In this document: positions 1 to 54,080 of the stretch, piece after piece
Layout of the letters: the number at the start of each line of letters is the position of its first letter
How positions within the stretch are numbered: position 1 is the stretch's first letter
IMG/VR virus record: IMGVR_UViG_3300028886_000034
Location: 1-54,080 of that record
Direction: 5' to 3' (one strand)
Source of the DNA: a virus
Lineage: Duplodnaviria; Heunggongvirae; Uroviricota; Caudoviricetes
Length of the DNA stretch: 54,080 bases
Position numbers and translations under genes: made by a program
Notes under the pieces: model-generated
Seen by the model: only the letters and a program-made list of their open reading frames with translations
What the model was told of the DNA's origin: nothing
The model's database searches: none

Positions 1-1234
1 GCGTTTTCTTACTATTAAGATCTTTTAAAGTATTTTTACTTTCATCCAAATGTGCTTCAGCAGAACAAATCTGCTTAATAGTATACTTCAAAAGACTATC
101 AACAGTTTTATCATCAAGTTTACACTTCTTCATAACACGTTCAGCTGTATGCTCATCAAGAGGATTCAAATACGGTTTAATCTTAATGAGCAATTCTACT
201 GTACTAATATGGTCTTGCATTTTCTTTATCTTTTTACTAAGATTATTATTAACTGCCTGTTTATAATATTTATAAGTAGTTTCAATAATCTCAGGAAGAC
301 TATAATGTTTAATAATGCTATCATTATGAAAGTACATATCTACATTAGTTTTAACAGTAAGAAGTTTTTCCAAATCATAGTCATCTGTTGTTTTACCTCT
401 AGGCAATTCCACAAAGATATTGGTAGTTTCCTTACTAAAATCTTGAGGAATTGTATCAAAGGGTTCCAACAGTTTTCTTGGATTATTTATTTTAACCATA
501 AGTGGAAATTCAATAATATTAAAGCTTTTCTTGTTATCATTCACTACATATCTTGCAGTAGTATATACTGGCCCAAAACCTTCATTAAACAACTGATCCG
601 GACAAGGAACACTAATGGATTTATACCTAAGATGCACCTTATTCTTAATAGGCTTCTTATCTACAATATCCCTAAGTAATGCAAACATATCAGCAATATC
701 AAACTTTGGCATAGTATACGCCACCCCAAACCCAATAGCTGATACATAATCTTCAGTGTCACTAAAATGACAAAGATTAAGAGGCAGAGGCGTAGGGAGA
801 TATTCCGGTTCCATAAAAGATAGATCATTGTTGAAATAAGGCACATCTTCAATATACTTAAAAGCAAGTTTGAGCACTTTTTCATTTAATTTACACTCCG
901 TATATCTCATAGCTGCAGGTTCAATCACATCCATCCCAACATTTGAACCAAAATTACCTACTCCATCCAAAAACCCATCTCTTACAAATCCTGCTACAGC
1001 ACCAGCAATTGAAGAGTCACCATGAGGATGATATTTGCCCATAGTATCTCCAACCAGAGTTGCTGTTTTAACTGTTCTATTTCTTGCAATATTATATGCC
1101 GAATATAGGATTCTTCTATGAATTGCTTTTAAACCGTCTTTTTCACTGCAAACAACTCTTCCACCCAAATTAATAAACTTACCATATTGATAGTAATTAT
1201 CTCTAACTATTTGTGCTGCTGACTTTTTTTCCAT
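1..1234 (-). CDS. gyrA: DNA topoisomerase II/gyrase subunit A (GyrA/ParC-like), 3' end runs off the window
   Basis: Not in the ORF track. Hand translation from ATG 1234 (SD GAGGAGG): MEKKSAAQIVRDNYYQYGKFIN...DGLKAIHRRILYS...GDTMGKYHPHGDSSIAG...PAAMRYTE (catalytic Tyr motif). Frame open in the stretches I translated. Confidence 0.93.
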   Translation of the reverse strand, partial: MEKKSAAQIVRDNYYQYGKFINLGGRVVCSEKDGLKAIHRRILYSAYNIARNRTVKTATLVGDTMGKYHPHGDSSIAGAVAGFVRDGFLDGVGNFGSNVGMDVIEPAAMRYTECKLNEKVLKLAFKYIEDVPYFNNDLSFMEPEYLPTPLPLNLCHFSDTEDYVSAIGFGVAYTMPKFDIADMFALLRDIVDKKPIKNKVHLRYKSISVPCPDQLFNEGFGPVYTTARYVVNDNKKSFNIIEFPLMVKINNPRKLLEPFDTIPQDFSKETTNIFVELPRGKTTDDYDLEKLLTVKTNVDMYFHNDSIIKHYSLPEIIETTYKYYKQAVNNNLSKKIKKMQDHISTVELLIKIKPYLNPLDEHTAERVMKKCKLDDKTVDSLLKYTIKQICSAEAHLDESKNTLKDLNSKKT

Positions 1235-1637
1235 CTTTAATATCCTCCTCATAAAGCTTAATCTTATCTACATTCTCTGTCCACACACCTTTTTCAACTG
1301 AGGCATTACTATAGGACATGGCAGTATGCAGCATATTCTGAAGGGTATCATTAATCTTATCATGAAGTAGCGCAGATGCTTTCTTAACAATAGAATTAGG
1401 ATTCTCAGAATAAAGTCTTCCAGAAACTCCCATATATGCTAGAAGAGCATAAGTCATAGCCAAATCGTCAGTGGCACTTTCAATAGTATTTTTTACATGA
1501 CTTTTAATTTCACAAATATCTTCGCATTCTTGTTCACTAAAAGGTGTAGGAATGAGAACTTCCAAACTACCATTTCTGGGATACATACCATATTCAAGAC
1601 GATCCAGAAAATCACAAACCTTCTCAGTATTAATCAT
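1203..1637 (-). CDS. hypothetical protein (144 aa)
   Basis: ORF track; SD GGAGG upstream; 3' end overlaps the gyrA start. Confidence 0.7.
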   Translation of the reverse strand: MINTEKVCDFLDRLEYGMYPRNGSLEVLIPTPFSEQECEDICEIKSHVKNTIESATDDLAMTYALLAYMGVSGRLYSENPNSIVKKASALLHDKINDTLQNMLHTAMSYSNASVEKGVWTENVDKIKLYEEDIKDGKKVSSTNS

Positions 1638-1649
1638 ATTAGCATCCTC

Positions 1650-1946
1650 CTAGAAATTAGTCAAGATAAAATCATTCAGAGTATCTTCAACATGGTCAAT
1701 TTCATTTTCAAATTCATGATCACTAGAATTTGGGTTTTCCATTCCACATACATGATATCCGTAATTCTTAATTGCAATAAGTGTAGCTAACCTCTCTTTA
1801 TTATCCTCAATAGCTTTCAATGCTATTGAATATCTCAGTTCAAGTTCTTTCAACTGCTCATCACTAATATCTGGAAGTTCAAACCCAACATAATAATTAC
1901 ATGTGTCCATAATCTTATCTTTAATACTCAAATCCTTAAACAGCAT
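1650..1946 (-). CDS. hypothetical acidic protein (98 aa)
   Basis: ORF track; SD AGGAGGG upstream. Confidence 0.75.
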   Translation of the reverse strand: MLFKDLSIKDKIMDTCNYYVGFELPDISDEQLKELELRYSIALKAIEDNKERLATLIAIKNYGYHVCGMENPNSSDHEFENEIDHVEDTLNDFILTNF

Positions 1947-1974
1947 ACTTAAACCCTCCTGTAAAATAAAAATA

Positions 1975-1999
1975 GGGGATACTTTTTATAGGTATCCCC
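1975..1999 (-). terminator. intrinsic terminator
   Basis: GGGGATAC...GTATCCCC stem followed by a T-run on the minus strand. Confidence 0.7.
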
Positions 2000-2012
2000 G
2001 CTATAGCAACAC

Positions 2013-2678
2013 TTAATATTTTTCACTAAAATAGTACAAATCAATAGGGACTTTCTGATAATCTTTAAACTCAGTATTTCTATCCTCTACAGAAATCAAA
2101 TCCCACGACCACAAACCGACTCTATCAAAGTTAATATCGCCAGAATCATAATCTCCACCACCCTCGCACATAGATGGACCTGCAGTTAATGCTGCCAGAG
2201 GATGAATAATCCAGTCATCACCATAGTTTTTACCATAATCAACATACTCTTTAAAATCAAGATACATCTTCTTATCATAATTTACCAAATTGTAATCACC
2301 AATATGTTCTTCACCAAACTTAGAACAATAACCACCAACCTCTTCCAAAGTCAGAGATTTCCAATTTGGCTTCTCTAAAAGAGGTATGTACTCTGGCCTT
2401 TTTGCTTCACAAATAAACCAAACTGCTTCATTACTGTCATACAACTCATTTCCTGTAGGACCTGTTTTATCTTGTCCCACACGTCTATCTTCACAATAAT
2501 CTCCTACCCAAGAAAGCCTTGAAGGAGTTTTATATAGATTTTCCATTACTACAGATGTTACTGAATTTCCAATATATGAATGCTCTAGAAACTTCAGACC
2601 ATTTCCAAACTGATGAGCATTAATTCCATAAAGTTTACCTTCCTGATTCTCCCAAACCGGCATCCAATACTGACCCAT
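2013..2678 (-). CDS. phage hypothetical protein (MGQYW...GLKFLEHSYIGN type)
   Basis: ORF track; start moved to ATG 2678 because the track GTG lies inside the AAGGTGA SD. Confidence 0.75.
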   Translation of the reverse strand: MGQYWMPVWENQEGKLYGINAHQFGNGLKFLEHSYIGNSVTSVVMENLYKTPSRLSWVGDYCEDRRVGQDKTGPTGNELYDSNEAVWFICEAKRPEYIPLLEKPNWKSLTLEEVGGYCSKFGEEHIGDYNLVNYDKKMYLDFKEYVDYGKNYGDDWIIHPLAALTAGPSMCEGGGDYDSGDINFDRVGLWSWDLISVEDRNTEFKDYQKVPIDLYYFSEKY

Positions 2679-2692
2679 AGTTATCACCTTTC

Positions 2693-3217
2693 TTATTTAA
2701 TGTTTTCAATTCGAGGATTATTATCTTCCCAATAAATCTGAAGATTCTTATAAACTACTACATTGTTTTCACTAAACAACTGATTAATGTTAAATCCTAC
2801 TTCAAAAATCCCTGGGAAATATTCCTTATCCATACAATACACGCTATCTGATTCATCATTACCCATCCATACCACATACACTCCTTCATCATCACTCTTC
2901 ATACTAACAACCATATACCGACCAAATAACTGTACCTTATTACCAAATAGGACTCCAAACCCAGTTCTATCCTTATCAATACTTTCCCAATCATGTACAG
3001 CTTTGTGCTTTTTGCAATACTGCTGCACTCCATTAGTTGATTCTTTAAGAGTTTCACAATACTTACACTCTTTAGAATCTTTAGACTTTTTCATTGCAAC
3101 TTTCTGAATCATAGATTCACTAATCTTATTAAATCTAGTCAAGACTGAGATTAGAAAATCTGGTTTAAAGAGAAGTTTATTCTCTTTCAAGAATTTATCT
3201 AGTTTAATTACATCCAT
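2693..3217 (-). CDS. hypothetical protein with CxxC...C (CKYC...C) putative Zn site
   Basis: ORF track; SD AGGAG. Confidence 0.7.
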   Translation of the reverse strand: MDVIKLDKFLKENKLLFKPDFLISVLTRFNKISESMIQKVAMKKSKDSKECKYCETLKESTNGVQQYCKKHKAVHDWESIDKDRTGFGVLFGNKVQLFGRYMVVSMKSDDEGVYVVWMGNDESDSVYCMDKEYFPGIFEVGFNINQLFSENNVVVYKNLQIYWEDNNPRIENIK

Positions 3218-3232
3218 TATAATATCTCCTTT

Positions 3233-4150
3233 CTACATATTTGCTAATTCTTCATTTCCTTCGATTACTTCTGGAAACGGTACTGATGGTGCAAAATCAT
3301 CATCATTGAGTGCTATAGAATAACCGCAGTTATCATCAACAAGTGAAGTTCTGACATTATGCTTCAACTTCTTACTCAGGTCAATACCTTGCGAATAAAG
3401 AAATTCCAGAGCTCTATCAATAAACTCACACAAATTATTAACCTGCTTTAATGTCATATTATCACTTAACTCTGGCATTTTGTCAACAGGTTCTTCAAAT
3501 TCAAATTGAAGTTCTTTAGCAGAATCTTTTGATTCTTCTGCCAATCTTTTAGCTTTAATTCTGTCATACTCTTTAAACATACTCTCTTGGCTATCATACT
3601 TTTTCAATTTTAAAGTCCTTTTTTCTTTTGCTGTCTTAATTACCCCAAGAGTAGGATGATTTTCAAAATCCTTTAGACTATATTTATCATTTAAAAAGTC
3701 ATAAATTTTAACATATAGAATACCATCCACACAAGATGATGACCCAAGCGTCAAATAGAAAGGCAGTACATATTTATCTTTCACTAAATAATTATTTTTA
3801 ACATATTCATTTACTGACTCCCAAGCAGATTTTTCGTCTAACTCAGCAGCCTCGTTTCGTGTTACAAATACCATTTTACTAGACCCCATAGAAAAGGTAT
3901 TCCTATAATCTGATTTGCCCCAATCATATGTGGCAAAATCATCTCCACCAATAATCGCGTTATAATACTCCCTTAGTCTATAATATGAGATCAAATCATT
4001 TTTATTATTTACGAAAATTGATTTAAAGAAGCATGCTAAAAATGTACTTGTAAACGGAATAAACTTTACTCCATTCATATCCTGATAGGGGCTATTGTCA
4101 ATAATTTTGCAAATATTGCATTTGTGCTCAAAATCAAGAATAACAGGCAT
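3233..4150 (-). CDS. hypothetical protein (305 aa), N-terminal CNIC
   Basis: ORF track; SD AAGGA. Confidence 0.7.
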   Translation of the reverse strand: MPVILDFEHKCNICKIIDNSPYQDMNGVKFIPFTSTFLACFFKSIFVNNKNDLISYYRLREYYNAIIGGDDFATYDWGKSDYRNTFSMGSSKMVFVTRNEAAELDEKSAWESVNEYVKNNYLVKDKYVLPFYLTLGSSSCVDGILYVKIYDFLNDKYSLKDFENHPTLGVIKTAKEKRTLKLKKYDSQESMFKEYDRIKAKRLAEESKDSAKELQFEFEEPVDKMPELSDNMTLKQVNNLCEFIDRALEFLYSQGIDLSKKLKHNVRTSLVDDNCGYSIALNDDDFAPSVPFPEVIEGNEELANM

Positions 4151-4173
4151 TGTAATACATCATCCTTTCAAAT

Positions 4174-4569
4174 TTAAATAATTAGGGGGGAAGTATATTT
4201 TAAAAAGCTGAGAGCTAGTTTGATTGCTACCCCCTCAGATGGCGCATATGACGAGTTAATGTAACAAGGGTGAGACGAGTCACTTAGCGGGCAACCGAAC
4301 TTCAAAAAATGCTTAAGATCAACGCCACGCTTTTTGAATTCTTCCCTAAGATATTCTTCCATAATCTCAAAAGCACTTTCGGTGGAAGACAGTTTTTTAC
4401 ATAGTTCAGTCACATTAATGAAACGGTGGTACTTGATAATGGCCAAAACGAGATCAACTTTGTAGAGGGCGTTATGGTCTCGGAAGGCGAGAAGAGCATC
4501 AAGATACTCAAAACGCTTATTCTCTGGTAAATTTACAACAACCCGACGTGGGTTTTTTCTTTTTTCCAT
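4174..4569 (-). CDS. hypothetical protein, basic N-terminus (possible DNA-binding), GC-rich cassette
   Basis: ORF track; SD GGAGGT; GC visibly above flanks. Confidence 0.7.
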   Translation of the reverse strand: MEKRKNPRRVVVNLPENKRFEYLDALLAFRDHNALYKVDLVLAIIKYHRFINVTELCKKLSSTESAFEIMEEYLREEFKKRGVDLKHFLKFGCPLSDSSHPCYINSSYAPSEGVAIKLALSFLKYTSPLII

Positions 4570-4603
4570 CGAAATACCTCCGTATATGTTGGCTTGGCGT
4601 GGG

Positions 4604-4637
4604 CTGGGAAGGAGTTTTTAATAACCCTCCTTCCCAG
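4604..4637. terminator. perfect 11-bp hairpin between the two GC-rich genes
   Basis: CTGGGAAGGAG (4604-4614) / CTCCTTCCCAG (4627-4637); no clear U-tail, so it may be a processing or stability hairpin. Confidence 0.5.
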
Positions 4638-4659
4638 ACTTACCATCTACCTTTTAAAC

Positions 4660-5466
4660 CTAATACTTGTATCGCATCTTGATATCTTCAGCATGCTGGT
4701 GATTCTGCAAGATATCGTCAAAGTAATGCGCAACCTTATCTTGATAAATACCGCGAATTTGCTGCTCGAAGTTTAGACTGCTAACATAAGTCTCCTTAAT
4801 GTTAACTAGGTTTCTAACATTAAGGTCAACGCACATCCTGTTGAAAAAGTACCCTGCAGAATCAAGGTGCGCCAACAGTTGCTCTTGAACGTTCATCCCG
4901 GCTTTAAACAACTGTACCTCAGGGTATCTCTTATAGAATTCGAGAGTCATCTTCTCCAAGAACTCCCAGCCTTTCCACTTTCCTTTGTCGATAAACGACA
5001 AGTAAGCTTCCCTAAGATTCATATTGATTTTTGACAATTCAACGCCATTGGTTCTGTCGCCAGAACGGTCGCTCGCATTCATAGCAACAAAGCGAGAATC
5101 AATACCAGCGTGGCCAATTTTCAAAGCAATACCTTCCCGAAGCTTTTTCTTATTTCTGTTAGGAAGACCAGGATAACACCAAAGTTTCTCCATGACCTCT
5201 CTCTCAGCAAATACCTTTTCTGAGATAAGCTTATTCTCATAAATGTATGGCCTCGGCATGGAGATTGGCTGTCTCTTTACATTTGTAAACTGATCCCACG
5301 CCCATAGGTTGCAGCAATAATCACCCTTAATCTGCGTCTTAGGCGCAAATGCTACGCCATAAGTTCTTCTGACATAAAGAACCATATCCATAAGAAGCTC
5401 TTCATTCGCAACGCTGCTGTTGTAGTTGGTGAAAATGATTCCGCTCTTATCATAAGATTTCTGCAT
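4660..5466 (-). CDS. hypothetical protein (268 aa), GC-rich cassette
   Basis: ORF track; SD AGGAGG. Confidence 0.75.
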   Translation of the reverse strand: MQKSYDKSGIIFTNYNSSVANEELLMDMVLYVRRTYGVAFAPKTQIKGDYCCNLWAWDQFTNVKRQPISMPRPYIYENKLISEKVFAEREVMEKLWCYPGLPNRNKKKLREGIALKIGHAGIDSRFVAMNASDRSGDRTNGVELSKINMNLREAYLSFIDKGKWKGWEFLEKMTLEFYKRYPEVQLFKAGMNVQEQLLAHLDSAGYFFNRMCVDLNVRNLVNIKETYVSSLNFEQQIRGIYQDKVAHYFDDILQNHQHAEDIKMRYKY

Positions 5467-5535
5467 AATGTGTTTCCTCCTAAATGGTTTTTGATAGAAT
5501 TTTGATAGACTGGTACTAGCGCATCTATATTAAAA

Positions 5536-5568
5536 GACCAGTACTCCGCACACCTCAGAATACTGGCC
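5536..5568 (-). terminator. intrinsic terminator downstream of gyrB
   Basis: Minus strand GGCCAGTATTCT...GGAGTACTGGTC 12-bp stem with G-U pairs, then TTTT. Confidence 0.7.
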
Positions 5569-5574
5569 TTTGTT

Positions 5575-7368
5575 TTATTTGATGTAATCCTCAATAAGCT
5601 TTTGCTTATTTTTCCAAATTGCCTCAATTTCAGATTGATTAGATTCTGTTACCTGAATCAATCTTCTATACTTATTATCAAATGCACATACTGCCAAGTC
5701 ATTGGCATTTAATTCTCCCAATCCCTTAATTCTAGAAATTGGATTACCTTCAGCCTTATACTTCTCCATATCTTCTCTAGTATAAATTGGTACAAATTTA
5801 CCCTTTATCCTAGTTGTAAATAATGGAGTGATTCCTACAAATAGTTTACCTTCTTTGATAAGTTTTTCAGCAAACTTTTCAAAGAAAGATACTAATAGCA
5901 AACAAACATGATAACCATCAGGATCTGCGTCAGCCATGATAATTACTTTACCATACCTCAATGTTGACAATTCATTATCGTTTGGCTTAATTCCTATTGA
6001 GTTGAATATAGCCCCCAAAGTTTTACTATCAACAATTCTGTCAAAGGTACTATTCAATACATTAAGTATTTTTCCCCTAAGTGGAAGAATAGCATGTTTT
6101 CTAATATCTCTGCCTTTAACAAGATTGCCACCAGCAGACTGCCCTTCAACAATGTACAATTCTCTTTCTTCAACATTTTTGGAAGAACAATCTCTCAACG
6201 ATTCTACATTAACTTTTGACCTAGATTTTTTAACATCCAGTTTTTTAGTGTCTTTACTCATTTTAATAGCTTGAGCAAGTTCACATTGACTCTTGACAAA
6301 TTTAGGATATTTGTCTAAAATCTTATTAACTTTATCTTGGTCAAAAATGTAAGAATACTTGTTCACACCACCACTAAGAGAATACTTTTGTTGACCAGTA
6401 AATGCCGGGTCTGATAATCTGGCAATACACAGGATATTAATACCTACTACCATACTATCCTCATCAACATACATATTCTCTTTAGTAGCCTTTTCATACA
6501 AGTAAGTATTAAACGCTTTTCTAAAGAATTGAAGATGATTACCCATATCCATAGGTAGAGTGTTAACTACACCTCTAAACACAAATGAAGTAGTATCTTC
6601 AACTCTACCAAAGTATAGAGTTACAGAATCTTTTATCTTTTTACCATCTGCTTCTCTAATACCTGTAATAGTTTCAGTAAAGTATTTATTGTCCAACCTA
6701 TCTGCAAACTTCTCCAGAATATCATTCTTTACCTGAATAACTTGTGGAATTCCATCAACAGGAATAATCTGAACAAAAACATTTGCATTCCTTCCTTGTT
6801 CTGCACTGATAAGGATACCTTTAGCTCTTTCAATAACTGTGTCCTTATCAATATCCAAAGAATCAAAATATTTAGCATCTGGTTTAAACTCCAACTTAGT
6901 GCTAAACTTTTGTTCTTTATCAATAATTTCAGGAGTAATGTCTTTATCTTCAGATTGTTTAAATGTATACTTTCTATATCTATTCTTTTTCTCTTTTACA
7001 ATAATCTCAAGATATTCACTTAGTGCATTTACAATTGTAAGACCCTCTCCATGTAAACCAGATTTCTGATTATAAAGGTCGTTATCAAACTTACCACCAG
7101 TTCTCAATTCAGTTACAATTTCAATAGGTACATCATGCTCCATACCTTTTTGATGAATTGGAATACCTCTTCCATTATCTGCAACTGAATAGACTTTATC
7201 CTTATAGTTAAGTGTAATTACAATTGTATCTGCATATCCACTTAAGAACTCATCAGAAGCATTATCTATGAGCTCTGTTAAAAGATACAGAGGAGTTTCT
7301 GTACTTCTAATGTACAGTTCACTTCTCTTCTGGATATGCTCAAATTCTGACATATGTCTAATTGCCAT
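5575..7368 (-). CDS. gyrB: DNA topoisomerase II/gyrase subunit B (GHKL ATPase + TOPRIM)
   Basis: ELIDNASDE, DNGRGIP, GGKF, GLHGEG, YIVEGQSAG, PLRGKILN, MADADPDG, RIKGLGE motifs. Confidence 0.95.
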   Translation of the reverse strand: MAIRHMSEFEHIQKRSELYIRSTETPLYLLTELIDNASDEFLSGYADTIVITLNYKDKVYSVADNGRGIPIHQKGMEHDVPIEIVTELRTGGKFDNDLYNQKSGLHGEGLTIVNALSEYLEIIVKEKKNRYRKYTFKQSEDKDITPEIIDKEQKFSTKLEFKPDAKYFDSLDIDKDTVIERAKGILISAEQGRNANVFVQIIPVDGIPQVIQVKNDILEKFADRLDNKYFTETITGIREADGKKIKDSVTLYFGRVEDTTSFVFRGVVNTLPMDMGNHLQFFRKAFNTYLYEKATKENMYVDEDSMVVGINILCIARLSDPAFTGQQKYSLSGGVNKYSYIFDQDKVNKILDKYPKFVKSQCELAQAIKMSKDTKKLDVKKSRSKVNVESLRDCSSKNVEERELYIVEGQSAGGNLVKGRDIRKHAILPLRGKILNVLNSTFDRIVDSKTLGAIFNSIGIKPNDNELSTLRYGKVIIMADADPDGYHVCLLLVSFFEKFAEKLIKEGKLFVGITPLFTTRIKGKFVPIYTREDMEKYKAEGNPISRIKGLGELNANDLAVCAFDNKYRRLIQVTESNQSEIEAIWKNKQKLIEDYIK

Positions 7369-7374
7369 AGCTTA

Positions 7375-7587
7375 TCACCTCAACTCAAACCATATTTCAA
7401 CAAAAATTGCGATCATAAAAACTGGAATACTCCTCCAGTATAGCTTTTTCCATATTGGATAAAGTTTATAAAATGTTTCTTTATCCCCTCGAATCAATAG
7501 CCAAACTACATACAACCCTTCCATCAAACATAGTACTGCAAATACTGAAGTAAAAATCTTACATATAGGATAAATAGAGCTTATCAT
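7375..7587 (-). CDS. small membrane protein, paralog of 7596-7820
   Basis: Hydrophobic; shared GDKE.FYK...W.K.YWR..P.F...EIW motif. Confidence 0.7.
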   Translation of the reverse strand: MISSIYPICKIFTSVFAVLCLMEGLYVVWLLIRGDKETFYKLYPIWKKLYWRSIPVFMIAIFVEIWFELR

Positions 7588-7595
7588 AGATTATC

Positions 7596-7820
7596 TTACC
7601 TCAACCAGATTTCAGCAATCATAGCTACAATAAAGAATGGGGTAATTCTCCAGTACCACTTATTCCAAACAACTGAATACTTATAAAACTTCTCCTTATC
7701 TCCGTTAAACCACCGAACTGAGATTACATATCCAACCCACATAACACACAGTATTGCACAAATTGATGTAAAGATATTAAGTACTCCACAAATAATACTT
7801 TTCACAAATAACCCCTCCAA
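7596..7820 (-). CDS. small membrane protein, paralog of 7375-7587
   Basis: Hydrophobic; SD GGAGGG; shared motif with neighbour. Confidence 0.7.
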   Translation of the reverse strand: MEGLFVKSIICGVLNIFTSICAILCVMWVGYVISVRWFNGDKEKFYKYSVVWNKWYWRITPFFIVAMIAEIWLR

Positions 7821-7910
7821 TACTTTGATGAATAGGATGTTACCATAAAAATCTTCAACTTGTCAAGATAGTCCTTTTAATTAAAACAAGGCTGAAGATC
7901 TAATGGATAT

Positions 7911-7956
7911 TAACATAATATATATACAAAAGTTGACTTAGACTTTGAACAAATAA
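7911..7956. repeat. 46-bp element, copy 1 (promoter/leader or dif-like site) at a divergent-transcription junction
   Basis: TAACATAATATATATACAAAAGTTGACTTAGACTTTGAACAAATAA; identical to 20383-20429 apart from a 1-nt indel. Confidence 0.9.
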
Positions 7957-7993
7957 GGAGAAAACCTTTTGAAAAGAAAGTTGGTGATTAACC

Positions 7994-9949
7994 ATTGCAC
8001 TACTAAAAAATGTTCAAATTACTACAGATAACTCTTTAAGAGTTGGTAAAAGACTAGTTATATCTGGATTAAATGTGTATGAACTTAAAAAAGATATAAG
8101 AATGTTCTTTGGTAGAAATATTCCTAATATTAGTACTTCTGGAGTTTCTATGACTTATCACATCTTTTCTATAGTGGTTAGAAGTGTTTTCTTTGGTGGA
8201 GCTAATATTTCTTTTGAAGAGTTCTTTGTAGTTGAAGTTAAAAAAGTTTTTGAGTGGCTATATGAACGCTTCAAAAGAGAGTCTTATAAACAGGTTATAG
8301 AATTATTAAATCAGCATCCTAGAATTGTTGCTCTAGAAAAACCTATGGAAGAAGTTCCATCAGAAATTACTTCTAAATTAAATAAGTTAGGTGTTGAACT
8401 TAAACCTTACCAAAAAGAATTCTTGTATCATTATTATAATGCAACTCATAAAGTTGGGTTAAATGGATTCTTAATGGCCTTTGAACAAGGCCTGGGCAAA
8501 ACCTTCACTGCAATAGCAACTGTTTATGCCTTTGACTTATTCCCATGTATTATAACAGCACCTAAGAGTACTTTATTATCTTGGAAGAATTCTATCACAG
8601 CTCTTTTACCAAACAAGTTTTTAAAAGAAGATGTACTGAATGTTGTAGACAAATTTTACATTTGTAATTATGAAGCTTTAGATAAAGTTACTAATTACAT
8701 AACATCTAATCCTAAGAGTATGATAGTTGATGAAATACAGAACTTTAGATATGCTAATACTGCCAGAGTACAGAATGTAAAGGATATTCAGGATAGATAT
8801 AAGATAAAGAATGTATTAGCTTTATCTGGTACTCCTATCAAAGCTTTGGCATCTGAGTTTGTACCAGTAATGACTATGTTAGATCCTATGTTTGCTGCAT
8901 CAGATACGGCACAAAGAATATTTAAACATTTGTATAATACAGGTAAATATGATGCTATTGCTTCTGCAGTTTTACAGGAAAGACTTAAGTTATATATGAT
9001 TAGAAAAGAAGCTTCAAAGGAACTTAATTTACCAGATAAAAAGAAATATGACATTACTTTAAAGATTAATAATATCAAGCCCTTTACATTACCAGTAGCT
9101 ATGCAGCATATTAAAGATTTCGTTAAAGAAGGATTAGATGCTAGGAACAAATCTGATGTTAGTAGATTATATGAGCAGTTAAGTAGGTTATTATCATTAT
9201 TCCAAGATTCAATACGAGTACAAGGTATAAGTTATGGTAATGATTACTTAGAAGATTATTATAAGAAAGTTAAAGCATTAGAAAAAATGGATCCTATGGG
9301 TAATGATAAGTATAAAGAGTTTATAGCAGAAATTAGAGCTATTGAAAAAGATATAAGAACAACCAATAGTGAGATTGGAAAACAGATTATACAAACCCGA
9401 AAAGAGATCACATCTTATAGATTTATATTAATGGGTAAAGCTATTGGCGAATTCTTTGTTAGAAATAAAATTAGATTACTTAACGCAGTAGTAAGTGAAA
9501 ACTTAAATACTATTAAAAACATTATAGATAATGCTGGTAAGAAAGTATTAATATTTTCTACTTTTAGAGAACCTTTAGCTACTCTACATGATTTATTAAA
9601 AAGATTAGATATTGAAAGTATGCTAGTAGAAAGTGCTGCTGACTTTAATGCTAACTTTAATAAATTTAAAGATAATCCTAATATAAGAGTTATGTTAGGA
9701 ACAATACAAGCATTAGGAACTGGAACAGATGGATTACAGTATTGCTGCGATACTATTATATTTTTAAATAGACCATTTAGAAGTACTGACCTTATGCAAG
9801 CTGAATCCAGAATTCATAGACAAGGACAAGACAGTACTTGTCATTATTATTATATTAATGTTGACCCAACTAATCCTAATGTATTATCACATGAAGAACT
9901 TATAAACCAGTGGAGTAAAGATATGTTATCTATTGCTGGTTTAGGATAA
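7994..9949 (+). CDS. SNF2/SWI2-family DEAD/H helicase
   Basis: LKPYQ, AFEQGLGKT (motif I), IVDEIQ (II), LSGTP (III), QAESRIHRQGQ (VI). Track start is GTG 8075; the frame is open back to ATT 7994, 6 nt after a GGTGA SD. Confidence 0.9.
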   Translation: MALLKNVQITTDNSLRVGKRLVISGLNVYELKKDIRMFFGRNIPNISTSGVSMTYHIFSIVVRSVFFGGANISFEEFFVVEVKKVFEWLYERFKRESYKQVIELLNQHPRIVALEKPMEEVPSEITSKLNKLGVELKPYQKEFLYHYYNATHKVGLNGFLMAFEQGLGKTFTAIATVYAFDLFPCIITAPKSTLLSWKNSITALLPNKFLKEDVLNVVDKFYICNYEALDKVTNYITSNPKSMIVDEIQNFRYANTARVQNVKDIQDRYKIKNVLALSGTPIKALASEFVPVMTMLDPMFAASDTAQRIFKHLYNTGKYDAIASAVLQERLKLYMIRKEASKELNLPDKKKYDITLKINNIKPFTLPVAMQHIKDFVKEGLDARNKSDVSRLYEQLSRLLSLFQDSIRVQGISYGNDYLEDYYKKVKALEKMDPMGNDKYKEFIAEIRAIEKDIRTTNSEIGKQIIQTRKEITSYRFILMGKAIGEFFVRNKIRLLNAVVSENLNTIKNIIDNAGKKVLIFSTFREPLATLHDLLKRLDIESMLVESAADFNANFNKFKDNPNIRVMLGTIQALGTGTDGLQYCCDTIIFLNRPFRSTDLMQAESRIHRQGQDSTCHYYYINVDPTNPNVLSHEELINQWSKDMLSIAGLG

Positions 9950-9977
9950 AAATTTATAAAGGAGTTGAATAACTTAT

Positions 9978-11144
9978 ATGGCTGGAATTGCATTTCCTTC
10001 TAATTTAATTACAGCTAAAACTAAAATTAATACATCTGTATCTTCTAGTGCTCATAATAATCAGATAGATACTTTAGAAGCCAGAGACCAGTATATTTTA
10101 GATTTCTTAAGTAAGTTTGATGCTTTACCTATAGGAAGTATATTACCAACGTCAATACCTTATACTGAGGGTCCTAATGGTAATATGCCCAATGGTTGGA
10201 TTTGGGCTGATGGTAGATACTTAGATGCCGAGTCATATCCTAAATTATGGGAGCTAATTAAAGATACTGCACTTGATTTAGACCAATATGCTGCTTGGGC
10301 AAATGCTCAGGGATTTTCAAGATCTGTACCTAATAACATCGACCCTTGCGGATTTTATGTTATTACTTTAGGAAGTAAAGATGATATCCATGGAGCCAGA
10401 TTTACCGTCCCAAATTTAAGAGGGATTTATTTAAGGAGTATTGGCAATGCTACTTCTGATGATTCATCATTATTTGGTGCGTATACTCCAGATTCTATAA
10501 AAGAGCATACTCATATTATACCAGTGTATCCAGTTAATGGAGCTAATTTAAATAGTGAGGAAAAAGATATTGGCTTAGCTTTAACTGATAAGATTACCTC
10601 TGCTTATAATAAGTTAAATGGAACGGATGGTAATCATTCAGAGTTTATTATTAATAAATCTGCTTATACTACTGATCAGGGTAAGGGTAAATTAGAACAG
10701 TCTGAAACTAGACCTAGAAGTATTAATTACAGATTTATGCTTAAGGTTGAGTTTACCGACTTTACTCTTGAAGCTAATGTAGAGACAGATGCTACTTCTG
10801 TCAATGGATATTTTGGTTCTATTGATTCTCCTCTTAAAAAGGGTAATATTTCAGGTAAATACTTCCCTATCTCTAATCCGGAGACTGGGTTATTAGATAG
10901 TTCTTGGTTTGATGTTTCATATTTATCAGAACAAGTTACTACCGATATTTCACCAAATATTGATAATATTATATCTAATAAGGGTGTTTTAAAAGATACT
11001 TCACTTCAGAGTATTGCAGTTACTGCTAGAGAAGTACCTACTGTAGATTCAAGAAGTGTTCCTGTATCAGATACTAATGGTAAAATCAGTACAGACTATC
11101 TTACCTTAGCAACCAATAGTCAAATTGACTCTATGTTTGAATAA
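9978..11144 (+). CDS. tail-collar-domain tail fibre/baseplate protein
   Basis: PIGSIL...PNGWIWADG...YPKLW...VPNLRG.YLR...ETRPRSI tail-collar signature. Confidence 0.8.
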   Translation: MAGIAFPSNLITAKTKINTSVSSSAHNNQIDTLEARDQYILDFLSKFDALPIGSILPTSIPYTEGPNGNMPNGWIWADGRYLDAESYPKLWELIKDTALDLDQYAAWANAQGFSRSVPNNIDPCGFYVITLGSKDDIHGARFTVPNLRGIYLRSIGNATSDDSSLFGAYTPDSIKEHTHIIPVYPVNGANLNSEEKDIGLALTDKITSAYNKLNGTDGNHSEFIINKSAYTTDQGKGKLEQSETRPRSINYRFMLKVEFTDFTLEANVETDATSVNGYFGSIDSPLKKGNISGKYFPISNPETGLLDSSWFDVSYLSEQVTTDISPNIDNIISNKGVLKDTSLQSIAVTAREVPTVDSRSVPVSDTNGKISTDYLTLATNSQIDSMFE

Positions 11145-11162
11145 GAAAGGACTTTTTAAATT

Positions 11163-11678
11163 ATGAGCGATAGTATAAACTATATTGGAACTAAATTTAT
11201 AAAACCTGACTATGATCAGGATTTATATGCAACTGTAGCTAACTGGTGTAACGAGACTCAGAAAGCATACATTATAGAATCTGACGATGGCACTTATTAT
11301 GAATGCGTTGCAATTCCAGAACCTACTATTGAAGAGTTAAAAAACTATAGATTAGGGGAACTTGAAAATAAATTTAATACTGCCGTTAAGGGCAGTTTTA
11401 CGACAGAAGAAGGCTATTTAATGCAGTTTGATGAAACCGACTGCAATAAGATGAATGGTTCTATTACATTAAATAAAGCTACAGGGATTACTTCAGACTA
11501 TTTAGTTCAGGCAAATAATGTTGTTATTGAAAATGTACCCATAGAAACTATGGAAAGTGTTCTTCTTCAGATGCTTAAGCATTATAAATCAATGCATCTT
11601 AAGAAGCAGATTTTTAGAGCTCAAATTAATTCAGCTTCAACTAAGGAAGACTTAGATAATATAGAAATAGTTTTCTAA
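11163..11678 (+). CDS. tail-fibre-associated protein (DUF4376-like)
   Basis: P.PTIEELKNYRLGELENKF...KQIFRAQINSASTKEDLDNI pattern; directly follows the collar gene. Confidence 0.65.
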   Translation: MSDSINYIGTKFIKPDYDQDLYATVANWCNETQKAYIIESDDGTYYECVAIPEPTIEELKNYRLGELENKFNTAVKGSFTTEEGYLMQFDETDCNKMNGSITLNKATGITSDYLVQANNVVIENVPIETMESVLLQMLKHYKSMHLKKQIFRAQINSASTKEDLDNIEIVF

Positions 11679-11683
11679 AATAT

Positions 11684-11715
11684 GGGGTTCTCCTTTGCGA
11701 GAACTCCTTATTTTT
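11684..11715 (+). terminator. intrinsic terminator
   Basis: GGGGTTCTC...GAGAACTCC then TTATTTTT. Confidence 0.7.
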
Positions 11716-11741
11716 AATATAGAGAAGGAGGTGAGCCTAAA

Positions 11742-12734
11742 ATAGAACTACAAAATTTAGTCATATCTATACTTCAAAACTCCTACCCTAATAAAGCTGA
11801 AATGGCTCACTTAGTTGGTACGGAAAGTAATAAAGCTTTAAATGAAGTAGGTAAAATAGATGGCGGTTATTATATAACCAAGAATCTATGGAACAAGTTT
11901 TTAACTACTGCTAACATGACTGAAGGCCAAGTTAAACAATTTGGCTCTTTTATGCCGGGTGGTTTTGTTGCATCTAATACTTATTATAATATGCTTTTAC
12001 TTTATATATTGGTGTTTGTAGCTGATGGTAATGTTGATAAAACTGTTTATGACATTAGCAGATACTATACTGCCATAGTCCTGTCATATATCAAAAAGAA
12101 ATACTTTCCTATTATGGACAAATCATTAATGGAATATACTTTAATGAATGCTCATGCTGCTACTGTTGCTAAACAAGGATGGGCAGTTTTTGTAATTAAA
12201 GTAGCCGATGAAACATTGGAAAAATATCTTAAGAACTTTACAGAAAAAGTTTCACTATATGACTATTATAGGTATATAGTCGATGTTTATAATAAAGTAA
12301 ATCAGTCAGTTAAACATTTAGCTAGAAGATATTATAAAAATGTTGGTAAAGCAGATACTGATGATATTAGACAAGACTTAGATAAGGCTTTAAATAATAT
12401 TAATGAAGTCACTATGAACCCAAAATTTATAGAGTATATTGCACAATTATCAGGTGCTTCAGAAATTGATGTTGAAGATATTTGTGTGAAAATTCATGAT
12501 TATAATGATGTTGATTCAACTATGCAGAATATTATCTTAAGATTTTTAAGACAATATAGAGATAGAGAAGGTATCAATAAAGTTGGCATTACTGTAGCTG
12601 CAGGTAGAGGTCTAGTTATGCAACCAATACCTACATTAGCTGCTAAAACATTATTAGATGTTGGCATAGAACCAGATAGAGAGAAAATTAGAGCCGTTCT
12701 TTTTATAGCATTACTTTGTATAATGGTTAATTAA
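11742..12734 (+). CDS. hypothetical protein; candidate phiKZ gp68/AR9 gp226-like RNAP promoter-specificity subunit
   Basis: Track ATG 11802; in-frame ATA 11742 sits 8 nt after AGGAGGTG. The family call is a remembered motif resemblance only (FVASN.YYN, KYFP..DK..EYT, AKQGW, YIVD..NK.NQ.VK.L..RYY). Confidence 0.4.
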   Translation: MELQNLVISILQNSYPNKAEMAHLVGTESNKALNEVGKIDGGYYITKNLWNKFLTTANMTEGQVKQFGSFMPGGFVASNTYYNMLLLYILVFVADGNVDKTVYDISRYYTAIVLSYIKKKYFPIMDKSLMEYTLMNAHAATVAKQGWAVFVIKVADETLEKYLKNFTEKVSLYDYYRYIVDVYNKVNQSVKHLARRYYKNVGKADTDDIRQDLDKALNNINEVTMNPKFIEYIAQLSGASEIDVEDICVKIHDYNDVDSTMQNIILRFLRQYRDREGINKVGITVAAGRGLVMQPIPTLAAKTLLDVGIEPDREKIRAVLFIALLCIMVN

Positions 12735-12775
12735 CAAGACATTATCCACGTTAATGTTTAACTAATCAAACATAA

Positions 12776-12820
12776 ACAAAAAGAAACCCCTAGGTATATC
12801 CTAAGGGTTTCTTTGTTTTT
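12776..12820. terminator. bidirectional terminator at convergent junction
   Basis: AAAGAAACCC...GGGTTTCTTT with A-run before and T-run after. Confidence 0.8.
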
Positions 12821-13547
12821 AAACCTTCCTAATTGCGAATGAGAAACCTCTACTATCATAATCATATCTATAATCATGTGTATCATCACAATTGAACATC
12901 TCAATCAACTTCTCAAAAATATCCTTGATAGGAACTCCGTCATATTTAGCGTTTTCAAATCTACTTGCAGAATCATCTACTACTTTAGCGAAATCATCTC
13001 TAAATTTAATTTTTGAATAATATGCAAAATCAGGACTCTCCGAGGTCAAATGAACTAGCAACATCTTTTTAAATACCGGATATAACTTACGTGTAACTTG
13101 TTCGTGTTTATCCTCCAATGCAATATATTTGGCAAGATATTCTTTTAACCGGTCTTCAATAGCTTCACTAACTGAATCATTCGATACCGTCTCATGGTCT
13201 AGGTTATCCACATCAAAATCTTCATCAGATTCCAAAATAATCTCAATGCCATCAAGACTAATATTATACCAAATGCGCCAACCATCAATATCTACACAGC
13301 TAGTCGTCTTTTTAGATTTTAACGAAGCCTCAACACCCTCATACCGCCCAATAATATAAGTTATAAATTTTTCAAATACATCACCGGATAAAAACTTACT
13401 CAAAAACTTAAACTCTCTGCAGACATCAAACGGTCCATGAACCAAATCAAACCCACCAAATTCATCAGCTAGTGGCTCCAAAATGTCTTGGCCAATAATA
13501 ACGGTATACTTATAATTATACTTCTCAATTTTTTCTTTAGTAATCAT
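12819..13547 (-). CDS. hypothetical protein (242 aa)
   Basis: ORF track; SD GGGAGG. Confidence 0.75.
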   Translation of the reverse strand: MITKEKIEKYNYKYTVIIGQDILEPLADEFGGFDLVHGPFDVCREFKFLSKFLSGDVFEKFITYIIGRYEGVEASLKSKKTTSCVDIDGWRIWYNISLDGIEIILESDEDFDVDNLDHETVSNDSVSEAIEDRLKEYLAKYIALEDKHEQVTRKLYPVFKKMLLVHLTSESPDFAYYSKIKFRDDFAKVVDDSASRFENAKYDGVPIKDIFEKLIEMFNCDDTHDYRYDYDSRGFSFAIRKV

Positions 13548-13562
13548 AATATATTCCTCCCC

Positions 13563-14072
13563 TTATTGTACTTTATTTTCATTAACATAAGTTGCCAGAT
13601 AAATAATCAAGTGTGGCATAAACAAACTAACATCAAATGCTTGAACTTTTGCATAATGCACATAGGCATTAAATAGCATATGAAGAGCAAAACACACTAG
13701 AAAGGATTCTTTAGTATGATACTTAAAGTGAAGTCTTCCTGTAGACCAGTGCATCATTACAGCCATAAATTTTGCAATAATGAGAGTTACTTTCTGGTCT
13801 GTAGTAAGTACCCCCTCACCAATGCACAGAATCATAATAGCAATACTAATCAACTCCAGAACGCCAAACAGGTGTGCTTTAAAGTTTGTTTCAGAATGAT
13901 TATGCTTAAACCATTCTTCAAGATATGGAAATACTACAATGAACCCAATCAGATATGGAATAATGCTTTTAGTAGAACCTACTACATACAACATTACCCA
14001 CCAGACAAAACTACTGAAGAGAATAAATACAATCCATTTAAGAACTTCTTTTGTTTTATTCCACATATTCAT
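13563..14072 (-). CDS. multi-pass membrane protein
   Basis: Several hydrophobic segments; start moved to ATG 14072 after GGAGGAGG. Confidence 0.7.
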   Translation of the reverse strand: MNMWNKTKEVLKWIVFILFSSFVWWVMLYVVGSTKSIIPYLIGFIVVFPYLEEWFKHNHSETNFKAHLFGVLELISIAIMILCIGEGVLTTDQKVTLIIAKFMAVMMHWSTGRLHFKYHTKESFLVCFALHMLFNAYVHYAKVQAFDVSLFMPHLIIYLATYVNENKVQ

Positions 14073-14466
14073 TATCCTCCTCCTCAATATCAAGAGGACC
14101 ACGAATCTCAATAGTTACTGTAGCAACTTTTCTCCACTCTTCTTCCGATTTATATCTATAAGGAACCTCTGGATCATTAAGATTGATATTATCATCCTTA
14201 TCCATCATAATATCTCCGGTGATAGAATCTCCAATAAACAGTACGTCTTCATAATTCATCTTTGAGCAAAACCATTTTTGAAAATCCAGAGTATCCTCAT
14301 ACGCAAGTTTCTGCTCTTCCTCATTCACCATAATTGGAATCATTTTCTCTTTAGCAAAAATGCTCCTAAGGGTAAAATCAAGATCCTTAAAATTAACACA
14401 GCCCTCCCTAAGTTTTTTAGCCTCATCCTCAAAAACTACAGTATACTTAAGCTCTCTCATAGTCAT
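14056..14466 (-). CDS. hypothetical acidic protein
   Basis: Start moved to ATG 14466 after GAGGAGG. Confidence 0.7.
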   Translation of the reverse strand: MTMRELKYTVVFEDEAKKLREGCVNFKDLDFTLRSIFAKEKMIPIMVNEEEQKLAYEDTLDFQKWFCSKMNYEDVLFIGDSITGDIMMDKDDNINLNDPEVPYRYKSEEEWRKVATVTIEIRGPLDIEEEDNEYVE

Positions 14467-14467
14467 A

Positions 14468-14620
14468 TTATTTTTCCTCCTCGGTAATAATAAGCTTCCA
14501 AAGGAACCATCCAGAAAACCCAATCATAATGTAATCAACAATACATCTCTGATACATATTTAGTGGTACAATAAATGATACAAGATATCCTACCAATACT
14601 ACACTAGCTGTCAGAATCAT
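14468..14620 (-). CDS. small membrane protein (50 aa, MILTASVVLVGYLVSF...)
   Basis: Hand-translated; fills the gap; SD GAGTGAGG upstream. Confidence 0.55.
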   Translation of the reverse strand: MILTASVVLVGYLVSFIVPLNMYQRCIVDYIMIGFSGWFLWKLIITEEEK

Positions 14621-14626
14621 TTAGCC

Positions 14627-15568
14627 TCACTCCCAAAAGCTATCATTTACACCATATACATCATGGATATTATACTTAAACATCTCATCAACAACTGCTT
14701 CATGGACCATCTCCTTTGGAATATCAATATCTTTTTCAAGTTTAATTTCCAAAAGACCTCCAGCTCCATTCCACTTATCAAACAATCCACACACATCATC
14801 TTTATCGATATGAATAGTATTAGCATCTTTCATATCAAGATATTCCTTTAGAGTAAGTCTTTTAAGAAATACCAAACTATTCATATGACTAGTACAATTA
14901 TTTAGCTCATCATAAATTGATTCAAAGAAATCATTATCAAAGATTTCATTATCAAAGACTTCATCAGAAAGAAGATTTTTTTCAAGATCTTCCTTAGTAT
15001 ATCCTTGAGTCTTAGTAAGCCATACTAAACAACACTCATCCTGAATAGGCTCCATTCTATCCCCATTATAATGCGGATAAACTTCATTACAGCCTAAATC
15101 AAAATTATAATCACCAGTATCTACAAAAATATCTACACAAAGTTTTTGTTTAAGATAATGGTCATAATCCGGCTTAAACCAGACATTTTCAAAAAATACA
15201 GTATCAAACTTTGCTTTATCCTCTTCTTCAAAATCATCATAGTCAAGACCAATTTGAGCTGCAATATCTTTCATATGAGATTTCATTGTTTCAAAGATAT
15301 CATCCGGATCAAACCAATCAAATAGTTCATCTTTAAACGCTTCCATCCAAGTACTATGCATTTCTTCTTTTTTATCTGAAATCCTTTTTAGCAGATTAAT
15401 ATTTACTTCATCTCTATAATCTGCATACACATCAATTCCTTTTTTAAGGATTTCAAGAAGTTCATTTTCTTTTTCTTCATTAAATTTATTCATCATCATC
15501 ATCTCCACGGCCATACCAGCTTTCTTTAAACTTGTGAATCTCCGGATTATATTCCACAACCTCAACAT
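14627..15568 (-). CDS. hypothetical acidic protein
   Basis: ORF track; true start probably at the ATG run near 15500. Confidence 0.75.
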   Translation of the reverse strand: MLRLWNIIRRFTSLKKAGMAVEMMMMNKFNEEKENELLEILKKGIDVYADYRDEVNINLLKRISDKKEEMHSTWMEAFKDELFDWFDPDDIFETMKSHMKDIAAQIGLDYDDFEEEDKAKFDTVFFENVWFKPDYDHYLKQKLCVDIFVDTGDYNFDLGCNEVYPHYNGDRMEPIQDECCLVWLTKTQGYTKEDLEKNLLSDEVFDNEIFDNDFFESIYDELNNCTSHMNSLVFLKRLTLKEYLDMKDANTIHIDKDDVCGLFDKWNGAGGLLEIKLEKDIDIPKEMVHEAVVDEMFKYNIHDVYGVNDSFWE

Positions 15569-15857
15569 CCAATTTAGGAACTACAACATACCACCAATTT
15601 TCAGCCCCATCATACTCGTGACGCTCAAGATAATTCCCATCCGTAAACACAATCTTACACATCAAGGAAATCTCATTGAGCCCATACCCAGCATCATACT
15701 CAAATCCTTTAATCGCTTTTTTAAATGATTCCCACGTCACATTTGCTAGATTATGGGGCTTAGATCTCACAACCACATACGCAATTTCATTCTCCCCATG
15801 ATTGGATCCAATAATCTCCTGCATGGTCTCTTCCAGAAAATTAGTTTTCACATTCAT
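15486..15857 (-). CDS. phage hypothetical protein (YDAGYG...IVFTDG.YLERHEYDGAE.W type)
   Basis: ORF track; motif recalled from many phage ORFs; no function known to me. Confidence 0.75.
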   Translation of the reverse strand: MNVKTNFLEETMQEIIGSNHGENEIAYVVVRSKPHNLANVTWESFKKAIKGFEYDAGYGLNEISLMCKIVFTDGNYLERHEYDGAENWWYVVVPKLDVEVVEYNPEIHKFKESWYGRGDDDDE

Positions 15858-15860
15858 CGG

Positions 15861-16214
15861 TTAGTTTCTCCCTTCAATTTTATTTTCATCACTAAAGTTG
15901 ATTGTTGCCTTTACAATCGGATTCCCCATACCATCCTTATTAATTACACGCAACATGCATCCGATCAATAGCTCATTTTTACAATTACGATTAATGCTAA
16001 AGACTCTAGTTGCATGCTCTGTCTTCATATTTCTTGCGAGTTCCATTAGTTCAAACAATATAGGATACACGATCTGGTCCCCCAATTCTTTACGAAGGAA
16101 ATCAATTTCTTCAAAATAATTCTCAAACGCAGGGCCATCGGTATTAAGTTCATATTCCAGGTCAGAAATAATCATTTCTACATCCATTGTCGTAACGATT
16201 TTTTTACTATACAT
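15861..16214 (-). CDS. hypothetical protein
   Basis: ORF track; tight packing. Confidence 0.7.
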   Translation of the reverse strand: MYSKKIVTTMDVEMIISDLEYELNTDGPAFENYFEEIDFLRKELGDQIVYPILFELMELARNMKTEHATRVFSINRNCKNELLIGCMLRVINKDGMGNPIVKATINFSDENKIEGRN

Positions 16215-16216
16215 AA

Positions 16217-16669
16217 TTATTCATCCTCCTTAGATTCAATCATATAACCTTCATCATAACACTCTTCAAACTTCCTATAATTAAAATCAGGAAGTCCTAC
16301 CACTTCTTGAATCAATTCATCTACATTCCTATAATCAATTTTATCCTTAGTTACTACTGTAAATCCTGACACCACATATCTAAGACCTTCATATCCGATA
16401 TACATAAGAACAAAAACTTCACTTTCAGGAAGAATCTTTTGAAGTTCTTTATAAAATCTTTCAAGATCAGAATCGTCATATGACCCGTACTCCAATGACC
16501 CATAACAAGAGTACTTCCTATAAGTATTACCTTTCTCATCCTTAAACTTTGCTACATTGATTTCTCTTTCATAATTGCCAATACAGAACAAATCTTTTTC
16601 CAACTCATCAAGTTTATTCTCATCTGTAACTCTGAAATAATTACTAATGCTGATCTCATCATAATTCAT
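16217..16669 (-). CDS. hypothetical protein (NYFRVTDE type)
   Basis: ORF track; SD AGGAGGT. Confidence 0.75.
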   Translation of the reverse strand: MNYDEISISNYFRVTDENKLDELEKDLFCIGNYEREINVAKFKDEKGNTYRKYSCYGSLEYGSYDDSDLERFYKELQKILPESEVFVLMYIGYEGLRYVVSGFTVVTKDKIDYRNVDELIQEVVGLPDFNYRKFEECYDEGYMIESKEDE

Positions 16670-16688
16670 TCCATATACCTCCTAATTA

Positions 16689-16889
16689 TTATATTATGAA
16701 AGACCCCTCAGATACTTTACCATTCTCATCTTCCACCATAACAACTTCATAATCTGATATATCTGAAACCATATTTACATCCCTATTAGAGATATCTTCG
16801 TATGCTTTATCAAGAGCTTCTTGCTCTGAATTGGCTTCTACATCAACTACACCCCTAGCAATTACTTTATATGTAACCCAATATTTCAT
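16689..16889 (-). CDS. small acidic hypothetical protein
   Basis: ORF track; SD GGAGG. Confidence 0.7.
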   Translation of the reverse strand: MKYWVTYKVIARGVVDVEANSEQEALDKAYEDISNRDVNMVSDISDYEVVMVEDENGKVSEGSFII

Positions 16890-16892
16890 AAT

Positions 16893-17189
16893 TTAAAATT
16901 CCTCCACATTTGAAATGATTGTTTTAATGGAGTATTTTGCCTTACCCCATTCTTTCTTATGATCTTCAATCCATTTACTAATCTCCAAATCAGACATCTT
17001 TGTAGGCAGGGGGCCTGTTCTTAAGAGCTCTTCACAATAAACTTTAAGAGCATCAATTGCCATTTGTTTTGCTTTTGAATCTGAAGTACCATAAGTATAA
17101 CATCCTGGCAAACCTGGAAAAAGTACTGTAATTCCATCATTATTATAAAGGAACACGCTTTTATATGACACATTATATTTCTTACTCAT
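16893..17189 (-). CDS. hicB: HicB-like antitoxin domain protein, no HicA partner in the window
   Basis: GITVLFPGLPGCYTYGTSDSKAKQMAIDALKVY matches the HicB N-terminal consensus (V.FPDLPGC.T.G.T..EA...A.EAL); start ATG 17189 after GGAGGG. Confidence 0.8.
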   Translation of the reverse strand: MSKKYNVSYKSVFLYNNDGITVLFPGLPGCYTYGTSDSKAKQMAIDALKVYCEELLRTGPLPTKMSDLEISKWIEDHKKEWGKAKYSIKTIISNVEEF

Positions 17190-17352
17190 TAAAAACCCTC
17201 CTATTACGGATGTACTCTTCAATATGAACCATTACATCCTTCAAATTATCTACTTTATAGTCACACCCAGAAGAATTTTCTTCAGCAATATACACATGCT
17301 GCCCGTCTGGACCATCATAAAACTCAATATTAATGTCGATATTACACTGCAT
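17182..17352 (-). CDS. small acidic hypothetical protein (56 aa)
   Basis: Start ATG 17352 after GGAAGGG; overlaps the hicB start. Confidence 0.6.
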   Translation of the reverse strand: MQCNIDINIEFYDGPDGQHVYIAEENSSGCDYKVDNLKDVMVHIEEYIRNRRVFNE

Positions 17353-17773
17353 CTTTATTCCCTTCCTCTTTAAATGAAACCAAATTAATTCCATTTTCTT
17401 CCAAGAATTTTACAGGAACCACCCCACACACTGCAGTGCAATACCCACCTTGTTCATACGGTACCATAGCCTCCTCATAATATCCAATATCAAAAATAAC
17501 ACAATCTGTTTCGGAATCAATTACTGCATCAATCCAGTCTACATCAGAGTCATATCTATCTGATTCTTTAAATTTCCGATACTCCTCTTCTCCATGTAAA
17601 AAGGTAAATCCATCAGCAGGACTCCATTGAAGATATCTCTTTTCTTCAGGAGCCATTTTATCATTACAATAATTAGCACAATCAAATATGTATCCAGACC
17701 ATAAATCATCTTTTATCTTAATTTCCTTTAAACCAAGATTTTTAAGCATATCTAGAATGTCATCCTGATACAT
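17342..17773 (-). CDS. hypothetical acidic protein
   Basis: ORF track; SD GGAG. Confidence 0.7.
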   Translation of the reverse strand: MYQDDILDMLKNLGLKEIKIKDDLWSGYIFDCANYCNDKMAPEEKRYLQWSPADGFTFLHGEEEYRKFKESDRYDSDVDWIDAVIDSETDCVIFDIGYYEEAMVPYEQGGYCTAVCGVVPVKFLEENGINLVSFKEEGNKDAV

Positions 17774-17840
17774 ACTATCATCTCCATAGATAAAAAATAT
17801 AAGGGAGACATCTTATATAGACATCTCCCTTTCTCAATAC

Positions 17841-18029
17841 TTAAATTTTATTATTAAGTTTGTTATACAGCATCTTCATTTCTTCTGCTTCTAGGAGAGC
17901 TTTAGTAATCTCATGCCTAGCTTCTCCATATTTATCCGCATCAAGAAGATTCTTTGCCTTCTTAAGATGACTAACTGCTTGTTCCATATGCAACTCCAAC
18001 ACCAGATTATCTCCCATAATACTCTCCAT
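17841..18029 (-). CDS. small helical hypothetical protein
   Basis: ORF track; SD AGGAG. Confidence 0.6.
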   Translation of the reverse strand: MESIMGDNLVLELHMEQAVSHLKKAKNLLDADKYGEARHEITKALLEAEEMKMLYNKLNNKI

Positions 18030-18050
18030 TATAATTATCTCCTTTCTTTA

Positions 18051-18428
18051 TTAAAGTACTTTAAATTGAATTACTGCAATTAGTTTACCATCCTTTACTG
18101 ACACCTGTTCATTATCTAAAACAATCCTAGCCATATCCTTTTCTTTATTATAATACAAATAATACTTCGGACTACTATCTCCTACTGCTACATCTGTTGT
18201 ACCAAACCAAGTATTTAGCTCGTCATATACCCGTTGGATAACACTATCATTGGAAACAGTTGATCTAACAACAACTTTTATTCTTTGGTCTACCGCCACA
18301 TAATCCAGCGTCAATCTAGCTTTATTAACTTTCAAAATCTTCTCAATATGATACTTAATCTCATCATAGTCACAATAAATCTCTCTTGTATCTTTTAGAT
18401 TATCATAAAGCATTACAAAATCAGCCAT
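18051..18428 (-). CDS. hypothetical protein
   Basis: ORF track; SD GAGGAGG. Confidence 0.7.
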   Translation of the reverse strand: MADFVMLYDNLKDTREIYCDYDEIKYHIEKILKVNKARLTLDYVAVDQRIKVVVRSTVSNDSVIQRVYDELNTWFGTTDVAVGDSSPKYYLYYNKEKDMARIVLDNEQVSVKDGKLIAVIQFKVL

Positions 18429-18441
18429 AACAATTTCCTCC

Positions 18442-19038
18442 TCATCTACTAACCCTATAAATCACAATATCCCAATCCCCAAAGTACTTAATAGGATATT
18501 TCTCTACCGCTCCACTCAATGTAATCTTCATATCAGGTTTCTCTACGATATATCCAACATGAGAACCCTCATCACAATCAAGGTCAATTGACCTCATAAC
18601 CTTTAAAGCATAATTCAGTGCCAGAATGCTAAGCTTAGACTGAGCAGAAACTTCAGGGTCATGAATAAAATCAGAAGCTTTATCCAGCACGTAACATTGA
18701 TCTGGAGTAATTTTCAAATGAATGTTAAGAATAGAGAATTCAGTTTCTCTCTTAAGCAAATCAAACATCATATTAATGGGCATCTCCAGAATTGCAAAGT
18801 TCTTCAGTTTATCCTCCGAAATATCTGGATCAATTTCTTTACATGACTCTACAATTTCCTTAAAGGCTTTTTCAAGCTCATCATTGTTTTCAAACAAATC
18901 TACCTTAGGCCCAAATGACATAAATGGAGTAGGACAAAATGCTCCATTAGCTTCAGTCAAAAATGCTACCTGAACTGTTTTATCAACAGAAGTATCTTTA
19001 GCGTCTTTCACAAGCTGCTCCCAATAAAGGTCTTTCAT
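18442..19038 (-). CDS. hypothetical protein
   Basis: Start moved to ATG 19038 after AAGGAGG. Confidence 0.7.
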   Translation of the reverse strand: MKDLYWEQLVKDAKDTSVDKTVQVAFLTEANGAFCPTPFMSFGPKVDLFENNDELEKAFKEIVESCKEIDPDISEDKLKNFAILEMPINMMFDLLKRETEFSILNIHLKITPDQCYVLDKASDFIHDPEVSAQSKLSILALNYALKVMRSIDLDCDEGSHVGYIVEKPDMKITLSGAVEKYPIKYFGDWDIVIYRVSR

Positions 19039-19039
19039 A

Positions 19040-19621
19040 TTAATTTTCCTCCTTATTGAACTTTCTTTTAAATGCCTCTGGCATCTCCACATTGCGATAA
19101 TCATAAAAATCTTGGATATTATCTTCGTCTACACCAACAACATCCCCTTCTTCATCAACAAAATAATATGTTGGACAAATACCATAACCAGACCCAGACC
19201 ATACTACCTTTACAATAGCACCAGGTTTTACTTCCATAACCTGTGCCTCCCAACTACCAATTCTTCCAGCATCTCCATCTGCGCCATTGGCTGTAGCAAG
19301 GACCTTTACCTTTGGCTCATCATTTTCATTCAATTTAAACTCATAGATATAACCAGAACCTCTTCGGGTATATCCAGCCTGAGACGTAAGAATCAGATAC
19401 AACTTACCATTATCACCATTATTAATTCTAAACTTTTTGTTTTGCGTAAGGCCAATACTAAGATTAGCATTCATTCCTTTCTCAAGTTTTTCAAATGTAG
19501 GGGGTACAGGCAGAAATACTTCAAATCTGCCTCTACCCCTTTCTCCAAGGGTTACTCCTTTAAGTTTTCCAAAAGTAAATTCTTTTTCATCAACTTTAAG
19601 TTCAAGATTAGTATAAATCAT
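19040..19621 (-). CDS. hypothetical protein (193 aa, Gly-rich beta-type)
   Basis: ORF track; SD GGAGG. Confidence 0.75.
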   Translation of the reverse strand: MIYTNLELKVDEKEFTFGKLKGVTLGERGRGRFEVFLPVPPTFEKLEKGMNANLSIGLTQNKKFRINNGDNGKLYLILTSQAGYTRRGSGYIYEFKLNENDEPKVKVLATANGADGDAGRIGSWEAQVMEVKPGAIVKVVWSGSGYGICPTYYFVDEEGDVVGVDEDNIQDFYDYRNVEMPEAFKRKFNKEEN

Positions 19622-19815
19622 TTATTATCCTCCTTATATGGACTAACCTTATATCCCATAATCAGCAGGAAAAACCCAATTACTGCAAAGAACATAAAAG
19701 GAATTACCTGCTTAAGAAGTACTCCAAAATACACACAGCTGAACATACTCATCACGCCAAAGCTTCCATAAATAAGTGTAAGATAAAAGTTCATATTATT
19801 CGCCCTCCATATCAC
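19618..19815 (-). CDS. small two-TM membrane protein
   Basis: ORF track; hydrophobic; true start probably a few codons downstream. Confidence 0.6.
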   Translation of the reverse strand: MIWRANNMNFYLTLIYGSFGVMSMFSCVYFGVLLKQVIPFMFFAVIGFFLLIMGYKVSPYKEDNK

Positions 19816-20020
19816 ATACCTGGTAGAAAAATGCTACACTAGAAATAACTGCAATAACCATACAAACTGCAACGCATACCCAGCTTCCGAATACAAACGA
19901 CACTAGCATACCCACAACGGAAATCGCACTAACTACCCCAAGCACAAGAAGAGACATGATATCTTTAGTCATCTTATTACCCTCCTCAGTCATCAATATA
20001 GAACGTTGGTGTATCAGCAT
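19796..20020 (-). CDS. small two-TM membrane protein
   Basis: ORF track; hydrophobic; true start probably ATG after GAGGAGGG. Confidence 0.6.
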   Translation of the reverse strand: MLIHQRSILMTEEGNKMTKDIMSLLVLGVVSAISVVGMLVSFVFGSWVCVAVCMVIAVISSVAFFYQVCDMEGE

Positions 20021-20195
20021 CAGTTACCTGATAATCAAAATCCTTATCCAGAATTTCTTTTACCTCACTGATAATACACTGAGCCCTCTCCGCATTATCA
20101 TTATCATCCTTATCCGCCAAACTCGCCTGAAGCACATACATTTCTTGATACACATATATGAGCTTATTAATAAGATTCAAATCCGCCTTAACCAT
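19986..20195 (-). CDS. small acidic hypothetical protein
   Basis: Start moved to ATG 20195 after AAGGAGG. Confidence 0.6.
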   Translation of the reverse strand: MVKADLNLINKLIYVYQEMYVLQASLADKDDNDNAERAQCIISEVKEILDKDFDYQVTDADTPTFYIDD

Positions 20196-20208
20196 ATCAA
20201 ACTCCTCC

Positions 20209-20343
20209 TTACTGTTCCTGCAACTCAACAACCCACTCAACGTATTCGTCAAACGCCTTCAACAGCTTCTTGGCATCAAACTCCTTTCCGTTGATTTCCA
20301 CTTTATCCGCATGCTCCAGTTCTTTCACGAACTTTTCCCACAT
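20209..20343 (-). CDS. 44-aa protein MWEKFVKELEHADKVEINGKEFDAKKLLKAFDEYVEWVVELQEQ; first gene of the leftward unit
   Basis: Hand-translated; SD GGAGGTGG; resembles the N-terminus of 49591-49938. Confidence 0.6.
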   Translation of the reverse strand: MWEKFVKELEHADKVEINGKEFDAKKLLKAFDEYVEWVVELQEQ

Positions 20344-20382
20344 GCTACCACCTCCAATAAAATTAGAAGACTTTCAATACAA

Positions 20383-20429
20383 TAACATAATATATATACA
20401 AAAGTTGACTTAGAACTTTGAACAAATAA
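20383..20429. repeat. 46-bp element, copy 2 (47 nt here)
   Basis: TAACATAATATATATACAAAAGTTGACTTAGAACTTTGAACAAATAA; same orientation as copy 1, again at a divergent junction. Confidence 0.9.
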
Positions 20430-20442
20430 AGAGGTGATTACT

Positions 20443-20988
20443 ATAAGATATAGAGAATTAATCCATTATCTCTTTGATAGAAGTATAAATTTCTTTGATA
20501 TTCACTTCAATATAGACTTAAACTATATGCACTGTAGATGTACTGACTATATTATAGATAACTTTGGTAATAAGGATATTCAATTATCTAAGGATATTAC
20601 TAAACATGCTGGTTGTTGGTGTGGTGAAAAACATATTGTATATCTAAGACCTAAAGTATTTAGGTATAGATGTAAAGGTCATACACCTAAAGAAAGAAAT
20701 AAATATATTGTAAAAATTATTTCTCACGAATTAGGTCATGAACTTTATAATAATCATCACTATAGCTTAAAAGAACTGAATGTTCCAGTTATAAAAACTG
20801 ACTATGCTAAATCATATAGAAAGTATGATATAGCCTTATATAAAGAAGAATTATATGCTGACAGTATTGGATTATATGTAGCATCTAAATTATACCCAGA
20901 TACTGAAAACATTCTTTTAGATAAAAATTTATACCGGGAGAGTTACTTTACATTATATGGAAAAAATTACTTACTCACTGACTATTAA
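20443..20988 (+). CDS. HExxH zinc metallopeptidase-like protein (ImmA/IrrE/M78-like)
   Basis: IISHELGHEL...EELYADSIG. The track GTG 20434 is inside the GAGGTGA SD; in-frame ATA 20443 lies 5 nt downstream of it. Confidence 0.65.
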   Translation: MRYRELIHYLFDRSINFFDIHFNIDLNYMHCRCTDYIIDNFGNKDIQLSKDITKHAGCWCGEKHIVYLRPKVFRYRCKGHTPKERNKYIVKIISHELGHELYNNHHYSLKELNVPVIKTDYAKSYRKYDIALYKEELYADSIGLYVASKLYPDTENILLDKNLYRESYFTLYGKNYLLTDY

Positions 20989-21232
20989 GTATAGAGATAT
21001 TGTCACAGATCTTTATGTATCTTTAACTAAAGACAACCATTTTGCAACTATCAATGACCATCTATATGTAAGGTATTATCCTGACTTAAATATAGTCAAG
21101 TTCTTTACTGTTTATATTGATAAAGAAATCTATGAAACTGAAGCTTGTATTAAAGAAGATAACTTATCTAATGATAGTTTTAACTTTTTAACAACTATTG
21201 ACAATATCTTGTACAACATTAAGAGACTTTAA
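20957..21232 (+). CDS. hypothetical protein
   Basis: ORF track. Confidence 0.55.
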   Translation: MEKITYSLTIKYRDIVTDLYVSLTKDNHFATINDHLYVRYYPDLNIVKFFTVYIDKEIYETEACIKEDNLSNDSFNFLTTIDNILYNIKRL

Positions 21233-21268
21233 AAAATAAAAATTATAGAAGGGGTGTTTATTTAATCA

Positions 21269-21919
21269 ATGATTATTTACCGTTCAATTGAAGACACTAA
21301 TAAGACCATTCGAATTTATGACCTCAAGAAGATGTATCCTAATATTTCATTTCCTAAAGAGGTTACTAATGAGCAGTTAGCATTTCTCAATATTCCATAT
21401 ACTGCTGAAGAGTATGTTCCTCCTACTCCTCCTGAGCCTACCTTAGATGAACTTAAATCTCAGAAAGCTAGAGCTATTCAGGATAGATCTAATATGCTTA
21501 TGAAGCAGATCAGTGAAGGTTATTCTGATGGCGAGATTAAGACCTTTGAGCAGCAGAACTTAGGTGCGTTGGATATCCTTAATAATAACTTTGATACTGA
21601 GAATGCTCAGTTTGTCATTAGCTTACTTAAGGTTAGAATTAATAACTCCAATCCTACTAATGATGATATAATCACTTTTGCAAATAGAATTAGAACCAAT
21701 TATACTAATGCTTCAGTGTATACTTCATTAGTTGTTGGTATCCAGCAGCACTTAGAATTGTTAGTTAGAGAAGCTTCTACTAAAGAAGAAGTTGATGCTA
21801 TTGATTCTAACTTTATTCCAGTTATGCCTACTCAAGAAGAAACTCCTACACCTGTAGTTGAGGAAGAAGAAGGAGAACCTGAAGCTGAAACTGACCCAGA
21901 AGTAGATCCAGCTGAGTAA
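21269..21919 (+). CDS. tail-fibre-associated protein (DUF4376-like) with acidic Pro/Glu tail
   Basis: MYPNISFPK..T.E.L...PEPTLDELK..K...ASTKEEVDAI; paralog pattern with 11163-11678 and 27185-27700. Confidence 0.6.
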   Translation: MIIYRSIEDTNKTIRIYDLKKMYPNISFPKEVTNEQLAFLNIPYTAEEYVPPTPPEPTLDELKSQKARAIQDRSNMLMKQISEGYSDGEIKTFEQQNLGALDILNNNFDTENAQFVISLLKVRINNSNPTNDDIITFANRIRTNYTNASVYTSLVVGIQQHLELLVREASTKEEVDAIDSNFIPVMPTQEETPTPVVEEEEGEPEAETDPEVDPAE

Positions 21920-21983
21920 AAATTACACTAAACATATATCAAAACTTATCACAATATTGTGATATACATATGAATCAAAACAT

Positions 21984-22019
21984 AAAAAAGAGAACAGCCA
22001 ATCGGCTGTTCTCTTTTTT
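21984..22019. terminator. bidirectional terminator
   Basis: AAAAAAGAGAACAGCC-AATC-GGCTGTTCTCTTTTTT, perfect 16-bp arms. Confidence 0.85.
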
Positions 22020-22436
22020 TTATTTCAATAGTATATGACACAGACTACGATCCTTATTCTCTCCTTCAACGTTTATAATAATACCGTTATATTCTGAATC
22101 AAATAATCTGTCAAAGGGTCTAAATATCAGTTTATCTTTATCAAATAAAACTTTCTTTCCAATTAAATTACCATTTCCATTAACCCATATACAAATTTTT
22201 CCTGATATAGCTACTGGAACTTTAGATACTGCCCCTGTAATACCACCCAATATAAAAGATGGATTTAATGAAACGACACCAACATATTCTACTGGCTTTA
22301 GTTCAGTATTATTATCAAATGGTCTCACAATTCCATCAATGCAAATTCCTACCGGATCTCCATCGTTATATACGCACTCATGGTCTGCATCAAAAAGTTC
22401 AGCAATAGCATTGCTTGAAGTCATAATTATAAACAC
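22020..22436 (-). CDS. stand-alone tail-spike chaperone-like domain (peptidase G2/IMC-like)
   Basis: IAELF...GDPV...VGVVS.NPSFILG...VPVAISGK..V pattern. Confidence 0.5.
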   Translation of the reverse strand: MFIIMTSSNAIAELFDADHECVYNDGDPVGICIDGIVRPFDNNTELKPVEYVGVVSLNPSFILGGITGAVSKVPVAISGKICIWVNGNGNLIGKKVLFDKDKLIFRPFDRLFDSEYNGIIINVEGENKDRSLCHILLK

Positions 22437-22443
22437 ACCTTTC

Positions 22444-24276
22444 TTATTTATGAGTTACGGTAACTTGTCCATTAGATCTAGTTATATTATAATTTTCAAT
22501 AGCATCAAATTGAGAAGCTCTTGAAGACCAATTCGTAACAGTTTTAAATGTGTTTAGTAAAGCTCTAGGAACTAATATTTTACATGTAGTATTAAGATCG
22601 CCACAAGAACCATCATTCATTGGAAATTTAAAAGTTGATGAACTAATGATAAGATATTGAAGTTTTGTAGTATTATGAAATAAATCAGACATATCACTAT
22701 TATTAGTATTAAAATTTGATAAATCAACGACTTTTAAATTGCCACAACCATAAAACATTTTGCTCATTTTTACTCCTTCTACTGGTGTCCATCTAGATAA
22801 ATCTAAAGAAGTCAATTCCTCGCAATATTCAAACATATTAGTCATATCAGTTACTTTGGATACGTTCCAATTTGAAACATTTATAAATTCTAATGTATCC
22901 ATTGAATAAAACATATTAGTCATATCAGTTACATTAGAAGTATTCCAATTACTTAACGAATTAAGATTTGAAATAGCTTTACAATGCATAAACATGTATG
23001 CCATATTAGTTACATTAGAGGTATTCCAATTTGTTAAATTTAAAGAAGTTAATGATCTACAACCATAAAACATTTGATACATATTAGTTACTTTAGAAGT
23101 ATTCCATCTTGAAACATCTAATGTAGTTAATTTATCACAATTAGAAAATAAATTACTCATAGTGGTTACATTAGAAGTATTCCAGTTAGAGACATTTAAT
23201 GTAGTAAATCCTTGTGGCATGGTAAAATATGAACCAAACATATATGTCATATTAGTTACTTTAGAAACATCCCAATTTGAAACATCTACAGTTGAAAGAT
23301 TTGGATTTCCATGAAACATATATGCCATATTAGTTACTTTAGAAGTATTAAATCTAGAAACATTTAATGTAGTAAAAGATAATCTAGTCCCACTAGACCA
23401 ACTAGTAATACCAAACATACACGACATATCAGTTACATTAGAAGTGTCCCAATTTGAAACATCTACAGTAGTTAATTTAGTACATCCTGAAAATAAACCT
23501 GACATATTGGTTACTTTAGAAGTATTCCATCTTGAAACATCTAATGAAGTAAGTCCTACACTTTTACCAGAAATACCATGTTCTCCTCCAAACATATATG
23601 ACATATCAGTTACATTAGATACATTCCAATTTCGTACATTTAAAGTTTCAAGTTTTTCACATTTATAAAAAAGATGACTCATATTTGTAACTTTAGAAGT
23701 ATTCCAATTGGCTACATCTAATGTTGTAAATAAAGGACCACCTTGTCTACTAGCCCAATAATCTTCTCCAGCAAACATATGTGACATATCAGTAACATTA
23801 GATACATCCCAATTAGATACATTTAATGTTTTAAGTTTTTGACACATATAGAACATTTTACTCATATTAGTAACATTACTAGTATCCCAATTAGAAGCAT
23901 CTAAAGTAGTTAAATTAGAACAATTCTGAAACATCTCTGTCATATTGATGCCCCTGGCGTATTTAAGATAATTTACACCATCTTGTGTTAAATTAGTCCC
24001 AGTTTCATAATTATTTGTATCAAATTTATCCTTGTTATACTTTCCCCATCTCGACAGATCTTTTAAATTGCTATCTGCAATAGCATAAGTTGTTCCAGTA
24101 CTTTTCTTTTTATATCTTAACTCCGTAGCAAATGGATCTGTAGTAGGAACTAAATCAAAATAATATGTGCGACTACCTTTTTTTACACAGCCATACCCTT
24201 TCTTATTACTATCAGTTCTACAATCATTCATAGTATCATATAATGTTAACTGTTGATTTTTAAACTTAAATTTCAT
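22444..24276 (-). CDS. BspA/DUF285-like leucine-rich-repeat surface/adhesin protein (610 aa)
   Basis: About 15 repeats of L..LDVS.W.TS.VT.M..MF..C; non-repeat N-terminal ~100 aa; C-terminal ~70 aa shared with 28459-29181. Confidence 0.88.
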   Translation of the reverse strand: MKFKFKNQQLTLYDTMNDCRTDSNKKGYGCVKKGSRTYYFDLVPTTDPFATELRYKKKSTGTTYAIADSNLKDLSRWGKYNKDKFDTNNYETGTNLTQDGVNYLKYARGINMTEMFQNCSNLTTLDASNWDTSNVTNMSKMFYMCQKLKTLNVSNWDVSNVTDMSHMFAGEDYWASRQGGPLFTTLDVANWNTSKVTNMSHLFYKCEKLETLNVRNWNVSNVTDMSYMFGGEHGISGKSVGLTSLDVSRWNTSKVTNMSGLFSGCTKLTTVDVSNWDTSNVTDMSCMFGITSWSSGTRLSFTTLNVSRFNTSKVTNMAYMFHGNPNLSTVDVSNWDVSKVTNMTYMFGSYFTMPQGFTTLNVSNWNTSNVTTMSNLFSNCDKLTTLDVSRWNTSKVTNMYQMFYGCRSLTSLNLTNWNTSNVTNMAYMFMHCKAISNLNSLSNWNTSNVTDMTNMFYSMDTLEFINVSNWNVSKVTDMTNMFEYCEELTSLDLSRWTPVEGVKMSKMFYGCGNLKVVDLSNFNTNNSDMSDLFHNTTKLQYLIISSSTFKFPMNDGSCGDLNTTCKILVPRALLNTFKTVTNWSSRASQFDAIENYNITRSNGQVTVTHK

Positions 24277-27164
24277 TAGGCTTCCACCCAGAATTCGTCT
24301 CCATTAGGAAATACTAAATGGCCATCACTACTAAAAACTGAAGAACCAGATACAGACAACGTTCCATTATTAATTGCAAGCCCTGAACCAACTTTAATGC
24401 CACCTAAAGTCGTTGCAGATGCTGTAGGTAACGAATATGCATTAGCTCCAGCAGCAATTCCATCTAACTTTGATTTATCTGAAGTAGACATTAACCCAGC
24501 CGCAGATGCTGTAGCATTACCATAAGTAGTATCTTTAGCACTTAAAATACCGTTATCATCTATACTTAAATTAGATCCTACTTTAATACCACCTAATTTA
24601 GATGAACTTGCTATTGGCAAGGTATATGCATTTGCTCCCGACGCAATACTATCTAACTTAACTTTATCTTCTGGAGTCATTAATCCTGACGCTGTAGCAG
24701 TAACATCCGCATAAGCCTGAGCATCAGCAGATAAAACTCCATCAGCATCAATACTTAAATTAGTTCCTACCTTAATACCACCAAGAACATTTGTAGTTGC
24801 CTTAGGCAATGTATAGGTAAAATTATTAGCATTTTCAGAAATGGTATCAAGTTTTGCTTTATCAGCTGCTGACATAAGACCTGATATAACAGAAGTTGCA
24901 TTACTATAAACAGTATCTTTAGCAGATAATACCCCATCATTATCTATGCTTAAGTTCGTTCCTACTTTAATACCACCTAAAGTAGAACTATTAGCTGCTG
25001 TAAGAGTATATGTATATGCATTAGCATTAGCCTCAATAGTATCTAATTTAGCCTTATCTTCGGCAGACATAAGACCCGCTTTAGATGAAGTAGCATCAGT
25101 ATATGTAGTATCTTTAGTAACAAGAGTATCCTGTGAGCCATCACCTTTTGTAACTGTAATACTTTGCCCATCTATACTTAATTCCTTAATATACCCATCA
25201 CCAATCCTATCAATTTTAGATGCTAAGTTTGCTGTAAGAGCATTAGCCATATCAGCATTATTATTTAAAGCATCAGCTAATTCTTTTAAAGTATCTAATT
25301 GTTCTGGAGCACCATTTACTAAATTATCAATAGCTGTCTGTACAAATTCCGTAGTAGCAATTTGCTTATTATTTGTTCCTGCTTCAGCAGTTGGTGCTTT
25401 AGGGACACCAGTTAATATCGGAGATTCTTTAGCAGCATAGTCAATAAATGAAACATCCGTAGAAGTAATTACACCATCTTTAATATAAACTGGAACTGTT
25501 TCTGATCCAACAGTGGCATTAGACGCTGTAATAACACCATTTTCATTTGTATACACAGGTGTAACATCAGACCCAATTGAAACTGGAACATTAGCTTTAA
25601 CATATGCGGTTGTTGCAACTTTATCAGAATTATCTGTACTTTCTGGAGTTGGTGCTGTCGGAGTACCTGTAAAATGAGGAGAAACTAACTTAGCATAAAC
25701 ACTATCATAAGGAGTTCCACGTTCATCTAAAGTTAAGACATTTATACCATTTATATTAAATTTATATTCCTTACTTCTTGAAATATCAAAAACGGTATTT
25801 CCAAGTCTATCTGTACTAATTGTAAGATCTCCAGCCGTTAATCCAGCTGAAGTTACTGTTCCAGGAAAACTCGTATTTCCATCGGAATCAAGAAGTGCGG
25901 CCCTTCTAACTAAAGTATTAAACTTATTACCACTATACTGTGATACATAAATCGCTTCAGAAGTGGGACTATTAGCATCATCACCTGTGGCAATTTCTAA
26001 GAAACCTCTATCACTCGCAACTGATCCGGCACCCATTCTCCACATATCACTAAACGCCATAAGACCTGTTACTTGATTATAAATAACTTCCCCTCTTGGG
26101 TTTTCAGATGTGGACGCAGTAGAGTAAGGTCCTTCATTTCCATAAGCTAAAGTAACCGGACCATTTATTCTAAGCCCACTATGAAATTCTGTACCATCTT
26201 CAACATTTTTTATAAATACCAGTTTACTCTGGTCAGCAAGCTTAGTTTCAATATCTATGTCTTCAAAATTATGAACTTCAGCATCTCCGGAAACATCCCC
26301 AACCAAATGAACTCTGTATGCTCTGGTATAAACATAAGACTGCTCTTTTTCTAAATCATAACCAGTTCTAAAGCCATATTCATAACTGTTGTCAAAGTAT
26401 GATGTAATATCTGTATTAATATTCTGATAAGTTACGTAATCTTCAGGTTTCTTAAAACCAAATAAATCTGCATTAGCTGCTGAAGCTGCTTTTCCAACTG
26501 TAAGTTCTTCTGCTTTAACCCACTTTGGCCTTTCACCAGGTTCTGTAGCAACTATTATTGAAGGATACTCTAAACACTTCTGAATTGAAATCCCTTCTGG
26601 TTCTACAACTACTCCAGTAGGTAATGAACCAGAGATTTCAGCAAAAGAATACTTAAGTTCATTAGCTAATTTTTTAGGGTCTATAGTTATATTTAACTGT
26701 GTTGATCCTAATGCTACTTCAGTTTTATCTAAATTAACAAAACTATTGTTAAACTTTAATCCAACATATGCACCGGGTCCATTTGCATCAACTTGAATAG
26801 GAGTATTATCTGATTTCTTAGCAATTATTCTAGTAAAAGCTCTAGGCTCTATATAGTACTTCTTATCAATATCTCCATAGGATTCATTAGGTAAATCATA
26901 AATAGCGCCATATAATCCTTTTTGTTTTGCTTCCAAATATGCTCTCTTTTCAGAAGGAATATGTATAACCCATTCACTTTTAGCATTTGGAGTAAGCTCT
27001 TCATTTTCAACATAGCCAATGTTTTCACTATTATAAAAAATGTCAAATCTTCTTACATAAGAATGATGAGGAACTATATAGTGATTGTACTCTTCTCCAA
27101 CAGTAATTTCTAATTGTCTTAAGTATTCAACTACTGTATCTTTATTATCAAAAATATAGGCCAT
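24276..27164 (-). CDS. tail fibre protein (962 aa)
   Basis: SP.FTGTPTAPT...ATT.(Y/F)V repeats, GAP..LDTLKELADAL, and four ~64-aa repeats GLMS..DK.KLD.I...AN.Y.LP.A....LGGIKVG.NLSID. Confidence 0.88.
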   Translation of the reverse strand: MAYIFDNKDTVVEYLRQLEITVGEEYNHYIVPHHSYVRRFDIFYNSENIGYVENEELTPNAKSEWVIHIPSEKRAYLEAKQKGLYGAIYDLPNESYGDIDKKYYIEPRAFTRIIAKKSDNTPIQVDANGPGAYVGLKFNNSFVNLDKTEVALGSTQLNITIDPKKLANELKYSFAEISGSLPTGVVVEPEGISIQKCLEYPSIIVATEPGERPKWVKAEELTVGKAASAANADLFGFKKPEDYVTYQNINTDITSYFDNSYEYGFRTGYDLEKEQSYVYTRAYRVHLVGDVSGDAEVHNFEDIDIETKLADQSKLVFIKNVEDGTEFHSGLRINGPVTLAYGNEGPYSTASTSENPRGEVIYNQVTGLMAFSDMWRMGAGSVASDRGFLEIATGDDANSPTSEAIYVSQYSGNKFNTLVRRAALLDSDGNTSFPGTVTSAGLTAGDLTISTDRLGNTVFDISRSKEYKFNINGINVLTLDERGTPYDSVYAKLVSPHFTGTPTAPTPESTDNSDKVATTAYVKANVPVSIGSDVTPVYTNENGVITASNATVGSETVPVYIKDGVITSTDVSFIDYAAKESPILTGVPKAPTAEAGTNNKQIATTEFVQTAIDNLVNGAPEQLDTLKELADALNNNADMANALTANLASKIDRIGDGYIKELSIDGQSITVTKGDGSQDTLVTKDTTYTDATSSKAGLMSAEDKAKLDTIEANANAYTYTLTAANSSTLGGIKVGTNLSIDNDGVLSAKDTVYSNATSVISGLMSAADKAKLDTISENANNFTYTLPKATTNVLGGIKVGTNLSIDADGVLSADAQAYADVTATASGLMTPEDKVKLDSIASGANAYTLPIASSSKLGGIKVGSNLSIDDNGILSAKDTTYGNATASAAGLMSTSDKSKLDGIAAGANAYSLPTASATTLGGIKVGSGLAINNGTLSVSGSSVFSSDGHLVFPNGDEFWVEA

Positions 27165-27184
27165 ATCTTATTCAGTTCCCTTCT

Positions 27185-27700
27185 TTAAAAAGATATTCTA
27201 ATCCCTTCTAGATCTTCTTCATTAGAAGCATTATTAATCTGAATCTGATACTGCTTCATTTGCATATACACTCCAAACTGTTTATCCAGCATAGCCAGAT
27301 ATACTTTATTAACTGTATCTTTATCTAAATTCATATAAACATTATCATCAACATCAACTAAGACTCCATTATCAACAGATGCATCAGTCATCTTATCAAG
27401 CATAGCCCTAACCATCAAAAGATCTTTTTCTGCAAATAACATTCTGATAGTTGTTGTATCATTTAACTGAACTGAAACTGATCCACTAACTGCTGTATTA
27501 TATGCAGTTTGAAGCTCTAAAAGTTTCTTTTTCTTTTTATCTTCAAATGATTCTTCTGGTTCCACTTCTTCCTTAACAACAACTCCTCTTGCCATTAACA
27601 TGTCATCTGTTATTGTTTTTGGAAATGAAACATTCTTAAATACTTTCCTGAACTGATCAGGATCTGTATATGTTACTTCATTATAAACATAAATTTTTAT
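27185..27700 (-). CDS. tail-fibre-associated protein (DUF4376-like)
   Basis: NVSFPKTITDD.L...QINNAS.EEDLE.I. Track TTG 27709 is only 1 nt from AGGAGG; ATA 27700 is 10 nt from it and aligns with the paralog start (MKIY vs MIIY). Confidence 0.65.
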   Translation of the reverse strand: MKIYVYNEVTYTDPDQFRKVFKNVSFPKTITDDMLMARGVVVKEEVEPEESFEDKKKKKLLELQTAYNTAVSGSVSVQLNDTTTIRMLFAEKDLLMVRAMLDKMTDASVDNGVLVDVDDNVYMNLDKDTVNKVYLAMLDKQFGVYMQMKQYQIQINNASNEEDLEGIRISF

Positions 27701-27822
27701 TCTTGTCAAGCCTCCTTTTTATTACTATAGTGAAATTTGTACTAGTGCTACACTAACTGTCGGAGAGTATGCTACTGTTTTATCTAGTATAGGTATTGAC
27801 CTAATAGCTATAATTAATTATG

Positions 27823-28395
27823 TTATGCCGTCCAATCAATACAACAATCTTTAGCCAAATTATTGATTCTATTATACCAGCCTCTTCTAAACTTAGCTTG
27901 AGATGGTTTATTAGCAATAATATCATCATAGTATGCTTTTCTCTTAATAAGAATCATTCTAGCTAAATATGGAGTTTCTTCCAAAGCATCTAATCTATCT
28001 ACCGCTTCTTTAGAAAGTTTACCAAATTTACCATCAACTACTATACTAATATCATTAGATATTCCAGCCGAATTAATAGCTCTTTGGATAATTCTTGATC
28101 CTCCAATTATACCATGATTAACTACTGTATCAAATATCATATGATCTATTGGAGTAGGCATATCATCACAAAACATCTTATCCCAGTAATACTTCTTATA
28201 TATCTTTTCAGCATCACATTTCTTTAAAGTCCTTACTGTAACTGATGAATCAACTACACCTTCTCTTATAGCTTTATTTAATGTACTCTTTGTAATACCA
28301 AGATTGGTTTCTCCACCCATATCTAATGGGTCATTAACATAGCCACCTTCATATCTTAAAACTGAATTAAATGATTTCTGCCAATTTTCTAACAT
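27823..28395 (-). CDS. endolysin, glycoside hydrolase family 108 with C-terminal peptidoglycan-binding domain
   Basis: EGGYVNDPLDMGGETNLGIT, YKKYYWD, FD..VNHG, VDGKFG, KF.RGW.NRI. Confidence 0.92.
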   Translation of the reverse strand: MLENWQKSFNSVLRYEGGYVNDPLDMGGETNLGITKSTLNKAIREGVVDSSVTVRTLKKCDAEKIYKKYYWDKMFCDDMPTPIDHMIFDTVVNHGIIGGSRIIQRAINSAGISNDISIVVDGKFGKLSKEAVDRLDALEETPYLARMILIKRKAYYDDIIANKPSQAKFRRGWYNRINNLAKDCCIDWTA

Positions 28396-28458
28396 GTTTG
28401 AGTATCACCTTCTTTAAATATTTTTAGTCTAACCAGATAGCATAAATATTTGCATAAC

Positions 28459-29181
28459 CTATTTGGGTGTCACAGTAACCTGACCATTTGATCTAGTTAT
28501 TGTATAGTTTTCTATTGCATCAAACTGTGAGGCTCTTGAAGACCAGTTAGTGGCAGTTTTAAATGTATCAAGTAATGCTGATGGAACTAAAATCTTACAA
28601 GTAGTGTTAAGGTTTCCACAACTAGAATCAATCATCCGAAATTTAAAAGTAGGAGATCCAATAATTAAATATTCTAATGAACTACACTCTTCGAACATAT
28701 CCATCATATGATTAACCTTACCAGTATCCCAATTAGATACATCTAATGAAGTTAATGAATTACAATCATAAAACATATTCTCCATATCAGTTACGTTACT
28801 AGTATCCCAATTAGAAACATCTAATGTAGTTAATGAACTACAATTATCAAACATATAGCTCATATACATAACATTACTAGTATCCCAATTAGATACGTCT
28901 AATAAAGTTAATGAACGACACCCAGAAAACACATAGTCCATACTAGTAACATTACTAGTATCCCAATTAGATACATCTAATGAAGTTAATGAACTACAAT
29001 TATAAAACATGTTACCCATACCGGTCCCTCTAACGGAATTTAAATAATCAATTCCTGTTTGGTCTAATTCAGTCATGGTACTATATGTTTTAGTATAAGT
29101 GTTATAAGCCCAATTAGAAAGATCTACTAGAGGTTTTTCTTTCTCATCAAAGTTCTTCATCAATAATTTTTTATTAAACAT
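28459..29181 (-). CDS. short BspA/DUF285-like LRR protein (240 aa)
   Basis: Four near-identical 25-aa repeats SSLTSLDVSNWDTSNVT.M..MF plus the shared C-terminal module. Confidence 0.88.
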   Translation of the reverse strand: MFNKKLLMKNFDEKEKPLVDLSNWAYNTYTKTYSTMTELDQTGIDYLNSVRGTGMGNMFYNCSSLTSLDVSNWDTSNVTSMDYVFSGCRSLTLLDVSNWDTSNVMYMSYMFDNCSSLTTLDVSNWDTSNVTDMENMFYDCNSLTSLDVSNWDTGKVNHMMDMFEECSSLEYLIIGSPTFKFRMIDSSCGNLNTTCKILVPSALLDTFKTATNWSSRASQFDAIENYTITRSNGQVTVTPK

Positions 29182-29209
29182 CCTCCTCCAACCACCTCCA
29201 AATAAAAAC

Positions 29210-29461
29210 TTAATCTAAAATATATTCAGTTATCTTCCAGATATTATCTTTAACTCTATCAAACTTAAATTTTCCACCTTCTTTATGTTCACCACTATAA
29301 CTTTCATATTCTCCCGATAATAACTTATTCAATATTTCAATACCATACACATCTATAATCAAAGTTCTATATTGAGCTAATGATAAATCTATTGTAACTG
29401 TTTTTTCATTGGAAGTAACTCCTATAGGTCTATTATTATAACCAATAGGAGTACTCTCCAT
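29210..29461 (-). CDS. hypothetical protein
   Basis: ORF track; may extend to in-frame ATA 29509. Confidence 0.55.
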   Translation of the reverse strand: MESTPIGYNNRPIGVTSNEKTVTIDLSLAQYRTLIIDVYGIEILNKLLSGEYESYSGEHKEGGKFKFDRVKDNIWKITEYILD

Positions 29462-29581
29462 TCGTTTTATTTCATTCTCTAAATCAAATGCTCTTACAAA
29501 ATGAACTATATATAATCACGCTTTCTATAATAATTTAATACCAATTCATTCACATTTTATCTATATAATATATCCTTATAT

Positions 29582-29839
29582 TTACTTATTAATTAGTACT
29601 TTAAATAGCTCTTCTTTAAAGCTATCAAAATCTTTAATCAATTTAGATCTTAAATTAGGATTATAACTCTTTTCCCAATCTATACGATTCAACATCATAA
29701 AGTAATGAGCTTCTATTAAATTAAGCATATCCATCAAGTCATCGGTATCATATTTTTCATTGGATCTATTCATAGTCTCATTATGAATGGCTCCAACTGA
29801 ACAAGCTAAAGTTGCACCAGTAATTACAGGTATAGACAT
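29582..29839 (-). CDS. hypothetical protein
   Basis: ORF track; SD AAGGT. Confidence 0.55.
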   Translation of the reverse strand: MSIPVITGATLACSVGAIHNETMNRSNEKYDTDDLMDMLNLIEAHYFMMLNRIDWEKSYNPNLRSKLIKDFDSFKEELFKVLINK

Positions 29840-29843
29840 AGTT

Positions 29844-30332
29844 TTAAGATACCTTCTTTCCGTATTGATTATCTGAAATCAAATATACTCCCAATACTTC
29901 ATCCCAATGTTTTTCTTGGTTTGGTTTGAATCTACCAAATTTGAATATAATATTATCATATTTCTTAAATTTGTCAAGAATATGATTATTAATGAGTTCT
30001 TCTTCAGTATAACCTGTATATATAACAAAATCATCTTTACAATCTTTAGATCTAAAATATGATATAAGCTCAATAACTTCTTCCACTTGTAATATAGGTT
30101 CTAATCCACCTATAACTATAGCTGAAGTAATTGGATTATTGATGTATCTGTTATAAAGTTGTTCTGAAGTAAGCTCATGCTGTTTTGAATTGTAGAGAGA
30201 ATGGTTCTGACAGATTGACCTGTCAAAACCACCCTCATCACAGCACTTAAAATCACAATAACATGTGCCTATAAAAAGTGATGGCTTCTTATAGTTCACA
30301 AAGTCTTCATCTTTAAGATTAGTTAATCTCAA
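29844..30332 (-). CDS. nrdG: anaerobic ribonucleotide reductase activating enzyme (radical SAM)
   Basis: EDFVNYKKPSLFI, CDFKC...CQN, AIVIGGLEP, VIYTGY, LISDNQY; adjacent to nrdD; TTG start. Confidence 0.9.
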   Translation of the reverse strand: MRLTNLKDEDFVNYKKPSLFIGTCYCDFKCCDEGGFDRSICQNHSLYNSKQHELTSEQLYNRYINNPITSAIVIGGLEPILQVEEVIELISYFRSKDCKDDFVIYTGYTEEELINNHILDKFKKYDNIIFKFGRFKPNQEKHWDEVLGVYLISDNQYGKKVS

Positions 30333-31738
30333 AAGGTTTCTCCCATATCATTAATTTTAAACCAATCTCTCAAAGCAAATTCAGCCTTTCTTTCTTTAGA
30401 GTATGATTTCTCTGGTGTTAAAAAGCCAACTATTCTCTGCCATGTGGTTTCTGTAGGATCTCCACAGATTGGACACCTGGACCCATAATATGCATGGTTA
30501 TTTTTACAGGTGCTAATCCTTACACATAAAGCAAAGTACTTTACGCCACTATCAGCAATATAGTTAATCAATCTCCATGCAGTATCAAAATCATGTATAG
30601 GTGCATCAACGTTTGCGTGCAGTATTGAACCGCCTGAACAGGCAGCATCTAATACCGCAGACACTCTGACTTTTTCTTGTAAAGTAGTCTTAACACCTAA
30701 TGGTATAAATTGATTTCCATACAGTGGTAACTCATAAGCTTCATCTGGGAAGAATATCTGATCTTTCTGCATAAGAACAGCCGCAGCTCTTTCTCCAGGA
30801 ATCTGTTCAATATTAATCATATAATCCTTATCTTTAGCAAATTCAGTCTTAACATCAATCATCTTCTGCATAAAATCTTTGGCAAACTGAAGTCCTTCAT
30901 CAGTATAGAAGGTATTACCAAATTCATCTTTATAGGTAAAACCAAACTTCTGAATTGCCTCATATATGCCAATAATACCAATAGTATTATACTGAGATTC
31001 CAAATGAAGTGCTCCACAAGAATAATTTGGAAGTAATCCTTTTTCAATATTTCTCTTTATAATGTGTCTAATTACATCCAATGTCTGTAAGCACAAAATA
31101 GTTTTTTCTTCTAATAATTTCATATACTCTTCTTTAGTATTGGTTTCATATGCAATTCTAGCAAGATTAATTGTATTAACCTTAATAGATCCTACTTCTA
31201 ATGCTGTGCCCCCAATGCTGTTAAAGAAGGGAGTATTAATGTCAGAGACCAGTCTACAGCAGTTACTGAGACTTGTCACATCCTCAGAAATATAGAAATT
31301 GCTGTCATTCCAACGCATATTATGCTGCACAGCAAACCTTGCAAATTCTTCATCTATAAACTTACCATCAACTCTAAGCAATGAAAAGGTTAATACTGGG
31401 AATGTCATCATATTAGTTTCTCTAATCTTTGACACAACTTTCATAAACGCCTTTTCATAATTAATAAACTCTTCCTCAAAATCAATCATATAACTTCCAT
31501 CAGGGAAGGTTTTATCTCCAAAAAGTGCTTCAAAATATTCTCTATCAAAAATAGTAAAATTTGTAAATGAACTTTGGTTCACTCTCAGGTACGGTTGGTT
31601 CAGTTTAAAAATTATGCGTTGGAACTCATTGTCTCTATAATATTCTTGACTTTTGGGGTAATACCCATTCTCACAATCTTTCTTCCAAAAATAAAATGAG
31701 TAAATTAAGAAATTGGGGAGTCCACAAGCTCCTGAACT
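30329..31738 (-). CDS. nrdD: anaerobic (class III) ribonucleotide reductase, exon 2
   Basis: Frame open from AGT TCA GGA GCT TGT GGA (SSGACGLPNF) to the stop at 30329; contains MMTFPV, LSNCCRL, IEQIPGE, CSGG, C..NH...CPICG, RIVGFL (glycyl-radical motif). Confidence 0.93.
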   Translation of the reverse strand, partial: SSGACGLPNFLIYSFYFWKKDCENGYYPKSQEYYRDNEFQRIIFKLNQPYLRVNQSSFTNFTIFDREYFEALFGDKTFPDGSYMIDFEEEFINYEKAFMKVVSKIRETNMMTFPVLTFSLLRVDGKFIDEEFARFAVQHNMRWNDSNFYISEDVTSLSNCCRLVSDINTPFFNSIGGTALEVGSIKVNTINLARIAYETNTKEEYMKLLEEKTILCLQTLDVIRHIIKRNIEKGLLPNYSCGALHLESQYNTIGIIGIYEAIQKFGFTYKDEFGNTFYTDEGLQFAKDFMQKMIDVKTEFAKDKDYMINIEQIPGERAAAVLMQKDQIFFPDEAYELPLYGNQFIPLGVKTTLQEKVRVSAVLDAACSGGSILHANVDAPIHDFDTAWRLINYIADSGVKYFALCVRISTCKNNHAYYGSRCPICGDPTETTWQRIVGFLTPEKSYSKERKAEFALRDWFKINDMGETF

Positions 31739-31962
31739 TTTTAGCTTAAAAAACTAAAAGACTATATCTTCAACCTAATATTTAGGCCCTTGCACTTCAA
31801 ACTTTAACTTTATGAAAGTTAGTTTTACTTCCTTTTAAAGGAATAGTCGTTGATCTTGTTTAATTATTATTAAACGTAGATGCTGATTAGGTTAATTAAC
31901 CTTTCCAGCAGTTCACAATTGAATTACAATATAGATTACTCTATAAAGTCGCAGTTTTATCC
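31739..31962 (-). ncRNA. group I intron (IA2-like, ORF-less, 224 nt) in nrdD
   Basis: P (GAACTGCTGGAAA), Q (AATCAGCA), R (TCAACGACTA), S (AAGATATAGTC); P2 TATAGA-GTAA-TCTATA; P7.1 TTCCTTTAAAAGGAA; P7.2; P8 GGCCTAA/TAGGTT; IGS AACTGCGA pairs with ligated exons TCGT|AGTT; removal restores in-frame SNR|SSGA. Confidence 0.92.
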
Positions 31963-32493
31963 ACGATTGCTCATATAGGACACGAATTCTCCAACAAAGT
32001 CTGTAAAGGTAGTTAAATGCTGTGGTGGTTGATGGTTAAAGTTGTCCTTAATAAAATACAACCCCTTCTCAGCCAGATCTTTTAAATCATAAGCAAAGCA
32101 GTAAGGCAAAAAGCTAGTACTGTAGGCATCATGATTATAAAAGTGCCCATCCCACTCATTCTTTAACCAGTCTCTAGCTACTTCAACACCATACTTCTTC
32201 TTTAACTCATAGAATATTTTATTAAATGATTCAAGCTTAAGTTCTGGTTTTCTCATTTCTACCATTAATGAGCAGATATCTTTAGTACTTGCATTAGCAT
32301 TACCATCTATAGATGCATCTGCTGTGGAGGTATTCTTATCAACAAAGTTATCTATAAATTCTGTATTATTTAATTGGCTATTACTCAAACCATTGAGTAT
32401 AGTTAATTTATTACCGTATTCTTTCTTTAATCCTTTAAGACATTCAACAAAGTCTTCATCTAACTTAATACTAATATCTAAGTATCCAGCCAT
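31963..32493 (-). CDS. nrdD: anaerobic ribonucleotide reductase, exon 1 (no ATP cone)
   Basis: DASIDGNANA, GHFYNHD...PYCFAYDL, PPQHL.TF...V.EFVSYMSNR; 177 codons up to the intron. Confidence 0.92.
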
Positions 32494-32494
32494 A

Positions 32495-32704
32495 CTACTG
32501 ATTATCCTCCCAATTATTCACATACTTGACTGCTTTACCATAGGTCAGTATAGTTCCATCATCCAATTCAAGAACAGGTACTGATCTGAATCCTTTAGAT
32601 TTCATCAGCTCTTTATCTTCACACACTTCATACTTAATTTCTTTTTCATTAAGTTTTGACTCAAGGATTTTACATTTTGAACATCCAGTCGTATATAACA
32701 GCAT
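32495..32704 (-). CDS. glutaredoxin/NrdH-like redoxin
   Basis: LYTTGCSKC (CxxC), SVPVL; next to nrdD. Confidence 0.85.
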   Translation of the reverse strand: MLLYTTGCSKCKILESKLNEKEIKYEVCEDKELMKSKGFRSVPVLELDDGTILTYGKAVKYVNNWEDNQ

Positions 32705-32743
32705 ATTATATCATTACCTCCATTTATATTTGAGTAAAGAAAA

Positions 32744-32780
32744 ACTCCTCACTCTGGAGATATTATACCAGAAGAGGAGT
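32744..32780 (-). terminator. intrinsic terminator
   Basis: ACTCCTC..CTGG/CCAG..GAGGAGT stem with T-run on the minus strand. Confidence 0.6.
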
Positions 32781-32801
32781 CTCTTTAAAAGATTTATTTA
32801 A

Positions 32802-33389
32802 TTATTTTATAGGAAAATCTTTAAGAAGTTTATCAACAAAGGTTTCCTGTTTAATTTTTGGCTTATTGATTTCAGCCAACTCCTCTTCAGTAAGAACAAC
32901 AACTGGGATATCATCAATATCTTTATTGAATGCGTTAATTTTATCAATAAAAGACTGGGTAACCCCTTCAATTTCCAGTTTAGTTCTTGATGGAATGAAC
33001 ATTTTATTAGAGATATTGTAATGAAGAGTTCCATCAAAGCTTTTAGACTCTGCCGTGATTTCAATAGTTTTACCAAAAACATTTTCATCACAGTTTTCTC
33101 TCCATCTTTTTACTGCTGAAAGAAGGTTAATAACCACATCATAGTCATTAATTTTAGGAGTGATTATAATGCATTTCCTTCTATTAACCATCTCTTTTAG
33201 TTCTTTATCCATATCTGGAACTTTAATATTTGATTCAAAAGTTTTAGGATGAAAATAAGTTTTAGGGCTATATTTAGGATTACAATTCCTACAAATACCC
33301 ATAATTACATCATCACTAAGATGCATAGATTCTTCATAAGATTTACCAGATAAAGTAATGCTTATGACCACATTAAAATCATTAAACAA
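32802..33389 (-). CDS. hypothetical protein (195 aa)
   Basis: ORF track; TTG start. Confidence 0.65.
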   Translation of the reverse strand: MFNDFNVVISITLSGKSYEESMHLSDDVIMGICRNCNPKYSPKTYFHPKTFESNIKVPDMDKELKEMVNRRKCIIITPKINDYDVVINLLSAVKRWRENCDENVFGKTIEITAESKSFDGTLHYNISNKMFIPSRTKLEIEGVTQSFIDKINAFNKDIDDIPVVVLTEEELAEINKPKIKQETFVDKLLKDFPIK

Positions 33390-33391
33390 AA

Positions 33392-33694
33392 TTAATCCAA
33401 CTCACTTTCTTCAATGATTTCTTTATTATAGATTGTCGCAACATACTGCTCAACTTGGCATCCCTTAGAATTTGCTCTATCTTTAGCCATAACTACTAGA
33501 TCTGCATCAGCCATAAGATTGAGAGTAAGTCCAAGATATTTAATATCATTAGTATCATTACCACCTAAGATAATAGAGTTAATGATAGTAGCATCTGGAT
33601 ATTTAGTATGAAGTTTGGATACAATATTTTTCCTAGTTGCAAAGATTTCTGAATTTGATTTACCTGTAATAGGCTGAGAAATAAAGATTTTCAT
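33392..33694 (-). CDS. DUF4406 / nucleoside 2-deoxyribosyltransferase-like protein
   Basis: MKIFISQPITG...LM..AD.V......NSKGCQVE..VA pattern. Confidence 0.75.
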   Translation of the reverse strand: MKIFISQPITGKSNSEIFATRKNIVSKLHTKYPDATIINSIILGGNDTNDIKYLGLTLNLMADADLVVMAKDRANSKGCQVEQYVATIYNKEIIEESELD

Positions 33695-33715
33695 ATTAAT
33701 GCAAACCTTCTTTCT

Positions 33716-34930
33716 TTAAAGATTATCCAAATTCAATTCATCTGTAGGTTCTGAACCAAGAGAATCAAGTTTACTAAGAAGATCCTGATCTTCATCAGAC
33801 AAATCAGATTCAACTTCTTTAACTTTCTTGATCTGAAGATTTTTATCCCACGGATTATTTGTTTGAATTTCTGATTTACAGATGTTATACTGCTCTTCAA
33901 ACTTTTCCCTAAAGGTTTCGTCAGTATCATAAAGTTTTTTAATGTCTCTTCTACTGAATTTAAAATCTTTATAATTTTTCAAAGCATTCTTAGGTCCAGA
34001 AGTAATAAAACATTTAGCTTCCCTAATAAGATTCTCTTTAGTCCAAAAATCTGAAAATCCTGTTGCATAATCGAGAACTACTTGGATAGGAATTTTAGGG
34101 GCAAAGTTCTTATTTTTAAGAAATGTCATCTCTGTTTTAAACCCTCTAATACCCATCATATCATAATCCAATTCACCCTTATTCCTAGTTCGGCACATAT
34201 TAAAGGGATAATACTGCATTACAGAACCACCAGTAATCTTCTGATTAGATCCAAAATTCATATCAAACCTTACTTCATAAGGATTCTGACTAATCTTATC
34301 TCTTAATTGAGAAATAATAACCAAAGTGATGTTTGTTTTAGCAATATATGGGATTAACTGATTCATAATAAATCCCAAAGTTCTTGAATGCTCTCCCATT
34401 ACTTTAGAAGACTCAGCTGCTTCAAGGCTTTTTTGTGTAGGTGTCACTGATTCAGAATCCCACACTACAATATATGGAACATCTTTAACCTTATGCTCTA
34501 TTTTAAACTTAGCCAATCCTCTAACAATTGAAGCTATTCTTTCCATTGTTAATTCAGAATTGCTAAAAAGTTTAGTTCTTTTAGGATCACAACCCAATTC
34601 AATAAGTCTCTTCATACTAATTGCTTGCTCAACATCAATAAATACTCCAATTGAACGAGGGTCATAATGCTGAAAGCCTACAATATACTGAATCGCACAC
34701 GAGCTCTTTGCGGACCCAGCGGCACCAGTCATTGAGCACAGTTTACCTACTGGAACTCCGCCGCCAAGGACTTCATCAAGAAGGTCTATTCCAGTAGGAA
34801 CACACCTAATTTCATCACTACCAGTCAGATCTTCCAAACCACTAATTTTACTTAATGCATCGTCCAATCCAGCAATAAGATCATCAGCAACCTGTTCTAC
34901 TTCAGTACCATCTGCTTTTTTTCTTGGCAT
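33716..34930 (-). CDS. recA: RecA/UvsX-like recombinase
   Basis: PTGIDLLDEVLGGG, GAAGSAKSS (Walker A), FIDVEQA, VVWDS, ISQLRDKI, TGG...YY, KNKNFAP. Confidence 0.9.
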   Translation of the reverse strand: MPRKKADGTEVEQVADDLIAGLDDALSKISGLEDLTGSDEIRCVPTGIDLLDEVLGGGVPVGKLCSMTGAAGSAKSSCAIQYIVGFQHYDPRSIGVFIDVEQAISMKRLIELGCDPKRTKLFSNSELTMERIASIVRGLAKFKIEHKVKDVPYIVVWDSESVTPTQKSLEAAESSKVMGEHSRTLGFIMNQLIPYIAKTNITLVIISQLRDKISQNPYEVRFDMNFGSNQKITGGSVMQYYPFNMCRTRNKGELDYDMMGIRGFKTEMTFLKNKNFAPKIPIQVVLDYATGFSDFWTKENLIREAKCFITSGPKNALKNYKDFKFSRRDIKKLYDTDETFREKFEEQYNICKSEIQTNNPWDKNLQIKKVKEVESDLSDEDQDLLSKLDSLGSEPTDELNLDNL

Positions 34931-34934
34931 AGCT

Positions 34935-35249
34935 CTACTTATCCCCCTTCAAAGTTTTTTCAAAAATATCCATAAGTCCCCTTGCTACAGCAACTGATAT
35001 AGCAATCCAAAGAAGTTTATCTGAAATAATAAATGGCAATGGCATAACTAATGATAGCAATTTCATAGCAAATACTACAGGATATCCTGCAAATAATATA
35101 AGCAACACTATTCCCCAGGTTGTTAAGGTAATACTATTTGCTACAAAAATTTCCTGATACATTGTATAGTACATAAAAATAAATAATCCTAATGTTAAAC
35201 AAGTTGTTATACCATATACAATTGATAATGCTTTTTCCTCTTTATTCAT
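34935..35249 (-). CDS. membrane protein (about 3 TM)
   Basis: ORF track; hydrophobic. Confidence 0.65.
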   Translation of the reverse strand: MNKEEKALSIVYGITTCLTLGLFIFMYYTMYQEIFVANSITLTTWGIVLLILFAGYPVVFAMKLLSLVMPLPFIISDKLLWIAISVAVARGLMDIFEKTLKGDK

Positions 35250-35313
35250 AGGGTCATTACCACTGCCTTTCTATTTTAGATTTTGTTAACAGCATGTAAA
35301 TATTGATAAATAC

Positions 35314-35388
35314 TGGCCTCGCCACTCAGAATCGAACTGAGATCATGGGTTTAGAAGACCCGGATTCTTTCCATTGAACTATGGCGAG
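35314..35388 (-). tRNA. tRNA-Arg (anticodon UCU), CCA encoded
   Basis: CTCGCCA/TGGCGAG acceptor stem, D arm GTTC/GAAT, anticodon loop CT-TCT-AA, T arm CTCAG-TTCGATT-CTGAG, G73-CCA; C27-A43 mismatch. Confidence 0.95.
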
Positions 35389-35402
35389 GCATTTAAAATG
35401 TA

Positions 35403-35520
35403 TACTGGTTGTTAACTGATGGCAGTTGTCTACCAAAGAATAGCATGCTATTAACTCCCCACCCAGTAATCCTCAGACTAAAGGGCCAATTTATTTAACA
35501 GGGCAGTTAACAACTCAGTA
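35403..35520 (-). ncRNA. candidate structured ncRNA immediately upstream of tRNA-Arg
   Basis: 16-bp closing helix TACTG(A)GTTGTTAACTG/CAGTTAACAACCAGTA enclosing hairpins TAGTC-TGAG-GATTA, AATAG-CATG-CTATT and GGTAG-ACAA-CTGCC; no ORF; family not recognised. Confidence 0.5.
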
Positions 35521-35528
35521 AAAATATT

Positions 35529-35921
35529 TTACTCTTCTTCAGAACTTTTGTCAAGATCCTTTTGCTTAGATTTTTCAAAAAGAACAAGAAGTTTATCAAC
35601 TGAATCAGCAGTAATTGAATTAGGATCAGTTGTATTATCAGGATTCTCAAACTTATTAACTAAGTCATATCTCTTTTCTAAGGATCTTGTAATAGAATCT
35701 TCAGCATCTAACTTAGTTTTAAGTAATTGACTAAATGTTTGAATTATAATACTAATATCAGCAGTTCTTGGTAAATTTTGGCTACCTCTTACTGCATGCA
35801 TAATTTTAGCTTCAAGTTCATCTATAACTTTAGTTGCCTGAGAACTAATCCCCTCATACTTCTCTTTTCTTTTTGCTAAATCTTCAAGGATCAACTCTAG
35901 CTCTTTATACTTATCTACCAT
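35529..35921 (-). CDS. hypothetical coiled-coil protein
   Basis: ORF track; SD AGGAGG. Confidence 0.7.
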   Translation of the reverse strand: MVDKYKELELILEDLAKRKEKYEGISSQATKVIDELEAKIMHAVRGSQNLPRTADISIIIQTFSQLLKTKLDAEDSITRSLEKRYDLVNKFENPDNTTDPNSITADSVDKLLVLFEKSKQKDLDKSSEEE

Positions 35922-36411
35922 AAAGAGGATCCTCCTGCAGTTCTAAAATAATCTCTAAAGCTTTATTAAGAGGATACACATATACTCTATTTCCATCAAT
36001 ATCTTCTGTAACTATCCTAGTACAATCAATTAAATCGCATTCATAAAAATTTGTCAACACCAAAATTTCAGAATAAGGTTTTGAAAGTATTACTCCTGAG
36101 AATCTTGGTTCTTGTTTCATTTTTATTTTATACTTTTCAACAGCTTCTTTATTCTGCTTTAGAAATTTACTTAATTGTTTATTTAATTTAGGGAATATTG
36201 ATTTCAAATCCCAATCATATCCAAACTTACATTCAAATATAAATGGATACTTAATAGGGTCTGTAAAAAATAAATCACCAAATTCAAATTCTCCATTTCC
36301 AGAATTAGGAGACCTAACACACTCATTTTCTCTTAGATTAAGAGTATTCCTTAAATGCGTAGCAATTTTATCTTCAAAGTATTTACCTTTAGCTTTTTGT
36401 TTACTAGTCAT
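35911..36411 (-). CDS. Holliday junction resolvase-like PD-(D/E)xK nuclease
   Basis: SKQKAKGKYFEDKIA...RSPNSG...GDL...FECK. Confidence 0.75.
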   Translation of the reverse strand: MTSKQKAKGKYFEDKIATHLRNTLNLRENECVRSPNSGNGEFEFGDLFFTDPIKYPFIFECKFGYDWDLKSIFPKLNKQLSKFLKQNKEAVEKYKIKMKQEPRFSGVILSKPYSEILVLTNFYECDLIDCTRIVTEDIDGNRVYVYPLNKALEIILELQEDPLYGR

Positions 36412-36414
36412 ATT

Positions 36415-37122
36415 TTAATCCACATAAATAAGTGCATTAGGAGGTAACTGCTCAAGTCTCTGGATAACTTTATCTTTTAGCTCATTACCTGTATTAGCTA
36501 TGTCTCCACTAACTGGTATTTCTCCAAAAGGTGTGGTCAATGAAGAATATTTTAGTCTAATATTACCAATTATAGTCATAATATCAGCTAAACATAAGAA
36601 TAAAAATTCTGATTCATACTGATATGGAATATAGTAAAGTGATTCTGGCTGAGCTCTATAGTACATAATCTTTAACTTATCAGGCCGCATGCTCATGTTG
36701 ATTCTTAATCTATTTGGGGGAAAGAATCTCCATGAAAGACCTGCTTTAGAGAAATGCTCTACTGTCTTTTCTCTCTCAACTGACTGAGCATAATTAGCTA
36801 AAGAATCATATGACGCTATAGGAGCTTGATATTCCCAGCCATTAATAAATGCATTATTCCAAGGCATTGGAATATCTACTATATCCATAATTTGAGCACC
36901 TTCAGGCTCATGCAGTAAAAACATATTCTCATCATCAGTCTTATTATCAGAATCATTACAATCTAAAGTCATTTCCTGATAATCCGGAACATACTTGCTG
37001 AACTCCATTATAGAGAAGTTTCTAATATATTCCCACATATCTTCATCAGACTTTTCAATGGTAACATTTGGAAATCCTAATCTTTGTTTAACAAAAAAGA
37101 TTACTTTCTGTTTAGATAACAA
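36415..37122 (-). CDS. T4 gp13-like neck/head-completion protein
   Basis: FVKQRLGFPNVTIE.SDE.M...I...F.KY.P N-terminus; start moved to TTG 37122 after AAGGTGA. Confidence 0.55.
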   Translation of the reverse strand: MLSKQKVIFFVKQRLGFPNVTIEKSDEDMWEYIRNFSIMEFSKYVPDYQEMTLDCNDSDNKTDDENMFLLHEPEGAQIMDIVDIPMPWNNAFINGWEYQAPIASYDSLANYAQSVEREKTVEHFSKAGLSWRFFPPNRLRINMSMRPDKLKIMYYRAQPESLYYIPYQYESEFLFLCLADIMTIIGNIRLKYSSLTTPFGEIPVSGDIANTGNELKDKVIQRLEQLPPNALIYVD

Positions 37123-37148
37123 TTTAAATATCACCTTCTTTAGTATAA

Positions 37149-38207
37149 CTACCAAAGTTTTAGTTTTTCTCTTAATAATTTAATAGTATCAAAAGTTTGT
37201 TCTAATGTCAAGTGATTTTCTTCTTTTTTAATTAACTTTTCTATAGTAGGTAACGATAGATTTTGAATCAATTCATTAAAAGACATTAATCTATAGTTTC
37301 TATAGACTATATCTTTTTTCTCTTCAATAGCTTTAGCGATCTTAGATTCCTTTATATCAGCATTATTACAACAGTTAGTAGCTTCTTCCAATATTTGTTC
37401 TATAGATGCGTTATTCAATGTATTATAACAGTACTCTATAAACTGAGTAGCCTTTACTGGACCTACTTTACCAATACCATCAATACCATCACCTTTATCA
37501 CCCATAATAGATTTAATATAAATATAAGAATCTACTGGAAGAGTAGTAGGCTTATCCAAGATATTTGACCAATTACTGTAATCTAAGAATTCTCTTTCAT
37601 GATTACTTTTCTTCATAAATTGAACTGTATTCTTAAATCTAAGAGTCTGAACATAATCTCTATCAGAACTATAAATAATATTCAAATACTTTTCATCAGT
37701 AAAGTACTTTTCAATATAGTATTCTGGAACAAAATCAGATTCACAGAAAGAAAGGTATACTCCTTTAGTATGATAAAATTTATTACAAGCTTTCATAATC
37801 GTTTCTATATTAGACAGCATTACTTTATGAAAATCATCTGAATCACATAAATCCGAATGAGTTCGTTTTTTAGTAATGCTTCTATTACTTTTATAATCTT
37901 TATAGATAGCTTTATGATATTGATATTCTCCTACATCAGCATAAGTTATAATTCTAATATTAACATTATTTTTAATAGCGTAATCATAGTGAAACATTAA
38001 AAAGTCTAACCAGGATAAAAATATCATACTATTGGGCTTACCAGTCTTATTGGAAATCTCTAATAAATTCTCTACAACATTTTTAACATAAAGTATACCT
38101 AAAGCATTCTTTAAGTCTAAAAATATATTTAAACAATTAGCCTTAGGATGCGATTCCCTAAGGCTGTCAAGTTCTTCAAAAGTTGGATAATAACTTATGA
38201 TATTCAT
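37149..38207 (-). CDS. T4 RNase H / FEN-type 5'-3' exonuclease
   Basis: FLDLKN, YKDYKSNR, CESDF, IYSSDRDYVQ, GDKGDGIDGI..VG. Confidence 0.85.
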   Translation of the reverse strand: MNIISYYPTFEELDSLRESHPKANCLNIFLDLKNALGILYVKNVVENLLEISNKTGKPNSMIFLSWLDFLMFHYDYAIKNNVNIRIITYADVGEYQYHKAIYKDYKSNRSITKKRTHSDLCDSDDFHKVMLSNIETIMKACNKFYHTKGVYLSFCESDFVPEYYIEKYFTDEKYLNIIYSSDRDYVQTLRFKNTVQFMKKSNHEREFLDYSNWSNILDKPTTLPVDSYIYIKSIMGDKGDGIDGIGKVGPVKATQFIEYCYNTLNNASIEQILEEATNCCNNADIKESKIAKAIEEKKDIVYRNYRLMSFNELIQNLSLPTIEKLIKKEENHLTLEQTFDTIKLLREKLKLW

Positions 38208-38961
38208 CTACATCATCTTTCAATGGTACAATTTTTTCATAAAGACCTACAAACTTAGGATAATCTTTAAAGGTAATATTGAGATGCATATGACCGAAGA
38301 ACCAAATCTTAAACTTAATCATATCATATACTTTATTTAAAGTCCTAGCAGTAGGATCATTTAATTTACCTTTAATATAATCATCCTCAAGCATGTAAGA
38401 AGGAGTACTTGGTTCACTAAAATATTGATACTTTAAACACTTTTCTGTAATGAACTCGGGTGGAGTGTGTGTAAGAACATAATCTACTTTATACTGGTTA
38501 TTAACTAGTTCCATTTCTAGTTTGTTCCAGTCTTTAAAAGTAGGATTTTCATCTCTCCAGTAATCTACACCTTCAGTTCTATGGTTTCTATCTTGACTTA
38601 ATGCTCCACCCATACACATAAACTTCTTATCTTCAATAGTATAAATATGACCACGTTTTAGATAGAATACATTATCTGAAACTTCTCCTACCTGATTACC
38701 AAACTTATACTTAATAGGAAGGTTTTCAAGCCTATCAATATTATCGTGATTCCCATCAATAAAAAGAAAAGTACATCTGAAATCATTCAGAGTATCAAAT
38801 ATCTCTTTTTCATATTGAATTCTTACCTCTTTAAACTGCCGTGACTCATTAAAGAAGATTCCACCAAAATCACCTAGAATAATAACAATATCACCATAAC
38901 TATAATCTAGGAATTTAAACCTAGACATTTCTCCATGAGTATCACCAGTAAGGTAAATCAT
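38176..38961 (-). CDS. calcineurin-like metallophosphoesterase
   Basis: GDTHG, GDFG, GNHDN, VLTHT.P, WFFGHMH. Confidence 0.9.
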   Translation of the reverse strand: MIYLTGDTHGEMSRFKFLDYSYGDIVIILGDFGGIFFNESRQFKEVRIQYEKEIFDTLNDFRCTFLFIDGNHDNIDRLENLPIKYKFGNQVGEVSDNVFYLKRGHIYTIEDKKFMCMGGALSQDRNHRTEGVDYWRDENPTFKDWNKLEMELVNNQYKVDYVLTHTPPEFITEKCLKYQYFSEPSTPSYMLEDDYIKGKLNDPTARTLNKVYDMIKFKIWFFGHMHLNITFKDYPKFVGLYEKIVPLKDDVDEYHKLLSNF

Positions 38962-39683
38962 TTGAATATCCCCTGTCTATTTTGTTTATAGCTAACTTTA
39001 CATCCAGATAGCTCAGTTTGAATATCCACATAACAAGCTGTTTTTGATCTCTTATAAGCAGTAATCACACATTCATCACCTACACTCATTTTAAAACACT
39101 CCATATTAATATCTGTTTTAAAATTATCAACATTAGTTTCAAAGCCAGAAATAAGTTTAACTGTAGATACTTTTGACTTACTACTAATGTTTATCTTACC
39201 TTCACCATTAGTTATATCAATATTAACTGTTTCAGCACCAAGGATTCTTACAAAATTATTGAGTTTCTTTATAAGAGTTTTATCCAAATTTACTGTAAAA
39301 ATCTTATCATTTTGATTTAAATCAATCTTAAGACTTTCATCATACTTAGTAGTGAAATTAGTAAAATCTGGAATAGCTAATTCTATATCACTAATAGTAT
39401 CTGTAATAATATAGGAATTCTTATCTTTAAGTGTATCAATAATATACTTTTCTGAAGTGGTATCCATTAATGATTTAAGGAGAGGATATTTCGTAGGTAT
39501 ATTGATGATACCAAGATTAAGATCAGAATGTATAGGAGTAAAATCTATATTGATATTATAAGTATTATCACCAGATCTTTGGCTCATTTCAGAATGCCTC
39601 ATATCCATATCCGTAGTAATATAGCTTATCTTATTAATAATAGCACAAAGATCTGTGTATTTATCTTTGGTTAGCTCGACCAT
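38958..39683 (-). CDS. sliding clamp (gp45/PCNA-like), putative
   Basis: Size (241 aa), beta-rich pattern and position beside primase and clamp loader; sequence motifs weak. Confidence 0.55.
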   Translation of the reverse strand: MVELTKDKYTDLCAIINKISYITTDMDMRHSEMSQRSGDNTYNINIDFTPIHSDLNLGIINIPTKYPLLKSLMDTTSEKYIIDTLKDKNSYIITDTISDIELAIPDFTNFTTKYDESLKIDLNQNDKIFTVNLDKTLIKKLNNFVRILGAETVNIDITNGEGKINISSKSKVSTVKLISGFETNVDNFKTDINMECFKMSVGDECVITAYKRSKTACYVDIQTELSGCKVSYKQNRQGIFK

Positions 39684-40587
39684 AAGAGATTTCTCCCTTC
39701 ACTTCTTTTTCTCCAAAGTCTTTACCTAAAGTATTCCTATAGATAACTGTACTGTTCCATAGAGACTTAGGCAAACATTTCAAATAATCTATGTCTTTCT
39801 TATCATTATCAGCTAATACAATTATATTTGGATTAAAACTAATTGCTACTGAAGATGCTATTTCATATGCTTTACCTATATGTGCATTAAGAGCCGCTGT
39901 ATAAATAGCATCCTTGGGAAACATATTAAGATTATAATATGTATTAAGTATGTCAAAGATACCTTCAGCAATAACTATAGTTCGATGCTTAAAGTATTCT
40001 GAAAAAATTCTTTTATTGTTCAGTATATAAACGTCAGATCCCTCTGATAACTGAATTGTATCATATCTTCCAAAATACTTCAAGTCATCTTCATTATACA
40101 ATCTTACAACAACTTTCTTTTTAAAGTAGGTTAAAAAGTTCACAGAATGTTTGGGTATAACTCTATCTGAAGTATATTTAGAACTACCAGTCCAGATATT
40201 ATTAAGTTCATCATTATTAATAATATTAGCTTCATCTGGATCAATTGTAACTTTACCTAATCTGCTCTCCAAATAATTTTCAGTATCTTCATCCAAAGTA
40301 TACTTAATTATATTGGACACAGGAGTATTACTATACTTATTACCAGATATCTTAGTTTTAGGTAATACAATATTATCTAAATTAAACAGATTAATAAGCT
40401 TACTGAAATGACCAGATTCACCACATTTTGCACATCTAAATACTGGCTTATCTGTAGCTACGTACAGATGACCTTTATTAGTATTACTAGAATCTCCACA
40501 AAAAGGGCATCTATAGATTTTATGCCCAGAAGTAGTTGTAATATACTTAAGGTGCTTACCTAATTCTCTGAAGAAATCCTCAAACAT
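39661..40587 (-). CDS. DNA primase (T4 gp61-like; Zn ribbon + TOPRIM)
   Basis: RCPFCGDS...HLY...FRCAKCG; IAEGIFD; LADND..D. Confidence 0.85.
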   Translation of the reverse strand: MFEDFFRELGKHLKYITTTSGHKIYRCPFCGDSSNTNKGHLYVATDKPVFRCAKCGESGHFSKLINLFNLDNIVLPKTKISGNKYSNTPVSNIIKYTLDEDTENYLESRLGKVTIDPDEANIINNDELNNIWTGSSKYTSDRVIPKHSVNFLTYFKKKVVVRLYNEDDLKYFGRYDTIQLSEGSDVYILNNKRIFSEYFKHRTIVIAEGIFDILNTYYNLNMFPKDAIYTAALNAHIGKAYEIASSVAISFNPNIIVLADNDKKDIDYLKCLPKSLWNSTVIYRNTLGKDFGEKEVKGEISYGRANQR

Positions 40588-40590
40588 ATC

Positions 40591-41532
40591 TTAACCCCCA
40601 ATTCTCTTGTATACAAGCATCATATCTCCTAGCATCGCAATAAAATGTAATCTTGGGTCTATAACCATATTAAATTGGTTAAAATAGTGATTCATTATTG
40701 GAATCATAGCAATAGGTAAATCAACATTATCCATAAAGTATCTTGTAAGTTCTATATAATTTACCACATTAGAACCAATACTATTTCTGATCTGATAAAT
40801 TATAGTAGATGCTTTATCATAATCTTTATCATGAATTATCGCATCAATAAACTGATTAAATAAAGATTTAACAATACTCTCTACAGATTCTGTATAATTA
40901 TAACTAAACTTATTATCAATTGTATTACTTTCTAAACTATTAATAATAGCCCTTAGATCTGGATACTTATCATTAACTAAACTATATACATCCTTTTCTT
41001 CATATTCTACCATCTCATTCTGTAGTATACTAAAAGCTTTATCGTATGCTTTTTCTTTAGGCATACCATAGAACTTGTACAAATCACATCTGCTTTTAAT
41101 AAAATCAGGAATACCTTGTTCATAGTTTGCTGTAAAGATAAACCTAGAGCTTAAATTAACATTAATCTCTGGGTTCTCAATAGGATTTCTTAAAGTCTTC
41201 CACGCATCAGATGTAAGATTATCTGCTTCATCCATTATAACTAATTTAATATTAGATTTGAATGGAGGTGTCTTAATGAAATCAATTACCACATCTCTAA
41301 TAGTATCAATTCCTCTGTCTCCAGAGGCATTCATAAACAATACATCTGAATCGTCTTTAATAAGAGTATCCCTAATAACTAATGCTAAAGATGTTTTGCC
41401 TGTACCAGGTTTTCCTACAAAAATAGAATGATTAATAGATTTATTATTGAGCTGATTAATAAGTTTGGTTTTAATATCATCTTCAAGAGCTACATCATAA
41501 ATTGTCTTAGGTCTGTACTTATCTACCCACAT
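40591..41532 (-). CDS. clamp loader AAA+ subunit (gp44/RFC small)
   Basis: MWVDKYRPK, GKPGTGKT, NASGDRGID, VIMDEADNL, FIFTANY, IKSRC, PDLR. Confidence 0.93.
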   Translation of the reverse strand: MWVDKYRPKTIYDVALEDDIKTKLINQLNNKSINHSIFVGKPGTGKTSLALVIRDTLIKDDSDVLFMNASGDRGIDTIRDVVIDFIKTPPFKSNIKLVIMDEADNLTSDAWKTLRNPIENPEINVNLSSRFIFTANYEQGIPDFIKSRCDLYKFYGMPKEKAYDKAFSILQNEMVEYEEKDVYSLVNDKYPDLRAIINSLESNTIDNKFSYNYTESVESIVKSLFNQFIDAIIHDKDYDKASTIIYQIRNSIGSNVVNYIELTRYFMDNVDLPIAMIPIMNHYFNQFNMVIDPRLHFIAMLGDMMLVYKRIGG

Positions 41533-41575
41533 GACAAAACCTCCCTAGATATTGTTCTCTCTAGGGAGGAGTATA

Positions 41576-42607
41576 TCATACTTGAGCGGGTTCTTCAAGA
41601 GGTCTCTCCAAATAATCTTTATCGCTTTCTTCCCAATCATAAACCACCATATTATCATCATAAGATTTCTGACCTAAGAAATCATCAACGGTATCACTTA
41701 AAAGTTCGTACATATTGTCTAAGTCTATAACTGATTTCATTTCAGTATATTTTTGGTCCATATAAACATCCAGTTTATCAAGAACATCGTCATACTCTTC
41801 TATAGGATAGCTACAAACATATTTTTGCCAATCATGCCTCTGCACTTCTACTCCCTTAAGATATAACACAAATCTAACTGCTTGGAATAATCTTTCTTGA
41901 GCTAATTCTATAGGATAATCATTATTAACTTTAATATGATACCCTATACCTGTAGTATAATTATACAACTGCATTAAATTAAACTTATTGGGATAATATG
42001 CATCTACAGGGTCTTTCATATAATAATAGCACTTACAATCTGAATCCAAGAATCTCTCCCACATTTGATCTGGTTGAGTTGTTCTATTGATAAGCTCTCT
42101 AACTGCATTTTCAATACTTTCATAATCAAAGCTATAGTCACTTGAAGAAACAAACCATCTACCTAAGAAATAGTTATAAGCTCCAGAAAACTCATCACCA
42201 GCTTTAAACTTCTTCCTAAATTGCACTGTAAAATTAGGTACATACCTATCATCATAATAAGTTGCTACAGGCTCTTCATCCCATCTATAAATACCATCAG
42301 CACCTTTAATCTGACCGAAAACATCAATTGTATCTGTAACAGTTTCTCCAGTTACTGTATCTTTAACAGTTACAGTAACCCTAATTAATCCTACTGAAGA
42401 AAATGCTAAACAAAGAATATGCTTTCTACCGTAAGCTGAATATGGAATAGGTTCTGATAATAAATTATTATTTATCTCCCATTCATACTCTAAATCTTTT
42501 TCATTTAACACCCTTTCAGTATCTGTTACAGTAGCTTTTACTGGAACATAAAAAGGTACTTCTGTTGCTATAACAGCATCATCAGGATACCATAATTTTA
42601 CTTGCAT
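41576..42607 (-). CDS. hypothetical protein with N-terminal Ig/PKD-like beta domain (possibly virion)
   Basis: YEWEI...F...G...VTVTVKDTVTG pattern; likely start ATG 42607 (MQVKLW). Confidence 0.55.
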   Translation of the reverse strand: MQVKLWYPDDAVIATEVPFYVPVKATVTDTERVLNEKDLEYEWEINNNLLSEPIPYSAYGRKHILCLAFSSVGLIRVTVTVKDTVTGETVTDTIDVFGQIKGADGIYRWDEEPVATYYDDRYVPNFTVQFRKKFKAGDEFSGAYNYFLGRWFVSSSDYSFDYESIENAVRELINRTTQPDQMWERFLDSDCKCYYYMKDPVDAYYPNKFNLMQLYNYTTGIGYHIKVNNDYPIELAQERLFQAVRFVLYLKGVEVQRHDWQKYVCSYPIEEYDDVLDKLDVYMDQKYTEMKSVIDLDNMYELLSDTVDDFLGQKSYDDNMVVYDWEESDKDYLERPLEEPAQV

Positions 42608-43077
42608 AATGCTATAATCCCACCTACTGCTAAAGCTCCTGAAAGCCATTTATAAGTGGTAGCATTTCTCTTGAGTTTATAGTTCTCCTTCTGATAAAAA
42701 TTAATTTGATCTTCATAATTCTTAATTAAAGCAGTAGTTTCCAATTTATACTGTTCATGAGTCTCATAAAGTCTATTATACGTAATCTTAAGATTATCGT
42801 GTTCAGTACTTAACTTTTCATAAGCTTCTTTATAAGCATCTCTTTCAATAGTTAATGACTTAACCTGCGCCTGTAATTTCTTAGCACCATTAGCTATAGC
42901 AGTCATCTTCTTATCAGTTACATACCACCCTGAATCAAAATCATAAGACTTATTAGCTGCTATAACTTTAGCACTGGTTACTTGTAATACTTCAATACCT
43001 GCATTACTTGCCTGTGGTGAGGTCAGACAAACCATCAAGCACACTAATGATGTCACTAGATGTCTTAACTTCATCAA
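42598..43077 (-). CDS. signal peptide + coiled coil + C-terminal TM protein (spanin-like partner?)
   Basis: Hydrophobic N-terminus, heptad region, WLSGALAVGGIIALCK tail; overlaps the upstream gene by about 70 nt. Confidence 0.55.
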   Translation of the reverse strand: MMKLRHLVTSLVCLMVCLTSPQASNAGIEVLQVTSAKVIAANKSYDFDSGWYVTDKKMTAIANGAKKLQAQVKSLTIERDAYKEAYEKLSTEHDNLKITYNRLYETHEQYKLETTALIKNYEDQINFYQKENYKLKRNATTYKWLSGALAVGGIIALCK

Positions 43078-43414
43078 TTACTACCTCCTTTGCTTCCTTA
43101 AGTTTAGTTTCTAAATTAGTATTAATCTTATCAACTCTATTAGCTATTTCTAAAAACTCCATTTTATTCTGTTTAACTTCTCTATCTAAATCCTTCATTC
43201 TATTTTTAATCATAAGATTCTCAGTTTTCAATGTCTTAATTTCAGCATCAGTTCTATATAACCTATATGCTGTACTAAATGAAAGAATAAATAAAATAAG
43301 TAAAACTATAATAAGAGTCTTACTAGTAGAATTAGCTTCTTTTAAATCATTACCAATATTAATAGCAACTTCTTTAGCTTTTTCCTTAAGCTCTTCTTTG
43401 TTAATAATAGACAT
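43004..43414 (-). CDS. single-TM coiled-coil protein (i-spanin-like?)
   Basis: TM LIIVLLILFILSFSTAY followed by coiled coil. Confidence 0.55.
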   Translation of the reverse strand: MSIINKEELKEKAKEVAINIGNDLKEANSTSKTLIIVLLILFILSFSTAYRLYRTDAEIKTLKTENLMIKNRMKDLDREVKQNKMEFLEIANRVDKINTNLETKLKEAKEVVIDEVKTSSDIISVLDGLSDLTTGK

Positions 43415-43422
43415 TCTTTATC

Positions 43423-44112
43423 TCACTCCCATTCTGAAGTGTCTACACGTTTAATTTCTGGTTCAACCGTTTTATCTAACCTATACAATCCACCATGTAC
43501 TTTCCACTCATCTTTACTTCTGGCATTCTCAAAGGTAATAGCACTTTTTCTTTTTACATCTGATTCAATATATTCTGGTATATTTAATACTGACTCCAAA
43601 TCTTTCCAATTTCCCTCGCATACTTCTATTGGGATATCCAATATCTGGTTATGATAATTTTCATGTGAAGATATGCATAATGGTACAAAACCTACTAGAT
43701 TCATAAAATGTAACTTCATCACATTTTTTGCTAAATCAAATATAGTATACAATTGATCCTGCATATTATACATACTTATATCAACCAATTGAAATAAGGT
43801 ATACGGGTGATGATGTATTTCTAAAGAACACATCCCAGGAAGATTCCCAGTATGATAACATTGTAAATCTATAGATAAAGTGCTCTTCAAGAAATTTAGC
43901 CATTTCTTATATTCTGCAGAAGATCTTACAGTCTTTTCAACATTTCTTATAAACTTAGTTTTAGCTTTCTCATCATCTTCAAAGATATCTTGATCTACAA
44001 AACAGAAATATTCTTTACCATAATTAGCACTCTCTAATGATACTAATCTATCCTCAATACCTGCAAAAGGCATTATATATAGAACTCCTTTCAGGTAAAA
44101 TAAAAGAGGCAA
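43423..44112 (-). CDS. HNH-like domain protein
   Basis: C...C..EIHHHP...VPLC.S.H..YH arrangement; true start probably MPFAG. Confidence 0.5.
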   Translation of the reverse strand: MPLLFYLKGVLYIMPFAGIEDRLVSLESANYGKEYFCFVDQDIFEDDEKAKTKFIRNVEKTVRSSAEYKKWLNFLKSTLSIDLQCYHTGNLPGMCSLEIHHHPYTLFQLVDISMYNMQDQLYTIFDLAKNVMKLHFMNLVGFVPLCISSHENYHNQILDIPIEVCEGNWKDLESVLNIPEYIESDVKRKSAITFENARSKDEWKVHGGLYRLDKTVEPEIKRVDTSEWE

Positions 44113-44147
44113 AGGATATAATACCTTTACCTCTAATTAAACAATTA

Positions 44148-44759
44148 TTAACCTCTCGAACTACCAAGTGTCATTCCTAAAGGAGTCACACCTTGTTCAG
44201 GGTCTGTAGTTTCACCTTCATCAGTAGTTGGTTCAGTAGGGCTGCTACTTTCAGAAGCTCTCTTCTTGATTGTATCAGTAAGAAGAGTAAGGTAGTTCTC
44301 CTGTTTCTCAATAAAGTCTTTAATATCTCTTTTAATATTAGTACCATCAGAATCAGAAATCTTTTCAAGAATATCTCTCTGATGTGCAATTTCATTCTGA
44401 ACATTAAAGTGAAGATCGGTAAGTTCAGCAATAGTATAACTATCTAACTTCTTCATCATCTCTTCCTTAAGTGTAGCTCTTAAGGTCTGTTCAGTTTTAA
44501 TAGTCTCCATAAGTCTTTCAATAGACTTTCTAGTTGACTCAACATAGCCATTATAAATAGCATTCTTAGTAACATCAAGTTCAAACATAGAATACTCTTC
44601 AGTTGGCTCCGATAAACACATCATATGGTCATAGGCTTTAGTAAGCTCAACTAAGAAAACTTCTAACTCAACATCACTATAATCTTTCATATCTAAATCT
44701 AATTTTAACATATTATTCCTCCTTTCGGACAATTTTAAATTTAAGTAATGCAAAATCAT
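44148..44759 (-). CDS. hypothetical coiled-coil protein
   Basis: ORF track; real start probably ATG after AGGAGG (MLKLDL). Confidence 0.65.
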   Translation of the reverse strand: MILHYLNLKLSERRNNMLKLDLDMKDYSDVELEVFLVELTKAYDHMMCLSEPTEEYSMFELDVTKNAIYNGYVESTRKSIERLMETIKTEQTLRATLKEEMMKKLDSYTIAELTDLHFNVQNEIAHQRDILEKISDSDGTNIKRDIKDFIEKQENYLTLLTDTIKKRASESSSPTEPTTDEGETTDPEQGVTPLGMTLGSSRG

Positions 44760-45330
44760 TACATTGGATTACCTGATTACACAAAATCTGCTTATCTTTA
44801 TTAGTAAGTTCTATTTGAACTCTAAACAAATATGCCGCGATTTCTGTAATCTCACCTTTAACTATAACTACAATTTCATTATACTGATTATCTTCTCTTA
44901 ATGCTTCAAAGATATCTTTAAAGAAAATACCAACATGATTCTTCTTTTCAATAACAGCATCATCTATATGCTTATATTTAACTGTAGATAAATTATAATT
45001 CATACAAGTATTCTTTTCATCATACTCACTTTTAACAATACTTCTGTCTGTAATACCTAATGCCTTATTAACTAATCCTACCTCATCACCGTATACTTCA
45101 TAATCATTATAAACATTATAAAGACCACCATTCAGTAATAGTTTAAAAGCTGCTGCGTAATCAGTTACATCCAGCATATTACTAACTGGAAGCCATATCA
45201 CATTATCATCAAATGAAAACTTCCAAGCAGTCATATCATTTTCAGTTCTAATTGGATATAAATCTTCTAATTGAACTGGATCTAACACTGTAAAATATTT
45301 ACTTAAATCTTTAAAAGTTAATCCAAACAT
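44713..45330 (-). CDS. hypothetical protein
   Basis: ORF track; SD AGGGG. Confidence 0.7.
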   Translation of the reverse strand: MFGLTFKDLSKYFTVLDPVQLEDLYPIRTENDMTAWKFSFDDNVIWLPVSNMLDVTDYAAAFKLLLNGGLYNVYNDYEVYGDEVGLVNKALGITDRSIVKSEYDEKNTCMNYNLSTVKYKHIDDAVIEKKNHVGIFFKDIFEALREDNQYNEIVVIVKGEITEIAAYLFRVQIELTNKDKQILCNQVIQCNDFALLKFKIVRKEE

Positions 45331-45356
45331 AGACTAACCCCTTTCTTCTTATTATA

Positions 45357-46112
45357 TTAACTACTTAAACATCTACAAAAAGTTGCATACTCACAAAACT
45401 TACAATCTTTTGAACAATACTCACTATCAAAAGAAGGTACTCTATATTGATCTAAGCAATCTTTAAGTTCTCTCAATTGCTTGTTCAATCTATTACCAAC
45501 CTTATTCATTATATCTTCATTAACTTCAACATTAAATACTTTAACGCTAACTTTACCTCTAGAAACATATATAATCTGAATATACTGTATATTTCTATGA
45601 TGTATTTTATTCAATAAGTATGCATAAATAACTGCTTGTTGTAAATGCTCTGGTTTTAATTCAGTGTCATCATCTATCTTTTCCACAGTTTTATACTCAT
45701 GCAATATCTTACCATAGCAAATAGCATCACATCTCATATTCAATTCAAAACCAATAATATATGACTTAAATGAAACTTCAACTTCTTCTGGTTGTATAGC
45801 ATCCACTAATGCTTGATGTACTGAATTGCCTATACCAAAAATTATATTTGAATATGGATAATTAGGAGTATCAGATGGACTAATACCCCTTAACCTAAAA
45901 TATAGCTTCTTTATACAACCAGTAAGGTCATAAGCACTTATACTCTTTTTAGTCCAAGTACTTTTATCTATTTCAGATCTCAAATAACTATTATGAAGTC
46001 GTTTTGTTATTTCATCTGCTTCAAATAGGGTTTTCTTATCAGAAACTTCATCCAATACATAATTTACCTGTTTTGGTTTTACAAATTCACAAAATGCTTT
46101 TTCCAAATACAT
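45357..46112 (-). CDS. Cas4-like PD-(D/E)xK exonuclease with Fe-S cysteines
   Basis: SAYDLTGC.KKLYF, G..VH, RCDAI, EYKT, Q...Y, C..C..C.Y...C. Confidence 0.85.
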   Translation of the reverse strand: MYLEKAFCEFVKPKQVNYVLDEVSDKKTLFEADEITKRLHNSYLRSEIDKSTWTKKSISAYDLTGCIKKLYFRLRGISPSDTPNYPYSNIIFGIGNSVHQALVDAIQPEEVEVSFKSYIIGFELNMRCDAICYGKILHEYKTVEKIDDDTELKPEHLQQAVIYAYLLNKIHHRNIQYIQIIYVSRGKVSVKVFNVEVNEDIMNKVGNRLNKQLRELKDCLDQYRVPSFDSEYCSKDCKFCEYATFCRCLSS

Positions 46113-46118
46113 CTTATA

Positions 46119-46982
46119 TTAAACACCGCCAATCTCATATATAAACCTAACTCCATTATCTCTATAGAGTTTATAATAGGTATCCAATACTTTAATCTCT
46201 TTATCAGTATTCTTCAGTATTCCCTTTAATCTACCATTAATCATAATATCGTAGACTATAAACATCCATTTAGATACTTCTTCTTCACTATTAAGACTCT
46301 TTCTAAGTATCTTCTCAATCTTTGGACTTAAGGTACTACTATTACTATACTGATAAATGCATTTTAAGACATCCATCATAACTAGTTTAAATACTTTAGT
46401 CAATTTAGTAATGTTATAAATAGAATCATACTTAAACTGAAATGCTTTGTTAATATCATCTTCATGCAAATAGTACTCTTCGCTAAAGTAATTAATCATT
46501 GACCATATAGGATCATAAAGCAAATCATAGATACTTCCATAGTAGTAATTCTTTACACTATCTACAATCAGATTTAGTTCAGATACTTCTTTCAAATTCT
46601 CTAAAGAGATATTTTCATCCCATAATTTGTTCCAAATTTTCAGATGTTCCTCTATGTAATTTGAGTATCTAACTATATCTCCATAACCATAGGCATCTCC
46701 ATTATTACTAATTAAAGTAACCAGTGTATGACTCAAATTAAAATTCTTTTTACAATAGCTAATTATATGCTGTTCATAGTTTTCTTTTTTATCCTGCTTT
46801 ACTTTATAAATGTTATTTATCTGTTCTTGCTTATATAGTCTATCATAATTAAGCCTATGATCTGAATAAAGGTACTTAATCATATCCACCAACTCAGTAT
46901 CAAAGAACTTAATTAAGCTATCTGGAGTAAACTCATCATTAAAAGTATTTAGTCTGAGATAACTTGTGAGTAATTGAAGCAT
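46119..46982 (-). CDS. hypothetical protein (287 aa)
   Basis: ORF track. Confidence 0.75.
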   Translation of the reverse strand: MLQLLTSYLRLNTFNDEFTPDSLIKFFDTELVDMIKYLYSDHRLNYDRLYKQEQINNIYKVKQDKKENYEQHIISYCKKNFNLSHTLVTLISNNGDAYGYGDIVRYSNYIEEHLKIWNKLWDENISLENLKEVSELNLIVDSVKNYYYGSIYDLLYDPIWSMINYFSEEYYLHEDDINKAFQFKYDSIYNITKLTKVFKLVMMDVLKCIYQYSNSSTLSPKIEKILRKSLNSEEEVSKWMFIVYDIMINGRLKGILKNTDKEIKVLDTYYKLYRDNGVRFIYEIGGV

Positions 46983-48871
46983 GGCATACCTACCTTAATA
47001 TCATTCTTAACTACAGAACCCAAAGGAAGTACTTCATTATAAGGGCAATAATCACAAGAAGCCCTCTTATATGAAATAAGCTCAACAAGAGCATCTTTAT
47101 AGGTTTCGTAATCCCAACTACCAGCATACTTAACCATGCTATCAAAGTCAAAGATACCCTTAAGCATAATATCTTTCAGATGAAGTCTGTTTACAAGATT
47201 AATAAGAATTGCTCTTGCTAGTTCATACATAGGCTTATTAACAACTTCCATCATATACCCAGTAGTATTACTCAGCTTTACATCTTTAATATACTTGTTT
47301 TCTCCATACCACAGTACAAAATAAATATCAGTAAGTGCTGAAACTAAGCAAGATGCTTTCTTATTAAGTGTATCCTGATCAAAATCATCCAATATTGAAA
47401 AATCGAAATAAGCAAAGTTAAAATATACTTCATCTGAATTATCTTTTTCATAAGTATGATTCAAAGTAAGGTACTTATCAATAGTCCTAATTCCTCCAAT
47501 ACCTAGCTTATTCTTATTACCCAGAAGTATATTAGTAAGAATATTCATATAAGTATTTCCATACTCTTTTAGTTCAACATTATTAGCAAATAGATCTTGT
47601 CCTTCTACTGAACTCAACTGTAATGCTTTATAAGCAATAGTAATAATATCATTAAAATCTTCATTAGGATGATTCTCATTATACTCATATACCGATGCAA
47701 ACAAAGATGCAGAATAAATCAAAGATGTTGCTGGTGTACAAAGTGCTTCTTTATTAACCAACAGAGTAGGAATTGCTTTAGGATCCAGAATTCCCTTCTT
47801 AGCAATATTATACACTATTGATTTATTTTTAAGTCTTCTATCAACTTTACCAGTTTTAGCCAATACATTAAGTAGATCAAATTTAGTATCTGCATTGATA
47901 TACGTTTCTTTATAGTTTCTTATAACAGCATTATGAAATTTACTAACTTCCATCAATGGCTCTACCACTTCCATATCCTCCTTTGCTAAAATTTTCTTTA
48001 TGTCTACGCTATCAAAACTATCCTTCTTACCTACTTTAACCCCAGTAGTACTTTCAACTACTTCTACAATCTTATCATCAATCTCACTAGTATTATCTAC
48101 TTCAATACTATCAATATCAACCACATCTGTTTTCTTAATTTCTTTTTTAACTTTTTTAACAATATTGTTGTTATTTACTTCTTTCTTTAAATTACTAAAA
48201 TCAATCTCTGGAACTACACACATGGTATCATCAGGATGATACTCTATATCTGATTTAATACTCGGTTTTTCTAAATATCTTAAAATTGATTCAAGTAACA
48301 GATTATTCTTACTAATCTTATCAATAGTGTCTTCAATAACTTTGTATTGATTCTTAGACCTAAACATAAAACTATATACTGAGGCATTTGATGCAAAATT
48401 AGAAAAAAATAGAATCAATGACTTAATCTCTGCTTTAGTTAAATCAATACTAATACTATTCTTATCCTTAATAAAGTTAAACTGATATAATGGTATCCTT
48501 CTTTCATCTGTAACTGGTTTAATCTTCAATGTAATCTTATCAGTTAAAACCTTTTTAAAAATAACCTTATCTACGTACTTTGTAGTTACATACCAGCCAT
48601 CACTTATATCAGTTTTATTGAAATACTCCTTAATAGTACCCTCTTCTGTGTATACTGACATTATACTTGAAAACATAAGGGCATTACTGGGATTTAAAGA
48701 CATCGAATAATTCTTATTATCTGAAATAGATACCATAGGATACACATCTTCAAGATAATGTGTAGTATCATTATACTTAGCATATATTCCTATCTGTATG
48801 TTTAATCTGGATGTAACTCCACTAAAATTTAATGTAAGTTTTCCTTCTTCAATGTCATGCCATTCAAACAT
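46949..48871 (-). CDS. hypothetical protein (640 aa) with charged central linker
   Basis: Start moved to ATG 48871 after AAGGAGGG. Confidence 0.8.
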   Translation of the reverse strand: MFEWHDIEEGKLTLNFSGVTSRLNIQIGIYAKYNDTTHYLEDVYPMVSISDNKNYSMSLNPSNALMFSSIMSVYTEEGTIKEYFNKTDISDGWYVTTKYVDKVIFKKVLTDKITLKIKPVTDERRIPLYQFNFIKDKNSISIDLTKAEIKSLILFFSNFASNASVYSFMFRSKNQYKVIEDTIDKISKNNLLLESILRYLEKPSIKSDIEYHPDDTMCVVPEIDFSNLKKEVNNNNIVKKVKKEIKKTDVVDIDSIEVDNTSEIDDKIVEVVESTTGVKVGKKDSFDSVDIKKILAKEDMEVVEPLMEVSKFHNAVIRNYKETYINADTKFDLLNVLAKTGKVDRRLKNKSIVYNIAKKGILDPKAIPTLLVNKEALCTPATSLIYSASLFASVYEYNENHPNEDFNDIITIAYKALQLSSVEGQDLFANNVELKEYGNTYMNILTNILLGNKNKLGIGGIRTIDKYLTLNHTYEKDNSDEVYFNFAYFDFSILDDFDQDTLNKKASCLVSALTDIYFVLWYGENKYIKDVKLSNTTGYMMEVVNKPMYELARAILINLVNRLHLKDIMLKGIFDFDSMVKYAGSWDYETYKDALVELISYKRASCDYCPYNEVLPLGSVVKNDIKVGMPCFNYSQVISD

Positions 48872-48893
48872 TTTTATCCCTCCTTTAAGTGGG

Positions 48894-48922
48894 AGTATAC
48901 CAGACAAAAAGAAAAGTGTCAA
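48894..48922 (-). promoter_or_regulatory. sigma70-type promoter
   Basis: TTGACA-17 nt-TATACT with TG extension, upstream of 48871. Confidence 0.8.
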
Positions 48923-48987
48923 GACTGAACTAAAAGAAACCTACACCCTGATGAATTTACAAGGTATAGGCATTTAAGCCTTACATT

Positions 48988-49227
48988 TTACTCGTCCTCA
49001 AGCTCGTACCACGGGAGCCCCTCAAACACATTCTCAGGATACGGACCGCATACCTGAAAAATCTTCACCTGAGAGCCGTCAAGCACTTTACAAGTACGAT
49101 CCCAATCCGGATTCCCCACAAACATCAGGTAGGAAACTCGCTGAGCAGCCTCAAGGGGTGAAGTCGCGAGAACGGTGAACCGACGCAGCTCACCGTTCTT
49201 GTAATACACTACTGCCATTTTCTTCAT
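48988..49227 (-). CDS. small hypothetical protein, GC-rich cassette
   Basis: ORF track; SD AGGGAGG. Confidence 0.7.
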   Translation of the reverse strand: MKKMAVVYYKNGELRRFTVLATSPLEAAQRVSYLMFVGNPDWDRTCKVLDGSQVKIFQVCGPYPENVFEGLPWYELEDE

Positions 49228-49251
49228 ACCAATGCCTCCCTTTAGGACTGT

Positions 49252-49578
49252 TTAATTCCAGCCATCCAGCCAATGCCACCGCTTACCGCTATCAAGCTGA
49301 ATAGTGTCGATAGCAACCTCAACACCATTCAGCTTGAGCTCATCAAGCAACAGGGAAAAATCACGTTCGGTGTTTTCCCTTCCATCGAACTCAATGAGAA
49401 AGGCCTTATACAACCCATTCGGATTGTACACCTTCAAAACGGTGTTACCACTTTCGAAATTGTGACTAACTGTAAACCGAAATCCAGCAATCGCCACTTC
49501 GTTGGTTCCCTCAAAAGAGAGAACCTTCTCAAAACGACGAATACCATTTGCAAATACCACTTTCACGCTTTTAATCAT
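49252..49578 (-). CDS. small hypothetical protein, GC-rich cassette
   Basis: ORF track; SD AGGAGGT. Confidence 0.7.
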   Translation of the reverse strand: MIKSVKVVFANGIRRFEKVLSFEGTNEVAIAGFRFTVSHNFESGNTVLKVYNPNGLYKAFLIEFDGRENTERDFSLLLDELKLNGVEVAIDTIQLDSGKRWHWLDGWN

Positions 49579-49590
49579 GTATATTACCTC

Positions 49591-49938
49591 CTACTTATTC
49601 AAAAAATCCTTCAAGGTGATTGGCTCATCACCCGAAGCCCTCCGAATCCTCTCCGCTTCCCACTCTTTCAGGTACTTTTCCCCCTCCTCAGGAAGAAGTA
49701 CTCCTCCCTCCGCCCACTGAAGCATAGCTCGAACAGGCATGCCATGCCCCCGGTCAAAATCGTTAAGCACAACGAGGCCCAAATTACCATTCTGAAACTC
49801 GTAGTACCCTTCGATTTTAAACAACTGCTGCATCATCTGAAGCAGCTCATGACCCTTGAACTCTTCACCGTCAAGAATAATGCTATCGGAAGCAAGGAAC
49901 ATTTTTTTCAAAAATTTTTTAAGTTTTGTCATATCCAT
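49591..49938 (-). CDS. hypothetical protein, first gene left of the origin-like region, GC-rich
   Basis: ORF track; SD GGGAGT. Confidence 0.7.
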   Translation of the reverse strand: MDMTKLKKFLKKMFLASDSIILDGEEFKGHELLQMMQQLFKIEGYYEFQNGNLGLVVLNDFDRGHGMPVRAMLQWAEGGVLLPEEGEKYLKEWEAERIRRASGDEPITLKDFLNK

Positions 49939-50066
49939 TATATCTACTCCCTTGTATGAAAGAATATTTATAAAATCATCCTACAATAGTAGGTTATTTT
50001 AATAACCCTGTCTTTAATAAAAGACAAAGGACTCTTATATAATATATATGCAAATTTCATCTCAAG

Positions 50067-50457
50067 TTATCCACATACTTATCCACATATCCACAACCGC
50101 CTCAAACAGTTTTTATATTTAACTATCTATAATTTAAACTTATTTAATGTATACTAATATCTTTAAACTAGTTTTAATCTAAAAATTACAGATGCATACA
50201 ATTCAGTCAAAAGTTATCCACAATGTAAACTATAACGCTGCATTCACAGAATATTCAGGCAATATTACGCTACCTCAGTATTCTCAATGGCTTAAGCCAT
50301 GTTTTATAGTATATGATATAAAATATTATATTTTATGACCCATGCAACCTAAAAATAGGTTATCCACAGAGTTATCCACAGAGTTATCCACCGTTTATGT
50401 TTAGTAACAAAAACGCAACCATCGTAGCACATAACTTTCAAAAGAGAGTTATCCACC
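50067..50457 (+). promoter_or_regulatory. cluster of 8 co-oriented DnaA boxes; putative replication origin or DnaA-titrating locus
   Basis: Perfect TTATCCACA at 50067, 50079, 50214, 50360, 50372; one-mismatch copies at 50087, 50384, 50449; AT-rich stretch about 50105-50190 between groups; non-coding. Confidence 0.85.
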
Positions 50458-50499
50458 GTTTTACCATTTCCCTACTACTATAAAAAAATATATAATAAT

Positions 50500-50545
50500 A
50501 GAGAGTAAGGAGTCGTCTTTTCAAGACGACGACTCCTTACTCTCT
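50500..50545. repeat. 18-bp perfect inverted repeat (hairpin/cruciform)
   Basis: AGAGAGTAAGGAGTCGTC / GACGACTCCTTACTCTCT with a 10-nt loop. Confidence 0.9.
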
Positions 50546-50852
50546 TACTGAAAGTTAAACTATTATTTTTTTTTTTTCAAGTTAAAACCTAATAAATAAT
50601 TACCAAGGACTTAAATTTTACCCTCTTGACAAAATGAAAGAGTTATGTAAAATGATTACTGAAAGCTAAATTTTTATTAAGCAAAACAAAATTAAATTCT
50701 GATAAAAGAACAAGCTTCAGCAAAGACTTTTAAAATCAAATATAAAATTTTATTCAAAAGGTCAAAAATCTGATTTGGGGGTAAACCCACTGAATTGACC
50801 CAGCTGAAAAAATTTAATTCTTATAATTTTCTTCGAAAAATTAATTTTATAC

Positions 50853-50881
50853 TTGACAAAATATTTTAGTTATGCTTTAAT
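50853..50881 (+). promoter_or_regulatory. sigma70-type promoter for the rightward genes
   Basis: TTGACA-17 nt-TTTAAT with TG extension. Confidence 0.65.
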
Positions 50882-50915
50882 ATAACCAGAAACTAAGATT
50901 TTAAAAATAAGGAGT

Positions 50916-51272
50916 GTGTATTTACACATGCAAGAATACAAGCTTTTATTCGGTTATGCCCAAGGGACAGATGAGCATTTAGGCACGGTCATAGATGAAA
51001 CTTCAGAATTTTATATTATGAAAAAGCTGAAGACATTTATGAAACAGCCTACACCTCAAGGGTTAGCAGCTGCAATTGTCCCGTTTATGTTAAGCAGCGC
51101 ATTGAGTAGTACAGATGCACCAGTTAAAATTTATAAAAATCAAATTGGCTGGTCTATAGATGAAAAAGATATTGATCAGGGTATCTTAAATGAGTATATC
51201 CAAGCTACCACAGGTTTAACAGTAGCTACATCCTCCGCAGCTACCAAATCTGGGTTATTAGTTGCGCATTAA
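50916..51272 (+). CDS. hypothetical protein (possibly Sm/SH3-like fold)
   Basis: ORF track; SD AAGGAG; start GTG 50916 or ATG 50928. Confidence 0.65.
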   Translation: MYLHMQEYKLLFGYAQGTDEHLGTVIDETSEFYIMKKLKTFMKQPTPQGLAAAIVPFMLSSALSSTDAPVKIYKNQIGWSIDEKDIDQGILNEYIQATTGLTVATSSAATKSGLLVAH

Positions 51273-51527
51273 ATGAATATTGAAAGCCTTCCTGCTTATA
51301 ATAATATAAACTTATTTGATACAGATTTAAGTCAGCTTAATATAAAGGACCCTGATACTTTATACTGTAGGATAAAATCAAATTTACAGTCATTAATTGA
51401 TTTATACAGTGTATATGACCCATATAATCCAGATATAAATAAGTTAAGTAATCTTTTAGATAAGATTTATGAATTACATGAAAACTGTAATTTAGATGTT
51501 ATGGAGGATTACAGTGATGGATACTAA
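51273..51527 (+). CDS. small acidic hypothetical protein
   Basis: ORF track. Confidence 0.6.
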   Translation: MNIESLPAYNNINLFDTDLSQLNIKDPDTLYCRIKSNLQSLIDLYSVYDPYNPDINKLSNLLDKIYELHENCNLDVMEDYSDGY

Positions 51528-52929
51528 AAGATCCAGTTTTTTATTAGTACATTTATTCAATACAGATCTTAGTTCTAATAAATCTACTTTTAAAACTTTA
51601 TTTAGTTCAATAGTTAATACTGGTAATAACGTTAATCTGGTTGTTAATAGCTTAAACAAATTAGGTAATGATATTATCAAGATTAAAGGTGATATGTATA
51701 ATCTTATTAACAGATCATCGAATAACAGTTTCTTTAGGAATACCGTTTTAATTGGAGCTAATAATACTAACGAATCCAATTTAGTTAATAAAGATAATAT
51801 TTTATATCTATTAGTAAGTGGCATTCCTAAACAAAAAATTGCCTCTGATCGATTTGAAGAAGTTGATATAAAGTCTTTAGATCAATTAGATATGTACATT
51901 CAGGCTCATAGAAATTCTGATCAATTTAAAGAAGTTGATATAAAAACTTTATTAGATCAATTGGATATGTACATTCAAGCTCATAGAAATAATATTTTAA
52001 TGGGCTTAGAAGAAGTACTGAAGAATACTACTGGTAACTTTTCAATAGTTTTATATGAAGCACCTGCCAATAACATTTATCTATTTAACAGTAATAGAAC
52101 TAGTTATGTTCATATAGATGACCAATCTATATTCATTAGTTCCGATAATATACCATCTACAGAGTATCAATTAAATAGCTCTTCTAATATTGAAAACAGG
52201 ACAGTTTATACTATTAAGATCGATGGTAGATTTGCTTTTAAACAAATCTATATTGATGATCCAATTAGTATTAATAATAAGTATGTTTTAACTTGTAATT
52301 ATGATGGCAGTATAGAATCTTTTATTTTACCATATTTAGTTAATGAACTTTATCATCCGATCAAGATTAATATCAATGACTATAATTGTATAGGTGAAGA
52401 TGAATTTACATTATTAACGGAATCATTCAATATAGATACTTTTAATATTGTAAATGCACCATTATTAAAAGAGCACTTATTAAACCCTCTTTTTCATCAG
52501 TTTAAAGTAAACTATATTGACTATACTAACGATTTAGATGAGATTGATTTATATACTCATTTAACCAGATTTAATAAAGGTTCTACCTATACCCCAGTAT
52601 TTAAGAATCTTCAATCTGAAGAGATATTGCTATTAGGGTTATATTTGAATATACCCTTTATGAAGTTTAAATCTAAATGTGAGCACTTTCATAGAGATAC
52701 GTTTGGCAATTATACTCTTTGTGGTGAATGTGATGAATGTAAAGAGCTGTATACTAGATTTGCTAAGTTAGGTTTCACATTAGAGAATATGCCTATTAGA
52801 TTTAATAATCAAACTGAATTAGATAAGCTTAAAGTAAAAGGTATCAAAAATAATGCCTTATTAGATAATGAAAAATATTTAGCTCTTAGGAGTAAGTTAG
52901 TTGAGGTTTTCCCATATGACAATCGTTAA
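51517..52929 (+). CDS. degenerate class II glutamine amidotransferase + QueC-like fusion protein
   Basis: N-part GNFSIVLY...IYLF...IFISSD is Ntn-GATase-like; C-part TPVF..L..EEILLLGLYLNIPF...C...CGECDEC...F.KLG...P..F is QueC-like; the SGGxDS PP-loop reads YDGSIES; no N-terminal Cys; start ATG 51517 after GGAGG. Confidence 0.7.
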   Translation: MDTKRSSFLLVHLFNTDLSSNKSTFKTLFSSIVNTGNNVNLVVNSLNKLGNDIIKIKGDMYNLINRSSNNSFFRNTVLIGANNTNESNLVNKDNILYLLVSGIPKQKIASDRFEEVDIKSLDQLDMYIQAHRNSDQFKEVDIKTLLDQLDMYIQAHRNNILMGLEEVLKNTTGNFSIVLYEAPANNIYLFNSNRTSYVHIDDQSIFISSDNIPSTEYQLNSSSNIENRTVYTIKIDGRFAFKQIYIDDPISINNKYVLTCNYDGSIESFILPYLVNELYHPIKININDYNCIGEDEFTLLTESFNIDTFNIVNAPLLKEHLLNPLFHQFKVNYIDYTNDLDEIDLYTHLTRFNKGSTYTPVFKNLQSEEILLLGLYLNIPFMKFKSKCEHFHRDTFGNYTLCGECDECKELYTRFAKLGFTLENMPIRFNNQTELDKLKVKGIKNNALLDNEKYLALRSKLVEVFPYDNR

Positions 52930-53116
52930 AAACTTTATTGGTATGCATATCTATAAGGTAATCTTTGGACTATTTTCAGTATTTTTTATAGTACTGTTAT
53001 CTCCAATTTTAGCTTTAGCAATAGCATATGTTTTATTTGGTGATTCTAGATATCTTGAATATATCAATCCAAATACTAATGGTTTATTTGAAGAAGAAGA
53101 AGGTGATCAAGATTAG
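52916..53116 (+). CDS. small membrane protein
   Basis: Hydrophobic; ATG 52916 after GAGGT. Confidence 0.65.
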   Translation: MTIVKNFIGMHIYKVIFGLFSVFFIVLLSPILALAIAYVLFGDSRYLEYINPNTNGLFEEEEGDQD

Positions 53117-53369
53117 TAGCATTATATTTGAAGCATTACTTTTTACTAGTGCAACTCTTATGGGAATCTTATTCTTTAAAATGGGTAGATCACTTATTCT
53201 AAAGAAAAGAGATTATATGGATCAAATTCAGATGTATTTGATAACACTTTTACTTTTAGCTATATCTGGGTTTGATCTGAATCCTATTAATTATGATGTG
53301 TACATGTATTTAAGTATTTGTCTATTAGGATCTTCACCTTATTATTTAGATATTGCAAAGGAGACTTAG
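53112..53369 (+). CDS. small multi-TM membrane protein
   Basis: Hydrophobic; likely ATT start 5 nt after AAGGTGA. Confidence 0.55.
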   Translation: MSSIIFEALLFTSATLMGILFFKMGRSLILKKRDYMDQIQMYLITLLLLAISGFDLNPINYDVYMYLSICLLGSSPYYLDIAKET

Positions 53370-53372
53370 ACT

Positions 53373-53564
53373 ATGTTTAAAAAAGTTGTATCATATATCC
53401 CTGAATTCTTTATCTTCACTCCAGCAGTTCTTTTTGTTTTAGCGTTTATTACCAATAATGCATTTATCACTAATCTCTTCTATGATATTTATTGGTGGTG
53501 TGTGTTTGGAGTGGTTCTTGCTACTAATGATCTTCTTATCAATAAATTGAAAAATTTCTTGTGA
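53373..53564 (+). CDS. small two-TM membrane protein
   Basis: ORF track; SD AAGGAG. Confidence 0.65.
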   Translation: MFKKVVSYIPEFFIFTPAVLFVLAFITNNAFITNLFYDIYWWCVFGVVLATNDLLINKLKNFL

Positions 53565-53571
53565 TAGGTAC

Positions 53572-53599
53572 TTGACAAAAAATTTTACTTGTGTATAAT
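53572..53599 (+). promoter_or_regulatory. consensus sigma70 promoter
   Basis: TTGACA-16 nt-TATAAT with TG extension. Confidence 0.8.
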
Positions 53600-53655
53600 C
53601 ATATTTAGAAAGAGGACAGTCCTTTCGATCTTTCATAGCCCTCCTTCATAAATAT

Positions 53656-53695
53656 AGGAAGAAGATCTTTACCTCTTTCTACTTCTTCCTTTTTT
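53656..53695 (+). terminator. intrinsic terminator closing a short (~90 nt) transcript
   Basis: AGGAAGAAG / CTTCTTCCT followed by TTTTT. Confidence 0.65.
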
Positions 53696-53712
53696 AATAT
53701 TTAGAGGTGATT

Positions 53713-53880
53713 ATGATGTCTCCTGAATTAAAGAATAAGGTTAAACTTATTAGAATTATTGAGGATAAGATCTTTAGATGGGAAGACGATATTGGATACA
53801 CTTCTACCAATAAAGAATGTGCTATTGATATTGCAAAAAAGATCTTGGAAAAGTTTGAAATTAACCCATTGACAAAATAA
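53713..53880 (+). CDS. 55-aa hypothetical protein
   Basis: Hand-translated (MMSPELKNKVKLIRII...); SD GAGGTGA. Confidence 0.6.
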   Translation: MMSPELKNKVKLIRIIEDKIFRWEDDIGYTSTNKECAIDIAKKILEKFEINPLTK

Positions 53881-53897
53881 TTTGCTTATGCTAAAGT
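53869..53897 (+). promoter_or_regulatory. sigma70-type promoter overlapping the end of the 55-aa ORF
   Basis: TTGACA-17 nt-TAAAGT with TG extension. Confidence 0.65.
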
Positions 53898-53928
53898 ACT
53901 AATTGCAATGAATCTTACTTAGGAGGAT

Positions 53929-54063
53929 ATGGTTATGGATAATGGTTTTAAGAAGTTGTTTAGGAAAATTGAAATCAATAGTAAGAGGCCTACAGTAATT
54001 CAAGTTTATCCTAAGATGAGAACCTTTAAAGACTTTGAAAAAGAAGTACTTGACAAGAAATAA
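53929..54063 (+). CDS. 44-aa basic hypothetical protein
   Basis: Hand-translated (MVMDNGFKKLFRKIE...); SD AGGAGG. Confidence 0.6.
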   Translation: MVMDNGFKKLFRKIEINSKRPTVIQVYPKMRTFKDFEKEVLDKK

Positions 54064-54077
54064 ATCTTGTGTATAAT
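54050..54077 (+). promoter_or_regulatory. consensus sigma70 promoter, near-copy of 53572-53599
   Basis: TACTTGACA-16 nt-TATAATCAT, sharing CTTGTGTATAATCAT with the upstream copy. Confidence 0.8.
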
Positions 54078-54080
54078 CAT

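Follow-up and report, generated by a model that had tools for sequence, protein, structure and literature searches.

RNA-supported omega-A group I intron in the nrdD gene of a rumen jumbo phage

The window, a stretch of 54,080 nucleotides of viral DNA, carries on its minus strand an interrupted nrdD gene and, directly downstream, an nrdG gene for a radical-SAM-type activating enzyme (Table 1). The host of the nrdD intron is a 284-kb jumbo phage of the cattle rumen. Two further independent JGI metagenome assemblies (L003 and L004) hold identical loci, for which Pfam NRDD is recorded for nrdD and Pfam Fer4_12 for nrdG. The intron splits the conserved SNR-SSGAC motif of nrdD, with the Arg codon on one side and the Ser codon on the other (the hyphen marks the splice point here and below). 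Joining T31963 to A31738 yields an open frame of 646 aa that reads SNR-SSGACG, as the sequence-only reading had proposed, and the product is about 70–74% identical to full-length NrdD proteins of 640–646 aa. SNR[S/T]SGACG or a close variant occurs in all full-length NrdD homologues inspected, and the nearest intron-less nrdD relative, whose exon 1 is 93% identical, also has SNR-SSGACG. Translation as two separate NrdD pieces is out, as no in-frame start codon lies between the TAG at 31756–31754 and SSGACG. The gene has no megablast match among 50,697 phage records. The best blastn matches to known phages cover 103 nt at 73–75% identity, in jumbo Staphylococcus phages.

Table 1. Coordinates of the nrdD locus, its intron, and the sibling introns.
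Feature	Position	Strand	Remarks
nrdG, radical-SAM-type activating enzyme	29844..30332	-	directly downstream of nrdD, 4-nt overlap
nrdD exon 2	30329..31738	-	469 codons + stop
nrdD exon 2 start	A31738	-	AGT TCA GGA GCT TGT GGA (SSGACG)
Group I intron, IA2-like, ORF-less	31739..31962	-	224 nt; RNA contigs skip exactly this span
P9.0 + P9 hairpin	31740..31758	-	omega A31739 directly after
P9.0 and P9 pairs	U31758-A31740, U31757-A31741; 31756-31753 with 31742-31745		P9.0, then P9
P7 3' strand	31759..31764	-	UAGUCU
P7.1 + P7.2 hairpins	31806..31843	-	covariation; between P7 and P3'
P7.1; P7.2	31843-31838/31834-31829; 31820-31815/31811-31806
P7 5' strand	31844..31850	-	A-[C]-GACUA; C31849 bulged; invariant in 7/7 family members
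P6 hairpin	31858..31875	-	6/7 pairs co-vary
P4-P5 domain	31881..31910	-	P4 31910-31906/31885-31881; P5 31901-31898/31893-31890
Internal guide sequence	31949..31956	-	AACU-GCGA; 8 contiguous bp with exons
P1	31952-31949 with 31966-31963		GCGA with exon 1 UCGU; wobble U31963.G31952 at 5' splice site
P10	31956-31953 with 31738-31735		AACU with exon 2 AGUU, 4 bp
nrdD exon 1	31963..32493	-	177 codons, ATG at 32493; from ORF list
nrdD exon 1 3' end	T31963 (last base)	-	...AGC AAT CGT; RNA joint fixes 5' splice site
Vacant second UUCGU site	31982..31986	-	19 nt upstream of used 5' splice site
Sibling intron	L026:4147-4372
Sibling intron	L011:1299-1521
Sibling introns	L035:1099-1350, 1487-1714, 2343-2580, 3220-3453

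RNA data were taken from Logan assembled contigs of four bovine-gut metatranscriptome runs (X3, X4, X5, and X7), which represent at most three samples and three studies. In all four runs, a 60-nt contig joins 31963 directly to 31738 with 0 mismatches, skipping 224 nt without positional ambiguity. The ligated RNA reads CGU-AGU and runs in frame into the SSGACG motif. Joints at 31736 or 31744, which would end the intron at G31737 or G31745 and which the sequence-only reading had named as refuting it, are absent from the contigs of the four runs at a 1% threshold; assembled contigs may have lost alternative junctions that are rare, for example one at G31737. Because the joint between 31963 and 31738 is exact, the last base of the intron is A31739. 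The omega nucleotide of the nrdD intron is A, and the intron is excised precisely and in frame in rumen RNA. The sequence-only reading had named A31739 as the intron end, which the RNA bears out; the span of 31736–31965 given with it included a few exon bases.

The joined contig has a depth of 95.8, 13.2, 77.3, and 12.6 in X3, X4, X5, and X7, and a 284-nt intron-bearing contig has a depth of 25, 8.4, 20.2, and 7.9, respectively. The joined form is 1.6–3.8 times deeper than the intron-bearing form. Its share of the junction depth, which is a steady-state ratio and not a rate, amounts to at least 61–79% across the four runs and speaks against the earlier suggestion of a splicing bottleneck regulating dNTP synthesis, as a strong effect.

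The base at 31739 is A in both L003 and L004 and, with no differences, in the intron-bearing contigs of the four RNA runs. A-to-I editing of omega to imitate G is unsupported: no A>G change is seen at this position in the intron-bearing RNA contigs, in which a minority would be hidden. Assembled DNA contigs of 281–284 kb read through the intron. The occurrence of a joined DNA form was judged from contig and protein collections, not from reads. Neither a 34-mer nor a 24-mer spanning the junction occurs in IMG/VR or in JGI metagenome contigs, and a set of 5.8 billion protein clusters contains no full-length NrdD that is more than 74% identical to the spliced product.

The intron starts at G31962 with GGATAAAACTGCGA and ends in ...GCTAAAA. 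The IA2-like core elements and the intact P7 are present as described from the sequence, all on the minus strand, and so is the pairing of the guide over 8 contiguous bp with TCGT-AGTT, including the U.G wobble at the 5' splice site. In P7, A31850 pairs with U31759 and G31848 with C31760 on either side of the bulged C31849, followed by ACUA/UAGU. The pair G31848–C31760 is the predicted guanosine-binding pair. Extra hairpins such as P7.1 and P7.2, located between P7 and P3', are an insertion of the subgroup IA type. P2 and P4–P8 are paired in 6–7 of the seven family members, and comparison of six siblings with the window reveals compensatory changes in P2, P5, P6, P7.1, P7.2, and P8. Helix P3 is weaker: only three of the seven members have a standard pair at one of its five positions.

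The Rfam model RF00028 matches positions 31972–31737 with 47.3 bits (E 5e-11, model positions 1–253), 2.7 bits below the gathering threshold of 50, and a whole-genome scan gave the same result. The model misaligns the P7.1/P7.2 insertion. That Infernal puts the consensus terminal G on G31737 is a model effect. An intron end at G31737 would shift the frame of nrdD and lead to a stop at residue 198, in agreement with the sequence-only reading. An end at G31745 would keep the frame; this candidate is out, as it has no RNA joint, lies inside P9, and would insert Leu-Lys.

Six sibling introns are found in the nrdD genes of related rumen phages, one in L026, one in L011, and four in L035. Their cores are 78–94% identical to that of the window intron, with the L026 copy at 94%. 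They share the same layout, including the P1 loop, a P2 with an AGUAAU loop, and P7.1/P7.2, and their P7 and J8/7 are identical to those of the window. In all six, the pair at the 5' splice site is a U.G wobble, the product is in frame, and omega is G. In all seven family members, P10 directly adjoins P1, measures 3–5 bp, and varies in step with exon 2. The L026 sibling also has the GCGA guide and the UCGU 5' exon end of the window intron. Omega directly follows P9.0/P9 in the window, L026, L011, and one L035 copy (L035d), and the remaining L035 copies have 1 to about 13 additional bases before it. P9.0 is AA...UU followed by G in L026, L011, and L035d, whereas it is UU...AA followed by A in the window. 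The window intron is hence distinguished by two compensatory flips in P9.0 and a G-to-A change at omega. Relative to the siblings, its P10 complement has changed from GAU to AACU. Since the six siblings have G, the A is derived: omega changed recently, and the G site was not remodelled.

An omega census covered about 126 intron cores in IMG/VR that have the P7 motifs in common, using scripted tests for P1, P10, and an open frame. Its unconstrained version was wrong on the known controls L026, L035, and L003, and even with constraints a false site further downstream ranked first for L026 and L025. Clean recovery was limited to three L035 copies and the window intron, for which the solution was unique. 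An exact 20-mer from the 3' core of the window intron has no match in IMG/VR, where its own record was possibly outside the searched set.

To our knowledge, natural exceptions to omega-G are very few, namely one Coxiella rRNA intron and the hexacoral intron ND5-717. The Coxiella burnetii 23S rRNA intron Cbu.L1917, reportedly described by Raghavan et al. in 2007, is said to be a natural, bacterial-type group I intron that has A instead of G as its terminal nucleotide and splices in vivo and in vitro. It resembles the window intron in its non-G terminal nucleotide, but reportedly differs in its rRNA host gene and its subgroup. The phage T4 introns in nrdD (sunY), td, and nrdB have the same IA2-type core with P7.1/P7.2 as the window intron. 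They end in G, carry or once carried homing-endonuclease ORFs, and occupy other sites. By megablast, they have no sequence similarity to the window gene. All are group I introns of phage genes for nucleotide metabolism (PMC1995217, PMC2988022, PMC1865063), and sunY has the same host gene, nrdD, as the window intron (PMC1995217).

ND5-717 of hexacoral mitochondria is a published natural intron with omega-A, for which ligated mRNA was observed (PMC8146996). Like the window intron, it ends in A and interrupts a protein-coding gene. However, ND5-717 is an organellar intron of giant size, obligatory and inherited vertically, which houses whole genes and is regarded as host-factor-dependent (PMC3679873). 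The window intron, by contrast, is minimal, a phage intron of 224 nt whose siblings are mobile. Omega-G is, as stated in the sequence-only reading, nearly invariant, but published natural omega-A introns exist, so the window intron is rare yet not unprecedented. Because its siblings have omega-G, its A appears to have arisen independently of Cbu.L1917 and ND5-717, within its own intron family.

The nrdD intron is an RNA-supported new case of this rare, already published variant, and its autocatalysis is putative. Of the group I features, it has the conserved core and the U.G wobble at the 5' splice site, and in RNA it is cut out precisely and its exons are ligated, but omega is not G and the Rfam score lies below the gathering threshold. 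Omega-G is nearly universal as a hallmark but not a strict criterion, given that introns published as exceptions keep their group I classification.

It is highly probable that the element is a spliced, ORF-less group I intron with A31739 as omega, which undergoes a conventional first step and a helix-positioned second step. In the first step, the GCGA guide would pair with the exon UCGU through the wobble U31963.G31952, and a free guanosine bound at the unchanged G31848–C31760 pair of P7 would attack after U31963. In group I chemistry, the terminal G then re-occupies the guanosine site for exon ligation. In the window intron, the 3' splice site would owe its position mainly to helices and not to recognition of the base at omega. 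P9.0 and P10 probably serve this role: the 3' strand of P9.0/P9 ends one base before omega, and the 4-bp P10 is contiguous with P1. A31739 would occupy the nucleoside site suboptimally, and the 3'-OH of U31963 would attack the A31739–A31738 bond to give CGU-AGU. The reaction presumably uses a guanosine cofactor and RNA-only catalysis, may dispense with a protein helper, and would bear a kinetic cost of omega-A. In Tetrahymena, a change of omega from G to A with an unchanged G–C binding pair strongly impairs exon ligation. Given this biochemistry and the unchanged G–C pair, an efficient use of omega-A here is mechanistically unexplained.

Splicing with omega-A could instead depend on a helper, with a phage or host maturase or a chaperone-type protein holding the 3' splice site, so that the naked RNA would perform the first step with little or no ligation. 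The guanosine-binding pair is the same as in the omega-G siblings, which implies that A should dock poorly, and 21–39% of the junction depth remains intron-bearing. Against the need for a helper, the Coxiella omega-A intron reportedly self-splices in vitro. Furthermore, there is no candidate maturase in or beside the 224-nt ORF-less intron, the 94%-identical sibling is fully canonical, and P9.0 and P10 are sufficiently strong to align the site. ND5-717, in contrast, fits a helper, as it is classed among the host-factor-dependent obligatory introns (PMC3679873, PMC8146996). On balance, helper dependence seems unlikely, but it carries real weight.

The two other rivals deny the omega-A splice itself. 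The joined 60-mers might derive from contamination of the RNA libraries by DNA of an intron-less allele in the same phage strain, or from template switching by reverse transcriptase, with no splicing at all. RNA libraries may hold DNA, and presence in them alone is without proof of transcription; several strains also co-occur, and X7 has loose ends of an intein-bearing variant (compare L026). Yet the database searches and the long DNA assemblies described above contain neither the joined sequence nor an uninterrupted near-identical NrdD. Many flanking bases differ in the nearest relatives without an intron, whereas the joint contigs match perfectly. The joint lacks microhomology ('both' = 0), contrary to template switching, and is exactly the junction predicted from P1 and P10. 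This explanation is very improbable. Alternatively, omega could be a canonical G31737 combined with a non-canonical 5' splice site after G31961, in which a G–C pair replaces U.G and the product reads CGU GGU UCA (SNR-G-SGACG). Infernal aligns the terminal G of the model to G31737, and this pair of sites is likewise in frame and removes 224 nt. However, homologues have S or T, never G, at the residue concerned, and in each of the six siblings the 5' splice site has a U.G wobble. The pair of sites would need CGTGGTTCA junctions; the RNA contigs read CGT-AGTTCA, not CGTGG-TTCA, at an unambiguous joint, which rules it out and leaves it with practically no probability.

For the omega-A intron with helix-positioned ligation, a bolder extension is that, in minimal phage IA2 introns, omega-A is selected for or recurs instead of being a tolerated defect, with P9.0 and P10 defining the 3' splice site in place of G docking and ligation being effectively one-way. 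We hold this to be doubtful. If it were true, hydrolysis at the 3' splice site, circularisation, and reverse splicing into mRNA would be reduced, and more NrdD message would result. The window intron and its 94%-identical omega-G sibling would then form a natural matched pair, and omega-G would be dispensable in this class. The junction in environmental RNA, the unchanged G-binding pair, and the closely related G-ending sibling mean that two small natural RNAs suffice for a direct test of how a 3' splice site is chosen without omega-G. Annotation is affected as well: covariance-model or 'ends in G' rules would set the boundary 2 nt off, as Infernal does here, and would predict a frameshifted nrdD.

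No endonuclease ORF is encoded within the 224-nt nrdD intron. None of 120 exon-1-length NrdD fragments ends at SNR-S, and most introns lie after SSG. Another intron family, at the neighbouring SSG-A site, carries GIY-YIG ORFs. The siblings of the window intron are inserted in nrdD at EFV-S, FMS-N, RIV-Y, NCC-R (twice), and SIA-H. This ORF-less family thus occupies at least six different nrdD sites, with the guide sequence retuned per site. The vacant UUCGU site in exon 1 of the window is where the 94%-identical sibling of L026 is inserted, and both guides are GCGA. Two sites with the same 4-nt guide match only 19 nt apart bear on how these introns move.

The nrdD intron is removed in RNA from G31962 to A31739 (coding strand), giving an mRNA junction of CGU|AGU. 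Its terminal nucleotide, omega, is therefore A, as the sequence-only reading had proposed. Two independent JGI assemblies (L003 and L004) likewise have A at 31739. The nrdD gene is present in public runs, six of them metatranscriptomic, and the DNA and RNA runs containing this region come from bovine gut metagenomes. Four RNA runs (X3, X4, X5, and X7), representing at most three samples and at most three studies, were mapped onto 30329-32493 as assembled contigs rather than reads, with joints reported at a 1% threshold.

In the assembly graph of all four runs, two paths link the exon contigs. One passes through a 284-nt contig that retains the intron (31709-31992) and matches the window exactly. 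The other uses a 60-nt contig in which 31709-31738 is fused to 31963-31992, skipping exactly 224 nt (31739-31962) with no mismatches and no letter that could be assigned to both sides of the joint. The joined and intron-bearing depths are 95.8 and 25 in X3, 13.2 and 8.4 in X4, 77.3 and 20.2 in X5, and 12.6 and 7.9 in X7, respectively. By these contig depths, the joined form constitutes at least 61-79% of junction depth, which, although a steady-state ratio, disfavors a strong form of the splicing bottleneck suggested earlier. No other nrdD joint is found at the 1% threshold in the contigs of the four runs. The preset alternatives of a G at 31739 and a junction at 31744 or 31736 were looked for in the RNA contigs, and neither is present.

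The sequence statements of the earlier reading all hold on re-examination. UCGU of exon 1 (31966-31963, P1) and AGUU of exon 2 (31738-31735, P10) form one uninterrupted run of pairs with the guide AACU|GCGA (31956-31949), and the wobble at the 5' splice site is U31963.G31952. Joining T31963 to A31738 produces an in-frame ORF of 646 residues reading SNR-SSGACG. This spacing is as expected: the inspected homologues of 640-646 residues contain SNR[S/T]SGACG or a close variant, and SNR-SSGACG also stands in the nearest relative that lacks the intron, which shows 93% identity in exon 1. Placing omega at G31737, with exon 2 starting at U31736, causes a frameshift and a stop at residue 198, while G31745 as omega keeps the frame and inserts Leu-Lys. 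The Rfam group I model matches 31972-31737 over its whole length (47.3 bits, E 5e-11; gathering score 50), and the Infernal alignment puts its final G on G31737. This placement is a product of the model consensus and is no evidence for the splice site.

A blastn search of every fetched locus with the intron as query identified six sibling copies in the nrdD genes of relatives, whose boundaries were set copy by copy from protein continuity and pairing. The L026 sibling is 94% identical to the window intron and interrupts an nrdD with 98% identity over its first 132 residues. The L011 sibling shows 78% identity (L011 and L025 are one contig). The other four copies occupy different sites of a single nrdD gene (L035:1099-3453; ENA ERZ28634106 scaffold_10940), and a second contig, L036, has the same sequence. 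Exon 1 of that gene shares 90% identity with the window; the gene has a fifth intron of another family near L035:1950 and is unusually intron-riddled for a phage gene.

In all six siblings the 5' splice site carries a U.G wobble, the NrdD junction is in frame, and a P1 of 4-5 bp directly adjoins a P10 of 3-5 bp on the guide. All six end in G. The window intron follows the same rule, with 4 bp in each helix, but its last base is A. Every site has its own P10 complement, which fits the respective exon 2 (GAU/AUC, AAUUU/AGAUU, UUAG/CUAA, UAUAU/AUAUA, AUAUG/CAUAU, and AACU/AGUU), and this site-by-site covariation supports both P10 and the 3' splice site of the window. In the seven-sequence alignment, compensatory changes occur in P2, P5, P6, P7.1, P7.2, and P8, and no variation is seen in P4 or P7. 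The omega-A copy does not differ from the six omega-G copies at the predicted guanosine-binding pair G31848-C31760, the bulged C31849 next to it, or J8/7.

The 3' ends of the L026, L011, and L035d copies read GUCU-AA-[P9]-UU-G, in which the two bases preceding omega pair with J7/9 to form P9.0. The window reads GUCU-UU-[P9]-AA-A, indicating that both P9.0 pairs are flipped and omega is changed from G to A. By parsimony, omega-A is derived and recent. The L026 intron shares the GCGA guide and is inserted after GAAUUCGU. Its site is present but empty in the window (31986-31982, minus strand, UUCGU), 19 nt upstream of the 5' splice site in use, so the same intron is found at two near sites sharing a 4-nt guide complement, with P10 retuned at each. 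The empty UUCGU fits the window's own guide and could serve as a cryptic 5' splice site. Its use would remove a further 19 exon bases and shift the frame; no joint from it occurs among the RNA contigs.

It is very improbable that the joined form is an intron-less DNA allele or a product of template switching. Template switching is unlikely because the joint lacks microhomology and falls precisely where P1 and P10 predict it. As for an allele, the junction 34-mer and 24-mer have no match in IMG/VR or JGI metagenome contigs, and contigs of 281-284 kb are continuous through the intron. The protein collection contains no uninterrupted NrdD above 74% identity, whereas the exon-2 ORF itself is found on six contigs, and many flanking bases separate the known intron-less relatives from the window.

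For omega-A splicing itself, the first step would be standard, with guanosine in the unchanged P7 site attacking after U31963. The evidence points to placement of the 3' splice site by helices in the second step: P9.0/P9 would stop one base short of omega and the 4-bp P10 would stack on P1, which would place the A31739-A31738 bond in the active site, the A occupying the nucleoside pocket. The chemistry, guanosine cofactor, and protein independence are predictions. In Tetrahymena, a G-to-A change at omega strongly impairs the reaction when the G-C site is left intact, and the seemingly efficient use of omega-A here is therefore unexpected. Genuine omega-A splicing that depends on a helper is a serious though less probable alternative.

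Natural omega-A introns have been published, among them the Coxiella burnetii 23S rRNA intron Cbu.L1917, which is reported to self-splice. Like the window intron, hexacoral ND5-717 ends in A, unlike the omega-G of most group I introns, and omega-A, by the reasoning published for it, could keep the 3' splice site from being hydrolysed and the intron from circularising (PMC8146996). A review covers what omega-G does in both reactions (PMC3679873). No paper on omega-A in a phage intron was found, a weak negative given that the Greek letter is not searchable. The nrdD intron is a newly found case of this rare, already known variant, distinguished by a direct RNA junction, an unchanged G site, and a near-identical omega-G sibling.

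The source is a jumbo phage, since the virus record containing the window is 284,119 bp with direct terminal repeats.

Features of the nrdD locus, and a tRNA gene elsewhere in the window
Feature	Position	Strand	Remarks
nrdD exon 1	ORF 32493-31957	-	177 codons + GGA-TAA; C-terminal ...VSYMSNR-G-stop
nrdD exon 2	open frame from 3' splice region to 30329	-	
nrdG	30332-29844		directly after nrdD
glutaredoxin/NrdH-like ORF	upstream of nrdD		69 aa
RecA/UvsX-like gene	upstream of nrdD		
tRNA gene, probably tRNA-Arg(UCU) from its anticodon loop CUUCUAA	35317-35388	-	Rfam, 56.8 bits

The nrdD genes of relatives contain further elements. L026, the 98%-identical relative, carries an in-frame LAGLIDADG intein at ...SFLPY|CFAYD (L026:2897-~4030; Pfam Intein_splicing, 1.4e-9), with an N-terminal Cys and a C-terminal ...VHN followed by Cys. 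The intein ends match loose RNA ends at window 32099 and 32102 in X7, so this variant co-occurs with the window strain. L011:1299-1600 contains two introns ~31 nt apart, the family member after NCC| and one of another type after ...EKIG|. Six nucleotides downstream of the window's site, at SNR[S/T]SG|A, many relatives (including L005, L006, L008, L009, and L013) carry a different, longer intron family with a 297-residue GIY-YIG ORF; in L005 and L008 this intron has a terminal G. The site is an insertion hot spot, being the end point of most NrdD fragments of exon-1 length in the protein collection.

Elsewhere in the phage genome, two more RF00028 matches (L018 and L020; G000:C1:156031-~157560, plus strand, and ~211300-212972, minus strand; 59 and 43.8 bits) each precede a TnpB-like ORF of 400-437 residues (OrfB_IS605, Cas12f1-like_TNB, HTH_OrfB_IS605). 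These elements are IStron-like and lie within genes of unknown family. At L021, two weaker group I matches (G000:C1:139951-140219 and ~141097-141415; 31.8 and 27.5 bits) lie on either side of a 305-residue open frame matched by the Pfam Gp23 major-capsid family, and two introns seem to interrupt the capsid gene.

Follow-up and report, generated by a model that had tools for sequence, protein, structure and literature searches.

A candidate host-DnaA-dependent replication origin resembling a bacterial basal unwinding system in a cattle-gut jumbo phage

What does an array of bacterial DnaA boxes do in the genome of a phage that brings replication genes of its own? To our knowledge, hardly any jumbo phage has had its origin mapped, and phages with a T4-type replisome are thought not to need DnaA. 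The window, meaning the whole stretch of 54,080 nucleotides that was analysed, comes from a 284-kb cattle-gut phage, and an earlier note on it had proposed that the array was either an origin or a DnaA sink. Judged from its sequence, the gap that holds the array probably contains a bidirectional origin dependent on host DnaA, in the form of a copy of the bacterial basal unwinding system (BUS). This reading draws directly on the observed anatomy of the sequence, its conservation, its identity to the cores of chromosomal origins and its place at a switch of skew.

The boxes lie in a gene-free gap of 989 bp, for which the open reading frame lists gave no credible ORF, with leftward genes on one side and rightward genes on the other (Table 1), as the earlier note had described. 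The same gap was found in close strains from other samples, 100% identical in L269 and L270 and 93% identical in L271. All eight boxes named in the earlier note, five perfect TTATCCACA boxes and three DnaA boxes with one mismatch, were located, every one of them on the + strand. The perfect boxes start at 50067, 50079, 50214, 50360 and 50372, and the one-mismatch boxes at 50087 (ATATCCACA), 50384 and 50449 (both TTATCCACC). The reported 12-bp periodicity was likewise recovered, start to start, in two groups (50067/50079 and 50360/50372/50384), and the box at 50087 starts 8 bp from the adjacent one, which it overlaps. Outside the gap, the rest of the window held a single perfect box, at 13204. 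Shuffled windows contained 0.74 perfect boxes on average, and none of 100 shuffles reached six or more. Across the whole genome (284,119 bp) there were 11 perfect boxes, five of which were packed into 314 bp of the gap. The one-mismatch "boxes" at 53590 and 54068, considered as a second cluster at 53.6-54.1 kb, turned out not to be DnaA sites but extended -10 elements (TGTGTATAAT) belonging to early promoters that occur in repeated copies.

Not every element of the gap was found to be equally conserved. Set A is followed downstream by ACCGCC and an AT-rich tract with no clean trio run, and it was restricted to the sub-lineage of the window, being missing or otherwise arranged in L127, L133 and L134; the possibility that it forms a second proximal module was rejected on both counts. 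The AT-rich DNA that had been described between the groups of boxes is present (80-88% AT, about 50100-50180 and 50300-50335). As an unwinding element it was rejected, the set A region having no clean trios and no conservation, and the unwinding site is more likely the trio and A/T tract at 50472-50499. The 14-bp palindrome also exists as reported; it is probably incidental, since it was not conserved in relatives. At the position of the distal array, relatives carried 2-4 boxes with an 11-bp period, and the conserved motif ACTATAACGCTGCA ... GAATATTCA may possibly be a site for an accessory protein.

Table 1. Positions of the features in and beside the gene-free gap (window coordinates).
Feature	Position	Strand	Remarks
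Gene-free gap	49939-50927		Parts leftward small ORFs from the rightward early operon; houses all module elements
Distal box set A	50067-50095	+	Two perfect boxes 12 bp apart and an overlapping ATATCCACA
Lone perfect DnaA box	50214-50222	+	
Conserved motif ACTATAACGCTGCA ... GAATATTCA	50229-50257		Upstream of distal boxes; aligned in window, L127 and L133
14-bp palindrome ATGGCTTAAGCCAT	50287-50300		Present; no conservation in relatives
Distal 3-box array	50360-50392	+	Two perfect boxes and one TTATCCACC; 12-bp period
Proximal DnaA box TTATCCACC	50449-50457	+	8/9 match; aimed at the trios
Spacer	50458-50471	+	14 nt; CC at end
DnaA-trios (x3)	50472-50480	-	+ strand CTACTACTA, which is 5'-TAGTAGTAG-3' (3'-GAT-5' x3) on the - strand
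Pure A/T tract	50481-50499		19/19 nt; candidate DNA unwinding element
Perfect 18-bp inverted repeat (hairpin)	50500-50545		10-nt loop; abuts the A/T tract
Conserved TTACTGAAAG motif	50545-50554	+	After the hairpin; second copy after P1 (50656-50665)
Promoter P1	50626-50653	+	TTGACA, 16 nt, TAAAAT; kept in relatives
Promoter P2	50853-50881	+	TTGACA, 17 nt, TTTAAT, TG upstream; conserved
First gene of the early operon	50928-51272	+	114 aa; accompanies the module in all relatives

The right end of the array is, on its sequence, laid out as the BUS of bacterial oriC. Work by Richardson (2016 and 2019) is reportedly among the sources for the bacterial BUS. The published search rules require a box with at most two mismatches, a spacer of 0-16 nt between box and trios, and at least three trios (Pelliciari 2021, PMC8287927). 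In the window, TTATCCACC (50449-57, + strand) falls within the mismatch limit and faces the trios, and the spacer measures 14 nt (12 nt in relatives) and ends in CC, a GC cluster being usual at this place in a BUS. Three tandem trios with a central A, of the consensus 3'-GAT-5', follow on the strand that carries the box as TGTGGATAA, relatives having 3-5 of them, and an A/T-rich tract comes right after the trios in the window and in all relatives. The orientation of the trios agrees with that in bacterial dnaA-dnaN loci and in C. difficile oriC2, whose trio run served as the orientation reference (PMC7561715). A box with at most two mismatches followed within 0-16 nt by CTACTACTA occurs only once in the genome, at this module; the 9-mer by itself occurs eight times. 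Three CTA repeats in a single genome could be a chance match, and it is conservation that carries the weight. Among other viral contigs, trios were not enriched after triple arrays with a 12-bp period (3/126). The earlier note had mentioned neither the DnaA-trio run nor the pure A/T tract and conserved hairpin (50472-50545).

Relatives were gathered by a homologous-protein search, together with the contigs encoding the homologues. Five diverged lineages (L127, L133, L134, L138 and L268) retained the module in the same gap, their versions of the neighbouring 114-aa protein being 61-82% identical. Their gaps contained tandem boxes, a GCCC/TCCC cluster, 3-5 trios, an A/T tract, the hairpin and TTACTGAAAG, with the A/T-rich tract always about 20-25 nt long and at the same position. 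The proximal box position was occupied by a tandem TTATCCAC(T/A)TATCCACA, so that the 12 nt after the first box are taken up by a further box and a GCCC or TCCC cluster. In the sub-lineage of the window this further box has decayed, and the spacer is 14 and not the canonical 12 nt; both points count against an origin. Trio runs comprised three or four CTA in L127, L133 and L138, and were interrupted in L134 and L268 (CTA CTA ATA CTA; CTA TTA CTA ATA). A further relative (L130, 48%) had no box cluster within 10 kb, but its synteny is different. Searches of IMG/VR for related loci with the 657-aa and 477-aa flanking proteins returned nothing, and pattern scans there gave no matches to the hairpin pattern or the exact 27-nt core and eight contigs with a looser 20-nt core.

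The hairpin was conserved in its pairing. Folded as single-stranded DNA, a 116-nt stretch reached -22.7 kcal/mol (z = -7.9), and compensatory changes were observed in 8 of the 18 pairs over five lineages, a number reached by none of 500 shuffles; L268 carried one more stem variant. No Rfam family was found in 48900-51100, the sole matches being spurious miRNA hits on the hairpin. At the corresponding position in 119 bacterial loci, long perfect stems were rare, and those present were A/T palindromes or mirror-image trio runs.

The box-plus-trio core itself is shared with cellular origins. The 27-nt core of four relative lineages was found letter for letter in at least 120 bacterial species (a lower bound) from many phyla. 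In all four loci for which both flanking genes were found (Brochothrix, a Lachnospiraceae MAG, Lachnospira and Thermus), it was located between dnaA and dnaN, facing dnaN. Like the BUS of B. subtilis (incC boxes 6/7 and trios) and C. difficile oriC2, the phage module has co-oriented boxes, a short spacer ending in GC, at least three 3'-GAT-5' trios on the opposite strand and an A/T tract beyond them, and it too has additional distal boxes on the upstream side. It differs in adding a conserved 18-22-bp GC-containing hairpin and the TTACTGAAAG motif, and in lying in a virus without dnaA and with no dnaN-type neighbour; the copy in the window has, in addition, one proximal box only. The neighbours of the module are early genes and not the dnaA and dnaN that surround a chromosomal oriC, and with no Bac_DnaA or Bac_DnaA_C in the genome, the element appears to be oriC-like in its working without being a chromosomal oriC locus.

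The whole-genome GC-skew check suggested in the earlier note pointed to the same region. Cumulative GC skew reached its minimum at 50 kb and its maximum at 206 kb. With gene strand as a covariate the arm effect persisted (t about 10), and the best origin fell at 50-58 kb (best 53) and the terminus at 184-188 kb. The fit at 50-51 kb was slightly worse than at 53 kb (delta RSS/sigma2 about 5), because GC3 skew is close to zero in the three genes immediately right of the module, and the skew therefore places the origin only within about 3 kb; at this resolution, replication-linked strand asymmetry switches at the module. Bidirectional replication of huge phages has been deduced from GC skew (Al-Shayeb 2020, PMC7162821), and an Ori-Finder "oriC" prediction for phage G lists software-predicted DnaA boxes, a spacer and a trio (PMC12484599). 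These are also jumbo phages with an origin-to-terminus skew pattern, but the two reports contain no conserved element, comparison of relatives or strand-corrected skew, whereas the element here is conserved and defined at the nucleotide level.

In the window, the array does lie at the switch in gene direction, as first noted, but comparison with relatives shows that the module goes with the rightward early operon instead. In L127 and L134 it is located between co-oriented genes, 4 kb off the strand switch, and the fibre genes between the module and the switch have a GC3 skew of about 0, as in head-on genes. The co-oriented setting and this skew argue that the module is not a mere by-product of divergent promoters. 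The fibre-gene skew fits an origin at the module without being decisive, since the three genes on the opposite side have near-zero skew as well.

These features bear on whether the locus acts as a DnaA sink in the manner of datA, where the boxes would titrate or inactivate host DnaA so that host initiation stops while phage genomes build up to hundreds of copies, and phage replication would start elsewhere or by other means. Eight co-oriented high-affinity boxes, whose sites multiply with multi-copy phage DNA, would suit such a role, and DnaA may be dispensable for a phage that encodes a helicase and a clamp loader and also has recombination genes. A sink needs boxes alone, however; this cluster comes with trios and an A/T tract, whereas a datA-like one has no unwinding module. 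A sink would leave unexplained why the spacer is conserved, why consensus trios stand in the correct strand and register, and why an A/T tract and a hairpin follow, and it would not account for the identity to dnaA-dnaN origin cores or the coincidence with the skew switch. We therefore consider a sink improbable; of the two options in the earlier note, the unwinding module, conservation, core identity and skew favour the origin, and titration of DnaA by the module would be a side effect at most.

If the module is an origin, its initiator would have to come from the phage or from the host. Neither Bac_DnaA nor Bac_DnaA_C (domain IV) was found in the whole genome in six frames, and the genome had no Rep3 (Rep3_N), ParA (AAA_31), ParB (ParB_N) or integrase. 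There were no iterons besides the boxes, the sole direct-repeat families being the boxes and short motifs. With dnaA, DnaA domain IV, Rep3 and further iterons all missing, no alternative initiator is visible. The search for dnaA, rep and parAB proposed in the earlier note thus gave no hits; of its two possible initiators, host DnaA is favoured over a DnaA of the phage's own, and its suggestion of plasmid-like replication loses its ground. The origins P1 oriR, F oriS, RK2 oriV and pSC101 need a Rep initiator and iterons, usually with partition genes, and we know of no use of trios at DnaA-assisted origins of plasmids or phage-plasmids. The likeness is that a mobile replicon draws host DnaA via consensus boxes beside an AT-rich region, but the phage has none of the Rep gene, iterons other than boxes or partition genes of a P1 oriR-like origin, and it does have trios.

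The genome encodes a DnaB-family helicase and a clamp loader, and also carries RecA/UvsX-like and Mre11-like genes. Searches for a DnaC/DnaI or DnaD/DnaB_2 type of helicase loader gave no hit, a gap in the path from DnaA to a helicase that counts against the origin. A tRNA with a CUA anticodon hinted at TAG recoding, of which no sign was found. The T4-type replisome that the phage encodes likewise counts against the origin, as phages with such a replisome are known to start from R-loops or recombination and not from DnaA. T4 oriF and oriG are R-loop origins with an RNA primer from a middle promoter, ori-lambda uses its own O protein, and neither kind is known to use DnaA-trios. The phage module has in common with these origins initiator or promoter sites together with an A/T unwinding tract, with lambda also a flanking palindrome, and with T4 the adjoining T4-type replisome genes and a likely later switch to recombination-dependent replication; unlike in T4, no promoter could be assigned within the module.

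Most proteins around the gap lacked a family match, which would leave room for the same origin to be opened by an unrecognised phage protein that reads the same boxes in place of host DnaA. The 114-aa protein had no family match, and its model was mediocre (pLDDT 64) with weak Sm-like matches; the 477-aa flanking protein resembles Gat-QueC (a lead only), and no match was found for the 657-aa flanking protein. The idea that the origin-linked operon consists of initiator genes was not supported by any of the three. Such a phage protein is quite improbable: there was zero DnaA signal in the six-frame search, and trios are read specifically by DnaA domain III (PMC10721633). The letter-for-letter identity of the core to cellular origins argues for a cellular protein as the opener.

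The array might instead control transcription, with bound DnaA regulating or insulating P1, P2 or the leftward units and tying early expression to DnaA status. DnaA is a known transcription factor, and the module always lies about 170 bp upstream of the conserved P1. RNA contigs from three studies start near P1 at 50681, 50687 and 50711, and others start near P2 at 50864 and 50885, which are weak hints only. None from the three metatranscriptome studies lay over about 50010-50680, an absence that is not evidence. The RNA structure of the P1-P2 interval amounted to an invariant 5-bp stem, with no covariation. Since neither promoter is overlapped by a box, the trios and A/T unwinding tract have no known part in DnaA-mediated regulation, and the skew switch would go unexplained, we regard transcriptional control as very improbable.

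T5-like phages keep eight DnaA boxes in a non-coding, non-origin region, with pairs 3 bp apart; in T5 these form the iss, eight boxes of the first-step-transfer region in inverted repeats of the terminal repeat, which was argued not to be an origin and was proposed to act as a tether or injection-stop signal (bioRxiv 10.1101/866236). The phage locus is alike in having about eight conserved boxes, pairs at 12 bp start to start and a large non-coding region in a lytic phage, but the T5 region has no trios and no skew switch. A membrane tether or injection-stop signal of this type, or a functionless captured piece of a host origin, can be dismissed as most improbable, the boxes here being co-oriented and not paired within inverted repeats of a terminal repeat, 50 kb from the ends of the record and accompanied by trios and an A/T tract, while conservation down to 61% protein identity and the compensatory hairpin changes rule out inert cargo.

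An origin served by host DnaA thus gives the most likely account, replication being started by a borrowed initiator, as the phage has no initiator gene and has a conserved oriC-like module where strand composition flips. Host DnaA-ATP would fill the co-oriented high-affinity boxes, the 11-12-bp phasing of the distal arrays helping to concentrate DnaA locally. A DnaA oligomer would then grow from the proximal box over the - strand TAG trios (50472-50480), melting the adjoining pure A/T tract (50481-50499). The 18-bp hairpin would bound the bubble and may mark the entry of helicase or primase. A replicative helicase, either that of the host or the phage's own DnaB-type enzyme, would then be loaded, and bidirectional forks on a circular or concatemeric genome would meet at a terminus in the region of 184-206 kb. 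Recombination may drive the later rounds, a possibility raised by the RecA/UvsX-like and Mre11-like genes.

The element is defined to the nucleotide, conserved and identical in its core to cellular origins, and thus offers a clade of jumbo phages of the cattle gut a candidate origin that can be tested directly. If the reading is true, replication of these phages hinges on a host protein open to depletion or mutation. Since at least 120 bacterial species share one exact 27-nt box-plus-trio core in their origins, a phage could mimic it and need not adapt it to a particular host. The additional conserved hairpin hints at a step that bacterial origins lack, namely the hand-over from DnaA to the phage helicase. 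It is conceivable, though doubtful, that one element is both origin and host-takeover device: a virulent jumbo phage, although equipped with a full replisome, would leave the first step of replication to the host by means of a nucleotide-perfect copy of the pan-bacterial DnaA unwinding module, a phage-specific hairpin would pass the opened DNA to the phage DnaB-type helicase or primase, and accumulating copies would drain DnaA and stop host initiation. Should the boxes titrate DnaA as well, phage replication and the shut-off of the host would be coupled through this element.

The virus record (284,119 bp, 31.9% GC) has 107-bp identical ends and is rated complete; the window comprises its first 54,080 bases, and cattle gut or rumen was the source of the sequencing runs holding it. 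A 989-bp gap with no credible ORF separates a leftward ORF ending at 49938 from a rightward gene starting at 50928, and all eight DnaA boxes of the gap lie on the + strand. Six perfect boxes (TTATCCACA) were observed in the window versus a mean of 0.74 in shuffles, none of 100 shuffles reached six, and 5 of the 11 perfect boxes of the whole genome fall in 314 bp. The earlier note, which read the array as a host-initiator-dependent origin or a DnaA sink, was correct on box counts and orientation in every countable respect.

At its right end the array is built like the bacterial oriC basal unwinding system (BUS), a feature that the earlier note did not mention. CTACTACTA on the box strand corresponds to three DnaA-trios of the exact 3'-GAT-5' consensus on the opposite strand. 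The published BUS search (PMC8287927) requires three or more trios with a central A, tolerates up to 2 mismatches in the box and allows 0–16 nt of spacer. The trio orientation was checked both against C. difficile oriC2, whose printed trio run, 5'-CACCTACTACTATTACTACTATGA-3', is preceded by three DnaA boxes plus a GC cluster (PMC7561715), and against bacterial core loci, and the two agreed. A box followed by CTACTACTA within 16 nt occurs only once genome-wide (50449/50472). The motif TTACTGAAAG(N)TAAA was found twice, directly after the hairpin (50545–50567) and directly after promoter P1 (50656–50678), with CTGAAAG kept at both places in relatives. Three DnaA boxes at an exact 12-bp period were also present in at least 117 viral IMG/VR contigs (L009–L125), many of them 4–7 kb, the size of microviruses, and GenBank microvirus bajarodmic virus 162 (PQ006258, 3777–3808) matches the window's triple box at 32 of 32 positions; no trios follow the triple arrays in these IMG/VR and microvirus contigs.

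Features of the putative origin region and the phage helicase gene
Feature	Position	Strand	Basis
Perfect DnaA boxes (n=5)	50067, 50079, 50214, 50360, 50372	+	box pattern scan
One-mismatch DnaA boxes (n=3)	50087, 50384, 50449	+	box pattern scan
Proximal DnaA box	50449–50457	+	sequence
14-nt spacer, CC at its end	between the 50449–50457 box and 50472	+	sequence
CTACTACTA	50472–50480	+ (TAG x3 on - strand)	sequence
Pure A/T tract, 19 nt	50481–50499		sequence
Perfect 18-bp inverted repeat (hairpin)	50500–50517 with 50528–50545		repeat analysis
P1, sigma-70-type promoter	50626–50653	+	conserved in all relatives
P2, sigma-70-type promoter	50853–50881	+	conserved in all relatives
DnaB-family helicase, 563 aa	81 kb		genome search

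Relatives were collected as contigs encoding homologues of the two flanking proteins (47–98% identity for the 657-aa protein, 60–100% for the 114-aa protein), and every relative with enough upstream DNA kept a DnaA-box cluster before the 114-aa gene. Comparison of five diverged lineages (L127, L133, L134–136, L138/L137 and L268) revealed one core order: TTATCCAC(T/A)TATCCACA, GCCC or TCCC, 3–5 trios, an A/T stretch, a hairpin and TTACTGAAAG. In these relatives the trios are CTA runs with TTA, ATA or GTA variants, the A/T stretch spans ~20–25 nt before a hairpin of 18–22 bp, and 2–4 extra boxes lie 45–60 bp upstream of the core with an 11-bp period, versus 12 bp in the window. The window version has a decayed second proximal box and a 14-nt spacer; because it is also carried, at 100% and 93% identity, by close strains from other samples (L269–L271), this single-box variant is stable within the sub-lineage. 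L127 and L134 have a tail-fibre gene pair between the module (boxes, trios, A/T tract and hairpin) and the leftward replication genes, and their module lies between co-oriented genes, 4 kb off the gene-direction switch. The module travels with the rightward early operon and not with the switch. Metagenome contigs L131, L132, L137, L138 and L272–L274 of relatives end inside or beside the module, likely because box repeats common to other genomes break assemblies.

The hairpin sequence varies among lineages yet always pairs: two-sided changes were found in 8 of 18 pairs, a number equalled in none of 500 shuffles, and all seven variants read are Watson–Crick at every stem pair. The few apparently unpaired alignment cells are a gap-placement effect, as the L133 arms are perfectly complementary when read directly. 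The single-stranded DNA fold around the hairpin reaches -22.7 kcal/mol (z = -7.9). The hairpin is phage-specific and selected for pairing, and its all-Watson–Crick stems fit a DNA-level role as a cruciform or as hairpins on both strands.

The 27-nt core of the relatives, TTATCCACWTATCCACANCCCCTACTA, matches exactly in at least 120 bacterial species genomes. Those listed include Clostridia (Lachnospiraceae, Roseburia, Lachnospira, Faecalimonas, Eubacterium), Brochothrix, Thermus/Meiothermus, Chloroflexota, Poribacteria and Bdellovibrionales, and in nearly all matches listed more trios and an A/T tract come next. Flanking ORFs were checked at six bacterial core loci, and at all four that yielded both flanks (Brochothrix, a Lachnospiraceae MAG, Lachnospira and Thermus) dnaA and dnaN enclose the core, which points to dnaN; there the core is the unwinding module of the chromosomal origin. 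At the Poribacteria and Treponema loci, the one flanking ORF examined in each was neither dnaA nor dnaN. The exact core had no match in 2.9 million IMG/VR contigs, and a looser 20-nt core matched 8. A long GC-containing hairpin after the A/T tract is a trait of this phage lineage and, less so, of some 20-nt-core viral contigs. In the bacterial loci this position seldom bears a long perfect stem, and the stems seen there are either A/T palindromes or mirror-image trio runs. Ktedonobacteraceae, Chloroflexia and Poribacteria origins (L154, L163, L188, L192 and others) carry a box/GC/trio module and A/T tract and then the mirror image of that module (TAGTAG ... GGGGCTGTGGATA), an arrangement of twin, convergent unwinding modules.

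The GC-skew inflection expected of an origin was found: when skew is accumulated over 2-kb bins, the curve bottoms out at 50 kb (global minimum) and peaks at 206 kb. Since skew strongly tracks gene strand in this genome, per-gene skew was regressed on gene strand and replication arm, and the arm term stayed significant (t ~10) whether all positions or only third codon positions were used. Grid-searching origin and terminus together put the former at 50–58 kb and the latter at 184–188 kb. The finer profile fitted best at 53 kb, with 50–51 kb slightly worse (delta ~5, residual-variance units), an offset caused by the near-zero third-position skew of the three genes that immediately follow the module on its right; no origin-like elements were found near 53 kb. 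Skew therefore puts the origin within ~3 kb of the module, the sole candidate element in that interval.

Metatranscriptome contigs from three studies start at 50681, 50687, 50711, 50864 and 50885, where DNA contigs are continuous. These start points hint weakly that the early operon begins at P1 and P2; RNA contigs cannot reveal missing transcripts over the module. Between P1 and P2, AAGGTCAAAAA ... TGACC (50760–50800) is invariant in 6 of 6 aligned lineages; it has only a 5-bp invariant stem, no covariation and no Rfam match, and could be a protein site or leader element. The 114-aa protein (50928–51272), always encoded first after the module and 60–82% identical across relatives, has a model of pLDDT 64 and just weak Sm/LSm-like matches (E ~0.03). 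Near-consensus early promoters (GTACTTGACAA ... CTTGTGTATAATCAT) recur at 53568–53610 and 54046–54080, corresponding to 13168–13210 and 13646–13688 on L139, a stretch of the same genome, and precede small genes and a cluster of tRNAs to the right of the origin, where one RNA contig reaches ~1760 depth. One-mismatch boxes at 53.6–54.1 kb were rejected as DnaA sites, being extended -10 elements of these promoters. In a seven-tRNA cluster, ARAGORN predicted a tRNA with a CUA anticodon (amber suppressor, labelled Pyl; L139:15507–15600, genome 55907–56000), and there was no sign of TAG recoding: read-through brought no gain in ORF coverage, and TAG is the stop codon of 32 predicted genes.

On the left, three small leftward ORFs (79, 108 and 115 aa; 48988–49938) without family matches adjoin the gap in a 44.6% GC island, against 31% for the genome, with RNA contig depth of 2–7 versus ~150 in the flanks; close strains carry them, and L127, L133 and L134 have other genes there. 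For the 657-aa ORF (46949–48922) the ATG at 48871 is the probable start, because homologues are 605–640 aa long and the Atlas entry has 640 aa. The leftward replication operon yields RNA contigs that end at 48869–48926, which places the operon's promoter ~1.5 kb to the left of the DnaA-box array.

Six-frame searches of the genome found no DnaA ATPase or DNA-binding domain, Pol III alpha, DnaC/IstB-type or DnaD/DnaB_2-type loader, Rep3, ParA (AAA_31), ParB or tyrosine integrase, and the earlier suggestions of a phage-own DnaA or plasmid-like replication gained no support. A clamp-loader subunit, flap endonuclease, RecA/UvsX-like protein, Mre11-like phosphoesterase, anaerobic ribonucleotide reductase, GyrB-like protein and topoisomerase IV A-like protein are present. 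On this gene content the phage looks virulent; it carries T4-style replication and recombination genes and no visible initiator.

About 30% of huge phages show GC skew indicating bidirectional replication (PMC7162821), and a software-predicted 'oriC' is listed for phage G (PMC12484599); we found no literature report of a conserved BUS-type phage origin backed by comparison with relatives. New here are the setting in a jumbo phage with its own replisome, letter-identity to cellular origin cores, strand-corrected skew mapping and a conserved hairpin.

The sequence itself shows the module's anatomy, its conservation, its identity to cellular origin cores and where it sits in the genome. By analogy with the established BUS mechanism (PMC6669920, PMC8287927, PMC10721633), we infer that DnaA would drive initiation at the module. 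Host DnaA-ATP would occupy the boxes, the phased distal arrays raising local DnaA concentration; an oligomer would grow from the proximal box along the TAG trios of the - strand, and trio-bound DnaA would open the A/T tract, followed by helicase loading and fork departure both ways. Our best guess, a speculative one, is that the hairpin bounds the bubble and marks phage helicase or primase entry. The module might additionally take part in promoter control, and a phage-encoded protein reading the boxes is possible but unsupported. A pure DnaA sink would leave the trios, register, A/T tract and skew without explanation, and a T5-like injection stop mismatches box orientation and position.

The 477-aa early protein (51496–52929) has no Pfam or PHROG match, and language-model features and an Atlas fold (score 0.93, 166 shared features) offer, as a lead only, a resemblance to viral glutamine-amidotransferase/QueC fusions, enzymes of 7-deazaguanine DNA modification. 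Should the phage carry modified G residues, this could affect how DnaA binds its boxes.
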